A stretch of 64,000 nucleotides of DNA from Phallusia mammillata. Taxonomy: Eukaryota. The stretch lies in the NCBI GenBank assembly GCA_965637545.1, contig OZ281497.1, forward strand, positions 26,970,001 to 27,034,000. The letters run 5' to 3'. Under the pieces are notes generated by a model. That model saw nothing but the letters and a program-made list of their open reading frames with translations, was not told where the DNA came from and did no database searches. Positions within the stretch are counted from its first letter, which is position 1. Every line of letters begins with the position of its first letter. A program made the translations under genes and the position numbers. Positions 1 to 64,000 of the stretch are shown one piece after another.

Positions 1-3000
1 ACGAATGATTGGTAAAATAATTTTTGTGGTCCTAAACTGAATGTCAAAACATATGCTTGATGAAGGTTGTTCAATTTTGTTTTGGCAGAATTGCTGGTTA
101 GTATTTGTCAAGCCTTTTTTTTCAAAAGGCCTTTTTTTGTAAAAAAGTTGACCACATTAAGTGAGCAAATTTATGCAAGATACTAGGTACCTTTATTTCG
201 TTCGGAGCTTTTGTCAATCAGCGAAACTCAACACCATAGTTTACGTTCCTCTTATCTTCCAAATTCTGCAGTTGTAATATGTCAAAATTGTAATTACTGC
301 AATGTGTCACTAATGTATTCGCGAATAGCGTGTTGAAAGTGTTGATTTAGTTGCCAAGAAGATTGAAGCAAGTAATGAATTTATGTAATTGTTGGCGCCA
401 CAACTAATTGATGCTTTATGAAGATTCACTTTTAGTTGTTGTCTTTTTTAAGAATAATTAAACATTCCCATGAGGTAAAAGTGGTTTCGCTTCAACCCGG
501 TAGTGCCGTAATGTGGTTACTAAATAATTTATTGTTATTTTCTGTTACTTGAAAGTGCCAAACTGGAATAGCCATTTAGGCTGGACATGACAGTAACCTA
601 AATTAATAAAAGTAACTCGTTTCCAAACCAGCGAGATCTTATGAAACCGATTTAGCAAATCCATGACCTGAGAATGAGCAAATCTGAATCAGCGATAATT
701 CAGGTACGACTCAAATCGGATTGAAAGTTGATTTTTTTGCTTGAAACTAATTTCGCATCGATTGAAAACGGAAAATAATTAGAAAACCCTACATAATGTC
801 TGTACCGCTAATGCCTCCGTTAATTTCGCTCCGTTAACCGCAACAGTTTTTCAATTACAGCGTTAATTGTATTTTAGTTCTATAGATTTTCGAGGTCTTA
901 CTATTCTTGTATAAACGGCCAGTCCAATCAAAATGGTTTGAAATCGTTTTTGTTAAAGATTGCCACACAAACTTTGTTGTTCAGATGCAAAAAAATGCGT
1001 TGTTTGTGTTTCCCAATTAAATGTTTTTCCCTTTTTACTTTGTTGAACAACCTTAACGCGTTCATTACCCGCCTCTTTAAGGGTACGTATGACCGCACAA
1101 TGGCGATGACAATAAATGATTAAAGTTGATCCCCCGAAGCGGTTGGCTATTATGACGTCATAAACCTGTTAGCGTTGGTTAAGGACAAGGCAGTGGTGTT
1201 GATTGTGTCACAAAATGTGGGTACTGTCAGCGATTTTCGTAATGCATTTCTATCCGATTGTAGTACACAGCATATTGACGAAAGCTGACTTATACCTACA
1301 TAGACATGTATTTCATTCTTTCGTGCATCACTATAGGAAACATACTTCTTGCTTTTGATTGTCAAGTTATTTCCCAAGACTATTTCAGTGTATTTCACAT
1401 TTTCAGTATTTCAATTCTATATTCTGGGATGGTAATCTAGTTTCGAATGTATACTTTGTTTTTGTGTGCCAAGGTTACCCACTATGTGTTTTGACCATTG
1501 GTTCGTTTATTCCTTCAGTCTGAATGTATAGAAAATAAAAAAACGGCCTTAACTTTCTTGCATTTGTTGATGCTATATAGCTGAAGGTCGAAGTTGTTCA
1601 ATCGTAGTAACGTTTCGTATTATTCCAACCAGGCAATGGGTTTTCATTTAATGGCATAGGGCACTTGGGAATCGTCAAATTGCCAATGTCCGCAGTCCAC
1701 CGATGAAATCGATCTCGAATGAAAAACTTGCGCTCATCTTCTGATATCATTCGTTGGAGCGTATGACCGCAAGGTAAAGATCCCTATTTATTGATCGGCT
1801 TTTTGACATAGGACCACTTGAAAATACTGCATCCGATTTCCGCACTGTCTATTTACAATAGTGTACTAGAAATATTGTTTTCATGTTCAAATGACATTTG
1901 GACCAACTCTAATTACAAGGGGGGAATTTTGGCCCATTGATTTTAAAGCAAAATCGTTAAATGGCTATTAAAAATGTAAACCCTTGACTTTTTCTGAAGT
2001 AACAAAAATAGCTGTATATTTTGAACGAGGAATGGGTTACGGGTTTGCACTAAGATGTAACACCCAAAGCATTGATCAATACCCAACTAAATCTACAACT
2101 TGAAATACATTTTTTGTAAGCATTCTTCTGGGGAGGGCCCAGCAAAGAAGGACTGTATAGTAATACATTAGCAAATTTCTGAGACGGGGGAAATATACTT
2201 ACTGTAAATTGTTCAACCTCAAAATACAACTGAAAACAATTGACACAACCGTAAACCAAACAAAAATGGAAATCTAGTGTAACTGCAGTAAACAGATGAC
2301 TTGATATTACGTGGTTATAAGCCACACAGTTTGTTTACTCTTTAGTATACAGTTAGGAGCATACCCTATACGCTTAATATGTTAAACATTTTTTAAACAG
2401 CTGGCTAACATGAAACCGTTTACTATACAAACACAAACTCACAAAAATTTCAATGTACAGCCAATGCCAATGCGACGGTTAAGGCTGAAACAATCACACA
2501 TCAACTTAGTTAATTACGTAAAGTTGACCAGTATTACAGAAACGTTTACCGGAAGTTATTGTATTCAGTTTTACCGGTCAAAATTCATTTGGCGACCCCA
2601 ACTCCTCATTTTTCTCCAGTACCCCATTTATGATGGTAAACGCCTTTAAACCGCGTTGGTTGCCGCTCTGAGAGCCACTGCTGTCAACTTATAAGTTAAT
2701 GCTGACAAAAGTTTTGATCGAAATTCGACATTTTTTGTAAAGGATGAGCTCAGAACACCCCTAAGCACTGAGGCGCTTATGTGAATCGATAAAATTCTGC
2801 GAACGCACCAGACGTTTGTGCTGATTAGCCATGTCGCTCGAGAGCACCACCAAGCGTCCAAAATAATTGTAACTTTTTTACCACTACATCGCGCCAGAGA
2901 TGTACTTTTACGCTGACATTGATCGATGCCGACACTGCGACCAATAGGCTGGAGCTGGTTAGTTGGATAGACTGACACAGCAAAATGTTTGTAATAAAAC

Positions 3001-4119
3001 TGTCCAAGAGTCACTACCATTCGTTGATCCTATAGTGTATGTAAAGTAATTTATCTTTCTCCTGTTTATTAGTCGCTGCTTATTGAAACATAATCCAATA
3101 ATCACTTCAAAGAAACAACTTCCTTCATTTGGGGATTAGCTTCTACAAAGTCCTACAAATATCTTATTTTGTTGGTTTTCGAGCGTCAACAGATAGTATC
3201 TGTTTCTTTTGGTGTTGGTAATTGGTGGGTGTCACTAGTAAGGACCTACACCCATTCTCCCCAGAAAAACAACTAGCATTCCCCTTCCGGAGGCGTATTA
3301 GCTCACGGTTATGAAAGGCTTGTTTAATCTTGCTGTGCAAGCTTAAACTACCTGTCAACTTTTTTAACAGTAAGATATTTATTTTGCGTGCGGATTTTCA
3401 AAAAAATAGCTTAGATGGGTCGTTCTACAAATTTCTATGTTTCCAAGATTCAAACACCAAAGTTCGTTGGCGTAACTTCCGTCAAATCTGTCCGTGATTA
3501 TTTCGCAAAAAGAACCTAAAAACTATAAGACGAGTTGAAAACAAAAATGTGTGTCTATAACACACCAACCTTTTACGTGCCTCTTGCCTAATTTCCTAAA
3601 GAATGGTCTCTTGAATTAACTTTCCTCGTGAACTTTTGTAACCGGATTTCTCAAATGCTTTTGGGGTTATTAGAGGTCAATGTCACGGAATTCAATCGAT
3701 TGCCGTTTAAATTTGAAGCCTGTCCAATTCTTTCTGGTAAGGATTTATTATTAGTCTAGGGATTTAGCCGAACTAGGAATCGAACTATATCGTTTGTTTG
3801 ACTTCAAAACTTACTTTAGTGGTTTAGTGTTTCTTAAAAAGGAAATCAAAGAAATGTGAAAGCTTTCCGGAATATTGCTGGTCTCGGGATTTTTTTATTG
3901 CATCTTTGTGGGGTTTTCGGTCAGTTGTTCATGCTTGTGGTAATGCGTGCACTTGTATCGGTAAAACAAAAACAAAAACCACCCGAATCTATACTGGTTT
4001 TTCCCTGTTTTAATAGACCCGCACTAAATGTTCTCTCAAGCAGAAATCATTAAGTCACCGAAAAACAAATTATTATCACTCATCTGGTCTGCGTAATCCC
4101 GCTTACACATTTACAACTT

Positions 4120-4527
4120 CTATTCATTCATTAATACGACACATTTTATACCGCGATAAAGCACAACACGTTTTAGACCCACTATATCGCGCTCCTCGTC
4201 AGCGGAAGATCTTGCTTCGGCAATCTTTCGTTTAAACCGCGCAATGATAGCTATTATGTTGGGAATATCCTGAAAGCTCTGTGAAGATCTGGGCGTCGAT
4301 ATAGCAGCGTTGGCGAAAGGATCGATGTCTTGGTTTCAATTTACCCGAAGTCTCGCAGCCATCGCCCTCTTGCAGGGTTGTACACTCACCCTATCCGTAA
4401 CCGCTGGCGCCCAACTCATTAATTTTAAATGCTCGCGCTCAGCAGGGCGACTTGCATTGTTTCGAGACCCTCGCTTGTCTGTCCGATTGCCATCTAGACA
4501 AAGCTCCTTAACCACGTGCAAAGACAT
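4120..4527 (-). CDS. Candidate small two-exon ORF (95 aa), function unknown
   Basis: Exon 4527-4390 (AGG|gtgagt) and exon 4269-4120 (ctttcag|GAT) are in frame, and the intron removes the single in-frame TGA. The region is a GC-rich island with a CRE at 4624. Confidence 0.3.
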
Positions 4528-7086
4528 CCTAGTGTTTAGTCGAAGTGCTTATAGTAAAACAGGCTGGTTAGACCCAAATAGAATGTTTTTTTTTCTTCTG
4601 AAACAGTGACGTGACCATGCTTGTGACGTCATTGCTTCTGACAATTATATTTCGATACAGTTTCATTTTTTGTGACCTTGAGACTTTGGAAAGCCTAAAC
4701 TTGCTTAATGTAGGGTTTAATGGAATCAAGAGGCAACAAAACTGATTTTCTAAAAGGTTTAAAAGTTTGTTTAGAAGGCATGTAGTAACAAATCAAGTGC
4801 AAATTTTTCATTGAGGCTATAGGATAGGGTGTTTTGCATCTAGTTTACGTAGTTCACCAGTGATCAATACATCTCACTGGCTGGAAAAGCCCGGATTGAA
4901 TTGATCATGTCTGTTTTTTTCGTTTGGATGTTTTTAATCTGTTGCAGCTTTACTCTGATTAATGTTTTCTAAATGACCGAAGGCATTGAAATGTTCAGAA
5001 CTAACTCATTTTATCAAACGCTTCACTCTTCACAGTATAAAGGCGATTTGTAGGATGTTTTTGTGACAGAAAAATACTAACACATCCAACTAGTCCACAG
5101 CTGAGTTCAAAAGATCAAGTGAGATTTAGAGATAGAATTATTAAGATGTCAGCAATTTTGTTGTTAGAAAAGTTTTTCCGTTTGTTACACAATTAAAAAA
5201 AAATAGGAAAGATAAGTTTTAGTTCATGTTAATGTAAGTTTAAATATTTTGAGGCTAATATAGATTTGTTCTGATTCCAGCCGTCGGAAAAGTTGACCTA
5301 GTACTTTTACTGATTAGAATGGACCTATCAAGCCCAATGGTGTCATATTGTCCAACTTCGCAATGGTTTTAGGGATTTAAATTTGTACAAACGAAATGCG
5401 ACCCTAAAATCTATTCCGACGTGGCCCGAGTGCGTGAAATCAATCAACGAACAATAAATCTACGGCTGACAGTCGGTGACTGGTCGTAGGGTCATCCGTT
5501 GAATAATTCAATTGCGTGTATATTGAACTGTGTACGAAGGGAGCATAGATAAATTTGTCACAATAACAAGAACATGTTCATGCTATTTCCTGTCGGTTAA
5601 ATCGAGCACAAAAACACGCCACAATAGCACGCACGTATTGCTGGCTTCTTCGTCTTCACCAGATTAGCATCGATTTTCGGCCCAAATTCGATAAGGGACA
5701 CCTGCATCTGGTTTTCGTGACTGCTTGTTTCGCTGGCTTACCTTCGGTAATAGATTGGGGCTATTTTCTGGCAGTAAAGCTTTGGCTGTATTGACCTGAT
5801 AGATCGCTGTACAGCAGGTTTAAAAGTATTTTGACCTGATAGGGTTGGCATCAAAACTAGACTGAGTTAAAGAGTAAATAGAGGTAGAGAGCTTAAACTT
5901 GATAACCATTCAAATAGAAAGTTGGGCGATATCTTTTAACTGTGGCCTTACGGATAAATTAAGTATAAAAGGGCGTAAAAAATGTTTCTGTATCTATACA
6001 TTGACCACAAAAAAATTGTTTGTCAACACAACTTTATTGGAAGTGCACATATAACTTCTAAACGTTTAAATTCACCTATTAAAGTTTTAATGGTGTAATT
6101 TTTACCTCATCAAAAAATAAAGCAGCTAACAGCTAGTTCGCTTCAAATCACAATCAGCTATCCAGTTGTGATTAATATGCAGACAGTGCGAGATGTGGTC
6201 TAATATAGTGTGATAGACTTATCATTTAAACCGGATGACTACGAAGTTCAGCTTACTTCTTCAGCTTCCCGAGAGAGTGAGAGAAGGCGGGAGCAACGAG
6301 ACGCAAAAAGCTCGACGTCGGCTTTATATAGCTCGACCTAATGGTTTGCTGGCATCGTTGTCTCAAAGACGACTGAAGTAAGCAGTGAGCTGGTTGCAGT
6401 GCAGGTCGAGATTGAATGCTTACCACAAAACAGCGCAGCAGGGTTTAGATCTTTCTGAATAGAAATGATAAAAAATAAACTGAAGAGGTTTTGTGAGTTT
6501 ATTTAAGTTTCATACCTATAAAACAGAGTAAGTAAAAAGTTGCAAAAAAAGGTGTATTTATCTCTTTTAAACAGAAAAGAAAAGTTTTCATTACAACATG
6601 AGTAAAGTACTGAACTTTAGATGTAGTAAATATTTTCATTTTAAATAAATAAAGCTGTATTGGATGTTTATTTTGCATTGTGCTTAGGCAAACTTAAAAA
6701 CCCTAAAAATATTTTTTGACGAGGTTGAGTTTTTTTACTTTATTTAATCGTTTCTTTATCCCATTTTATTAGAATAGGCATGTTACAGAAGCTACGAAAT
6801 AATTGTTCAACAAACCGCTGTACACGAGTAAATCAATTTTAACGTTAACCGTTATGACATAGTTGCTAAACTGGCAATAAATTTCTTTTACAGTCCCACA
6901 CAACTAATCATTGTCATTAAAAACATAGCCACATAAAAATAATGCTTTAGGCTTAAGCTATTCGTCCTTTTGTCTGCAGCGCAAAAACACAGGTGTACAT
7001 TGAATTATAACTGCCACCCTCGGCGCGTGTGTTTCCTCGAGTCAGAACAGCGCATATTGTGTTCAATGTCGTTTCGTGTTCTTAAC

Positions 7087-10000
7087 ATGAGTTTGGCAGC
7101 GGACAGTTTATGGGAAACTGAGAAGATCGGGGTAGCTATCACTGCTGCGTGTGTAGTCATGGTTTTATTCAACAGAATGCATCGTTATATTCCCTGCCTC
7201 AAGTGTTGGACAAAAGGTATTTTAAAATTTGCGTAACTTACACTTAAAACTGACTTTAAAAAACTTACATATGAATTTGAGGTACTTTTAATAATAGATC
7301 TGCTGTTGTTTGCTTCGTGAGTTTTTGTTGTAGCCTATTTTTGACTACCTGTTCCTGTGTAGTTTGATAGCAACTTGGTTTGGGCTGCAATATTTGAAGT
7401 ACATTTTGGTTGTTTCTTAAAACATCCAGACAGTTTAAACGATTTTTTAAAGAAGGTAGTTTGTTTCATATCAGCACAAGCTTTAAAATATTCCGTGTTT
7501 AGATTGTTAAAGGAGGCATGTTTTGACATGATCACCTTGCATACGTTTTAATTCGGTATTCCCTGATGAGAGTCGATTAAATTTGAATACAGTCCGCATT
7601 TGCAGGGCTTACCTCATAGTTTGTTTGTTTCAAATCGTTTGATACACTTTCTTTGAAATTAGGTGGTTAGTCGTGACTATGTATATCGATATGAAGTGCT
7701 ATTTATGTCTCTTGCAATGTTTGTGTCGTTTTAGTTTAGATTTTCAATGCTGGTTTGTATGCTCACAGTCTTTGGTGTAAAGGTGGCCTCGCTTTTCAAA
7801 GCATCCGGTTTTTGTCTCGCAGCCTTTTGTTCGGTTGCTCCCACTCAAATATTTCGAATATGGTTTATTTTCTTAAGATCGCTTTCAATTTGTGCTCGCT
7901 ATTGTCACGCACTCGCCCCAAACGAGTTCTTCCGAATTTGTCGAAGCTCTTGTGTAAATCGAATGACAGAAAAATAACAAAGGAACAAATTCTTTCAACT
8001 TCTTACTGACATAGCTGGCTGAAAATGAAAAACAGTTGACTTGCCTTTTGTTTTGATGTTGAAACCTGACATCTGATTATCTGTTTGTCAATTTTCTGCC
8101 TTTCTGTGTGTTTGTAACTATCTTTTGACTCTTCTTGTCAGTTGCCATCTGTTTGTTGTTGTATTAAAGCCAGAAGCATGGGCCTTTTAAGCCAAAGATA
8201 CAGGGACATTTTATCCACTTTTCATGTTGTATTTTGAAGGAAACGAATTCACAATTTGTTGTTTTCTTGAAAAACAAGTCATTTTACATTTGCAAATCTT
8301 TTTTTATTTATTTTTATTGGCTATTATGGAAAATCTAACGAACAGTTTTGAGTGCTGTATATCTGCGTTGTTGGTTTAATTTTGAACGCGTCTTTAAAGG
8401 CCCTGGTCTCACCGTATGTATTGTTATAAGCAAGTTTTAAATTGTTGTCATTGTCCTTTCCTCAAAACAGTTGGTTTTGTTTATATCGACACCGATTTGA
8501 GTTGTTTCAAAACTCGATGTATACGAATATCATTAAGCTGTCAATCAACGACATTGGGATCAAGTAATTTGATCCTTAACACGGACGAATTAGCTTTCGT
8601 CGCCTTACTTCAATCTCGCTTATCACGTACACATCATTCGTTAACCTTCGAAACCCACCAATCTTGCTTTTTGCGTTGTAGATGCTGAAGGAACTGAAGT
8701 AGAGAGGACGGTCGTACGATACATGCCCGAAAGTATCGACAAACTCCTTTCCATCACTGGATTCGACAAAAACGAACTAAAAACGTTGTACAGAAACTTT
8801 AAAAACGTAAGTGAATCCATCAGCAAAAAGCTTGTTTAACATGTTGGGTTTTTGTTGCTGTAAATGTACAGTGATCTGGTAATCGATTTTTCACCTTTTT
8901 TGTAAAAGTGTTTGCTGAAGCAGTTTGTTGACATTAGCTCACGTCAGCTCTGTACCGCGGGCAAAGAATTGGTAATGATAAACTTGATGATAATTTGCTT
9001 AAACAGGCTTTATTGGTGTCCGCACATTACATATTAATGACAAGAAAATGTGGTGATGATGCATGACTGGGTTGGGTTCTTTAAAACTAGTTTCAGAAAA
9101 ACTTTTCTGTTTTCTGCTTGGTTAATCATCATGATTTAGACGCAAATTGGATTTAGGCCAATTCAATTTTGTGTGCTAAAGCTTCTTTACCAAACATTCG
9201 TTGCATATTGTTCATACTTTAACCCTCTATCTTAGTTGACAATGTTGTTCATACGAAAACGGGCCAAAATTGTATCTGGAGAAGTTTTAAGTACTAAAGC
9301 AATAATGCTCTTGTACCAAATAGATTCTTGCAACTCGTACAATAAAGATATATTCCAACAAGGCCAATAGAGTTCACGTTGGTGCTATAAACGGTTTTTG
9401 CGACGTTACAAGGCACGTTCAATTTTTTTAAGCTGGTTGAAACAAAACAAAAAGGTTTAGGAAAGGCCACTGAACAACCACAAAATCAAATTAGCTTTGA
9501 TTGATTGCAATTAGCCGCCGTCACTTCTACTTACTCGACAATTCCCTTGCTCTGATCGATATCAACTCCGTGTTTTGTGCTTGCGCTGATGGGATGGCGA
9601 TAATGACGAAACTAATCGTGTGCGACGAAACTAATTACACGTTGCATCGATCGACAACCAAATATTTGGTACCAGTCTAAAGTTCAATGGCTGTAAGTTC
9701 GAATCCCCACCAAGTAGTGTTACTGCGGTGTTATGTTGGTTATCAAGGCTGATTAAATGACAGTTAACAACAATACGTCTTGCGTGTAAGATGGGTAACC
9801 AATGTTTTCTCTAATTTTCCATTGTATTGTCACACATAAAAGCTACCTGAATACACGAGAACCATTGTGAGCAACATTACATGTGCTATATTTTTTTTAC
9901 CGAAACTTTTTCAATCTTAATGACGAATATAACGGCCCAATTCGTAATTAAACTTATGAAGAGATCCATGTATAGTTTTTCAATCTTCATTGCAGTAAAG

Positions 10001-13000
10001 CCACGAAAGTAAATATCATTGTAGAAGGGTGCAATAACATGACTGAGAACAGATTTCTGATACAGCCAAAACTACCGTCACCTTTGTTTTGTGACTCTTA
10101 CCAGAACTCCGAAAACTCAATCTTTAACATTAATGCAGTAATTTTCTTTACGTTCTAAGGGCATTTTCACGTTGAAGGCATAAAAACTAACTTTAAGTGG
10201 GAAAATTTAGGCGTTTTGTTTCATGTTGTTTCATTTTGTTCTCATCAACCCGACACTAATACGTTTTGACTTAATTTGCAGGAATGTCCAACGGGAGTTG
10301 TAAACGAAGAGAAATTCAAGTCAATCTATTGTCAGTTCTTTCCCAACGGAGGTGAGGGGTCACGCATGATTAGGTACCTGTCACGTGCGTGAAAGGGACA
10401 TGATTTGTCGATTAGCTTGACACGTGTTTTTGCGTGAGCACGACATTACATGGTTAAATATGTTTTTTTTCCAAACTGGGAGCTAATCCCACGGTTGAAA
10501 TCACATGCTCACCATAAGGCAGTGGTTATTTTTCAAACCGTGGGTATGGCGGCACAAATTGCAAACATCTTTTCGGAACCGTAATTTAATGAAATTTATT
10601 TCATGTATACATGTCAAAAACAAAAGTAATTTGACATCGGAAGTATTCTATTTTTTGCGGACCCAAAAGAACTAATTGGTCGTTTTTTTGTCATCTGTAA
10701 TATGTTCTACTGAATGTGCTGTGTTGACCTTAATCAAAAACATAAACTATCTACTTCACAATATTTCTTACAACTGTCATCATTTTGATGTTTTATTACA
10801 ACACTTTTAAGATCTTGCAGCTATATTATTGCAGCATATATTCGGGACCCTTTCAAAACAGCATAGGGGTTATGGAATGATAAACTCGATTTTAAAACAC
10901 TCCTACCAAACCTACAATCTACATTGTTCATTGATACTACGCCGTTAGATAGTTTAAGGATCCACCAACGTAGTGTTGTGTTTTCGTCGTGATCAGTCGT
11001 AAATCCGCCATATTGTCGGTTTCAATCCAACACGAATACTTCACCTTTACTGTGATGTTTTTTTGTCGTTTAGGATATATTTGAAAACTGTTTAATCAAT
11101 GTGAAAACCACGCTGGCTCTAAACTGCGGGCATATGTCATCCTTCAAAATGGTTGATCGCTGTAAATGCCGATCGATCAGTAAGAGTTGCCAGCAGACCT
11201 AAAATTGGGTCCCTAATCGCATTGTAAACACGATCCCATTTCGCCCTGAAAATTGGTGAAAATGCTGCAAAACGAGTGTAAAGTCAGGCCCGACTCAAGG
11301 CCGTTTCATTGAAGCTCAAGTTCGAACCCAAACCTGACCTGAAACGTGTGGACCGTATCACGATTCTGGTCTTGGTACTGCCTGTTTTCAACGTGAAGTC
11401 CATTTAAGATGTGTGACAACTTAACATTATTCTTATTCACAGATGCAGACATGTACGCTCATCACGTATTTCGCGCTTTCGACCAACAAGAAGAAGGATA
11501 CGTTAATTTTGAAGTAAGGTTACTACGTTTATAGCTTGGATTTTGCCATACAAAACCGAATTGATATAAAACACCTTTTCTGGATCTGGCATATTGCAAT
11601 TAACATCTGAATGTGCCGTTTAATTATTGGTAAACTACATAAACGCATTAGAACTGAATCCACAGTACTAAATTTCGTTCACACATAGTTTTATCATCGA
11701 AATACACGTTTACAGTACAACCCATACTCTAATTTCTAACTAGTTACTGTTTTTGAGAAAGAGAAGGCGCTTTTAACGTTTTTTTTGTATACGTATAGCT
11801 TTAAGCGCATCGTCAAAATCTGTGAGTAAGCAAGATAATAATCGTAAAACTATAGGCAAAACATCCTCACCCGTACAAAATACCAACCAGATATACAACT
11901 TAATAATACTGACAGAAGGCGTAAATTTGTATGCCCAAATCTATACTGCCATTAGGTTAATTACAAGTAGCAAGCTGGCTGATTCTATCTTAAAGTTTGA
12001 AGAACGAGTATAAATGTACAATTAATTTTTATGTTTATTAACAAGGAATTTGCCATCGGATTGTCATCCTTATTGCGAGGTTCACTGGCTGATCGATTGC
12101 ATTGGACGTTTCGTCTGTACGACATTAACCACGATGGATTTATCACGAAAGAAGTAAGTGTCGAACCCGTTTGTTTTATAACTAAAATTTCTTGAAGATA
12201 TATTCAATTGTATTTCATCACCTTGGACTAAGTGATTCTTACCAAAATTCCGTAAAAATTAAAATTCAATCTTAAAACGAACTCCTTCGCCATGATGAGG
12301 TTACACCGAACAGGGGGAAATTACTTTGGCCCTACATAAACTTGTGGACATTTTTGTCAAATTGAAAAAAATCGTTAAGAATTTTAGATGCTAATTTCCC
12401 AGTCAGCTTTTTTCGCGACCCTATTGAAATAAAGTAAGATAAACAAGCTGTTATTAAACAAAAAAAGGTAACACCCAAGTTTTGTTTGTTTAAATCTTAT
12501 ATGTTCGACACTACTTAAACTAAGTATTTTTTCGTTTCCTCACTTCTTATTATACAAACGATCTGTCAACTTATTGACCAAAATTCAAAACGGCTGGGAT
12601 AAAGGCAGGTCGAAACATAAACTATAGTGTTTGGGAATTGTAAAACTATAAGTAAAAATATAGTGCTTCACTTATGCATGTTGACCAGTTGTTATGCCGA
12701 GTGTTTGGGGAAAAAAATTCCTCATGTTGTTATTGTTTAGCAAGGTGGCATAACGTTTACAGACATATTTATATGTTTAGGAAATGATCGATATACTGAA
12801 GTCGATATATCTTATGCTGGGAAAATTTGTTGATCCAGCAGTCACTGAGGAAAGTTACATCGTTCATGCCGAGAAAATTTTTACACAGCTCGATCTGAAC
12901 CAGGACGGAATTGTTACAATGGACGAGTTTTGTGAAACGTGTGCGAAGGTACGTAAGTCCATAGGTTCAGGGTTCAAACCCGCCAGTTGGTGCTTGCTTT

Positions 13001-16000
13001 AATTTTTAGTTTTTTAAGTTTTGATCGATTGTATTTGTGCAAAATCTTGCTCGCACTCAGAAAAAAATGGTTGAATTAAAATTTAGGCACTAAAATCTAC
13101 ATCATAAATCACGGCTTGCCAGCGCAGTTAAGAGGTACTATATCGCAATACATGGGTCTTTCAAGCATTCCCATGCTGCTGACGTAGGTTAGCATAATCT
13201 AGCCTGTGGTGGGATTCAAATAAGATACATATGTGTTGGTAATAAGCAACAAAATATTGTTTGATCTATCCAAATTCAACCTAAAGTATTGGCTATATAC
13301 CATCTTTGATCATACCATCTCATACACACGTAAAATACACTTTGTGTGAAAACGAACTTTATAAATTTATCGAAATACGCCTTAACCTCAAACGTCTAGA
13401 GTTTACATTTTTAATCAACAATTCCTGTGCCTATTGCGAGGCGGTGTGATCGTCGTAAAGCCGGTTTTGGCATTGCATTACTTGAACCGTCATTCGATTG
13501 ACGTTTAGTGGTCGCACTCCTCAACATTTCGTCATATTGTGACATCATATTGACAGCAGCAAATCGTGAATTGGAAGGTCGCTTTAAATTATTTATGCCC
13601 CTCCCCTATTTTGTTGAAACTTAAAACTTGGCATACTGCAATATAAATCTAATCACACGCAACCACATTTGTTTGTATGGGTGCATTTTTTCGGCTTTTT
13701 GTTAAAATTAGGTTTAATCCTACACTTTGGTGTTTTTTTACGGAATTTATTTCGATATTATAACTCTCCCTGTCATATTTTGTGATTGTCATGACGCATT
13801 TGCAATTGTGAATCCTAATCCGTCTTAACCTCGAAAGGTTGGCGGTTCAAGCCCAGTCAGTCGCTTGTTTTGTTTCATTTATCAAGGTTTCGCGGCATTG
13901 CACCGAACCAATCATGTCGTATTCAAATAGACCGATTTAGACTATCCTACCAACCATTTTCTGCTACGTGAAGAGGTGTCATTAGTTTTCCCCTATGAGT
14001 CGCATTTGTTACTCAAAAGTTTTCAGGTTACTCAATACTGTTTACTGCACTTTTTGAATTATTTAAATCCTGTTTACTAAATAACTTCATGGATCGAGTC
14101 CTTGGGTTTCTCCTTAACCACTTCTTACTCGTTCAAAGCAGTTTTGGCCAAACATGTCTCGGAAAACGACAAAGCTGACAAATTTCCGCCAAAAACTTCT
14201 TCCATGTGTTTGTAAAGAGGTTGTGTTGAGTTAGAGAACTTCTAAAAGGGGCCGCAAAGTAAAAAAAAGGTTGAGAACCACTGTCATAGTGTATTTAAAA
14301 ATGGTATTAATTCCGTTTTAAGTCATCAAATCAGCTATTATTGCATACTAAAATACAACAAAATATTTCAGTATTGTTTGGCTGATCACAATGAATTTCA
14401 AGTTAAATGCACCACACACGAGTGATGTGGAGTCTTAAGCATTCAGAAAAGTCTACAAAGACTCGGTATTTATAGTTTACCACCAGAAGGTCAAGTGGCA
14501 GAGGAATCGTTACATTGATCGTAAATGCACCATCCAAGCTCTATTACTTAACTCTTTCGTCTTTTCCCTTGATCCAGAAGTGAAGCATAATTGCCCGCAA
14601 AAGTCTCTGAAAAAATCTTCTACTTATATGCAATGTTGATGTCAGCAGGGTCTGCTAGATTTCAATCGGAAACTTTTTGTTTTTAAAGACTGCAAAATAT
14701 TTTGTACTTGTTACTATGGTGGCATATACACTAACTGGTTGATTTTTTTATTTTAATTTGCGTTGTATTTAAAAATTTTAGGGTCTTTAGAATTATATCA
14801 GACCTGTTCAAATGAATACCCAAGCAAAAAAAAACTCCATTTACCCTTCGCATCTTTGCTCTGTTATATAGTTTTGGCATATGCACTAAATCGTTTATCC
14901 GTTTTATTTAGCATTTTTCGGATGTTTAGAATTTTATCAGACCCAGAATGCAAATGAACAGCAAATCAAAAAAGTCTATCTTTTCCCTAGCCTTCACAAA
15001 CATCCTAACACTAGGAAATAAAAATTTTCAAGCGAAAAACGTCGAAACAACCAAACAACGTCTTGTCGCATAAAATATTTATTAGACACGCGAATCTTGC
15101 TTGTTAGGCGTCGAAGTCTTGTCTGCCATCGCCCTTTTCCACTCCTTGTTCGGTCCAAACACTGTGACAGCTTCGTAAACTAAACGAAACCACAAAAATG
15201 AAGCCCAAGTTAATGCACAAGGTTCACTATCGTCAAACTACGTACTATGACGCCATCAGAACTCTGAAGTTACTGGTTTCGCTAAATCGTTGCGTAAACT
15301 TAATGTATAAAAGTAACATGTGTACAACATAGAACTTTGGAAATAAGGAAAAGCTATTTTCAACTATTTGAAAGAAAAATTAAAGAAGAAGGGAGTCGTA
15401 CTTTTTTTCTCTTTGTGTCAAAATCGTGCTGACAAGGCGGTGGCATGAAGAAACCCTAATCCAGTTATTAGCCGTCCCCACATCCTGTGACACACCACAA
15501 GCCATTAATATTAACGAATCTGTCTGCACGACATTATGCAGGATTTGGGGAAAATGAACCTTTTTGTGTTTTGTGATGTTGTGTTGTGGCTTTATGCTCC
15601 CTTCACCTGTCATGAAATTCTTGTTTATTGATAAATTTTCTGTTTGTGTGACACTCTGACAGTAAGGTTGCGACAATTATTGATTTGTTCTTAAAATATC
15701 TGCATAAAGGGTATTAATTAACCCAACATTTCGAAAAACCTGGAGACTTCATCAGGAAAACACGAAAAATATATTCCTGGTGAAACTGTTTAAATGTTTA
15801 AAAAATGTATTTTTTATCAAAACATTGTATAGTAAAATTACCACCTTTTTTTCCTTTAATGGCATTTTTGTCCCTAGTAAAGCATTTGTTTAAGTTCATG
15901 AGTATTGTGAACATAGCATATGAAGTGGTAAATTATGGAGATGATGGCAAAGAACCCTGCGACAGAACATATCATTCGGACGTTTTTCCTGGTACTAACA

Positions 16001-16919
16001 GAAGTTCCATATATCTTGATAAACGTTAACAACTCCAATCATGGCATCGAAAATAAACAAAATTATTTGATTTAATACAAAATGTTTTGAGTAAGTCAGT
16101 CATGTTATCAGAAATAAGTTACCAGAAATGTTGGAATTGCTTTACCACTTTTTATTTTCCTTATCTTTCTGGACAAACAGCTGTTCAACAAGCATATAAA
16201 CCTGTTCAGCACAGTACTGCAGTACTTCAAACTGTTTCAAGTCTTGTACAAATCCGACAGCGTTATAATAATAATCCACGCAAGCGTTTATGCGTGTGAC
16301 CACACGTCGGCACCAGGGAGTTTGCTGCACAGAATTGCGGTTAATCACCAAGTTATTTCGGGTGTGCGCTCCTAATGCTGCGCAATGCCTTCCATCTGTT
16401 TCATTCCAATCTCACGGTTTAAACTAGTTTGGAACAAAGCTTGTGCAAAGAGTAACATCAAGGGCTTATGATTTTTTGTGGAACTAAACTTTTGTAAAAC
16501 CTATGCATTTAGTTTCCCCTAACTCACTTCTTTTAATGTAGATGACTTCTTTCAATCAATACGTGCTCACCATTTTTGACGCATTTGTTCAAAATAGCCT
16601 TTATCTTTTTCCAGTCAGCTTTTGTGTTTGACCTTGCAAAGTTATGCGCACAAGATTGATATGTAGCTCTTGTATGCATTGGACACATTTAGTGCAAATG
16701 TTTTAATAACCAGTTTTAATATCATCATTAACAAATTCTAAAGAACTTAAACCTGTGCATTATGAGATAATTTTGTTGTGGCGTTTCTTTTTAAACCTAG
16801 GTATAGAGGTGAAATATAAAACGCAACCTGTATTTTTTTACATTCACCTAACATTCTCTCATCTTCTTTAGGACGAGTCGATCATCCACTCTATGAGCAT
16901 CTTCGACAAAGCGATGTAA
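7087..16919 (+). CDS. KCNIP: Kv channel-interacting protein (KChIP/KCNIP, neuronal calcium sensor family), about 239 aa, 7 coding exons
   Basis: Exons 7087-7216, 8682-8806, 10282-10351, 11443-11513, 12046-12153, 12781-12948 and 16872-16919 join in frame with GT-AG introns. The protein has [71 protein letters not shown]3 [14 protein letters not shown]4 [12 protein letters not shown] and the C-terminus [15 protein letters not shown], all typical of KChIP. The first exon is the least certain. Confidence 0.93.
14245..14283. mobile_element. Solo right end of a hAT MITE
   Basis: ggggccgc...aaaaggttgagaaccactg. Other unpaired ends occur at about 20910 (cagtagttctcaaac), 24865-24878 and 51204 (caggggtggccaaac). 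Confidence 0.6.
15722..15760 (-). repeat. Degenerate hammerhead-like remnant
   Basis: Minus strand: TTC-CTGATGA-A-GTCTCCAGGTTTTTC-GAAA-TG-TT-GGG. The core boxes are present but the stems are eroded. Confidence 0.4.
15874..16688 (-). CDS. Candidate orphan gene nested antisense in the last KChIP intron; Cys-containing protein with a C-terminal hydrophobic segment
   Basis: Exons 16688-16571 (G|gtgagc), 16395-16146 (TG|gtaaag) and 15994-15874 join in frame to give 162 aa. No recognised homology. The first acceptor is purine-rich and weak. Confidence 0.4.
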
Positions 16920-17874
16920 AATGAAGAAACAAAACACCACAAGTAGTTGAAGGTGATACCTCGGGATGAAGCTCTCCAGCGCCACTCAACGGACAATAGC
17001 AAGGAGGATATTAGTCGCTTGGGGGCGCTGCATCGTTTTACGCCGAAAGCTGTGAATTTTATGATTTCGCTGTCGGCCTTTGTATGACAAACTTGCACTG
17101 GGTGACCATTTAATCTTGCTTTAATATCATCAAGCAATAGACATCGTATGCACCATAATTATGAAACTTATTTTACGCTTTGTAACAAAGGGCATGGTTT
17201 GTTTCTATTATCTGTGCTTAAAAGTGAACGGTATCCGTTAAGTTTCTTCTCTCTAGTGCACCCTAGTGTTAAATCCGTGAAATATTTAAACATAAAACGT
17301 GAAAACAAATCTCATAAGGACCAATAAAACTCAAATTGTCGCATTATGGTTATAACATTTTGTCGTTACATTGAACTACGTGAGATCAAATTGTTGATTG
17401 TTATGCGTTTTTTTGTAGAATATATTATTTTCCTTTTTTACTGTGTGAGCTTGTTACCGATAAAATTAAAAATTGACGTAACCAGATTAATTTGACGTAA
17501 CTTAAACATTGGAGTTATATGACTTGAAATCAGTTGTATCGAAAATCTTTAATGATATCTGCAAGACTTCCATTAAAACCGGTTTGGAGGTTCGGTAGGA
17601 AGCAGAAACCGGCCAGAACCAGTTTGAAAATGGAATATTTCGGCGAAAACCCACCCAAAACCAGAGTTTTCTTTAATTCTGCCGTAGATTGTGATTTTCA
17701 ACCTATTTTTATCTGAGATTATTTTTTCGCTGCAAAAAAACACAAGTTGCCTTTTTTCACGAAACTTTAGTACGCAAATACGCAAAGCATCATTAACCGA
17801 CGAAAAGTAAAAAAAACAAGCTAGTTTATAAAATATCACAGTAAAACGAAATAATATTTCAACATCAAAAGTCT

Positions 17875-20800
17875 TCATTTTTTCTTGGCTTTGAAATCAG
17901 GTGAAGACTGGATGACATCTGGCTCATCGTCGCTCCCTGGCGCCGCTGGTGGTGGCTTGATAACGGGAAAAGTAAATTTCGAACGTTGTTGTAATCTGCA
18001 CCACAGAAAATGTATAAACATATGATGTACGTGTTTGTTCACTACATCGTTCCCAGCAATTTGTTTTAGTTCTTGTAATCACGAACTTTGTGCAGGCAGA
18101 ATGCGAACAAGTCACAACAGAATGATAGGACGTTGAAAGGGTTTTCCTACTTTACTGACCCTGCTGAATGTGTCCATAAAAACCTACGTTAAGTCTTTGT
18201 GCCAGTGCCAATATCGTATATGTATATATATGTGTTTGTGTCTGCGTTTCGTTGGTCTACCTCTTCGAAAATGTTTTTTGTGTAGCTGTTTGGTCAATAT
18301 TTAAACTTACCTGAACTTATCGTTGTTTTTGATAAGTCTCTCTATCTCCACCAAACGGTTGATTCTGGCCGTGTTTTCACCTCGGCAGGGGGCGCCAAAC
18401 ACAACTACATCCGCTCCCAAACCTACGCCCTGAAAAAAAAACAATATACACAATGACCCAAGAGAACTGGCAGTAAACTATAGATAAATTAAAGGGCCAG
18501 GACTTTTGGTTTTAGGCTACAGTTTGGTTAAAACGAATTTCATTCAGACCTGAACTGACACTAGGCCACATTTGTATCGCACCTTCACCTTTTTTGGAAC
18601 TAAGAGCGCTTTATTTCAGGTTTCGGGCCAAATTTTGTGTTCTCCCTTACAACATTGAGGCAAAGATTGGGTCAAATCTTACTTCTTTGCATATAAACGA
18701 GTAATTGGACTTTTCGTTTCTTACCAAGTCTGTGTAAGACTCCTCCGCAGCGTCTCCTGGTGGAGAGCGCAACACGGCCACACGATGTCGCGCTTGCAGG
18801 TCTCCGGTGATTCGCGCCAGATCAGAACACGTGACTCGCCCGCCGTTGCTAATAACAACGCCGCTTGAGTTTCGCGCGTCCAACATGTTGGCGGTGAGCG
18901 AATGCAACGGTCCCATCACGTGATCACTGCCCAGAACGAAACATCTGCGAAATGGGAAAATATATTTAGGATGTGGTTTAGGCCCGAAAGTTTGATTGAC
19001 AGGTCTAAACATTGAAGTCTTAGAAAAGACCAAGACAACACAACAAACAATTGGTTTTGAACAAAAGCGTTTTTGGGCTGTTTGACATTAGGTCAGGTCC
19101 AGAAACTGCTTAGCTTGTTAATTTTATTCAAAGAAACACTGACACAGAGTGTAAAGTCAGGTCGAATCAAGCCCATTTTTATTTATGAAACCCAAGCCCG
19201 AACCCGGTCCGACTTACAACGGTCCACGGCCCTGGTAAGTCATTGGTTTTGAAACAATTGCTTATCTGTGTTGCATTAGGCAAAGAATAGTGCATGGAGT
19301 AAAGCAGCAAATTTCACCATTCTTTAAGGTGTTCATTACATGTTGAATAGCTGTATCACAAAATTGTATACGTATTGCAATAATTAAATGGTTTGACAAA
19401 ATGCTGAGTATACGGTGGTTTCTATTAATTGTGAAGACCAAAGGGCAATGGTTATGAAACTGACAAAGCACTCTTACGAACTTATCACATTTGCGTGCTA
19501 AACGCTGTTGATTTGACACTAATTTGCATGTTTACTTGATATTGATTTTGGAAACCAATAAGATCGAAATGAGGTTAGAACTTTGCCAAGCACATCCACA
19601 TTTTATTATGAAGCCATTAAACTTAAATGAGAATTGAACTTAGCACAAAACGTGTACAAGTGGAATCACTAAGCCAAGTGCTGAATTACGAATTACTTCA
19701 CTATGGTCAACAAATGTCTCAGAAAGGAAACCTGTGTGTTACTCAACCGCCATAATCCAAATAATGTTTAAAAACGAGTTGTTATTTCAATAATCCTTGC
19801 TTACTTTTCGCTGACAGCCTCGCACAATTTCGGCCACTGCTCTCTGTCTTCCTTGCGGAGAGGATCAATAATCATAATCACTGCTGGGTAGCGTGATAGA
19901 GCATCTCTGTATACATCACAAATCTCGTCGGCTGACTTTAAAGTGCCCGTTGCAATCTCATATTTTCCTTTGTCCTAAAAAAATAGTAAAAATTCTAATT
20001 AACTAACCGAAACCACTGGAACATATACAAATCTTACATAAAGCTTGTATATGGTAAATTGTTACGGTAAAGTAAAATTGGTAAAATCGCTGTGGTCATC
20101 GTCTGTCCAAGGACAGCAATTAATATAAACGAGTTCTCCTGTTTTGGTTTAAACAAATGTGAAGGAGGCATACAAGTTTTTAACTGACAAACATATTCCA
20201 ATATAAAAACATAGAGCCAATACATGATAAGCTGCAGACAGTGTACACTGTTTCGACTTATATGGTCATATCAGTGCAGCTGTTGATGATATGATCTGAT
20301 GTAGCCACCTTACGGCACTCCAGTTTGTTGGGAGTAATAGGCTAAAAAAGCTATATGTCTCACCTAATCTGTTCGATGCCACAATTGGGAATAAACGACA
20401 GAGGAAACTGCCTCACAATGAACCAGTAATTGTTTGAGAACTAAATCTATTTCAAATATTGAAATTTGAAACACCCCCCTTTCCCCACAAAGAAGTATAA
20501 ACATCGCTTTCACTGCATGATTTGGCAAAAACACTAATCAAAAAACTCCGACCAAGAACCAGTTTTCGGTATCTTTTCACAGACTGAAACAAAACATATT
20601 TATCTATGTCGACTCACATAGTCAAATATTTCGTGTGCTGAGATGGAAAGACCGATAAAAACATCTTGTGCTGGTGTCAGACCTGCTGCGTTGATCGCCT
20701 CAAGCACGACGTCTAGAGGTTGTTCTATTTTATCATAGGTCGGTTGAAATCCTCCGCTTGTCCCAGTTGGCACACCACTGCTCTGCAATTTTATAAACAG

Positions 20801-23800
20801 AAATACATCTTGTATCCAGTTTATGGAAAAATATTGTGTAGATGTATGTGTAGGGAACATTTTTTCCCTTTTTCAAAAAAATAAAACATGAAAAAACATT
20901 AGTTTAAAGCAGTAGTTCTCAAACTTTCGTGGACCGTGGTCCCCTAAAAGTAACTTTTTGGTCTCGTGGCCCCCTTCAAGTAATCCTGTAAGTCCTGTGG
21001 CCCCCTTTATAAAAAAAATAAAATGGCAACCTGTGTTGGAATTACACAAATAAGTAGTTGTAATATGAGACAGGTACACTATTACAAGCAAATTTGATTA
21101 AAGCCACCAAGACTTCATAGCTGCAAGACTTGACTTAAAGCAAAGAAAACTAACAATGCTTCGTTTTAGAGCCTACAATCAATATGTCATGATAAAAAGC
21201 CAGGTTTTTCTGTACAGCAAAGGTGTTGACGACCACATATATTAAAGCAGCTGACAGGAGACCTAACAAAGCACCTATCTAAATCAGAATTTAGTGTTAT
21301 TAATTTCCCAGCACAAAACCTCATGTACTTACCGCTTTTGCTGAGAGAATTTTTCCAAGACTCTTGTGAACTTTATTAAGTTTTTCACATGATTCTTGAG
21401 AACTCCAGTTTGGCTTGCCAATAATAAACAGGTTCTTGATGAGGTTTAATTTTCCTACAAAATGTGTTTAGTTTACATCATTCACATCCCAAAATCCCCA
21501 AGGTATAGAGTAGAATCATATAGATCAGTGCAAACTGCGGTCCGTGGGCCAAATGCGGTCCTTGAATAAAGGTTGTGCGGCCCGCAGAGACGCTTGGAAT
21601 GCAAATGTACTGACAAACGAGTCCAACTATTTTGTATTTTTGAGCAGATTAATGCGCCTGATGCTATTTTACTGAGACCAGGTAATATGTGGCTGGAATC
21701 AAATGCGAATTTTACTTGTAGTTGAACATATTTGGTAGGCAACAAAGTAAAATCACCTTGTGTTATACACAGGTGCGGCCCGCGATCTAATTTTGGCCAT
21801 TGTATTTGGCCCAACGGTAACAAAGGTTGCACACCCCTGATATAGATTAAACTTCGACATTTTTTCTCAGAAATGAACAGTAAAAACAATATACACACTT
21901 ATCACAAACAACCTAATAATTTCTTTTTTCTTTGTTAAATAAAGGTTATGTCAACTTAAAATGTTTGCAAAAACTTTAACAATATGGTTTTGCACATTGT
22001 GGTTTGTCTTACCGGGTGCAGTTTTTCCTCCACTGAAAACAACCATAGCAGGTGTTGGCATTGTGATGTCGTAAACACCTTTCTCACTGGAGTCAGACAT
22101 CGTTAACGAGTGATGTAAATGTTCAAACAAAGGTTTGTCCTGACAATTTGCAGCAGCTTTTGCAACAGCCAATGATGACACACTAGCTGACGTGCAACCC
22201 TGAAAATAAAAATTTCCGAATTTAAATACATCCCATTTGATATGAAAAGGAAAGTTATCATTCAGCTATTGTTATTGTTGTTAATGACATCCTCATAATA
22301 TCTTCATACATGTTTAAAACAGTACAGTCAATTTATATTTACCATCATTCGATTTTCAAGTGGCTCTTTAGGTGGCACTGGTTTGTCCGAGGGTTTTCCA
22401 GTTTTGTTTTTTGCAGATGCTTTCTTTTTCTTGCCACTGGATGGGGTCGGTGTTCTATTGGGACTGCCCTCATTGGATTTTGTTTCTGTTTCTTTGGACA
22501 AACTTCTCTCTACATCATTTACCCAATCACTGCAATCATATTGATAGTTAGCAAAGATGACTAAAAACAACCACCAATGTATTACCCACAAAATTTTGGG
22601 GCAGTTTAAGACAGTGGTTATGCACTTGTAAAAAATTTGTTTCCAAAATCTTTATTTTGAAATTCATTGTTGCCTTGTTCTGTGATAGCTTGTCTAAACC
22701 TACTGAAAAGTTTTTTTATATTTTTTATCTGAAAGGAGGTTGAGTTTCCTAATCACAGAATATAAATATAATACATAGATTTACCTCTTGGAGAAAGTTT
22801 TTTAGCAGAAAAAATAGTTAAGCTTTTTGTTTTTTGTTTATAAAGTTTCAATGTGGGCATCTACTATAATGAACATCTAACAGTTTCAATTTTACATGTT
22901 ACACACCTGATGGTTCTGTCAATTAGAAGTTGGTTAATTAGTGGAATTCCGCTTAGTTTTGATGTGAGATCTTCAGTAAGTTTTGAAACATTCGCTGTGG
23001 CAACTTCAGAAATAGTTGGAATTGAATCTGGAATATAAATAATTGAGCTGTAAGGATATATTATCAAACTAGCTTTAAGATAACCAAACAAACAACAAAT
23101 TGAAATTGCACATGTCCTATAGTTTCAAAGTGCTTAAACAAATAGCAAAAGCACAGACCTCCACTTCCTTCCATTTGTCCAAGAATATTGGTCATTTCTT
23201 TGTCCAAAGACATTGATACTTCAGACAGAAGCTATATGTAAACCACACATAAAAAGCTGTTGTAATACTAAAAGTATTTAACTTTATTACAAGTGGTACT
23301 AGTAACCCATTTCTTAACAAAAATTGCCCAATTTAAATGCACTCTTCTAATTCAACAAAACTAAGATAAAGTCAGATTTAGAAGTAAAAATATTTATAAG
23401 TTGAAAGAAACCAATGAGGTAAAGTAGATCATTTCATAGATGATTTATGTTCGTTGCAGTTTGCATGAAAAATGATATATATGATATGCAGGAAAATCTG
23501 TTAGTTAATTGCAGAAACTATTAGTTAATTGACATGAAATTAACCAGAATTGTTTTTATCATGACATAGCTTAGAAATCATATGTATAGTATTTGTTTGC
23601 ATGCACTTGACATATTAATAGATGTATAGGACTTTTTGGGTACAGTTAAAGCATTAGAAAACGCAAATAGTTGGACCACTTGCTTACCTTGTCATGGTTT
23701 TTAACTGTTCCATAAACTTGACATAGCACAGCAGGGTTGCCAGCACTATCCAAAACCTCTGAACCATTAGAATGTGCAAAAACTGGGCTCACAGCAAAAC

Positions 23801-24004
23801 CACTAAAGTACTCAGCCTATAGCAAATCACAACATAAATGTAAAAAAGGTGAGAATTTAATTGCATTCTTACCAAACGTCCATAAACATCCTTCGGATTT
23901 TCAAAAAACATTGAGTTGAGAATTTCTTCCAGTCGCTCAGGGACTTTATTTTCAGCATAAAAATCCGCTGCTTGCTGTTTCAAATCATTAGTTTCATTTG
24001 CCAT
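17875..24004 (-). CDS. ENO4: Enolase 4 (cilia/sperm-type enolase-like protein), about 581 aa, 12 coding exons
   Basis: Exons (minus) 24004-23873, 23816-23688, 23231-23159, 23027-22907, 22529-22343, 22199-22013, 21454-21333, 20782-20618, 19974-19805, 18944-18725, 18429-18311, 17995-17875, all phase-compatible. Motifs resembling vertebrate ENO4: LKQQAADFYAENKVPERLEEILNSMFFENPKDVYG, KPVPPKEP, SLAVAKA, GKLNLIK, DKIEQPL, DKGKYEI, IIDPLRKEDREQW, GVGLGA...RGE. Confidence 0.93.
18978..19108 (+). repeat. Dispersed repeat, copy 1 (second copy at about 39572-39698)
   Basis: ttaggcccgaaagtttgattgacaggtcta...gggctgtttgacat..tccag is shared with 39572-39698. The adjacent 19148-19215 resembles 11274-11343. 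Confidence 0.85.
20231..20280 (-). ncRNA. Type I hammerhead-like motif with a palindromic stem III and an altered core
   Basis: Minus strand: GCTGCA-CTGATAT-GAC(CATATAA)GTC-GAAA-CAGT(GTAC)ACTG-TC|TGCAGC. Stems I, II and III are perfect, but the core reads CTGATAT instead of CTGATGA. Confidence 0.7.
21526..21839. mobile_element. hAT-type MITE in an ENO4 intron
   Basis: 8-bp TSD ATATAGAT at 21518-21525 and 21840-21847. Ends cagtgcaaac / ggttgcacacccctg, with internal gcggccc-like motifs. Confidence 0.8.
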
Positions 24005-24096
24005 TCTTTTCTTAACACTAAAAACCTTAATATTCAAGTTACAGCACTTGGGTGTTTGTTTGTACTGTTTGAAAAAACTTTAGCTAGCGAGCGTGT

Positions 24097-24109
24097 GGTG
24101 CATAGCAAC
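24097..24109. promoter_or_regulatory. RFX X-box-like motif upstream of ENO4
   Basis: ggtgcatagcaac (minus strand GTTGCTATGCACC), about 95 bp upstream of the ENO4 ATG. Confidence 0.55.
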
Positions 24110-25270
24110 AAAGCGCCATAAAAATCACCAAAATGTGTTCGAACTGGTGTGAGAATATTGCTGACTTTGTCTCCGATCTCCGCTTTCAATTCGTTTGATC
24201 TGCATGGGCGAAAGCTTGGAGTTAACTTTAATATAAAGCCTCATGCGGTGACTGATGGACTTCCATGTTCTTAGAATGAAGGAGTGACAGTCAGTAAACG
24301 TTTAACGATGTCTGTTTTAATTTCGTTAATGCCGTTTTTCATTTACAAAATGGTGCACGTGATGGACGTGTGGATTTTTTACATCGTAGAGTGTTTCAGA
24401 CTTCAGGGTACGCAATTCTAATTTATGCGTTTATGTACAAATTACTTAATATTGTCATCCTTCCATATACAAGCATGTATGTCACAATTTGAACCCCCTT
24501 GCAAAATTTTCTGCCGGCGCCCATGCAATCTACTTGCAGAAAAGTATGAAATTTTGCAAATGCTGACCAGTGCGTTGAACAAGTGGCCTGAGTGGAAACA
24601 GATTGCTGGTGCGAGACACATAATGAACCCCTTTATCACATCTAAGCGTCCCCATCCTCACAATATTATACACTCATATCGTTTTCAAACTATGGATAAT
24701 ACAAACGTTTTAAGAGGCCACTAATCCATTTTAATGTGTATTATTTTGTGATGAAGTAAGCTGCCATACACTCTCGTGTTTCTATACTTGTACAGATTTT
24801 ATCTGCAGCATGTAATAAGCTAATAAACGTATTTGATTTAATGTTGCGGCGCATGGAATATAAAGATTGGGACCACTGCACTAATACTGGTCATCTGACT
24901 GTGCCTAACTATTTGTATTTTAACTCTACTCTTAATTGTATCCAAAAATATGACTGTTAACTACAATTTTAACGAAAGAAATTGTATTCACAGAATTTGC
25001 CAACATAAAAACAGCCTCGTAAAGCAATGATAAGAAACAACACAGCCCATTTATTTGTGTTTCAGTCAGTTATACCAAGATTTAAATCCACTACACTTTA
25101 AATCTTTTCCTCAACAGTAAGTGTGACATAGAAAATAAAAACAGGTTTGCAGAAACTGTTTCATATGTTCCTAATTCCGACTAGCCAGTCTCACAAAAGC
25201 CAGTTGAAATGCAACAAATTTCTGACTGTCTTCGTTAGCAGTTATCTGTACAAGGTGGGCTCTATTCCTT

Positions 25271-26938
25271 TCAATATCGACGGCTCCTGTGCTCGGCAGG
25301 TGAATGACTGCGTTGACTTGTACGCTTTGCAGACGAGCGACCAGTTTCGACCACAGTTGGCGATGCAGCCCTATATCTGCTTGAAGAGTATCGTCCGGCG
25401 TCTCCGTCTGCATGGCCAGCCTCCAGCCGACCTTTGTAAAAACCGTTATAACTTGAACCTGAAAGACCCAGGAAAATTTGAACGTTACAAAACTTTAGTT
25501 GGACTTTGGTAAAGAAGCAAACAATTATTCACGGAAATAACTAATATTTTTGCACAACTTGTTTTAGTTCGTTTGACAATTCAGATAATTATTATGAAGT
25601 ATAACATGTTTAGGACTAAGCTATGATTGATTTGTAACGTTTATGAGACAAAATGTCAATCAAAGTCTAAATGTTCTTCGTCATTTCAGGCCATTTCAGT
25701 AAAAAAAATGCTGAATTCTGTCAACAAATACCTGAGCGGTCAGGAGCAGCATAAGCACGACTGGAAGCAGAATCAGCGTAAGCATCTCTTGATTTGCTGG
25801 AACCAACATCATGCGATCTTCGCTGCGCATAATCAGCCTTTCTTCCTGGTGAAGACCTGCTGTAACCATCAGATCGCGAACCATATGCGCGATCTCTTCC
25901 AGGCGGTGTTGTAGCCCTTGCAGTTGCAGCAGCAGCAGCAGCATAACGACCGCTGTAATCTTCCGGGGAAGGATCCCTCATTCTGCGTCTAGCTGGAGGG
26001 GAGTAAGTTGCGTCTGCAAATTCCCTTCGATCATGATATCCCGAGCCTTCCGGCCGTCTACTACCCATAGCAGGAGGGGAATAATCCCTCGTAACCTGCT
26101 CACTTCTGTGCACTGCTGGTGGCGAGTACTCACGCCGACTTCCAACAGGCATTCTTCTGGACCTTGGTGGGCTTTCCTCCTGATAGTTGTACCTTGTAAC
26201 TGGACTTCGTGACCTTCCACGTGATGCTTCGTATCTACCATTGTATGCATCACGAACAGTTTCTGTTGCATAACCTCTTGAACCAAAGTCTTCTCTTCTG
26301 CTTTCAGTGTAACGATAACTGTCACTATTATCTGCCCTCCTGTAATCGTAACTGCTTGATCTTGTGTCAGGGTTGGCTCGATCTCCATAACCTCCACTCG
26401 ATGCACCATAACCCCGACGAGAATCTCTAGCATCGTCTCTTGGGTCATCAAAACTGGCAACACCACCACCACGAGAGTCGTAAGTACTTCTTCTTACATC
26501 ACTGTAAGAGTCACGACCACCACCGCCGCCACCACTTCTGTAACTGTCAAATGAGCTTCGGCGTCCATCGCTCCTGCCTCTACCATCATCATACCGATCG
26601 GTCCTCCCAGAAAACCTGTCACCTCCTCTACCACCGCCACGAAATCCTCCCCGGCGGGGCCGATCAGCCATAGATGATTGTTTTTCAGCTTTTCTTACAG
26701 TCACACAGCGTCCCATAATTTCAACTCCATGCATTCTGCGGATTGCATCATCGGCAGATGATTGTTCTTTAAATGAGAGAAAAGCAAACCCTCTTGATTT
26801 GTTGGTCTCTCTGTCTCGCATTACCATGACTTGGACAATGTCCCCGAACATACTGAATGACTTTTCAAGCACAATTTCATCACAGTTGTGGTCCAGACCC
26901 CCAATGAAAATCCTTCCACCGATATCATCACGGCTCAT
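25271..26938 (-). CDS. RBMX: RBMX/hnRNP G-like RNA-binding protein (N-terminal RRM plus RGG/RS/YSPP low-complexity tail), about 464 aa
   Basis: Exon 26938-25732 carries RNP2 IFIGGL, RNP1 RGFAFLSF, MRDRETNKSRG, and RDYSPP/REYSPP repeats. It splices (G|gtattt ... tttcag|GT) to exon 25458-25271, which ends HRSRRY*, similar to the RBMX C-terminal RSRY. CIRBP/RBM3 family membership is not fully excluded. Confidence 0.8.
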
Positions 26939-29399
26939 GTTTCTGATTTTGTTTTGATGTAAAACAAATAATACTATCCTGTGAGACAAAATTCTGAGTT
27001 GGACACCAAAAACACAAGTGGCATAAAACCGAATTCACACCAAAAAATATCTGACCTCCAGTAACTTAATGCTGCCAATAGCATGCGATTGCATGGTAGT
27101 TTGACTACACATTCTCTATGAAACTGTTTCTATATTTCACTGTATATGTATCCACATTTCAAATATCAAATGCATTGCAGTAATGGACATGAAACAAAAC
27201 AATAGCTTTCATTTTGACAAAGTCCCAGTAGTATAGCAGCCAAACTGTTACAAGTGAAAGGTTCAGTGCAGCACTTTTGAGACAACAAGGTGTTCTCCAG
27301 TGTGCTACGAGTGTAGGACACCCACCAACAATCGAACCTCAACATGTTCAACAAACCAAATGGCTACCATTCTTTAGAGTTTTAAGCTGCCAAAATACCA
27401 GCATTGTGGTGTTTAGTCAGTCATTTTCTTTTGTGCCATAGCTATTTTTTCGTAATGCACAGAATGCACAACTGCACAACATATGGTTTGTTGTCAAATA
27501 AACAGACAAGCATAAATAAATTATGAATTTCAAAGCAACCTTGCTAAACATATTTTTTTCTCCATGTAAGTATTGTAATGCTCTTGCAACTGTCAATTCA
27601 TCAAATTCTTGTTACACCAATGAATGAAAGGAATAGATTGGGACTATATTTATATTACTTAGTAATCACCAAATTAAACAAGGATACAACAGGACACTTG
27701 ACTCAATAACCCATATTTTTTCAGTGTCCTTATCGTTTTACACTAATGACAAATTTGATGAAGTGACAAATGCCTATAAGTTTGACTTGTTGCAGTAGAT
27801 GCACATAACCAACAAACTGATCACAAGTCGTGGAAACAAATGTTTTGTATTCTTTTAAATCTTGCTTAGCTCAAAGTGTCAACAAATACCATATAAACAG
27901 CAAACACAATCTTGACAGTCTTATATTCCTACACAGTTTCATTTAAATTAAAACTGATTTCACAGAACAAAAACTGATTCTTACGAATTTAGATTCTCTG
28001 ATTTCAAAATGTAGTCAGTTCTTTTCTATCAGGCCTAGTTTTTCTGTTACTGTGCATCTGCTTTTGTGAAAAGTTGATTGTAATAAAATTGTCCCTGGTT
28101 ATGTTTACAGAGACAATATAGTACTAATGTAACTTGTGATATGAATTTACATTTATTTTAAGATCAAGCCGTCACAAACCACTTCAGCCAATATAGGTCA
28201 AGGTACATGCAGAAAATATATTTTACATTTTGAAATATCCGATACAAATTGACTTTCATGATTTCCAACCAAAGTTAACCAACAGTAGTCAGCTTTTAAC
28301 AAAACATCTCTACATTCTGGACATCTTAGTTTGCTTTCACTGACATCTGGATGAAACAGTTTTCTTTCACTTAGTTTTTTTTACAAATCCAGTTTGCACA
28401 AATTTCACATGAACCACTTTGCTCATTTTTCATCAAAAACTTTAGTTCTTTCAAAAAGTTTCGCCCCAGCATTGAATCCATTAACTATACACTAATATAA
28501 TGGGGGGATTTTTTATTTTTGACAAGTCTGTTAAAGTGCAACTTTTGTTTTAGTGAGATTGATTCACTCTGATATTAGGAAAATAAAACTGGCAAGTAGC
28601 CACAGTTAATATACAATAGCTTTTGTGTTATTACAGTGCAAATTTATAAAATTTATGAAACACCAACTTAATCAAGATTTTAAAACACCCAACACAGACA
28701 GTCCAATGATTACTGCACTTTCAGCATCCATAAACATCTGAACAGTACATCAAGTTTAACAAGCATTTATTGTTCAGGCACAGAAAACTGGCAAATCCAT
28801 TTCTTTTTGTCTGTCCACCTAATTGACAGCTGACAATAAGTTAATAAAGATTTTGGGCAGAGAAACATTTTAGAAGATAACAAGATGCTTGCCATACAAA
28901 TTATCAATGGCTAGACTCTCGATAGTTGAAAATTGGAATGTACTAAATTTTACAACTTGAAAACACACTTGACGCTTTGTCATATATTTCTTTAGTTACA
29001 CATAGCAGCTTGTTTTTACAAATTTAGTATAGGGGACCATGTTTTGTGTAATATGTTCTCTCATAGCGAGTCTTTCTGAAGTTTCTGAACTTGTAATGTT
29101 TCTCATTTCTCAAAAATCCAAGAACAGGTTGAAATATAGTGTTAAACAATTCACCATACTACAACAAATGCTAATAAACTTAGTGTGGTAAGTGGTTTGT
29201 GTACCACATAAAATCATTTCTTTTTTACGAACTATTTCAGATTCTCAAACATTTTAATGTATTTGCTATGCAACTCACACAAATCAAACTCAGGGTTCCA
29301 CAGATTGTTGACAATCAAAGTTCACTGACATCAGGTTCAGATTCTGACAATAAAACTGAAATTAAAACCGAAAAACATCCAAAAACTGCGAACCTTTAC

Positions 29400-29445
29400 C
29401 AATTTCATTTCACAGATCACACGAAGAAAAGAGGAACTGGAAAAG
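29400..29445 (-). promoter_or_regulatory. Probable non-coding first exon of the RBMX-like gene with an oligopyrimidine start
   Basis: Minus strand reads cttttccagttcctcttttcttcgtgtgatctgtgaaatgaaattg|gtaaag. It would splice to the acceptor tctcacag| at 26979, 40 nt before the ATG. Confidence 0.55.
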
Positions 29446-30243
29446 CGCTCACCGACTTTAAACAGTGTGAAAATATGGTCACGTGGTAACTTAGTTTTTG
29501 AAAATATTTAAGTTTTTTTGTAGATTTATTTATGAAAAAAATATTCATTTTGTAATACCAGTTTAACCGATGGTTGGTAAACGGATTTGATTTAATACAG
29601 TTTTGGATACCGGTATCATTAAAAAAAAGCGAAGTTTCTGGACTTTTATTTTATTTCATACGATAAAGTATACCGATAAATGCGTATAAATAGGCAGTGA
29701 GAAAAAACAACGCGTATATCTAGATTTAACACGCGCCCGTTGCTCAGTACCATTTGTACAAAGTTTAGTTCAGTTAAAAAAAAGTCCATCTGCCAACTTG
29801 AATACGTTATTGCATTGAAGTTACATGCTGGTTTCAGTCGTACTTTTACGACATCGAGGGGAGTACAATTCTTTTCAGTTTTGTAAATGCAACACTTGTT
29901 ATCCATTTATGTGACTTTTGTGACCTGTGTGTCGAAGAGAAGTTAATTATGCTTTTTAGTGAATTATTTGCTTTTGTACTGTGAGGAGTTTAAGATTTGT
30001 AGCTACCTTATTGCCTTGCGTTTTAATTTGTAATACTTTTTTAATTTTATTCCCTTGTTTTTTTGTTTTTTTTATCTTTTCTTCATTTTGTGAAGTCTGT
30101 ATGCATGCTGTATAATTTATTATAGTACAGTTTCCAAACAGCTAAATTACCTTGAACTTGTCGTACATCTTTATTTATTGTTTTACTTAAAGTTTTGAAG
30201 ATTATAGAATTTATATTCTTTTGGGAGTCGAGTTCTGACAATC

Positions 30244-33200
30244 ATGGATTTCCAGAATCGAGCTGGAGGCAAGACTGGTTCTGGGGGAGTTGCTTCATTT
30301 TCGGAAGCAAATCGTGACAGACGAGAGAGACTTCGTCAACTTGCACTTGAGACGATCGATTTGAACAAGGTGTGAAACTGTGAATGACATCTTTGTTTAT
30401 TAATTTAAGAGGTGTTCTGTAATTTTGAAAAGGACACGAGAATGAATAAACTGATAAAGAATTAGCATGTTTTGTTTTTCAGGATCCTTATTTTATGAAA
30501 AATCATCTTGGTTCATACGAATGTAAACTGTGTTTGACACTTCACAACAATGAGGTATGTATTACTTCATACATTTCTACCCATTTTCTTTCTTTTTTAA
30601 CCACAACATTTATTTTTATGGTGTCATAGGGTAGTTATCTTGCACACACACAAGGTAAAAAGCATCAGTCAAATTTGGCAAAGCGAGCAGCACGAGACGC
30701 CAAGGAAGCTCCAATACAGCCAGCACCAGCAAAACCTCAGGTCGAAGTCAAGAAGTTTGTTAAAATTGGGCGTCCTGGTTATAAAGGTATGAACATAATG
30801 TAAACTTGTCACTCTAAGCCACTTGCTGTAGGGCAGGTGTGGCCAACACGTCGATCGCGATCGACTGGTCGATCGTCTGCTTTTGACTGGTCGATCGCAC
30901 TAAATTCTCCATTACTAATCAAAAGCTTATCAATTGAAAAACAAATTAAATAATATAAAACAGCACTTCTGACATTTTGACACAACCCACAAATGTGCAA
31001 TGAGACAATAATAATGTAAATGTCACTCTCTTTGTTGGGTAACAATTGTGATTTTCGTTTGTCGTCACAACTTTAATGTTTGCGTTAACGAAGCAGTTGC
31101 AATTGATTGAGGAGATTTAAAAGTTTGAAAAATATGTACATATGCGACGTTTTATTGTTGCAAGAACTAGGTGATGCTTTATAATAAAACTCATGAATAT
31201 AAATATGTGGTAATTGTCAATCAAATCTCATGCAGAAATTTGCGTTATTGCTTTGTGTAAGTGGTAGCCTAAATTACTACTGATCAGTCGATCGTGTGCA
31301 ATTAAGAAAATTTTCGTCGATCTTAACGACTAACAAGTTGGCCACCCCTGCTGTAGGGGATACAGTGTTGTCGTAATTAAATTTGCCAAGCAATATTACG
31401 AAATCCAAATTCAACTTTTTTAGCTTTATATTGATATCGACAACTATTAAAACATGTCAATAAAAGTTAAATCATGTCTTTAAAAACAAAAATACATTTT
31501 TGCAAACATCATTCTGGTACTAAGACTGCTAACTGTCGCGACTGGTATAACTGGTATCATTAGTTAAATTTGTACCAATCAGATTTTTATTAACCGACCA
31601 AATGTCAATTGATTTTGTGATATATATATAAGCCAGAACAGTTTTACAAACCTATTTCATGTAGATTTAGCATCATACTCTAGCAAAATGTATTTTATAC
31701 TTTCAGTTACAAAGCAAAGAGTTCCAGACTCCGGACAACAAAGTCTTCTTTTCCAAGTGGATTATCCAGAAATAGTAGAAACCATTCAACCACGACACCG
31801 CTTCATGTCAGCTTATGAGCAGCACGTTGAGCCACCAGATCGAAAATGGCAGTATCTACTTTTTGCTGCTGAGCCATATGAAACAATTTCTTTCAAGGTA
31901 TTTTAAAACATTTTGAGATTAACACAAGAAAATTCTGTTGTAAACTATTATGTGCCTTGTAACACTGTTAATCTGTGCTGGGTTTTTGATTAGGCCTTAG
32001 ACGAAGCTTAAGCAAAAATAATTTCAGGCAGCTCACAATCTTGGTGTAGTTGTTTTTGAAGAAAATTAGACATGTGACTTTAAAATAGATAAAACACATA
32101 GCTAATTAAAAGAGGTGATCTGAAAAATTTGCAACCCTGATTTTGAACAAAAAGTCAAAACCAAAATAATACTATATATTGCTCAAACATATATATAATT
32201 GTAATTTTCTGGGTCACTGAAGTAACAGTTAAAACAATGGTTTGTAACCTCCAGTAGTTTGTGATCACCTAAAGTACTGCCTAAAACTCATAGCACCCTG
32301 CTCACCTAATAAAAATGTGCTGCATTAAAAAGGAAAAAGGGGTTGCCACTTGGGCCCAACCACTCACTTAATACTATGGAATGCCTAAGATAGTCGTCAT
32401 AACTACTTAAAGGTGTATAAGTTCACACATGTTTTTGTTATTGTTTATTGTTGGGTTTAATGACAGCACTAAGAAGTTTCCTACTTTGTTCATCGGTGCA
32501 TTGCAAAATGTTTGAAAGCATTCGTCCATTTTTCACCCTTTTACCCCACATTTATATATATTTATACATATATATGTGTTGGGTTTGGGTTGAGAAACGT
32601 AGACCTAAAAGGTTCAGATCATGGTTTGGATAAAAGCCTGCCATAATTTTTAAAGCACAAAATTGATTGGTTGAAAATTACAAGTTTGTTTTTTCAGGTG
32701 CCAAGTAGGGAGATTGACAAAGGTGAGGGAAAATTTTGGACATACTGGAACAGGGACACAAAGCAAGTAAGTTCAAAAAATTTAGCCTGTCACCAAGCAT
32801 TCACCATATGACAAGGTGTAGGCTAAAAAAATATAGCCTGTGGTGGAACTTGAACTCATGACAGGAGTCTTTGGGTAAAACATTAAACAATATCTAAAAG
32901 TAAGGAAGGGTTTTGTGTTAAACATGTATTTCTTGATCTCCCACTGCAGTTTTTCTTGCAATTTCACTACAAGATGGAACTTCGTCCTCCACCGATGACA
33001 ATCATGCCTGAGGAGCAGCAGAATCCCCAACCTCCACAAGAAGAAGAGGACACAGTACCTCTTCCACCTGGAACTCTTCCTCCTATGAACAACATGGACG
33101 ACTTCGACAATGTTGCTCCTCCTGGGATGTTCAACGACATGCCCCCATTCCAACCACCACCAGGAGGTCCTCCATCTTTCAACAACTACCGAGGTCCCCC

Positions 33201-33360
33201 ACCCCCTATGGCCCCACCACCAATGGGACCCCCACCTGGAGGCCCCCCGATGATGGGAGGAGGGGGTCAAGATGAGTTTATGGATCATGGCCCTCCACGT
33301 GGTGCCCCACCCCCTCCACCCATGGGTCCTCCCCCGGATATGGACGATCCCGAAAACTGA
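30244..33360 (+). CDS. SF3A2: Splicing factor 3A subunit 2 (SF3a66), about 341 aa, 6 coding exons
   Basis: Exons 30244-30369, 30483-30554, 30630-30786, 31707-31897, 32698-32766, 32950-33360. MDFQNRAGGKTGSGG, the U1C-type zinc finger YECKLCLTLHNNEGSYLAHTQGKKHQ, KIGRPGYKV, PRHRFMSAYEQ, WQYLLFAAEPYETI, and a Pro-rich tail. Confidence 0.97.
30834..31350. mobile_element. hAT-type MITE in an SF3A2 intron
   Basis: TIRs caggtgtggccaac / gttggccacccctg, perfect 8-bp TSD CTGTAGGG, and subterminal gtcgatc repeats. Confidence 0.9.
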
Positions 33361-34741
33361 AAAAGGAATTGCCATCTGGTTAGGCTTAAAATGCAGCCAA
33401 ATCCACCAAAGGATTTTTAAGAAAAACCTGCTACCTACTGCCCAATGTGTTGCATACAGGCAATGTGTAAGTTGTAGCATCGAAAAAAATAAACTCAGCC
33501 AAATAAAACACTGTTTTATGCATAGGGATGTTAAAAGTAGAAAACAGAACTGGGTATTCTAGAATAATCGTTTCAAATCTGGAATATCTAGTTCAATTTT
33601 TATATTATTGACTGTATTATACTTGATCTTGACAACAATAAAATCAAACCAGTTTAGAACATTCAAAATCGTATTTTGCATTTACAATACAAAAAAGAAA
33701 CTTTCAAAACACTGAGAGAGGATTGGCATATTTTACCTTGGAAAGTACACTTTCATAACTGTATTAAAATTGACATAATATACAAGTGTTTTGAAAAAAG
33801 ACTACCCACGGTCTACCGGTTAAAGCATGGGCATGCGCATGACAAATGATCGTCACGTGCTAATCGTTAGGCTTTTCGAGTCTAATCAAAATGCTAACCG
33901 CCGTCGTTAACGGTGTTAGCGCCCTCAACGAACGAAAGACCATAGTCCATGGCGCCTGAACGACTCAACTTGCTTTAAGGAACGATTGCAAGCGTAAACA
34001 TCATGCATGCGTTTTCAATCGGCCGAGAGCCAAATTCATGTCGGTTTCAACTACCCGATGAAAACGGCACATTAGTATTCGAATCATAAGGATTCGATAG
34101 TCTGCTTTGAACATCCCTATATGCTATTAAGAAAATATTCCAGCAATTGTTAGAGAAACTCTGGTTTATTTCAATAAAAAAATCAGCAAAAGTCTCAAAC
34201 AACAGTAAAAAAATCACAAAAAAATGGAACATTTATAAGCTAAAATGAGTAAAAGAAGCAAAAAAGGAAATGTGTTTACGGTACAAAACAGTTTTGTACA
34301 TGATAAAAATTAAATAAACAGGGTCACATAGTATTTAGATTGCTGAATACCGTTCTATTTGTCCAGCTAGACTTATGACAGATGTTGTGAAAGTATAAGA
34401 AACATACCATGGAACAAGTCAGTACCCGACGTTAAGACAGAAAATAGTCTCATGAACGGCAATGATCACAGTGGTAGAAATAGCATAAAAATGTGATGTT
34501 GATATTATAGGCGACGATTTTTCCCCGTTTGAAACCTTTTCTTGTCGCTCTGTGCACAAATGCATTGCACGACATGGCAGTCGTTTTTCTCACAGCCAAA
34601 TTACTTGCACTCGAGATTTATTTTAATTTTTTGTCCGAAAAGGTTTTAAATCTTTTTGATATCTCTAATCTGAAGACAATAATATTGTCTGGTAAAGGAC
34701 GTTGTAGAAACAATATTAGCAAAACAGTGAACATATTTTAT

Positions 34742-37700
34742 TCAGCCGTCCTGGCTATGACTGTGTGAGGAGACAGACTGACTTGCGCGTTGTTTTCTTC
34801 GAGATCTGAACGATTTAAATAAAGATTTGCTTCGACTTTTCCTCAAGGGATGATCCTTTTCAAACTCGTTGCCTGGCAACGCCAGAATCGCGTCATTTTT
34901 TTGTGCCTGAGGTTCGATTCGCTCTTTCGGATGTAGAAAGGATGAGAGGGACGAAAATATTACGGTTTCCAATGGTCGATGGGCTTGTTTACGTGACCTT
35001 AAAAGAGAAAAAAATTGATAAGGTTATAGTATGTGTGTTTTTTGTGCGGCTTGATTCTGCATAACGTGCCTTAAATGGATCTGGCATACTATGATTTATA
35101 TATGAGTGTGCCATGATCGCTGGTCTGCATTGATGCTTCAGGGCTGATCCCAGTTATGAATTTATGTGTTGTGGGTAGCCTACATTTGTTATTTATTCTA
35201 AAAATTGAAACTTATACCGACATACCCTATTTAATATGTAGAAAGTGTTTTGCTATATTTTCACTAAATGTGGCAACTGTACACACTACTGCTGGGTCTT
35301 GAAAACAGGGCAGTCTTCAAGACATTTACTGAAAAAGTCAAGACGCAATGCATATAATACTTTTATACCTGTCAATACAAGAAAACTTCCAGTTAAGGAT
35401 CGTCAGCCATTCTTTCTTTTCCTTCTCACTTATTGTGTACATGTAATATGTGCGGTCCGGCATTTTGATTCTGGAAACGGAAAAACTTTACTATGATCGA
35501 AAGATACCAACACGAAGGCCAAACACTAGTTTACTGCCGTCGTAAAAAGCAACGTTAAAAAGTCATGCACGTAATTATTTGCTGATATTGCAGAAATAAC
35601 ACATTATGCAAATCAAGAAAGGTACTGTGCAAAGATAATAAATACAGTATGTAAGTTATTGTTCCGAGGCATAATATTAAGTTTATAGAGCTCTTCTGGC
35701 AAATGTATTTATGCACCGACGTTTCGACGTCTTATTTACAGGTCGCCCTCATCAGGGTAAATAACACTGAATGAACAGCACAGTGCACGATAAAAAAAAA
35801 TTTCTTTGTTTCCCTGACAGAAGAGCTCTATAAACTTGATAATAAAAACATACTACTTCATAAAAAATCATTTTGCTTACCCGAACGAAAACGGTCTTCC
35901 CACTTGAGCACTTGGGTCTTCTTCTAAAGCTTTGTATGACGTCAGATCGAGCGTTCCTAGTGGCCGAAGATCGGTTGGTTCGTGATAATATTTCATTTCA
36001 TATCCACTCAATGTGAACCAGCGAATGTTCCAGGTTTTTACAGATCCTCCTTGTTTCGTCATAAAACCCTGCTTCGAGAGAACCTGTAGAAAAAGGCGAC
36101 ACCTTGTTAAATGCTGCAGCGACCCGGATAAAATAAGTTCTTTAAACTACCTAATTTTGTATTTTATTTTGTAATTTTTGTATATTATGACATGCACAAA
36201 AAAACTTCTATGCGTCACAGATAAATTATGACGTACTTACTATACGTCACACTTAAGTTAATTATTTGCAAAATTAAAATTTAGCTGTTATTTTGTAGAA
36301 AATTGATCTGTGCGCCATGAAACATTTCACTGAGATATTTTAAAAAACTTACCCCCGATTTTTCCCAGTTATCGAACAAATTATCGACATCTCGAATTGC
36401 TTGCATAGTAATTGCTCGTCGTTCGGTTTCATTTACAGAAGCTGTTACTTCTTCCATCATCTGTGACGTGATAAAGAGCACATTATTAAGCGCAAAATAA
36501 AAAAACCTTCATGTGAACACGAGTTAGGAAGGTTTAAATGCGAAAAAACAACATATAAAAACGCCATTATTTGTTTAACTGTATGTCGACACTAGGTTGC
36601 AGCAAAGTGCCATTTTGTGTTTAGAAACAAAAGAACAATAAAATTTTAACTAAGATGAACATAGATGTGCCTTGCCATGTGGGGATGCTTGGGTAAAACC
36701 TTAATTTTACATTCCAATGTTTATCTAAGTCTTTCAATCAAATCGGATAATCGGCTTTGTGACGTAAAAGAGCTATTTTCAGGATCAATAAACAACAGCC
36801 ATCAAAGGTCAAACGCAGACTAGCATTAAATGTCGTCACAACGTCATTACGCAATAAAGGAAAAGCGCTACGTCGTAAAACACAGAGCTGACTCAGGCGG
36901 AAACCCACGCTAGTGTAAAGTTCATCGATTAACGCTCTTGAACAACACGACGGGAACTTGGATTTGTCAGACGTTGACATTAACTAATGGCGTTTCTCTT
37001 TTACTCAGTGTTCTGCACCAGTTCTTCTTTACCGGGTAAATGTTTAACACATCAGGGTGAATAAAATGATTGGAATGATGAACAGACTAAAAGGGTGAAA
37101 CAAGGTTTAAGAATACTGTCGTTTACTTACGTGAAAGGGGTGAATGACATTTTGGGAATTTTCGCGTAAAAACGGTAAATGAAATTTTATGAAATTTCAG
37201 TGAAACAAGAACATTACATTGTGGAAATTTTCGCGTGAAATATGAGAATGATATTTCACGAATTCGGCGTGAAACTAATGAATGACCTTTGTGAAATGTT
37301 CATGAAACAGGTAAATAAAATTTTGGTGGCGATTCGTGAGTAAGAGTAAACAATTATAAAAAAAGCTTTACACGACATTAAGTTAATATATTTACCTTCA
37401 TGGCATTTGAGACCGGGGTATGATCGCTGTGACTTTCTGGCGTAAATTTCTTCAGTTCCCGTAAAAGTAGAGGGTATTTGCACAAACGCTGAACAGGTGA
37501 AATGATGAAACCTTCAAGGTGGAGAAATTTACGAGTTTTGCTCGCTACACTGTCTTTCCAATCCTAAAAAATAAATTAAATATATTTGTTTGTTGCATTT
37601 TTATGGTTGTTATTTGTTGCTTTTTTCCCGCTGCAAACCTGTATGTAATAGCATATACGTCTACTACAAATGCGTAAAACATGAAAACCACCAAAATTGA

Positions 37701-40700
37701 CTTCTGTTTTAATAGTTGTATTTGTACCAGTACAAACATGATACCAACTCCATCGCTTATATTCAACAGTTCTCAAGTTTAATCCGAAATATAACGGCCC
37801 AAATAGACGTCAAAAGCGACATGCTTTATTGTTCAGACGTTTCGGCAAATGCTCATGCCATCATCAGTGATATAAAGCATGTCGCCTTTACGTTTATTTA
37901 CGGGGCTGTTAAATTCTTCATTATTCTTATGAACAGATCCGTGTCTAGTGTTTCAATGGTTCTCAAATCCACAAAAACTTCTATATTAATCCAACCGTTC
38001 TATAACACATTATGTTTTTTTGTTGGAAGTTTGGAAACATTCTGTGCAGCTTCAGCGATTCGTGTAAAGTAAACTCACGGTGAAGCCAATAGTTTAATGT
38101 GAAAATTTTGACTTTAGAATAATGAAAATAACTTCTAAAACTGTACATACCTGTATCAGTGCAAGGACTGTCGGGTCGGCTTGAAGCTCGTAACTGATCC
38201 GTTGCGCGGTTTTGAAGTTGGCGCAAAACTCTCCATAAACTTTAAACTCGTCCCTCTGCAAAATACAAGTTGTTTGTCAAAATTATCAGTTCACTTATAC
38301 ATCGCTCTTATGTCCTTCATTTCTGCTTCAATGTCGATTAACCGTGTTCGTTATGTTTGTGTCCAAACTAGTTTCCAAACAGATCCAAAGGTTGCAACAG
38401 TTTAATTTGTACTTTAATATCTTAACAAATGATGTACTTATTACGTAATATTAAGTTTATGAGCCTATATGGAATCACTTTTAATCAAAAAATGGTGCAA
38501 TACACGTTATATTCACTTATACTTATCAACAAACTGTTTACTAGTTTGTCCACATAAAAAAACGCACACGCTTACTCAAACTTACGTGTTTGAGGAAAAT
38601 GTTGCCTATGCAGTTAGTATAGTAAGGGTATGGTTCCATGACGTCACGCAGAGCGGCTGAGAATCGAACGTGCAACCTGTGGATCTCTCTGATGTTGGAC
38701 AACATTTCGGGGATAGTTCGGGAGGTGACACATGCAATCTTCTCATCTTTGGCAAGTCGTTGCAGACTTGGAATAATAACCTGTTGAAGGCCACGGAACT
38801 ATTATTAGAGTGAATGCTTTGTCTTATATGTGTGGGCACAGCTTGCGCACATACGGTTGCTTGCAGTGGCCCTCAGTGTACTCAGGGAGCTTGTGTGTAT
38901 GCCCAGGTACATTAAAATATATGGTGCACATAAACTGGTGTGTGACCACAGCATGTACATCTAATGTTGCTCACAGTGGTCCATATAGCACTCAGGGCTC
39001 ATGTGTGAATGTACAGACACATCAAATTCTATGCTGCATCTCACAGAGGCCCTTTCAATACTCAGGGAACTTGTGTGTATTCCAGGACACATGAAAATCC
39101 CCGCTGGACATAAACTAGTAAGTGACCACACAGCATGCACATCTAATATTGCTCGCAGTGTTTTTAAAGAGCTTGTATGTCCATAAATGACAAACTAAAG
39201 AGAACTCTTTTAACAATAAGGCAACAGTTTCAGTATTGGATCACAACAACAGGGCTTCTGCTACACCAACAAACACTTACGTCAACGATAAACTGGAGTA
39301 ACTTGGCGTAATCTTCTTCAGTTTCGAGTATCTCCTTGAGCACATACATCCTCAACTTTTGCTCCCCAGTGAGAGCATAACCTCTTCCTCCCTCCTTCTC
39401 GCTTCCTCCGGGATCAGCTTCGTTGATCTGCATCGCTCCCTTCACTGTCTTCCTCATGGTTCTGCGAAAAAAACAAGTTATATGGTGATAAAGATTGAGA
39501 ACCACTGGACTCTTGAAACCAATGAGGGATGAGGCAATTGTTTGCTTATTAATTGTTTGGTACAAAGTTGATTAGGCCCGAAAGTTTGATTGACAGGTCT
39601 ATACATTGAAGCCTCAGGAGAGATCAAGACAACAAACACAATTGGTCTTAAACAAGGCGTTTTAGGGCTGTTTGACATGAGATCAAGTCCAGCAACTGGC
39701 TTGTGAAAAAAAAGTTATGAAAACGGTCATCCACATAACAATAGGGCTAAATTTATTAACGACAGTTCAAAACAATTTATATTTAAAATTGCGTCGGTGT
39801 TACCAGCAGGAAACGTTCATCAATATGCTTAAAAGACGTTATATATACGTTTAATTTGCCACTGTGTACATAAATATCATAAACGGGAAAACAACACCGT
39901 TATAATTAACAGGTTATATTTTGGTGATCAACATCCTGACATTTGCCTGTTTAGCATTAAAATGCAAATTAGCCTTGGTCAGGTTTCATGAAGTGAAACG
40001 TTATCTAATCTCGAACTTTTTTTGTGGCATTTTTGTACCTTTTGATCTGCGTTGCTTCGGGCATTTTAGCCTGACGTTTGGAAATCAGATCAATGCGACT
40101 TATTTTATGGTTATAAACTTCTTAAAGTTGTCGATTTATCAAAGCTAAAAAGGAAAAGGAAATTTGTTACAGCACGACCGGCGGCTGTTTATAGCAACAT
40201 TGATAGCTTACAATCAATAAACCATTTCTTAAAAACTCAGTAAGTATGAAGTATAACGGAAGTGTAACAGTTTAAAGAACATCATACATATTGTTTATGA
40301 TTTTGTATGTACATTTTACCAACGACATCCTTAAACCAACAACTAACACTTCGACTGTACAAGCGCTTGTCGCCCCCAAAAAAGCAGTTTAGAAGACATC
40401 AAGCATAAGGGAGGCTGAGTTTGTCACAAAAAACTTAAATCAAACACTATCAGCTTTAACACGACTTTCTATTTAACTCAAGAAACTGAATTCACCAGAT
40501 TACTATTTGGTACAACATTTTGCATGGCAGCATTATGCTCGTACAAAGACAGACACTAACATTCTTATCTCAACGTTCAGCCTTTGTAAAGAAAAAACAC
40601 ACACAAACCCGTCTTAACCTGCAATACTGCTGTTAAACTGAAACCACGTCTGCAGATGGTCACAAATTGTAATCAAACAGTCTCTACATCCGACTAGAAA

Positions 40701-43700
40701 CGTCGTCATGTTACGCTGAAAAATCACGACTGCGTGCAAAGGATCTGACTCTATGGAAATGCACACTTAACGATGACAAACCATTATAACAGTAGTTCTC
40801 AAACTGTGCGTCGCGACGCCCTGGTGCGTCGTTTCAATTTTCCAAGGGCGTCGCAGAAAAGTTCCGTTTCGTGACTTTATGTTGTTGTATCAATAAACAC
40901 AACTTTAATAATAAGTTTCCTCATTAACTTTTATTTGCTAGTGCGTCGCAAGTCAACGGAATTTTTCCAGAGGCGTCGCAACAAAAAAAGTTTGAGAACC
41001 ACTGCATTATAACATTAGAGTTGGTTGTTTTGCATGCCGAGAATTTTTGACTATACATTTAAGTACAGTTTAATACATGGGTTCCCAACCTGTGGTACGC
41101 GAAGGTTTTTCAGGTGGTACGCGAGTAGCTTCCGTTTTTTTCACAAAAACTGGGTGCGCCCAGAAATGACTTTCGATGCGCTGTTAGCAAATTTACACCG
41201 CGCATCGACCAATAGGTGGACAGTAAACAAACACCAAAATCTCGTTAAATTCAGTTGTGTTGCTTTAGTGTTATTTTAGTAGGCCAATATTATTCTTCAT
41301 AAATATATTTCGATCAAATTAGTTGTTCTGTACAAAGTGGTACGAGTGGCAGTAAAGAGCGCCTAAGTGGTACGAGATTGTAAAAAGGTTGGGAACCCCT
41401 GGTTTAATAGAATTTAAACTACTGCTTCGTTGTGTTCAGCTTATTGTGATTTATTACCGACATTAAAAATGTTAAAGACCCCTTTTAGAATTTGACATGC
41501 TATGCGAGATAACAAAGTATAGCTAAAAACAACTAAGATTGGACTACAATCAGAAAACGTAACAAACGGTTCAATTTTTGGACTTTTGTTAGTACAACAT
41601 ATGTTTTCACACTAGGAACGGTCTAAAATTCATTACGTTGTCGTCGTTTTCACTTTATTTTAAAAGCGGCCACCAAGCAAACACAAATATATTGCTTTTT
41701 GTTTAATTTCAGCGAATTGTGTGTGGAAGTAATTTGCTCAAATTTTGTGCTTGACTGACATATTGTGTTGACACGAGACGGCGGTATTTATGCAATGTAA
41801 CAGACGATGTTTAAATTTACCCTTCGCACAATAGAGATTAACACGCAAGTGAAATATGTCTAACACATTTTAGCTATGTCTTGTAAATCGTATTGTTAAT
41901 CACTTTTTCTTTCTACATAACATCTATGCTGTACTATGCCTAACTAAGAGTATTTTGGCAAATCTGAATGGCTTTAATACGCTTTGTTTTTTCTGCCTTA
42001 CTAATCCAACAACTTTTCGTTTGTAATACTTAGCTTTCATATATGTGTTAAAACATAACGATTTACCACCTTAAACTATTACCTTGCCTATCGACTGCCA
42101 GTTCTGAGTTATTTGATAGACTTGCATACACTTATGTAAAGATTTTTTCATCCATATAATATCCGAACTTGAATTGCTCGAATACAAAATGAAAGGGCGT
42201 GCTACGTTCGATAAACTAACCAACTAACTAACTAAGTCTTAGATGTGTAAACTATCAATATAAAAGCAACTCTAAAACATGTGACAATTTATAAAAATAA
42301 CAATGCGTAAACTTGTGGTCTAGATGTCGTTAAAAATACATAATAACCGCTAATATAGTCTTTACGTAGCAGTAGTGTCACAATCAACGCTACGCATAGC
42401 TGTCATAACAACAAAAACAACAACAACGTTTTGCTGTACGCTCCATCTACTGAAGACTTGTACATGCATTGTGACGTCACTATCCGTTATTTCGGGGTGC
42501 GTAAGAATTCCGAGATTAAAAATACCCAGCGCAAGATTTTTAGGGGAAGGGATATTGCCCTAATTGTCGGAAATAAAACAGGCGTTCCACAAAGTGATGC
42601 GTCATTGTGCATTACGACAGGAAACGTATTAGTGTTAATTACGCAATACGCCTAACATGTAACGTTTTGTGAAGTAATAGTTTTGAAATCGTGTCGAAAT
42701 TTTGTATTTTACTTTCTTGTAGATTTGCTAGATGACAAAATCAAAAAACGGCTTTGCAAGCTTTTTGTTATTAGTGCTTGGCACGTGTGCTGTGCAAGCC
42801 TTTGATATAGCCATACATAGGGTTGCCATACTGTCCTTATTTCTAAGATTTGTCCTTATTTTCACTTGAGTCCTTATTTTGTCACATTTTCAACATTTCC
42901 AAGTCAAATCTCCGCTACGAGCAAACAGTAAACCTATAGACCTGAGCTGTCGTGGGACGCGCGAAGTATTTTCTACGAACAAGAAATTGCTGGAACAGAT
43001 TGTTTCTGGCATAAAATATGGCAGATGATATGTCCTGGCTTGTATCAATGCAAAGATTTTTTTAAAAACGTTTTTTTCATAATGAATGAAATTTTGATTT
43101 TTCGGTTGTCCTTATTTTGCAGTCCATGCCGATGTCAACCCTGTCTATACAGTATTAAACACCATACAAATCTGCTACCTCAAAACACTTAAAACTGACA
43201 CGACCTGTCAAAACACAATCTGTTCGTTGCACATTAATACCCTGTGCTAATAGATAGAAGGAGGAACTTTCATGTAAGGCTAAACTAGCTGACTGCTTGC
43301 ATCAAGCTAAACGTGCAAACAAGTAACACCAATAATGCTGATCGTTGTCACAACATTGAACACATACAATACTAACGCCCTAAACATAAAACACGTCTGA
43401 GTTCATTCATCCTTAAACAGTGTACATACGCTCGCCTCACACAATACAACTGGATGGGCTGTAACTACACGGCGAAGGGAACGTTTTTTCCTAACCTTTA
43501 CCACGTAAGTAGATAAAAATGCGCCAAAACCCAAACTTTGTGCGTCAGAATCAACAAAGCCTAGGGCGCATAACGTGGCTGGTGGCTACGAACGCCCAAT
43601 TGCCGACTGTATAATTTCCCATCTTGTTCTGCAACTTTTTAGCGCTCGTTATTTAGAGGTGCAGTAGAGGTCACATATTTCCTGGATATTAGGTTCGCAA

Positions 43701-46700
43701 GGTCGTACATGGCGGGGTCAATGTGTCGACTGTTAGCTTGTCATAAGCAACGAGAAATTGATTTCGCTACATCGGTTGCTATGGTGCTTTATTGAAAAGG
43801 CGTATGAAACACTGATCATGGATTTATGGCACAGTTTTGCTTTAGTCATAAAACGTATTGTCATGTTAAATTTTTGCTGCTGAAACGAGGTTTACGTATT
43901 GCAATGATATGAGTTTTGTAATACTACTTAATGGGTACGTGTCAGCATTTTTAAAAGTAATTTGTTGGTCAACAGGCTGGGAACTGTTCAGTTAAACACC
44001 AACTGAATTAGGTGGCATCTGAAAGAAAAAGCGACCAAAGGGGCTAAACAGATCAATATTACGCATTAAAGATCTCATTACCAAATCTCTGCTTCCATGC
44101 AACAGAAATTTATACCCTTTGATCTTAACGACATAAGTGGCATCTTCAAAACGCTGTTGAGGTAAGGAGGGCGCCCTGACCTTTCACACACTTCCAATAC
44201 AGCTGTAAATAAACCTCTAGTCTGATATTTTCTAACCCATAAAATGTAATGTACTGCATATATGCCCACCAGGTCCAACAAAATAAATTTACAAACAGTT
44301 GACGCAACAAATTTTCGCAATTTTAACATTTAAAACCAAATATATTAAGACTTTACTTTAAAAACATCGAAAATCTTGAATTTTACTAATCTAATTTTTC
44401 CTAAACAGCAAACCCAATATTCTGACTGATGAAACAACAGCTATAATCATGCAACTACCTTAATTAAAATTAGTCATCGCAAACGTATAAAGCATATTGC
44501 TTTCCTACGCACAGGATAAAGCCAGCTAATGCATAACAACACACGAATTATATCCGCTTCTACCACACTAACAGATAAACATGTTTTTTTTTTCCTTTCT
44601 CTTTTGCCAGACTTTACACGAGAAAGCCATTTCACCGGTTAGGCACATTTAATAATAGAGACTGCATAAATGAATTGCTGAAAAATTAACTCGCAAAATG
44701 GAAATAATTTTGGATCAATGCTTGACTTGGAAAATGTTGATTGTTAGGTGTCAAGAATGTAAGACGTTTAACACGGGGTATTCTGCTTGATGTTCAACAA
44801 TGTTCTACTCGAAAGGTAATTATGTCAACAAACAATCAACGACAATGTTATGAAAGTGCCTAAACTAGTTTCAGTTTAGCCTTTGACTGAGACAAAAGCA
44901 ATCTCCTTTGTTTCTTGTAAAACGTGAAAAAAACCTCCCGATTTCATAAAGAACGCTGTACAGTAAACCAGCTTGCTACTACGTTTAGGATGATTGTAAT
45001 AACAGCAAACTACGTACAATACACATTTTGTTGTACAATAATTCCTCGCAAACAGTTCCTTCACCACTAAATAATGCAGCTGTCAACAACATGTCTGTCG
45101 CTTTAATAACAATTCGTATCACATTTCGTTTCAGTTTCGCGAAAGGAAATATCCATCACACGCATAATCTTATAACAGACATTAACAACCCTGGGTTCGA
45201 CGTGTTTCCCCGAAATTAAAGCAATATTGCGTGCAAATACATGGAGGTTTGGCGACGGTCTCAAACCCCCAACATGCAGTTATGAGAAGTAGCAATCAAT
45301 GCAATTCCTGAGGGACCACGCGTTACGAAATCCTATAACCTGCTCGTTAAAAGCTAGTCAGTTTGCAATATACACTTCGCACATTTACACAAAGTGCAGG
45401 TATTGTACAATTTTTATAGGTAAAGACATGCTGTGAAAAGTAACTTATTTTTCTTATTATAACCAAAAATTTTTTATATTATAAACCGACATTGTTGCAT
45501 ATAATACCAAATTTAGCTAATATGCGTAAAGTTCTGCTTTTTCTCCCGATTAGCAATGGTTTTTAATTTACTAAGCTTGCGCCTTGCTAACACTTTTTTT
45601 TCTTGACTGTCTTTGCGGAACACACAAAGGTTGTTCAAAGAAATTAATTTGCAACGAATTTGTGAGATAAAAATAAAGATCTAGGGTTGTTATGCCCACC
45701 CGTGCTTTGTCACAAAGTCCAAACACATGAGATGACTCCAAAACTATAAAAATTCCGTCTTTTGTAACTAGTTACACTATCTTGCAGTAAAAAAAATGTT
45801 GCAGTAAGCCCTACAAATCACTAGACGTGTTGAAAATAATGAAATTAATTCTTGATGAAATATATCTTGTTACAATAAAGTCTCATTTTGAGTATTTAGT
45901 CGAGAGTACTTCAAAACGTTTCACTTAAAATAACTTCAACAAAGTATTTTAATCGCTTCTTTACACAACACCGCGTCAACTGCACCTCTTTGCTTAAGTG
46001 TGAAATATTGTTTCAAAACATGCATGACCTCGTTACTGTAACTGCTGGATACTACTTGCTTATTGTAAACACAAGAAGGTCGCAAAATCACAAAGACCAG
46101 CTCGAAAACTCCGTTAACAACAAACTAACATCCGCTTAACGCTAAGTGTAATCAACTTCTCTATTGAACAAGGCACAAGTGGTTGTAGCGCACTAGTGTA
46201 AGATTGTTTGACGCAAGAACGGACTGACTTGACCTTAACAATACAGCATTCCACCAAGGCCTAATTGCTCGTCTATGGAAATCAGTTAAACGGTAATTGT
46301 CCGGTTGCTGGGTCCATTGCTAACGACATAGAGTATCGATTCATTAGCCACATTGTTAATGCGTGGGAAAAGTGTATTATTGTTGTTGTTTCCATGGACG
46401 GCCTTACGTTTACTCAGTTTTTAATCTAGACGTGTTTCCTGGGTTTCTTACACGAAAAATACAGCCAATCAAAAGGCAATTTGCATTGTCACAGAAACCG
46501 TTTTATTTTCTAAAATTTCAAACATATTGTCGCATTCCTAGTACAGTATGTATAATTTTTTTCACACCAAAAGCGCAGTTTCTGGCAGTTTAATAAAACG
46601 TTTGAATCCGGCTTAATTTTTAAAATATTTTGTCATGGTACCTTCCGCGTTTCATAATTCCATGCATGACTGATTTCTTGCGTTGAATTCGATTCGCTTT

Positions 46701-48176
46701 GGCGCTGTCGGTTTCGCTTGGGTGATTACTGCCGCGGCTTGTTCCTGTGGTTGTTCTCGTTCTGAAAGAAACAAATCCTGAGTGCAATTTGGCATATATA
46801 AAAGAAAACCAGCATATTTGAACACGAAACGCTGTAATGTGTGGTTCCCAACCCGTTACATTCCTCCCTTCGCCCATTTTCGAACTATTCATTCCTTCCC
46901 ATAAGAAGAAAAACAAATATAACATAAAAAATTATAGCAATTTGAAATAGACCTTATAATTAGGGATATCCATTCAGAATCCTTTACCAAATGTGAACCG
47001 GGTCCAAATTATAATGGACATAATAATGTACACACAGAAATATTCTGTTTCCAATGTAATTTTTTTGCAGTTTTTATGAAATTCCTCCCCTGAACTCATA
47101 AAATTCCTCCCTGGGGAGGAATTCCTCCCCGGTTGGGAACCACTGCTGTAATGGAAGGTTTTAATAAAACGAACATCACAAACCATGAGATTATGCACTT
47201 ATGCTGTTTTTCTATTAAAATATTGAATCAAAACCTGTTTAAGTAAGCAAAGTATTTCATAATTAAGTTCCACAACCCCATATTATCCAATCTCATTTGT
47301 TTGTTTGTTCTTATGTATTTTGGAAAACTATGTTACAATCTATGATACAGCTTGCCTAATATCAGGTCTAAACATTGTATCAGTAACAAAAATTTATGTG
47401 CGGTGCAGACAAATCTTTTGAAAAAATTTGCACGTTACAAAACTTTGACTCGAAAGGTTTTGTGGAAATTGAAAAGGCTCATTGCTCCCACCTTGTGGTC
47501 GAATTGGTGTTTGTTCTGCCTTCGCGCTGCCGGAAGAACCACTTTGCCGATCGCATTGTTGTACTGTGGTTGCTATGTGTGCTAGACATCGATGACGAAC
47601 GGCTGTGTGACGGATTAACAACCTCAACGCGATCTGGGGACAAAACAAGAAGAATTTGTGAACGAAAACAGTGTTTATTCATCACCAGTACCGTATTGAT
47701 GCAAGTTAATGCTGGTACGATGCTTTAAACTAGATTTAAAATGGGATCAATCATATGCGTCTTTGCTAAGGTATGTATTTTCCGTGGGTTTATGATATTA
47801 CACTGCATCAACTTTATCCTTATTTCTTTCAAACAAAGATTTGTTTTAACCATATTTTTATTTTAACAAAACAAAACATGATATATTGTTACTATTTGTA
47901 AGTTTATTGAACTGACATATTGTCAGTTACGACAATGCGGGCCTGATCACACAATAAAACTCATGAACATGCCATCATGAAGAGTTCCCAAATATTGTAT
48001 TTATATCCCCAATAAGTTTTCGCGACTATAAAAAACGCTTAGGTTTCAGTCATATTATTACCCGGAACTTGCAGAGTCACCACACTCTTATATTCATTTG
48101 CTTGTGGTACGGTTTCTACTTTGACGTCATCAGCGGATAGATCCGTCACTGTTATATCCCCGTAACCGTTTTCCAT
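34742..48176 (-). CDS. Rho-family GEF with a P-Rex-like DH domain and a DAPP1-like PH domain, about 564 aa, 11 coding exons
   Basis: Exons (minus) 48176-48062, 47633-47492, 46761-46642, 39461-39281, 38780-38586, 38255-38151, 37563-37396, 36460-36353, 36083-35881, 35470-35369, 34997-34742, all phase-compatible. DH motifs: [70 protein letters not shown]. PH motifs: KQGFMTKQGGSVKTWNIRWFTL...RTYYM...EWLTILNWK. The three N-terminal exons are less certain. Confidence 0.88.
35709..35764 (-). ncRNA. Minimal type I hammerhead ribozyme motif flanked by a perfect 20-bp inverted repeat (35679-35698 / 35818-35837)
   Basis: Minus strand: TTATTTACC-CTGATGA-G-GGCG(ACCTGTAAATAAGA)CGTC-GAAA-CG-TC|GGTGCATAA. 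Stem I pairs at 8 of 9 positions, counting one G.U. Confidence 0.75.
37123..37343. repeat. GTGAAA-rich element with short terminal inverted repeats; probable MITE
   Basis: ttacttacg ... cgtgagtaa ends, with many gtgaaa/atgaaa units. Confidence 0.45.
37816..37885 (-). ncRNA. Minimal type I hammerhead ribozyme motif within a long inverted repeat (37792-37911)
   Basis: Minus strand: TCA-CTGATGA-T-GGCA(TGAGCATT)TGCC-GAAA-CG-TC|TGA. Stem I is extended by the perfect 14-bp pair gcgacatgctttat/ataaagcatgtcgc. Predicted cleavage between 37836 and 37835. Confidence 0.8.
38860..39170. repeat. Degenerate tandem repeat (units anchored on actcaggg; about 180-bp higher-order duplication)
   Basis: ctcaggg at 38881, 38990 and 39061. 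The blocks cttgtgtgtat, acataaact and cagcatg.acatctaat.ttgctc each occur twice. Confidence 0.7.
39572..39698 (+). repeat. Dispersed repeat, copy 2
   Basis: Direct alignment by eye with 18978-19108; the first 30 nt are identical. Confidence 0.85.
40790..41004. mobile_element. hAT-type MITE
   Basis: TIRs cagtagttctcaaac / gtttgagaaccactg, TSD CATTATAA, and internal gcgtcgc repeats. Confidence 0.9.
41076..41401. mobile_element. hAT-type MITE
   Basis: TIRs catgggttcccaacc / ggttgggaacccctg, TSD GTTTAATA, and internal gtggtacg repeats. Confidence 0.9.
42818..43143. mobile_element. hAT-type MITE (AGGGTTG ends)
   Basis: TIRs tagggttgccat / atgtcaaccctg, degenerate TSD gccataca/tctataca, and gtccttattt subterminal repeats. 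Confidence 0.75.
46840..47145. mobile_element. hAT-type MITE
   Basis: Ends tgtggttcccaacc / ggttgggaaccactg, TSD CTGTAATG on both sides, and attcctccc repeats. Confidence 0.85.
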
Positions 48177-51100
48177 CTTGCAGTATTTGCAGCCAATTCA
48201 GGTTTTTAAATTTCAATTTACCTACACCTGTCAGAAACTCTGTCATAAAAATGTGGTCCTTAAATAACTGTAAATCCTAAGCAGCTATTGCAGTATAACA
48301 ACATAAGTCTTCATTTTTTTTTGAAAAAACTAAAAAACAAACAATTTTAACCTGTTTAACCAAATAAAAAAACCAAGGTTGGTTTAATTTTCGGTTATCC
48401 GTATTTTAACTGTAGTTACTAAACAAAAAGTTATAAGCAACAACGTCTGTTTCAGAGGCGCCCAATGGAGTCAAATCGTGACTGGAAGTGTCGTCATCGC
48501 ATTGTTGGTTTCAATATGGGAAGGACCCTTGTTACGTCACAATCATATCTGATGTGTGAACACAAATCTACAGTTTCGGAGCTAATAAAGCCAGTGTAGC
48601 TCTTTTATTAGTTTCATGCTCTATCTTTCTTTTTTGTTAAACGGTTAAAGTCGCAAAAGACACTGAAGACGGATACAGATTTTTCGTATTAAGTTGAAGT
48701 CCTCGTAAACAAAGTTAAGCAAAATATGCAGAACAGAATGGTTCTTAACACCTATCACTATTATACACCAAAACAGTGCATTTATTCCTAGAATACTAGC
48801 TACAATACTGCCAAGACCCAGTTAGTGAACGGACGCACTGGTGCTGCAGTATACGTTGTTTCTAACAATCTAACAATCAATACCGTAATTTTAAAATGAT
48901 TAAACCTATCTACTCTACAAGACCCAATAACGAGGTGTGTCATAAACTGATTGATGTTTCATATGCGACAATGAATGCGTTCCATACGAATAATAATCCA
49001 TTGTCATCCATTGTGCTACGAACTGATTCATTGTCTATACGCGTCAAGTCTTATATGTCAAGTCTTCTACACCTTTAACTTTCTGTGTAGTAAACAATAG
49101 ATGCAACTTACTGAAGTAAATGTTAGTTCTTTACCGCTGAGTGAACAGTAGCAATTACTGGTCATAAATGGTAAACAAACATACTTTAAAAACTCAACCA
49201 AAATCACCATTCACGAAGCAATTGAAACTAAAATTAAAATCGCAACTGCTAAAACATTCACAGTTACAACTACGCAAACTAAACCAAAGTCTTAGGGGAA
49301 TACAAATCAAATTGTCTGGGACGAACAACTGAAAAGGCGCACAAACTACCTAGACCTAACTGCCTAAGTCAAACAAACTGTCGAGTCAGACTGGTTAATA
49401 ATTAGCACTCGGGTTCGGGTAGACGAAGACTACAAATGTTTCTCCACCGAGGCGGAGGTAAACAATATGTGTAGTCTTGGCGGAACTTGCTTACACGCTC
49501 AGTAACTATAGAATGACACACACGTTTAGTAGTAAGTTATAAACGGTTACCACATTGCGTTGCTGAACGCCAAGGAAGTGATGATACGCCACGCGAAAAA
49601 CTATGGGCGGCTGACAGCTTTTAACTTACTCACGCTATAATGTATTGTCAAGTTGCTGCAGTGAGTTTTCAACAAATTGACACATAAACTGGGTGGAACG
49701 TCAAAACAGACTCGAACGAAAAGGTTACATGGAATCAAGCATTTGCAAATTGCTACCGGTAAACTGCCTTAAACTGTTCAGTAAATCACTGGATGCTTGC
49801 TGCAGTTACCTTTATCCAATACAAACCTGACTGGCTGATTTTATTGATCTAATAACTAGTTAGTGACTTATCTAAAACATTTTCGTGGTCCGGTTAAAAA
49901 GTAGTCCAGATTTCTTCCTTCCTGCTGTTCGTAAAAACAGAACAACGCCCCTTCCACTTTAGCAGTAGTAAGACAAATGGCGCATGTCGGTATGAGAACT
50001 ATGTAGGTTACCTGTAAGACCTTGCTGTGTTTACTGATAATAAGCGAAGCGTGAACACCAGCCCGACGTCACAATGGTGAATGTAACTGGATATCAAGTA
50101 CATCAAGGCTCACCAATGGCCTCACACTTCAATTTTTACTGGAGCTTATTTTTTTCGCCATGAAATCTGTTGTTGTGTCGAAAACCTAAGGCAAAAGATA
50201 CAGTAGTTCTGCGTGCACACTTTCTGTGACGTATTACAACTGTTTCTGAGCCAACAAATGCTTTTCGCTGTAAATTAATGACCTGATCGTTTTCAAGACT
50301 TGCTGTACTGTATATGCTGTACTGTATATTTGAATACCTATTTTAAGCACGTGTTTGTCTGGTCAAATAAAATAGGCATTGTATTTTAACAATCCTTACA
50401 ACATGGCCTCGACATCATCCATCGTAAACTGTCCACACAGCAAGAACTATTTTCAAGGTAACTTAAACAAATATTCAGTTTGAAATTTTGGTTAATAACA
50501 TTATACTCCACGACAGTTTGTTTAAGCGAGAAATCCACAACTCCTCAAATTACTAAGAAAAATCGATATACAGTGCCGCCCCTGATAATGCATATTTCTG
50601 CAAACCGATGAACAATAGACATTACAATGTTGTTGCTGTAGTAGCATGATGCTGGCACTGTTCCAAACACAATGAGGCTATGAGCAAACACATTTAGGAT
50701 AGTTACAAGCGGTTTCGTTTGTTGCACAATAATGCCCGGGCATCAAGTTTCAATCGACACTTCCTTGATACTCTGACCCAGTACAGTGCACAATAACATG
50801 GCCGGGCTGAGGTCATCGTCAAAACAACTAAAGCCACAGTTACTTTACTAAACTAAACATGAAGATCATGCAATAAAACCTTTTTTAAATTCTTCTTGAA
50901 CTTATAATTTGAACCTAAATTTTCGTCTTATCCCCAAGGGGCTGCTTTGACTTACAAAACTGACCGCATATTTCACGAAACAACAGCCCTAATTGTAAAA
51001 GTTAGCTATGTCGAAACCTTTATTCAGGACCAATTTGTTCTTGTATCAAACCAAACAACTCTGCGCCCACACCCCGCACAATTCAGTTAGGTCGTATTCC

Positions 51101-53630
51101 TTTGTTAAGCACTACTACCGACGCATGAGTAATATGCCGACTAAAGCTTAACGATTCCCAATCGGTTTCTAAGACCATATGAGGAGAGGTTGTATGCAAC
51201 TAGCAGGGGTGGCCAAACTAGGGGATTGCAGTTTTATTTGATTTGGTCAATCACGAATTTTTTAACGTTACATGTTAAAGGTTTGAATGTGACCGGCGGA
51301 GACTTAATACGTAATTGAGACCTGTATGCCATAAAGCTATATTTTTCTTTCTATTATTGATATGTATTGCACGAAACACAAAAGCTGTTTTAAATTCCTG
51401 GCACTTGGTTCTTTAGAAAATCACCAAATTTTAAACTCATGTTTTTTTAGAACAATACACATTAAATGTTCGGCTAAATTGCCTCAATAATTAATAAATT
51501 TAAATTAAACACTCAAGTTATATAAATTCGTCACTATAACTTACATAGTTGTGACGTCAGTCGGGGTGCGTCACAACGTGACGTAAGATCGGTTGCGTGG
51601 TGATTCAGTGACTGCAAGTTGGTCATATGGAGTTTATACGTGTGATGAAAGCACGGTATGAACATTACGCCAAATCAGGGGTGCTTTAATAGTTCCTTAC
51701 AGAAATAGAAATAGGCGTGTAAAGAAAAATTTGATTTCGTCTTTTCAGCAGCTTAACGTTGAATTTCTTCCAGAGCCCTGGAAAGCAAGAAACGTTCTGG
51801 TGCAAGAAATTTTTTGTCCCATTTCAAACACTAGTTATATTTACACGTGCGCTCAATTCTATAAAGAAAGAGAACCAAAATGGTATACTCGTCAATCAGT
51901 AGTAAAGCAACTAATAAAAAAAAACACGTTTTTTTGTTTTTGAAATTTAACATCCATGCCACCCTTAGACTTTTATGGATCGTGGTTCGGCGCATTGGTT
52001 GTGGTGCATCCCCTCTTGTGGGCTCTAATATTTGCGCAACGATGCGTTAAAAATCCGTGCTGTTGTTTAAGTACTATTTAATACATTGCTATTAAATTTG
52101 GGTACTAAAAAAAAAACAATAAGTAAAGGCTGGAACTACTTGGCAATATGTTTAGGTTTTTTAAAGGAGGTTCGAATCAAGGAGTTCCGGATAAACAAAT
52201 CACGTTCAGCTTGTTTGTTTGTGCACCCCTGGACCAATTTACCAAGTGCCGAAGGTAAATAGCTCGAGTATGCCTCTAGTGTTTGCTAATAAATATTATA
52301 CTTCCGCCAGGTAGCGTAAAAGGTATTTTAAAGGTTTAGCGTTTATTTGGACGAGCAAACGAGGCAGGAACTTGGCTGAATAGCGCGCCTGACCCATACA
52401 CAGACATACAAAAAAAACTGATCTGGATTCGTCCCCGGGAGTGTCCTGGGTTCGGACCCCGTGAAAAAAAAATGGACGAGTAAACGAACGCAATTTAATT
52501 TGACCATAATTTTGTGACCACGTTTTTGCGTTTTAAGAATGCCTTTTCATCACAGAATAACTAAAATACACCAGTGGTTATTTTTTATTGGCCAGTCGGT
52601 CCTTAAATTTTTAAATCTAAAAATATTTTTTGTATTTAACATTTCATCTGTAAAATCCGTTTAGAGATTAATGGATGTCAAAGACGAAACATTTCAATGA
52701 TATTAAAGCATTAAAAATTTCAACCATTGTTTTTACAAACACGTTGATGTTGGCATTTAAATTTAACTACTATGAGCTGAAAATAACGACATTGAAAACA
52801 TCGGAAGTATAACTAAAATCTTAAAATTAAATTAACTTGTGCGAACTCAATCCTGAATAGCATTGAACTAAATCCGTTCATAGTTCATCGAGATGTAACT
52901 TTGATATTTAGACAAAAGATTAACATAGCAAATGGACAAATGGGGCAAACTGGTCGACGGTACCAACTCCTTCGAGTCAATTTGAATGGAGATTAAGATT
53001 CCGTCGCGGAAATTTAGCTGGGTGAGGCCAATTGCGGTCGACGATTTGGGGGTGTGTTATGTTTATCAGCTTGTTGCTCCCGCAGGTGAAACGGTCAAGG
53101 TTAAACGTTTGACATTGACGCGGAATGCGGTTTAAGGTCAAATTGGGATCACGTACTTTCACGGAGTCGAACCGTGATCAATTTGTGACGTTAATAACTC
53201 TAACTACTTCGCTTTTATTGAATAGGACAATAACGATGTATGTAACTGACATTAGTGCCGTACTTGCGTAATTGAATAAGGCAAAACAAAGAATATTTCT
53301 TTAAATACCAATAACGTCGGAGTTTTTTGTAATCCAATTTCATATGTTTTTCATTTAAGCCTTTTGAGTTTACCAACTGTTGAAATTGGGTTCAGTTTAA
53401 ACGCACCAGACGATATACAACTTCTACTTTATGTAGTGATCCACAGAAAATGCTTTGAAGAGTTGTCCGAATGCGTTTAAATGCTAAAGACTTTTGCAGG
53501 CAATTTATTTGGCAGTTTTTGACATAACCCATCATCTTAAATAAATTAAGAGTCCATGAAATTAAAATTCTGAAACAAGTTCTTGTGATTGGAACACTAT
53601 ATACGGATATGTTCATAAGTTTAATTATGA

Positions 53631-53768
53631 AAATAACGGCCCAAGTAGACGTAAAACGCTACTTTATTTTTTAAATGTTTCCGCAAATCACTGACGATGA
53701 CATGAGCATTTGCCAAAATGTTTGAAAAACAAAGTATGTCAATTTTTACGTCTATTTTGTCCGTTTTT
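53631..53768 (+). repeat. Decayed copy of the 37.8 kb hammerhead/inverted-repeat element
   Basis: Shares the arm taacggcccaa.tagacgt and the core TCA-CTGACGA-T-GACA-TGAGCATT-TGCC-AAAA-TG-TT-TGA with the 37.8 kb element. GAAA has become AAAA and CG has become TG. Confidence 0.75.
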
Positions 53769-56649
53769 CTTGTAATTAAAATAAAAAAATAAAAACTTAT
53801 AATAAGGGAAGAGGGCCATAAAAAATTTATTACAAACGTTTTAACAAACGCTGTTGTCTTTCTCACTGCAATAACATGCATATTTGCAGCTTTTGGGCCA
53901 CTATCATCATGCAACATAGGGTGTTTTACGTTCACCTAAAGTGGTCAACAAAAGGGAAATTTAAATTGTAAAATATATTTCGGTCTGTTTTCTGTTTGAC
54001 AAATCTCAATTTAAATATTCGTGCAAACAACACTAAAGGATTGAAATAGCAGAGTGCCAAGTAGAAAAGCAAATGTCAGTGTTTGACAAACACTTGAAGT
54101 TGCGGCAACACAAATAAACAAACACTTGTTCGCGTGTGAACATTGGGGTCAACGAAACATGGCAATGCAAAATATTTGGTAAAAGTCAACAAAAATGCCC
54201 TCCAAAAAACAAACTAATCCGAATTTAACTAATACAAAGTTTTCTGTACTATTTCCTAAGCTTTTAAATGCAGATTATAATTTCCGTAATCTCCTAACGT
54301 ATTCTCAATAACAACACACGAACAATCAGTAATTCGGGAGCAATTATTTCCCCTCATTGTCCTAGCTTCGTGATCGCTTCTCAGTATGGTGACGTCACAG
54401 TACTCATGATTGCGTCATACTGAGCTTGTTCTGGAATACTTTCATGTCGATGTTGGCTTGAAAAACGTGGAAAGATTCAAGTGTTTGTTGAATGAGTTCA
54501 AACGTTAGGTCGTCGTTGATTAAACACTTAATTAGCTAGCGACAAAAACGTGATGATTTTTATACGCGACTTGTTTCATGTTTTGGTCACGTCATATTTT
54601 GTAAGCGACATTACATCACTGGCCGAAAGTAATATGAACAAAAACAAACTTGTAATTGTAAAATGAAGACAAAGGGTATCAACTAATTGCGCTTATAAAT
54701 CTATTATCGGCAATATAATATACAAACATGAGTTTTAGTGTGTTTGTGACTTTTGTCGGTCAAATACTTTTCGCATCTTTATGCACTAAATCGGGGAGAT
54801 TTCATAGGCGTTTAAATTGCAATTCTGTAATTCCTGACGCACAAAAAATGATTCCAGACAACGTAGACATTCCCAGTCGTACACAATACTAATCGCACGT
54901 TTGGAGAACATACTAGAATGCCAAACAACAACTTTCACACGACATACAACACAACCACATCAAACATCACACCACATCCACAAATGCTAATTATCCAAGC
55001 TGCGCGGCCATCTGCCTTATCCCCTTCTCTATTTCTCATTAAAACATACGTTTGCAGCCTCAAAATCAGCTCTTGTCGGTGTTAAGTAACGGGGCGTCGC
55101 CAACACATCAGTCAGGCCGCTGTAAGGGTTGCAATTAGAAGAATCAGGTTCAACTTTGCTGGTGCCTCACCGTCTAACCGCTACTGGTTATTAACGAGGC
55201 AAGTTAACGGACAAAATCTGGGTTTCCGTGATTTCGTTAATTTGACACGCAAGGTTCAACCTATAGAGGTAAGGTCATGGAGGTTAAGATCAAAAGTAGG
55301 AGGGGCAGTGAAAAAGGGGCGGGGCACTTTTGGAATTCGCTTGGTTGCATAATTCTTGAAATTTACTGTGTGAGAAAGGAAAAAATATAGGTGCGCAAAG
55401 AAAACAAATATACGTCTTTATTGTGTTTTGTCTCCTTTCCAACACTTTATTCTTTCCGTTTTGGATTTTTATTTTCATTTAAACCACACCCATGCGTTCA
55501 TTCTTCCTTTCCATACTATGTCTTATTAAAATTTAGCACATGATAGGCGATCAAAGGACATGAATAGAGACAATTGCAATTTCGTAGGCTTACCTCACCT
55601 ATCATTTTCTATTCTCAGTTTTACCCCAAACTAGTTTTTAGGGCAAAACATTTTTCCAGGATTTTGCTTGGATTTTTAGTCTGGTGCTTTGATTCTCTGT
55701 CATTTTACCTGTAAACACCTAGTCTCAAACAACAGTTTTTTTTTTTATATATTTGCGCACTCATGGAAAAAAGCTATTCTAAAGACAAGTTTGTGCAACA
55801 ACGATTGTAAAATAGTATATAATTGAATTCTCATCTAAATAAAGTGAACACCAATTCAGATTCTAAAAAGCTTTTACAATTTACGTAGCATTTTCAAACC
55901 ATAAACTGCAAAAAAGTAATTTAGAAATCAAAAATTATTTGAAAATAATATGCCACCGAATGTTGTTGACCAAACCATAAACCTCAATAAGGCCAGAAAA
56001 ATCATTTTCGATAAATTTCTAAATATTGGGAAAGTCCCAAATCGTGGGGCACTTTTCTTTGGGGTCAATAATTGGGGTTTGATGGTTTGTTGGGGGTGGG
56101 ATGTTTTGTTACGGGGGGTTTAGGGGGCGCGTCGTGGGCCGATTCAAATACCGTGGGAAAGCGACACTCAGGAATTCGCGGAAGAATATGAAAGTACTTG
56201 AAATTTTAAGAGCTGGCATGCGGCGGGTGCGCCTCTAATTGGACGCTGACGTTGTAAGTGTAAAATATTTTGTTTTGAGTCAAAGTTCTTGCCTATAATG
56301 ATTTGCTAACTAGTTCGTCCTGCACTTGTAATATTATATGTTGATCGTGGGCCGAACAAAAAAATCAATAACTGAAGTAATTAAACATGAAAACGAGTTA
56401 TAGTTATGCATGCCATCAAAATTTAGACTTTGTTAATGTTCTCAAACTTGTTCAAATACAAACTTTTCCAAACTCCCCAAACTTTCAAGTCCGAATTCAA
56501 AGTCATTACCGAAAAATATTTTGACTTGCCCCAACCCATCCCTCAAAACGCCCCAACAGGTCCCCGTTTGTTTATTGTTTACATTGTTACTTCGTTGCCG
56601 CCCCAACAAAATCCACTCATCTCTACCAACACCCAAAATTCACTGTCAG

Positions 56650-57048
56650 GTTTTATTATGACGTCACAATCACTGGTGTGACGCTATCAACCTGTGACGT
56701 AACGGCGGGTGGCGATGCCAACGACCCCAACCAGGGGTGAGACCCCTAAATAAGCCCCACCTTTGTGCCTCATTTCGCCTGGGTCTTGTTGTTTCCATTA
56801 TAGATAAGATCCCGCACACCTGGGCAGACGAGAGAGGCTGATTGCACGCGGAGATAGCGCAAGGCGAGAAGCCTCTGCTGGCACGGATTTCGCTGGAAAT
56901 ATTTGCACATAGATCAAGTCTAGGAATTTTGAAAGGAAGTCTGTTGAACTTTAAGTGGAAATGTTGGGTCCCAGTTGGAGCCTTCTTATCACGCTAAGCG
57001 ACAAAGGCAGTGTCTTCTATGCACATTGTTTTGCAGGTTATCAATAAG
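56650..57048 (+). promoter_or_regulatory. Putative promoter and first exon of an unidentified plus-strand transcript
   Basis: GC-rich island with a CRE (56659), a TATA-like ttatagataa (about 56798) and a strong donor AAG|gtatgt at 57049. No downstream exon was identified. Confidence 0.35.
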
Positions 57049-58754
57049 GTATGTTTTATTTCTGTTTAATAAATCAGATTTAACTATTAATAATAAATTT
57101 AAAAACCATATATAAATGCAAGTAAATGTTCGTTAGTTAGTTCGTTGCATTTTCGAAACATTTGAAGCATTTTGGCACAAATATTTCAGCATTTCTATTT
57201 TTAAGCAATCCTTGGTTTCAAGCTACTAAAATTACCGGAAAATTCCTTACAAATTCTTGCGTGTGGTCTTGTTTCTCAATCATCATCTCGCATTGCAACG
57301 TCACAATGAACCTGTTTGTGACGTAACACTAATCGTATATCACGTAACCACCTCTCGGCATTGTTACGTGTATTTTCACAACTGCGATTTCGTCCAATTG
57401 GCGCCGAGTGCAATACAAACTTGTGACTTTAGAACTGGTCGTCACGTTTAACTGCACAAGGAGAGGTGTTATTGGCAAACACTACATGAATGGCTTGTTT
57501 AGTAAACTCCGTTTTGTTGTAACTTACAAATTAATGCATTATGTGTGGTGGTAAGTATGGGGCAACGAATCAATCAGATATGAAGACCTGTCTGTCCTAT
57601 ACTGGCATTGATGGTAAAAAAAGAAACAGAAAATAACAAAAAAATGATTTAAACCACAGTGCATTTTGACAAAACTGACAGTTACTTAGGGTAAATGTAT
57701 GGTAGGTTGTGGCATTTGTTAATCATTTTCCTAACGAAAGATACTAGCATTTTTTCAGCCCAAAATAATATTTGTTGTGAACATTTAAGTGCAGTGTCTT
57801 CTAAGAATTCCTTTTATAATCGTTACAGAAATGTATTAGTAAGATGTTCTAGGAGACGTGTAACTTCCGGCTGCAATTTCACTAATTTCTGGATTACTTT
57901 GAATATTAGCGAACACTAAAGTAGGTAATGCACATGCAATTGCGAGTTGCAACGCCCTTACGCACGTGATTACAAAGCACTGTTGCGTCATAATGCACTG
58001 CCGAATAGTGGGAAAACCATAAAAGCTTCCAATTATTTTTTTTCACAGCAATTATTCTTGTATTATGCATTACTTTATGTATCTTGCTGCTGATTTTTTA
58101 CTAAAACAAAGTTGTCGTGATTTTGTACTATTTAGTAAAAAGTTACGAATTTATTAGGTAATATATGTATTAGGTATATGCATGGGGTCTCTAAACGTAC
58201 ACCATTCCAAGGAAATTAGTTGTGGAATGTTTTGCAATGCAGTACAATGTGTGCAACAAAATTTGCCAAAAAAAAACAATATTAGCTTTGCAATAAATGT
58301 TGCAACAAAAGTATATGTGATAGATTAGAAGCTCAGTTCATAAATACACAATCACCAAATTTACATAGTTAAAGACAAGCAACTACAAATGCTTCCAGGA
58401 TCTGTCACTCTAATAGTAAGCATGTTAATGTCAACGATCACTGAGTTTCTTGATTATCTACTATTTAGATAAGCAATACACTATGCGACTTGGAGGCGCT
58501 TTCGGGGCGAAAAACAACTAAAACCAGTCTGTTTGGAATTGATATCCAATGCGAGCAAGGTAAGATAATCCAAACTCGCCGCTGCATTAGAAGATCGCAC
58601 GTCGACTGTCGTTTAATAGCTTGTAAGTGGCACTAATTTGCCAAAACAAACGCAGCACGACGCGAGGTACGGCATTGTCCAGTTGTGGCGCGACACGGAA
58701 GACAATGCTGTGCATGTTTGTACAGCGCAATCAGTACATGTTGACTCATGGCGC

Positions 58755-58985
58755 TCAATGCGATTGCCCGCACGGCGCTCGGCAGCCGGCAATGATAATG
58801 TTGATGTTGCTGATGATGGCGAAGAGCGCGAGACCTAAGACTGTGTTGACCTTCTTGCGAGTCTGGTGGGGGTAAAACGCGCGGGCAGCTCTTAAGCGAA
58901 TCGAAGCACCAGATCGACCAGCAGTTGCTATTTCGACGTCGACCTGTTCGGCGCTAAGTTTAATTTCGTTCAGGAGTGTCTGCAT
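58755..58985 (-). CDS. Candidate 76-aa small membrane protein
   Basis: ATG-initiated ORF in a GC-rich island. A basic patch (RKK) is followed by the hydrophobic stretch VLGLALFAIISNINIIIAG. No confident homology. Confidence 0.35.
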   Translation of the reverse strand: MQTLLNEIKLSAEQVDVEIATAGRSGASIRLRAARAFYPHQTRKKVNTVLGLALFAIISNINIIIAGCRAPCGQSH

Positions 58986-61900
58986 TCAGGTAGCAACAAA
59001 GCAGTTTGTATATTTGTAAAGTTGTATGTGGTGGATGATTTAAGAAACTTGGAACAGAATAAAACAGAATCAATGCATATAAAACTTGAGCTAAATTGTG
59101 TAATGTAATAACGATTACAATTACATGAACTTTAGTTGAAGAATTAAGTTTCAAATTATAAACTTTAGTTGAAGGCTTAAGTTCAAAATTATAAAAATTT
59201 ACATCGTAATTTCCGAGTTTGTTAAGGGCAAGGTAATGGTTGGAAACACAGCAACAACCGATGGTGTTAGTTCATATTCAAGCGATATAAATGAGTTATT
59301 TGCTCAATGGGCAGTTCTGAAAATACCTTTGGACATATTGTTCTAAAGTTGCATTGCTGTGCTTGTTGCGAAAATCAGGCCAATGTTGTGGAGATGAAAA
59401 AATATGTTTTTACGATTTGTAATAAATGCCTGTTAAGCCCTAACATTTCGTGACATAAAGACTTTCAAAAGAGTTGCCTTAGCTAAGGATGTGCTTGTTG
59501 TTCATACAGAGCTTTAAAAGTGCAGTGATTGTAAAACGTTGACGTTAAAAACATTATTGATCAGAAAACGTCGTAAAAACTGGTAAAACGAGCGATAAAC
59601 GAAGCTTGGTGGGATAAAGTTTACAGCTACACAAACGTTGGAATTTTTTCGGGAAGGATTTTCTAGGACGCCAAATATGACGTCACAGCGGTTTTTGCCG
59701 ACTCTCATGCTGCTTTTCATCTGCTTATGTGGTAAGTTAAGTTACATATGTTTTTTTAAGTGGTTTTGACTCGGGAGGAAGTTGTGGTCTCGACGACATC
59801 GAGTCGCGACGGTTGATCCGACCGCAAACTTGTTGACGATTTACCGCAGATGTTTGTACATGTCCCGGGGGTGCAATTACGGGTAGGGCTTCAAGTGTTT
59901 GGGATTTTAAATCGTGTTTCTACCACAAAGACTTGAGCTGTGTTAAACACATCAATCAAAAATTGCAAGGTGATAATGAACTCCAAAAAAGCGCGTGAGC
60001 TATTTACTTAAACCCGAGTTTTCTAAACAAGCTTTAGCCGCGAAGCTTAGTCTCGAAGCAGCCTTTGAAGTAACACGCCAGCGCGATATACGTCAAAGGA
60101 ATGCCTGAAACAAGCGGACAGGACAAGGGGGCTGACGAATGACACCACGCTTGTGGTTCTGCAAAAACAAGAGTCGGGTTTTCAATTAGAGCAACAAGCT
60201 TTCCACCGACAACAATGCTCCTTTTAGCTGCTCGCCAAAGCCGCGCTGGCTAAGGCTGATTGATAAAGGTGCGAAGTGATTAATTCCTCCCCGTGTTCGG
60301 ATAAGGGGTGCGCGGATTTAGGGGTGAGAGGGGTTGAAATTTGTGGAAGATCAGCAAAAACATGTTGGAATTTTAGTTTGGGGCGAAAACATGTGTTAGA
60401 TCACGTTTTTGCGTTTTGCTATAATTTTTTACGAGGAACTTTTTATTGATGTTGGGGGAGTTTACAAGCAAAATTGGAATGCAGTAAATTTCAATTTGGC
60501 TTATTAAGCTGTTTTCATTTCATTCCTTAATACAATTGTCTTTCAAATATTTTTCTTATCTTACATGGACATGATTAAAATTAATTGTCAGTTGTAAATC
60601 ACAATAGTTGCAAAATCTTTTTTGCGTTAATAACATTTCCGTTATTTTAATACTTCAGAATCGCGCAGCAAAACTTCAAAGCATGAAAACATTCTTATAC
60701 GTCCCACAAAAAACTCCCATCTATTTTTCGTCCAAGTCTGGCGAAAGCATATACAACTTCAGCGCAGTAGTTGCCAAATAAGGGCACGATCTGCCCACTC
60801 TATGCTAAAGTATTAACACCTACGAAGTCCGCCACTCGAATTGAGATGGTATCTCGCATTCCAATGAACGAAGCGCCGATCCTGCAAAGCGATACGCACC
60901 GCAATGCAATATATTGGTCGTATCGCGACGATCTTAACGCGTAAATCAGATACTTAGAACGTGATTTCTTTGGCCTGGTTTATTCTTGAAAACTTACTAC
61001 ACTTCATACTTGTATTGATGATAAACGGTGTTAGATGTCAAGATGGCTTAGACTGACATCTTAGTAGTTTTATGATGATGTAGCGTGGTTAGAAAATACA
61101 GTGATAGTACATCTTTTTAGGTAGGTTTAGGTCTTTGAGTAATGGATGGTATTACAACATAATTTAAAAACGGCTAGATTTGAATGTCAGTTTTTCAAAA
61201 TATTTACATTGATTTAATTGTATTTAAATGGATTACCATGAACTAAATATTCAAAGTTTTGACCAGAGAAACATAGTTTGAAACAGCATAGAAATATTAA
61301 TAATTATGCACCTATACGTTCTACTACCGCTTCGGAAATTGTCGGTTAGCTCCGATATATGCAAATGGTAACCTGAGAGTTTTCTGATAAGACTATCAGT
61401 CTATCACTAGCCAAAATCAACTAGTGCTTCCCATCTAATCTATGACCGCAACAAGCCCACGGCAGGGAATGCTAGCTAGCTGCGGTCGACTGCTACTGCT
61501 ATCCGATTTTATTGCAAATATGTTCAAATTTTCAAAGCAAACATATTTTCAATGGTGTTAATATAAGAACTAATAATTCAACTGTTTTTGCGTATATAAA
61601 ACGGGTGAATTTTTGCAGGAAGTGAGTCTGCATTTTTTTAACACCTTGATTTTGGGGGTAAATGTTTATTCGACGATAAGATGTAATGTCGTTACGCAGC
61701 ATATAAACTGTGTGAATTTTTCATCTTTGCGCACCTGTAGGCTACATTAAAACGGACTTAAATCGTGATGTACCAATCCACAAACAGTCATGTGTGTGTA
61801 GGAAAACCATCGAGTTTTCGAGTTTGTTTACGGGGTAGCGAGATATTGGGTTGGGCTATCGGTTGGGCGATGACAGCTGAATGACGAAAAAGATAAAACG

Positions 61901-62401
61901 TGATAAACGTGAGGCGTACATTTGTATTGCAAGCGGATAAAAACAAAATAATAAGCTAATGCGTTTAAAAGCGTAAACATGTTTACGTTTCAGAATGAAA
62001 CAACGGTAGTTATGACAAAGTTAAACTACAATAGCAGACAATATTAACGAAAACTTCTGTGTAATTTTTAATAGTTTTCCGTTGGTTTCTGCAAACGCAT
62101 TTTCAAGCATAATAAATTCCTTAACACGAGGTCTTTCTAATCTCACACCAGATTTCTTATCTTGGTTTGTTTGGCAGCTGCCGAAATCGTTATTTCACTG
62201 GCAACGTTTAATCGCAGACGTCAGTCGTTTTGCCCCCGGTTTATTTACTCCCAAACCCCTCCTAATCACGATTAAGCAACTACGGTTTGTGTTAACAAGG
62301 CGAGATTAAAGTGGGTGGTCGGATTTTAGACGGACAGCTGTTGTATAATCATGTATTGTGATGTGGTTTCACACAAAACGTTTTGTTAACTACGTTCTAT
62401 G

Positions 62402-62581
62402 TAGTGGTGAGATTCAAAATTGTTGTCAGCCGGTTCAATCACAAAAGTCATATTTTTCAGTCGGCTCTGTTACAAAAAGTCCATCGACAGTAACCAGCAA
62501 TGCTAACCGGTTCGCTGATCTCATAAGATTTCGTAAGACGGTTCTATAGGACCGCTGCGAACTGACTGAATCCTATCACTT
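62402..62581. mobile_element. hAT-type MITE (AGTGGTGRGATTC family)
   Basis: Ends tagtggtgagattca / tgaatcctatcactt, TSD GTTCTATG, and internal ccggttc motifs. A related end fragment lies near 13204-13221. Confidence 0.8.
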
Positions 62582-64000
62582 GTTCTATGTACAATAGATT
62601 TTTATGTTTTCAAACCAAATAATATAGTTTTTGCCTTCTTGAGTCAAACGTCTGTTATATTTCGATTGCATCATCGCCAAACTTCAAAAACATCAAAAAC
62701 AAACACTTGACACAAAACAAGACCCTAAAATAACGAAGACTAATGTGTTGAGGTTTATAGTAAAGGGGGTTGACAAGTGACCCTAAGGGGTGCGAACCCA
62801 AAACATGATAGTAAGTGGAATCGGCAAAACAAAGTGTTTGTAACAAATGGACTTATATGTGAGCAGAATTACTGATCTTTATGCGTTGTGTGAGTTTAGA
62901 AAGTAGATCCTCTGCCATGAGAACATAAGCAAAATCGTCAATTGCTTACAATACAGTTGACCTTGGGACTTACAGGTCACCGCGCATGCGTGGATGTCAT
63001 ATCTCCATGCACTGGGTGAGCTATTTTGCGACTGAAGGCTCTTGACAGCAAACAGGTGATGCTTTATTCCATCAGCTGCACGCATTTGCGCGAAAATCAG
63101 CTTGCCAGAAGAACTAACTTACGTGCAAGTGACCTTGTGTAGAAAACGCATGCTCACTTGGCAATGAATGTCCACAGGGTCTTTGTCACCAAAAGGAAAC
63201 CCTCGAAAAAGTTAGAAAGTCGTTTATGTTCTAATTGGGGTTTTAGGGCTTGTGTTTTGCTTTTGTGCTCGGGTTTTGAATTGTGTGAAAACTCACGGGA
63301 CGCAAATTTTCTCGACAATAACCACTCAAGGGCCAAAGGCGGTGCTCAACCTCACTTTGATGACGTAAGAGTCGTGGGAAAGTATGTGCTTGGGTACACA
63401 GGGGGGTTGTTGCAGCGAAGTTGCCGCCACCCTATTTGGGTCCCTTAGAAACCCCAATTTTTTATTTAAACTACGATTTTCGTACTCTTTTGAAATATGG
63501 TCCTTTGCAATTATTGTGATTAAAGCAAGTTTTTGAAAGTAATTTGGTCTGGTAAGAAATATTTTATAATTTATGTTTGCTGTATCTTTAAAATTCGATT
63601 TAAACCTCGATATTTCAATGTTTAATGCCATAAAGTTTTGATAATTGCAATATAGTTAAACATACTGCAGTTATGTTCATAAAGTTAACTACATAACACT
63701 TTATTTGCGCCGCATGTATGCGCACCTTGTAATCATAAATTCGCCAATTCGGAGACTTGCCGCCACAGTTTGCAAATAGGAAACCCATCGGCGGTCAAAC
63801 ACCGAACCGCAGGTGCCAATTAATTCAAAGCTAACCGACATTTGGCACATCTAATTGCCATTTCCGCGCAGTCTGTGTTTGCCTTGCTGCCCGGCCTGCT
63901 AACGTCAACTCCCTTGTTTAAGGAGCCAGGGTCGGCGTTTAATTTCCACTTACAACGCTAATCGTCTTTTGCGCTGCCGCCTTTTTATCCGTTTCCTCCC

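Follow-up and report, generated by a model that had tools for sequence, protein, structure and literature searches.

The hammerhead motif that lies between inverted repeats in an intron of a Phallusia mammillata RhoGEF-PH gene belongs to a 191-bp insertion that is very probably the 5′-truncated end of a Penelope/Poseidon-type element, fused head-to-head with a second, short copy of this end in inverted orientation, both parts likely having arrived in one integration event; for the hammerhead itself, folding predictions indicate a passenger that is misfolded. In the window, by which we mean the whole 64,000-nucleotide stretch analysed (contig OZ281497.1, positions 26,970,001-27,034,000), the insertion can be assigned to its family, has its boundaries inside a target-site duplication, carries its tail on one side only, has a junction unique in the genome, and lies in an intron that is spliced. 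The locus is an ordinary decayed end piece of a common Penelope-type element, and it matters little on its own, as one among hundreds of such end fragments. More generally, when a hammerhead is found flanked by inverted repeats in an intron of an animal, the first reading to consider should be a Penelope inversion and not a MITE, and the family offers a clean data set on how Penelope integration resolves.

The Insertion and Its Host Intron

Each arm of the inverted repeat (35679-35698 and 35818-35837) is the perfect reverse complement of the other throughout its 20 bp, with 27 of 30 positions matching when both are extended, and the two flank an intact hammerhead core on the minus strand, as a sequence-only reading of this DNA had described. 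The folding here is far beyond chance (minus strand, z = −5.8; 0 of 200 shuffles as strong). The earlier reading placed the element at 35679-35837, which is right for the end of the right arm and too short on the left, where the insertion reaches about 35647. Its boundaries are set at 35647-35837 (191 bp) because a 13-bp direct repeat borders both ends (Table 1), with a score matched by 0 of 2000 random 35-mers; on the right there is a 4-bp uncertainty, since the first four letters of the duplication there also fit the element. Positions in the element are numbered from the stop codon of a young long copy, L044, and in this numbering the window contains 72-218 in minus-strand orientation, together with a plus-strand fragment from 169 onwards. 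About 30 bp of homology, corresponding to the tail, therefore extend past the left arm.

Table 1. Features of the insertion and its surroundings (window positions; reference, numbering from the L044 stop codon)
Feature	Position	Strand	Evidence or remark
Target-site duplication, left copy	35634..35646		12/13 identical to 35838-35850
Main copy, 5′-truncated 3′ end (pLTR) of Penelope/Poseidon-type element, reference 72-218, tail included	35647..35798	-	84% to L044
Penelope tail, ~30 bp, at one end only	35647..35678	-	bimodal 3′ ends of copies
Left arm, reference 172-191 of main copy	35679..35698	-	554 exact genome matches
Minimal type I hammerhead	35705..35767	-	core letters and description in the accessible part of PMC4209133
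Junction linker	35799..35816	+	15/17 collinear match to reference 67-78 and 115-119
Right arm, a second copy (reference 169 onwards), short, inverted, with neither tail nor ribozyme	35815..35837	+	
Target-site duplication, right copy	35838..35850		first 4 letters also continue element sequence
Host intron GT..AG, 410 nt, contains insertion	35471..35880	-	joint 35470-35881
PH-domain exon of RhoGEF-PH gene	35881..36083	-	PF00169 E = 6.7e-9

The host gene runs on the minus strand. Its PH exon is clearly recognized (Table 1), and the upstream exons, joined in one contig, give RhoGEF matches below the Pfam cut-off (E = 8.5e-4 and 0.028). The insertion is in sense orientation to the gene, and the right arm ends 42 nt from the donor in use (GT at 35880-35879), in agreement with the distance of about 45 nt in the sequence-only reading. 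Splicing of the intron was seen in all four RNA-like runs, from two studies, and the normal splice joint is the sole one listed there; these runs are contigs guessed to be RNA or unlabelled, in which strand, level and cut ends are unreadable and rare forms are lost. Pairing of the arms in the pre-mRNA would give a hairpin of 20-30 bp, which would be removed with the intron.

The Parent Element

In the genome the arm is matched exactly at 554 places, a control at none, and the ribozyme pattern has 510 matches; a first-look search with the stretch had returned 1933 candidates in its genome, 40 of which were scored and gave 71 matches. The proposal of a mobile repeat that carries a ribozyme is thus upheld by many related, ribozyme-bearing copies together with the target-site duplication. 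Followed upstream, the copies enter an ORF, which in long copies is a single frame encoding a reverse transcriptase (RT) along with a C-terminal GIY-YIG nuclease, with the motifs ADKG, YVDD and a C-terminal GVVY..YIGET. Weak Pfam matches that stay under the curated cut-offs are seen to RVT_1 (E = 5.9e-6) and to GIY-YIG (E = 0.002-0.005), and there are 3246 relatives at E ≤ 0.001, the best at 47% identity; a search of solved structures with the ORF gave weak matches (E = 0.15 and 0.51). By inspection, the ORF of L046 has no paired cysteines just before GVVY, i.e., it is without a Zn-finger-like RT-EN linker. In L044, the hammerhead core starts 117 nt past the stop codon, in the pLTR after the ORF. 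Long copies are 90-98% identical across the ORF end and are arranged as head-to-head inverted pairs; the arms of four such long copies (L043, L048, L049, and L050, which also include partial tandems) are ~99% identical, and the family therefore has young members. Judged from its motifs, the parent is an endonuclease-positive (EN+) Penelope-like element of the Penelope/Poseidon type.

Much of this agrees with what the accessible parts of two papers on EN+ Penelope-like elements report: RT with C-terminal GIY-YIG, heavy 5′ truncation, a tail of 30-40 bp at one end only, and, as already described for Penelope elements, a layout in which a partner copy, truncated and in inverted orientation, stands at the 5′ end (PMC8557442; PMC3846280). 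At the window locus, in contrast, both halves are tiny (~150 and ~25 bp) and only one holds the ribozyme, and duplications in the family measure ~10-16 bp, whereas excerpts of the same papers give 8-10 bp for the Penelope-like elements of Adineta (PMC8557442; PMC3846280).

The insertion also resembles the non-LTR retrozymes in being non-coding, derived from a Penelope-like element (PLE) and equipped with a type I hammerhead, insofar as the accessible text describes them (bioRxiv 10.64898/2026.07.22.740005). By that same text retrozymes are tandem units with at least two ribozymes, and the window locus is an inverted insertion with a single one. Elsewhere in the genome, a locus at about 35.538 Mb of C1 (L002, 1210-1715) holds three 150-bp ribozyme units in tandem, with a short copy in inverted orientation closing the row; it is a retrozyme-like array of the same family and could form dimers.

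Layout of Copies Across the Family

For a wider view, 60 loci were taken in order from 100 listed places among the 510 ribozyme-pattern matches, with places already sampled and evident duplicated blocks skipped. An inverted partner stood at the 5′ junction in 23 of them, 32 were solo (no partner detected), four were tandem, and one lay at an edge. Their 5′ ends are scattered (−451 to 115), and the 3′ ends of copies are bimodal, at ~190-196 and 217-226, i.e., ~28 nt apart. The tail, ~28-30 bp long, is present on exactly one side in 20 of the 23 inverted pairs, as at the window locus; once one duplicate and two uninformative pairs are dropped, the count is 19 of 20 (p = 4e-5 against 50:50). Target-site duplications are common in the family, and among the other pairs 14 of 19 reached a duplication score of at least 9, compared with 1.8% in the null, although some scores may be too high because the test windows take in 7 nt of element. 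In 92 exact-arm copies, 5′ truncation points are dense at reference 91-120, 141-160, and 167-172 and sparse at 61-90 and 121-140, an unevenness that may reflect RNA hairpins or alignment effects.

MITEs are small, non-coding elements with many related sequences, an inverted repeat and a target-site duplication. The sequence-only reading saw such a look here, which would mean a unit with 20-bp terminal inverted repeats that spreads as a whole with the ribozyme as cargo. Perfect arms, small size, the target-site duplication and hundreds of related sequences agree with it, as do several other copies with one ribozyme between short arms. However, the terminal repeats of a MITE lie beside the duplication on both sides, and at this locus 32 bp, within the homology that continues beyond the left arm, intervene on the left. 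Instead of a uniform length and interior there are scattered lengths: nine inverted pairs less than 600 bp apart were found by eye among the first 100 of the 554 arm matches, with spacings of 107-546, and in long copies the interior runs on into the RT/GIY-YIG ORF. The window junction occurs once in the genome, at up to two mismatches, and each of the look-alikes with short arms and one ribozyme has a junction of its own. The locus is not a MITE, because the unit did not amplify; what separates it from MITEs is the want of a fixed unit length, the asymmetric ends, the unique junction, and the retroelement parent. The arms are a retroelement 3′ end and an inverted tail-less fragment of it, and the MITE-like interpretation, largely refuted, is extremely unlikely.

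A Model of Integration

One-sided tails and duplications of ~10-16 bp fit priming from both cut strands at two start sites. Under this model, the element's nuclease would make a staggered cut about 13 bp wide, and reverse transcription would be primed by both cut strands, from a tail-distal start site and from a site ~28 nt further inside. The long and the short cDNA would then be joined at their truncated 5′ ends, so that the inverted repeat around the ribozyme would be a by-product of the joining. After integration the copy would have decayed, and its inverted partner was perhaps shortened later. Studies of PAc, the Poseidon element of Anolis carolinensis, offer a parallel: the accessible part of that work shows both DNA strands to be cut and extended, AT-rich targets, which the family shares, and a pair of RT start sites between which the tail lies, in keeping with the bimodal 3′ ends found here (PMC11167929). 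A literature search on Penelope-like elements, twin priming and inversion yielded no paper on the Penelope mechanism, going by titles and the beginnings of abstracts, and the two-primer idea may have been published elsewhere.

The inverted arm could also have arisen after insertion, through fold-back repair or through the collapse of a longer head-to-head dimer by deletions. Full mirrors do exist, in L093 and L025, and the 17-nt linker reads as two collinear pieces of the element, as if a near-full mirror had lost its middle. This match (15/17) is a weak one, equalled by 111 of 3000 shuffles and by 15 of 3000 random 17-mers, and going by its letters the linker is possibly what is left of a longer inverted partner without its internal parts. 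Against a later origin, both outer ends border directly on the target-site duplication, and the arm stops at the family's tail-less start site; the inversion therefore dates from integration, and the shortening of the partner alone could be later. We regard a later origin of the arm as rather unlikely and prefer the joining of two cDNAs during integration.

The Hammerhead Motif

On the minus strand, CUGAUGA (35755-35749) and GAAACGUC (35725-35718) supply the core letters C3-A9, G12-A15.1, U16.1, and H17, and the predicted cut falls between 35718 and 35717. Helix I (35767-35756 with 35717-35705) and helix II (35747-35726) are both possible, an extra nucleotide stands at 35748, and a palindromic ACGU within GAAACGUC replaces helix III. 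The hammerhead call is based on the core letters and a published description of the minimal type; Rfam hammerhead families gave no match in the whole window at the gathering thresholds or in 35500-36000 at E ≤ 10. With the minimal type I hammerheads of metazoan PLEs, as far as the accessible text describes them, the motif shares the extra nucleotide after A9, the G10.1-C11.1 pair, a 4-bp helix I, palindromic positions 15.2-16.2 and, in the family, a 7-bp helix II (PMC4209133). In the same text most motifs are single and some form opposite-strand pairs 100-700 bp apart; the window copy differs from them in its weakened helix II and in lying inside a 20-30 bp hairpin from the inversion (PMC4209133).

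Folding predictions point to a misfolded ribozyme. Helix II of the window copy is weakened by a mispair and a wobble and faces competition from a GACGU/ACGUC hairpin. The predicted probability of its closing pair (G10.1-C11.1) is 0.001-0.08, compared with 0.94-1.0 in a young copy, and in the comparison across the family it is 0.01, where the 65 copies compared have a median of 0.91 and 13 of them are as low. Helix I, under a hammerhead-shaped constraint, pairs slightly better in the window copy than in the young one, and hammerhead-shaped dimers, which for both lie far above the free fold, do not discriminate between the two (−15.8 vs. −32.3 for the window copy, −20.1 vs. −47.6 for the young copy). 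No footprint of cleavage in vivo was seen in the form of a pile-up of 5′ truncations at the cut site, reference 153, in the 92 exact-arm copies: nine start at 153-160, against 11 at 141-152 and 10 at 167-172.

A lone minimal hammerhead without helix III would need a second copy for cleavage. Minimal PLE hammerheads are described in part of PMC4209133 as inactive in vitro when single and of low activity only as dimers, and a review cites Lunse et al. for dimer cleavage (PMC6765202). According to the accessible part of PMC11167929, the ORF of PAc starts inside the ribozyme, cleavage by the Anolis ribozyme depends on its protein, and insertion in vitro does not need the ribozyme. Since cleavage in Anolis requires protein, the window ribozyme may yet be active in cells.

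Age, Selection and Possible Use by the Host

The sequence-only reading took the perfect arms as a sign of either recent insertion or selection for pairing. A recent insertion is not supported: the main copy departs from the subfamily majority at 17 of 147 positions (11.6%; 47 copies have a median of 5.9% and a range of 2-13%), which places it with the more diverged members, and the insertion is present in all four DNA runs, where unique contigs span both junctions. These runs represent at most four samples from three studies, one of them possibly the source of the assembly. No difference listed for their unique contigs falls inside the insertion, and no empty-site allele occurs among the 15 joints listed for them (28 more exist, and contigs lose rare variants).

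Selection for pairing is not supported either. Arms matching at 20 of 20 positions occur in seven of 19 ribozyme-chosen pairs and in 20 of 45 overall, the latter set being partly arm-chosen. Within the window copy, changes affect 3 of 60 arm sites and 16 of 117 sites elsewhere (p = 0.12); this low arm divergence tends in the direction of conservation without reaching significance, at a locus that drew attention through its arms. None of the 11 core letters is changed despite the divergence of 11.6%; the same holds for 13 of 24 arm-selected copies, and in these 24 copies core and flanks decay alike (17/264 vs. 122/1388 changes, p = 0.23).

A co-opted Penelope remnant, in which the hairpin holds the ribozyme clamped by the donor and adjusts how the RhoGEF-PH pre-mRNA is spliced or cleaved, would account for the sense orientation, the nearness to the donor, the intact core, the low arm divergence and the presence in every DNA run. 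Yet the arm excess is not significant at a locus noticed through its arms, helix II is mispaired and faces a competing hairpin, helix III is missing, and the normal joint alone is listed in the RNA-like runs, whose contigs lose rare forms. We consider such co-option very unlikely. A specific form of it, in which the host kept the remnant because a protein-assisted cut nicks the intron and arms of 20-30 bp hold the halves together, so as to act on RhoGEF-PH splicing or as an RNA-level switch, is most improbable. If true, a co-opted intronic switch would make this a Penelope ribozyme of a rare, domesticated kind; the evidence does not speak for co-option, and a literature search combining hammerhead, intron, Penelope and ascidian found no paper.

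Neighbouring Sequences

The next intron of the host gene (34996-35366) contains a fragment of a second high-copy repeat at 35052-35167, with 1915 candidates, some of whose copies recur at a 355-bp period. Another repeat family is represented at 37769-37871 and 53587-53780, with copies also near 9908-9985; inverted arms of 37 nt mark its copy near 53620-53780, and RNA-like runs cover pieces near 37.8 kb. A minus-strand open frame of 437 codons (25724-27034) presumably has an RRM-like start and an RGG/RS-rich tail. On the plus strand, exon-like frames with a proline-rich end (31613-33357), which we take to resemble splicing factor SF3A2, finish at a distance of ~1 kb from the RhoGEF-PH gene's 3′ end.

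What the first reader, a model, noticed from the sequence alone, without database searches (positions are those of the whole stretch)
35369..39461. Chimeric Rho GEF: P-Rex-like DH domain fused to a DAPP1/Bam32-type PH domain
The DH exons resemble P-Rex1/2 (LR..VL.EIL.TE.DY; LEG...SP.QR.CKYPLLL.EL.K.TP; NET.R...WE). Right after the phase-0 intron following DNWEKSG, the expected P-Rex PH, DEP, PDZ and IP4P regions are absent. Instead the PH reads KQGFMTKQGGSVKTWNIRWFTL...LDLT...RTYYM...EWLTILNWK, close to my recollection of DAPP1 (KEGYLTKQGGLVKTWKTRWFTL...LDLT...RTFYL...EWIKILRWK), with the Kx(n)(K/R)xR-like phosphoinositide-binding signature largely retained. Inference: exon shuffling produced a compact, lineage-specific GEF recruited by PIP3/PI(3,4)P2.
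Basis: partly seen in the sequence, partly recalled or inferred. Interest (0 to 1): 0.75.

Follow-up and report, generated by a model that had tools for sequence, protein, structure and literature searches.

The report
Sea-squirt RhoGEF with swapped PH domain
This is a real, expressed sea-squirt gene in which the catalytic half of a P-Rex-type Rho/Rac activator is joined to a lipid-sensing PH domain of the kind found in the adaptor DAPP1, and shared intron positions show the join was made by exon shuffling.

Summary
On the minus strand, five exons encode a DH (RhoGEF) domain whose best solved relatives are P-Rex1/2. Two exons encode a PH domain whose best solved relative is DAPP1. Spliced RNA contigs join all of these in one transcript, including the 36353-to-36083 junction. 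The gene is larger than reported: a terminal tail exon (34742-34997), a 5' exon (40039-40114), and probable alternative N-terminal exons near 46.7 and 47.5 kb.

Orthologues exist in Clavelina, Ciona and Styela, and a divergent paralogue with the same architecture lies elsewhere in this genome. The genome also holds a canonical P-Rex-type gene (DH, P-Rex-type PH, DEP, DEP, PDZ) and true DAPP1 genes (SH2-PH).

The window gene shares three phase-0 intron positions in its DH part with that P-Rex gene. Its DH/PH junction intron sits at the same position and phase as the intron before the PH exons of DAPP1b.

Lipid binding and GEF activity are inferred, not tested.

This scan already reported the same kind of gene on another piece of this genome (s1-349175). 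Databases name these proteins automatically ("ARHGEF4-like", "P-Rex-like"). My four literature searches found no paper describing the PH swap.

The parts
40039..40114 (-). 5' exon e0 of the transcript seen in RNA. It holds an in-frame ATG at 40064-40062, with an in-frame stop upstream at 40124-40122. Its 5' end is not defined.
   Evidence: Joint 39461->40039 with GT..AG ends in RNA contigs of X1, X2 and X3. DNA read.
39281..39461 (-). Exon e1: second in-frame ATG at 39457, and the start of the DH domain (the LKEIL..TEEDY motif). It ends in phase 0 at the same position as an exon end of this genome's P-Rex-type gene.
38586..38780 (-). Exon e2, 65 codons, DH. It is co-extensive with an exon of paralogue B.
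38151..38255 (-). Exon e3, 35 codons, DH. It is co-extensive in start, end, phase and length with a 35-codon exon of paralogue B and of this genome's P-Rex-type gene.
   Evidence: No Pfam hit for this exon alone.
37396..37563 (-). Exon e4, 56 codons, the DH core (the QRLCKYPLLL motif).
   Evidence: Pfam RhoGEF E 5.8e-14; P-Rex1 is the best PDB hit.
36353..36460 (-). Exon e5, 36 codons, the end of the DH (NETERR .. NWEKSG).
36084..36352 (-). The DH/PH junction intron, phase 0, GT..AG. On its 3' side it sits at the same position and phase as the intron before the PH exons of this genome's DAPP1b.
   Evidence: skipped in X1, X2, X3.
35881..36083 (-). Exon e6, the first two thirds of the PH domain. 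It ends in phase 2 inside a Gly codon, an intron shared with paralogue B.
35369..35470 (-). Exon e7, the last third of the PH domain.
34742..34997 (-). Terminal coding exon e8: a conserved 25-residue motif after the PH, a polybasic Ser/Arg/Lys tail, and the stop TGA at 34744-34742. The 3' UTR runs on to at least 34500.
   Evidence: DNA read. Joint 34997/35369 seen in all 4 runs. The tail is conserved in Clavelina, Ciona and Styela. No Pfam family.
46641..46757 (-). Probable alternative N-terminal coding exon, conserved with the N-termini of the Ciona and Styela orthologues. It would splice to e1 in the same phase. Supported by homology only.
   Evidence: tblastn E 3.5e-5 (Ciona) and 0.007 (Styela). 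It lies outside the stretch laid with reads.
47494..47613 (-). Possible further N-terminal exon. Weak homology only.
   Evidence: tblastn E 0.025 (Clavelina) and 0.49 (Ciona).

Best explanation
The locus encodes a small Dbl-family guanine-nucleotide exchange factor. The protein is about 447 aa from the ATG in e0, or 437 aa from the ATG in e1, and longer N-terminal isoforms are likely. The organism is an ascidian, almost certainly Phallusia. The protein has a DH domain of the P-Rex branch. A complete PH domain of the DAPP1/Bam32 clade follows after a 3-residue linker. Then come a conserved short motif and a disordered polybasic tail.

It is one of two ascidian paralogues (A here, B on another chromosome). 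Both descend from a single chimeric gene. That gene combined the 5' (DH) exons of a P-Rex-type gene with the 3' (PH) exons of a DAPP1-type gene, by recombination at the DNA level (exon shuffling). This happened before the A/B duplication and before the split of the three ascidian orders sampled.

Shown here: the gene structure, splicing and expression, the domain affinities, the conservation, and the shared introns.

Inferred mechanism: the PH domain binds PI3K products, PI(3,4,5)P3 and/or PI(3,4)P2, and, helped by the basic tail, brings the DH domain to the membrane. There the DH activates a Rac/Cdc42-type GTPase. The gene lacks the DEP-PDZ-IP4P half that autoinhibits vertebrate P-Rex.
For: One transcript: single RNA contigs (X2, 1443 nt; X3, 1815 nt) run through e0-e8, and every intron has GT..AG ends.

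DH affinity:
- Clavelina orthologue P0020 against PDB: P-Rex1 133.5 bits, P-Rex2 126.6, collybistin 94.6, Asef 89.5.
- Paralogue-B member P0035: P-Rex2 86.7, P-Rex1 76, Asef 67.
- Foldseek on an AlphaFold model of the Ciona orthologue (DH and PH pLDDT about 75-90): P-Rex1 DH/PH first.

PH affinity:
- DAPP1 52 bits against 33.6 for the next hit, and 76.4 against 39 for B.
- In a careful tree of 73 PH domains, A+B has 98/94 support, DAPP1 (16 rows) 95/94, and both together 97/90. The other rows were 45 of the best non-DAPP1, non-GEF matches from an exhaustive scan of 1.84 billion proteins.
- A quick tree of 188 rows gave the same grouping, 97.

Gene structure:
- The e1 end, e3 start and e3 end coincide with phase-0 introns of the genome's P-Rex-type gene on C5.
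- The junction intron equals the DAPP1b intron, 3 codons before the K-(E/Q)-G-F start of the PH.
- Paralogue B keeps the second DAPP1b PH intron.
- A and B share the e2 and e3 boundaries and a phase-2 intron in the PH.

A and B DH domains group together, 98/97.

The donor families are both present in this genome. The P-Rex-type gene has a P-Rex-type PH (59.5 bits to the P-Rex1 PH), two DEP domains and a PDZ. DAPP1a and DAPP1b are SH2-PH genes.

Catalytic and lipid-binding positions: the equivalents of P-Rex1 E56 and N238 are kept (alignments; their role from PMC4601503). The equivalent of DAPP1 R184 is kept (its role from PMC2193139).
Against: - No biochemical test of lipid binding or GEF activity exists.
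- In this species, and in Ciona and Styela A, the residue two before the key Arg is Asn or Tyr. It is Lys in all DAPP1 and B rows aligned. This could weaken or change lipid binding.
The P-Rex affinity rests on PDB score ranking, Foldseek ranking and shared introns.
- The PH clade of A+B is sister to all sampled DAPP1s rather than nested among ascidian DAPP1s, so the date of the shuffle is not fixed.
- On the DH side the junction intron is 3 codons downstream of the P-Rex gene's DH/PH intron.
- Paralogue B has no intron at the DH/PH boundary.
- The runs are labelled RNA only by guess. Their RNA nature is inferred from the spliced joints.
Confidence: 0.8

Rival explanations
1. The chimera is older than ascidians. 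It arose before the tunicate-vertebrate split (or earlier) and was lost in vertebrates. It is then not a tunicate innovation.
For: In both PH trees the A+B clade is sister to a DAPP1 clade that holds vertebrate as well as ascidian DAPP1s. It is not nested inside ascidian DAPP1.
Against: All named DH-PH proteins with this PH are ascidian: Clavelina, Ciona intestinalis, C. savignyi, Styela. Among the best 150 of the exhaustive PH search, the only proteins with a DH next to such a PH were A or B members. The stems of A+B and of B are long, so fast evolution after a tunicate-stem event could give the same topology. Limits: single-PH proteins scoring under about 51 bits were not listed, and the two word-indexed searches are length-limited and missed known relatives.
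Confidence: 0.2
2. The PH domain no longer acts as a 3-phosphoinositide sensor. It serves mainly as a structural or regulatory partner of the DH domain, or binds a protein, and the basic tail does the membrane targeting.
For: The first basic residue of the (K/R)-x-R pair is Asn in this species and Ciona A and Tyr in Styela A. The position equivalent to DAPP1 K197 is His here; mutating K197 to E abolished DAPP1's signalling effect in PMC2193139. The polybasic tail is conserved.
Against: The Lys at the end of strand 1 and the Arg equivalent to R184 are invariant in all 11 full PH rows and in the window exon. Paralogue B and Clavelina A keep the full K..K-x-R pattern. The PH is conserved at 63-70% between ascidian orders.
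Confidence: 0.2
3. The resemblance to DAPP1 is not common descent of the exons. It is retention of, or convergence on, generic features of high-affinity PIP3-binding PH domains by the GEF's own ancestral Dbl-type PH.
For: Canonical PIP3-binding PH domains (GRP1, PEPP1, Akt and others) share the same strand-1/strand-2 motif and also appear in the hit list.
Against: There is a score gap of about 18-37 bits between DAPP1 and the next PH. A+B plus DAPP1 has 97/90 support against 45 other close PH domains. Both DAPP1b PH-associated phase-0 introns are found in A or B. The genome's own P-Rex-type gene carries a quite different, Dbl-type PH (Pfam SOS1_NGEF_PH; P-Rex1 PH 59.5 bits), to which the window PH gives no alignment.
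Confidence: 0.04
4. Two separate genes (a DH gene and a PH gene), an assembly artefact, or a decaying pseudogene.
For: None found. The runs' RNA label is only a guess.
Against: Single contigs cross all eight junctions in two runs (X2, X3), with further joints in X1 and in X5, a run of a second study. The reading frame is open through all exons with canonical splice sites. Full-length orthologues have the same order of parts in three other ascidians.
Confidence: 0.02

Closest known systems
P-Rex1 / P-Rex2 (PIP3-dependent Rac exchangers, vertebrates) and the P-Rex-type gene of this same genome (C5, about 9.4565-9.4838 Mb)
   Same: The DH domain is the closest solved relative by sequence and by fold ranking. 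The equivalents of the GEF-critical E56 and N238 are kept. Three phase-0 intron positions in the DH part are shared with the ascidian P-Rex-type gene, including a co-extensive 35-codon exon. Regulation by PI3K lipids is predicted for both.
   Different: There is no P-Rex-type PH, no DEP, PDZ or IP4P, and the protein is about 450 aa instead of about 1650 aa. The PH belongs to another PH lineage. The DH-PH linker is 3 residues. The autoinhibition by the C-terminal half described for P-Rex cannot exist here.
DAPP1 / Bam32 (SH2-PH adaptor)
   Same: The PH domain falls in one supported clade with DAPP1 PH domains. Human DAPP1 is the best PDB hit. The R184 equivalent is kept. The intron before the PH exons is at the same position and phase as in this genome's DAPP1b.
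   Different: There is no SH2 domain and no equivalent of the Tyr139 phosphorylation region. The PH sits behind a catalytic DH. The A+B PH is a sister lineage, about 44-46% identical to DAPP1 PH. The K182 equivalent is Asn in this species.
Paralogue B of the same genome (C7, about 3.545-3.549 Mb), named by NCBI 'P-Rex1 protein-like' in another ascidian; earlier scan note s1-349175
   Same: The same DH plus DAPP1-type PH architecture. DH and PH each group with A. The e2 and e3 exon boundaries and the phase-2 PH intron are shared.
   Different: B is about 375 aa, with a much more divergent DH (stem length 1.3). It has no intron at the DH/PH boundary and two other PH introns. It lacks A's conserved post-PH motif and polybasic tail. 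It has the full K..K-x-R motif.
Asef/collybistin group (ARHGEF4, ARHGEF9, SPATA13), after which NCBI names the Ciona and Styela orthologues 'ARHGEF4-like'
   Same: These are the next-best DH relatives. Fort and Blangy 2017 treat PREX as a branch of the ARHGEF4 subfamily (passages read).
   Different: There is no SH3 domain and the PH is not Asef-type. This genome has a separate Asef/collybistin-type gene at C2, about 19.786 Mb.

Membership tests
Dbl-family RhoGEF (DH-PH tandem) | DH (RhoGEF) domain | tested here: met
   Pfam RhoGEF pieces are colinear over e1, e2 and e4. Orthologue P0020 scores 137 bits over profile 1-180.
Dbl-family RhoGEF (DH-PH tandem) | PH domain directly C-terminal to the DH | tested here: met
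   PH on e6 and e7, in one transcript with the DH. The model shows a helical DH at 74-297 and a PH sandwich plus helix at 302-404 in the Ciona orthologue.
Dbl-family RhoGEF (DH-PH tandem) | Exchange-critical residues (equivalents of P-Rex1 E56 and N238) | tested here: met
   The Glu of LKEIL in e1 aligns to the Glu of LNEIL. The Asn of VNETE in e5 aligns through P0020 to the Asn of INETK. The numbering offset from chain to protein was worked out from my recollection of the P-Rex1 N-terminus. The role of the residues comes from PMC4601503.
Dbl-family RhoGEF (DH-PH tandem) | Nucleotide-exchange activity on a Rho-family GTPase | not testable with these tools
   Needs a biochemical assay.
P-Rex family | DH domain of the P-Rex branch | tested here: met
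   PDB ranking, Foldseek ranking, and three shared intron positions with the genome's P-Rex-type gene. No tree with P-Rex rows could be built.
P-Rex family | P-Rex-type (Dbl-type) PH domain | tested here: not met
   The P-Rex1 alignments stop at the end of the DH, and no P-Rex chain is among the 51 PH hits of e6. The genome's real P-Rex PH exon scores 59.5 bits to the P-Rex1 PH.
P-Rex family | Two DEP domains, two PDZ domains and an IP4P domain | tested here: not met
   Stop codon 84 codons after the PH, and the transcript ends there. Orthologues have only RhoGEF and PH. The tail has no Pfam hit.
P-Rex family | Synergistic activation by PIP3 and G-beta-gamma | not testable with these tools
   Needs biochemistry. 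PMC4601503 reports that the isolated P-Rex2 DH suffices for G-beta-gamma stimulation.
DAPP1/Bam32 family | N-terminal SH2 domain | tested here: not met
   No SH2 in any exon or orthologue. The genome's true DAPP1a has SH2 plus PH.
DAPP1/Bam32 family | PH domain of the DAPP1 clade | tested here: met
DAPP1/Bam32 family | 3-phosphoinositide pocket residues (R184; Lys at the end of strand 1; basic residue two before R184) | tested here: inconclusive
   The R184 and strand-1 Lys equivalents are kept. The residue two before is Asn here, Lys in B and in DAPP1. The role of R184 comes from PMC2193139. The roles of the other two are recalled.
DAPP1/Bam32 family | Binding of PI(3,4,5)P3 and PI(3,4)P2 | not testable with these tools
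   Needs lipid-binding assays.

The most novel reading that the evidence does not exclude
Ascidians keep a canonical, autoinhibited P-Rex. Beside it they run two stripped-down derivatives in which the P-Rex catalytic domain was re-wired, by intron-mediated exon shuffling, to a different and very high-affinity PI3K-lipid sensor taken from DAPP1. This would give a direct PI(3,4)P2/PIP3-to-Rac switch with no DEP-PDZ-IP4P brake, and perhaps still G-beta-gamma-sensitive through the DH. The event may predate the tunicate-vertebrate split, in which case vertebrates lost this class of GEF.
Probability: 0.25. Interest if true: 0.65.

Novelty: new variant of a known kind. Interest (0 to 1): 0.5.

Why it matters
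DH and PH domains of Dbl GEFs usually evolve together as a tandem (Fort and Blangy 2017; passage read). Here the PH was replaced by one from an unrelated adaptor, and both donor gene families are still present in the same genome. Intron positions mark the seam. That makes it an unusually clean, datable example of exon shuffling in a signalling enzyme.

It also offers a natural experiment on what the PH domain contributes to P-Rex-type catalysis and PI3K coupling. Embryos of this organism are easy to image.

In passing, it shows that ascidians have a canonical P-Rex-type gene. A widely cited review states that P-Rex is absent from invertebrates (PMC4601503; passage read).

Tried and rejected
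Searches and trees that fell short:
- A DH tree including P-Rex could not be built. The three word-indexed protein searches returned no P-Rex. The length window excludes 1600-aa proteins, and one search also missed collybistin and paralogue B. Its silence on non-tunicate relatives is therefore weak evidence.
- The exhaustive search ranks by summed score. Multi-PH proteins filled most of the 150 rows, and single-PH relatives under about 51 bits are unseen.
- The Atlas look-up of the DH part gave only generic RhoGEF clusters, with no P-Rex cluster among the rows shown.
- One ORF that I took for part of the IP4P region of the C5 gene gave no PDB hit. Two ORFs I took for PDZ pieces gave no PDZ hit; one had no hit and one had only weak unrelated hits above E 0.005. 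The C-terminal half of that gene is thus only partly shown.
- Pfam gave nothing for four neighbouring ORFs that I took for SF3A2 exons. One of them was then confirmed by PDB.

Ideas considered and dropped:
- The PH exons might belong to a DAPP1 gene nested on the same strand. Rejected by the RNA contigs and by finding the true DAPP1 genes elsewhere.
- The gene might be the Asef/collybistin orthologue, as NCBI's name suggests. Rejected, because a separate orthologue exists.
- Tunicate A/B might preserve the ancestral P-Rex architecture. Rejected, because a canonical P-Rex-type gene exists in the same genome.
- My recollection that DAPP1 R206 is a ligand residue was not borne out by conservation, so I dropped it.

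Limits on the literature:
- Four searches found no paper on a DAPP1-type PH in an ascidian RhoGEF.
- The supplementary tables S1 and S3 of PMC5499878, which list the tunicate RhoGEFs, are closed. They may already list these genes under PREX or ARHGEF4.

The joined spliced protein of the window was never assembled, searched, aligned or folded. Exons were used one by one, and database orthologues served as full-length stand-ins.

Full report
**What is in the window.** I read the minus strand of 33900-40460. It shows a run of exons with canonical GT..AG introns.
- e1 39281-39461, e2 38586-38780, e3 38151-38255, e4 37396-37563 and e5 36353-36460 all begin and end in phase 0.
- e6 35881-36083 ends in phase 2, and e7 35369-35470 ends in phase 2.
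- A further exon, e8 34742-34997, was not in the finding. It completes the codon, adds 84 residues and ends at TGA 34744-34742.

Pfam scanned exon by exon (7 exons) gives RhoGEF on e1, e2 and e4 at colinear profile positions. It gives nothing on e3 or e5. It gives PH on e6 and e7.

**Which DH and which PH.** Each exon was compared with all solved structures.
- The PH exon e6 hits DAPP1 at 52 bits (E 4.2e-13). The next chain, PEPP1, scores 33.6.
- The DH exon e4 hits P-Rex1 at 49.9 bits and P-Rex2 at 44, ahead of collybistin at 39.8.
- For e2, 6 of 7 hits are P-Rex1.
- e1 gives only weak hits.

**One gene, expressed.** Four runs of the same organism were laid on 34500-40400. The runs are labelled RNA only by guess and are stored as contigs.
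- One contig in X2 (1443 nt) and one in X3 (1815 nt) pass through e8, e7, e6, e5, e4, e3, e2 and e1, and then a further 5' exon at 40039 to about 40114.
- Every skipped stretch has CT..AC ends on the plus strand, which is GT..AG on the gene's strand.
- The DH-to-PH junction (36353/36083) is seen in X1, X2 and X3. X5, from a second study, has no contig there but shows three other junctions.
- Small disagreements at the e3 and e1/e2 joints in X1 and X3 come with extra letters. They look like allelic differences near the joint, not other splice forms.
- The 5' exon holds an in-frame ATG (40064-40062) after an in-frame stop. That gives about 447 aa, or 437 aa from the ATG in e1.

**Orthologues and further exons.** I ran an exhaustive profile-free search of 1.84 billion representatives with e6 (946 proteins at E up to 0.001, best 150 listed). 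Follow-up look-ups found full-length orthologues.
- Clavelina lepadiformis: P0020, 500 aa.
- Ciona intestinalis: P0151 and isoforms, named 'rho guanine nucleotide exchange factor 4-like'. One record of the same cluster is named 'P-Rex2 protein-like'.
- Styela clava: P0152, 679 aa.

tblastn of these on the window matches every exon and confirms e8: a 25-residue motif right after the PH and a polybasic tail are conserved. It also points to alternative N-terminal exons at 46641-46757 (E 3.5e-5 with Ciona) and, weakly, at 47494-47613. These were outside the stretch laid with reads. Pfam finds only RhoGEF and PH in the orthologues.

**A second paralogue.** The same searches found a second group, B (P0035, P0087, P0100, P0057, P0170). 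These proteins are about 375 aa, with a divergent DH and the same kind of PH. B includes Clavelina and Ciona savignyi proteins, and a record that NCBI names 'P-Rex1 protein-like'.
- For P0035, the best PDB hits are P-Rex2 (86.7 bits) and P-Rex1 (76) for the DH.
- For its PH, DAPP1 scores 76.4 against 39 for GRP1.
- The own genome holds B on C7 near 3.545-3.549 Mb.

**The donor families are both present in this genome.**
- A vertebrate DAPP1 PH fragment finds, as its best own-genome match, a single-ORF SH2-PH gene on C4 near 388 kb, here called DAPP1a.
- Its relatives are named DAPP1 in Clavelina, Ciona, Styela, Phallusia, lamprey and mammals (40 proteins).
- A second gene, DAPP1b, lies on C6 (L035). 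Its exon parts translate identically to the Phallusia DAPP1 record P0194. The genome is therefore almost certainly Phallusia.

Scans of the own genome with the RhoGEF and DEP families showed DH exons followed by two DEP exons on one strand of C5. Reading that locus gave the following.
- DH exons.
- A PH exon that scores 59.5 bits to the P-Rex1 PH.
- A last DH exon that scores 60.5 bits to P-Rex1.
- Pfam DEP twice, PDZ, and Dbl-type PH.

So a canonical P-Rex-type gene exists here. A review states that P-Rex is absent from invertebrates (PMC4601503; passage read). Fort and Blangy 2017 (PMC5499878; passages read) report the PREX branch missing from Ambulacraria, protostomes and Cnidaria. They do not list it among the families that tunicates lack. 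Their tunicate tables are in supplements that I could not open. A separate Asef/collybistin-type gene lies on C2.

**Trees.** PH domains were cut from all stored proteins with a local HMM.
- A quick tree of 188 rows gave A (96), A+B (96), and A+B with 35 DAPP1 rows and one unnamed row (97).
- A careful tree of 73 rows gave A+B 98/94, DAPP1 (16 rows) 95/94, and both together 97/90. The bootstrap had not fully settled.
- Three sponge-type SH2-PH rows fell outside this clade.
- A+B is sister to the DAPP1 clade and is not nested among ascidian DAPP1s.
- For the careful tree I dropped redundant DAPP1 rows and all but the 45 best other rows.
- A DH tree of 54 rows, which contains no P-Rex rows, joins A and B at 98/97.

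Both domains thus say that the DH plus PH combination arose once, before the A/B duplication.

**Gene structure, the strongest evidence.** All of the following were read from DNA.

In the DH part:
- Gene A's e1 ends, in phase 0, at the same alignment position as the first DH exon of the P-Rex-type gene.
- Gene A's e3 is a 35-codon phase-0/phase-0 exon. It is exactly co-extensive with a 35-codon exon of the P-Rex-type gene and of B.
- e2 is co-extensive with B's exon.
- The P-Rex-type gene has two further introns that A lacks. A has one (between e4 and e5) that the P-Rex-type gene lacks.

In the PH part:
- DAPP1b has a phase-0 intron three codons before the K-E-G-F start of the PH. Gene A's junction intron is phase 0 and lies three codons before K-Q-G-F.
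- DAPP1b's second PH intron is phase 0 and lies eight residues before the conserved Leu of the T-L motif. It is found at the same column and phase in B (columns checked on the alignment).
- A and B share a phase-2 intron inside a Gly codon, which DAPP1b lacks.
- B has no intron at the DH/PH boundary.
- On the DH side, A's junction lies three codons downstream of the P-Rex-type gene's DH/PH intron. A donor-site shift has to be assumed.

As a rough figure of my own: with about 15 intron pairs compared over about 100 codons and three phases, about 0.05 chance coincidences are expected. Two were seen on the PH side.

**Function (inferred).**
- The equivalents of P-Rex1 E56 and N238, whose double mutation kills GEF activity (PMC4601503), are kept.
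- That review also reports that the isolated P-Rex DH/PH activates Rac-like and some Cdc42-like GTPases but not Rho-like ones. It reports that the isolated P-Rex2 DH suffices for G-beta-gamma stimulation.
- The DAPP1 PH binds PI(3,4,5)P3 and PI(3,4)P2 and needs R184 for PI3K-dependent membrane recruitment (PMC2193139; passages read).
- In the alignment, the R184 and strand-1 Lys equivalents are kept in all rows and in the window exon. The residue two before R184 is Asn in the window and Ciona A and Tyr in Styela A. It is Lys in Clavelina A, in all B rows and in all DAPP1 rows.
- An AlphaFold2 model of the Ciona orthologue (10-row alignment; mean pLDDT 66.8; DH and PH blocks mostly 75-90; N-terminus and tail under 50) shows a helical DH, a short linker, and a complete PH sandwich with its C-terminal helix.
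- Foldseek ranks the P-Rex1 DH/PH structures first, then collybistin and Asef. The high rmsd reflects a different DH-PH angle in the model.

The most likely mechanism is PI3K-lipid-driven membrane recruitment of a Rac/Cdc42-type exchanger that lacks the inhibitory C-terminal half of P-Rex. I put about 0.6 on that mechanism and about 0.85 on the structural and evolutionary account.

**Novelty.** The proteins are in public databases under automatic names. The DH survey of Fort and Blangy probably counted them. This scan has already described the paralogue. Four literature searches found no paper on the DAPP1-type PH or on the exon-shuffling origin. I rate it a new variant of a known kind, of moderate interest.

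Noticed in passing
Own genome C5, about 9,456,000-9,483,800, minus strand (L037-L039): A canonical P-Rex-type gene in an ascidian. It has DH exons, a P-Rex-type PH (59.5 bits to the P-Rex1 PH), two DEP domains and a PDZ. A review (PMC4601503) says P-Rex is absent from invertebrates. The C-terminal (IP4P) part was not confirmed.
   Followed up: partly
Own genome C4:388,478-389,209 (L012 1501-2232, minus) and C6:5,123,000-5,131,000 (L035): Two DAPP1 genes. DAPP1a is a single uninterrupted SH2-PH ORF of 243 aa, intronless in its coding part. DAPP1b has at least six coding exons. Other ascidians also have both types.
   Followed up: partly
window 35091-35287, 35485-35878 and 37652-38045 (introns of the gene): RNA contigs of very high word depth lie on these intronic stretches: about 55-430, against 3-20 on the exons. 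Loose ends run into unrelated sequence. These are therefore copies of an abundant, transcribed repeat. Two of the stretches overlap the hammerhead-ribozyme notes s1-554142 and s1-554130 on this window.
   Followed up: no
window 30208-33357, plus strand: An SF3A2 (splicing factor 3A subunit 2) gene, convergent with the GEF gene. One exon (30630-30800) scores 86 bits to human SF3A2 in spliceosome structures. The proline-rich ORF at 32887-33357 is probably its tail.
   Followed up: partly
window 25724-27034, minus strand: A long single ORF with an RRM domain (Pfam RRM_1, E 4.8e-19) followed by an Arg/Gly/Ser/Tyr-rich tail. It looks like an intronless RNA-binding protein gene, and the local GC skew is strongly negative here.
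   Followed up: no
Own genome C2:19,786,118-19,787,864, minus strand: Exons of an Asef/collybistin/SPATA13-type RhoGEF, 49-55% identical to an insect ARHGEF9. This is the true counterpart of the family after which NCBI names the window gene's orthologues.
   Followed up: no
P0212 cluster: SH2-PH proteins about 26% identical to ascidian DAPP1 occur in a glass sponge (Vazella). Their PH falls outside the DAPP1 plus GEF clade in the trees.
   Followed up: no
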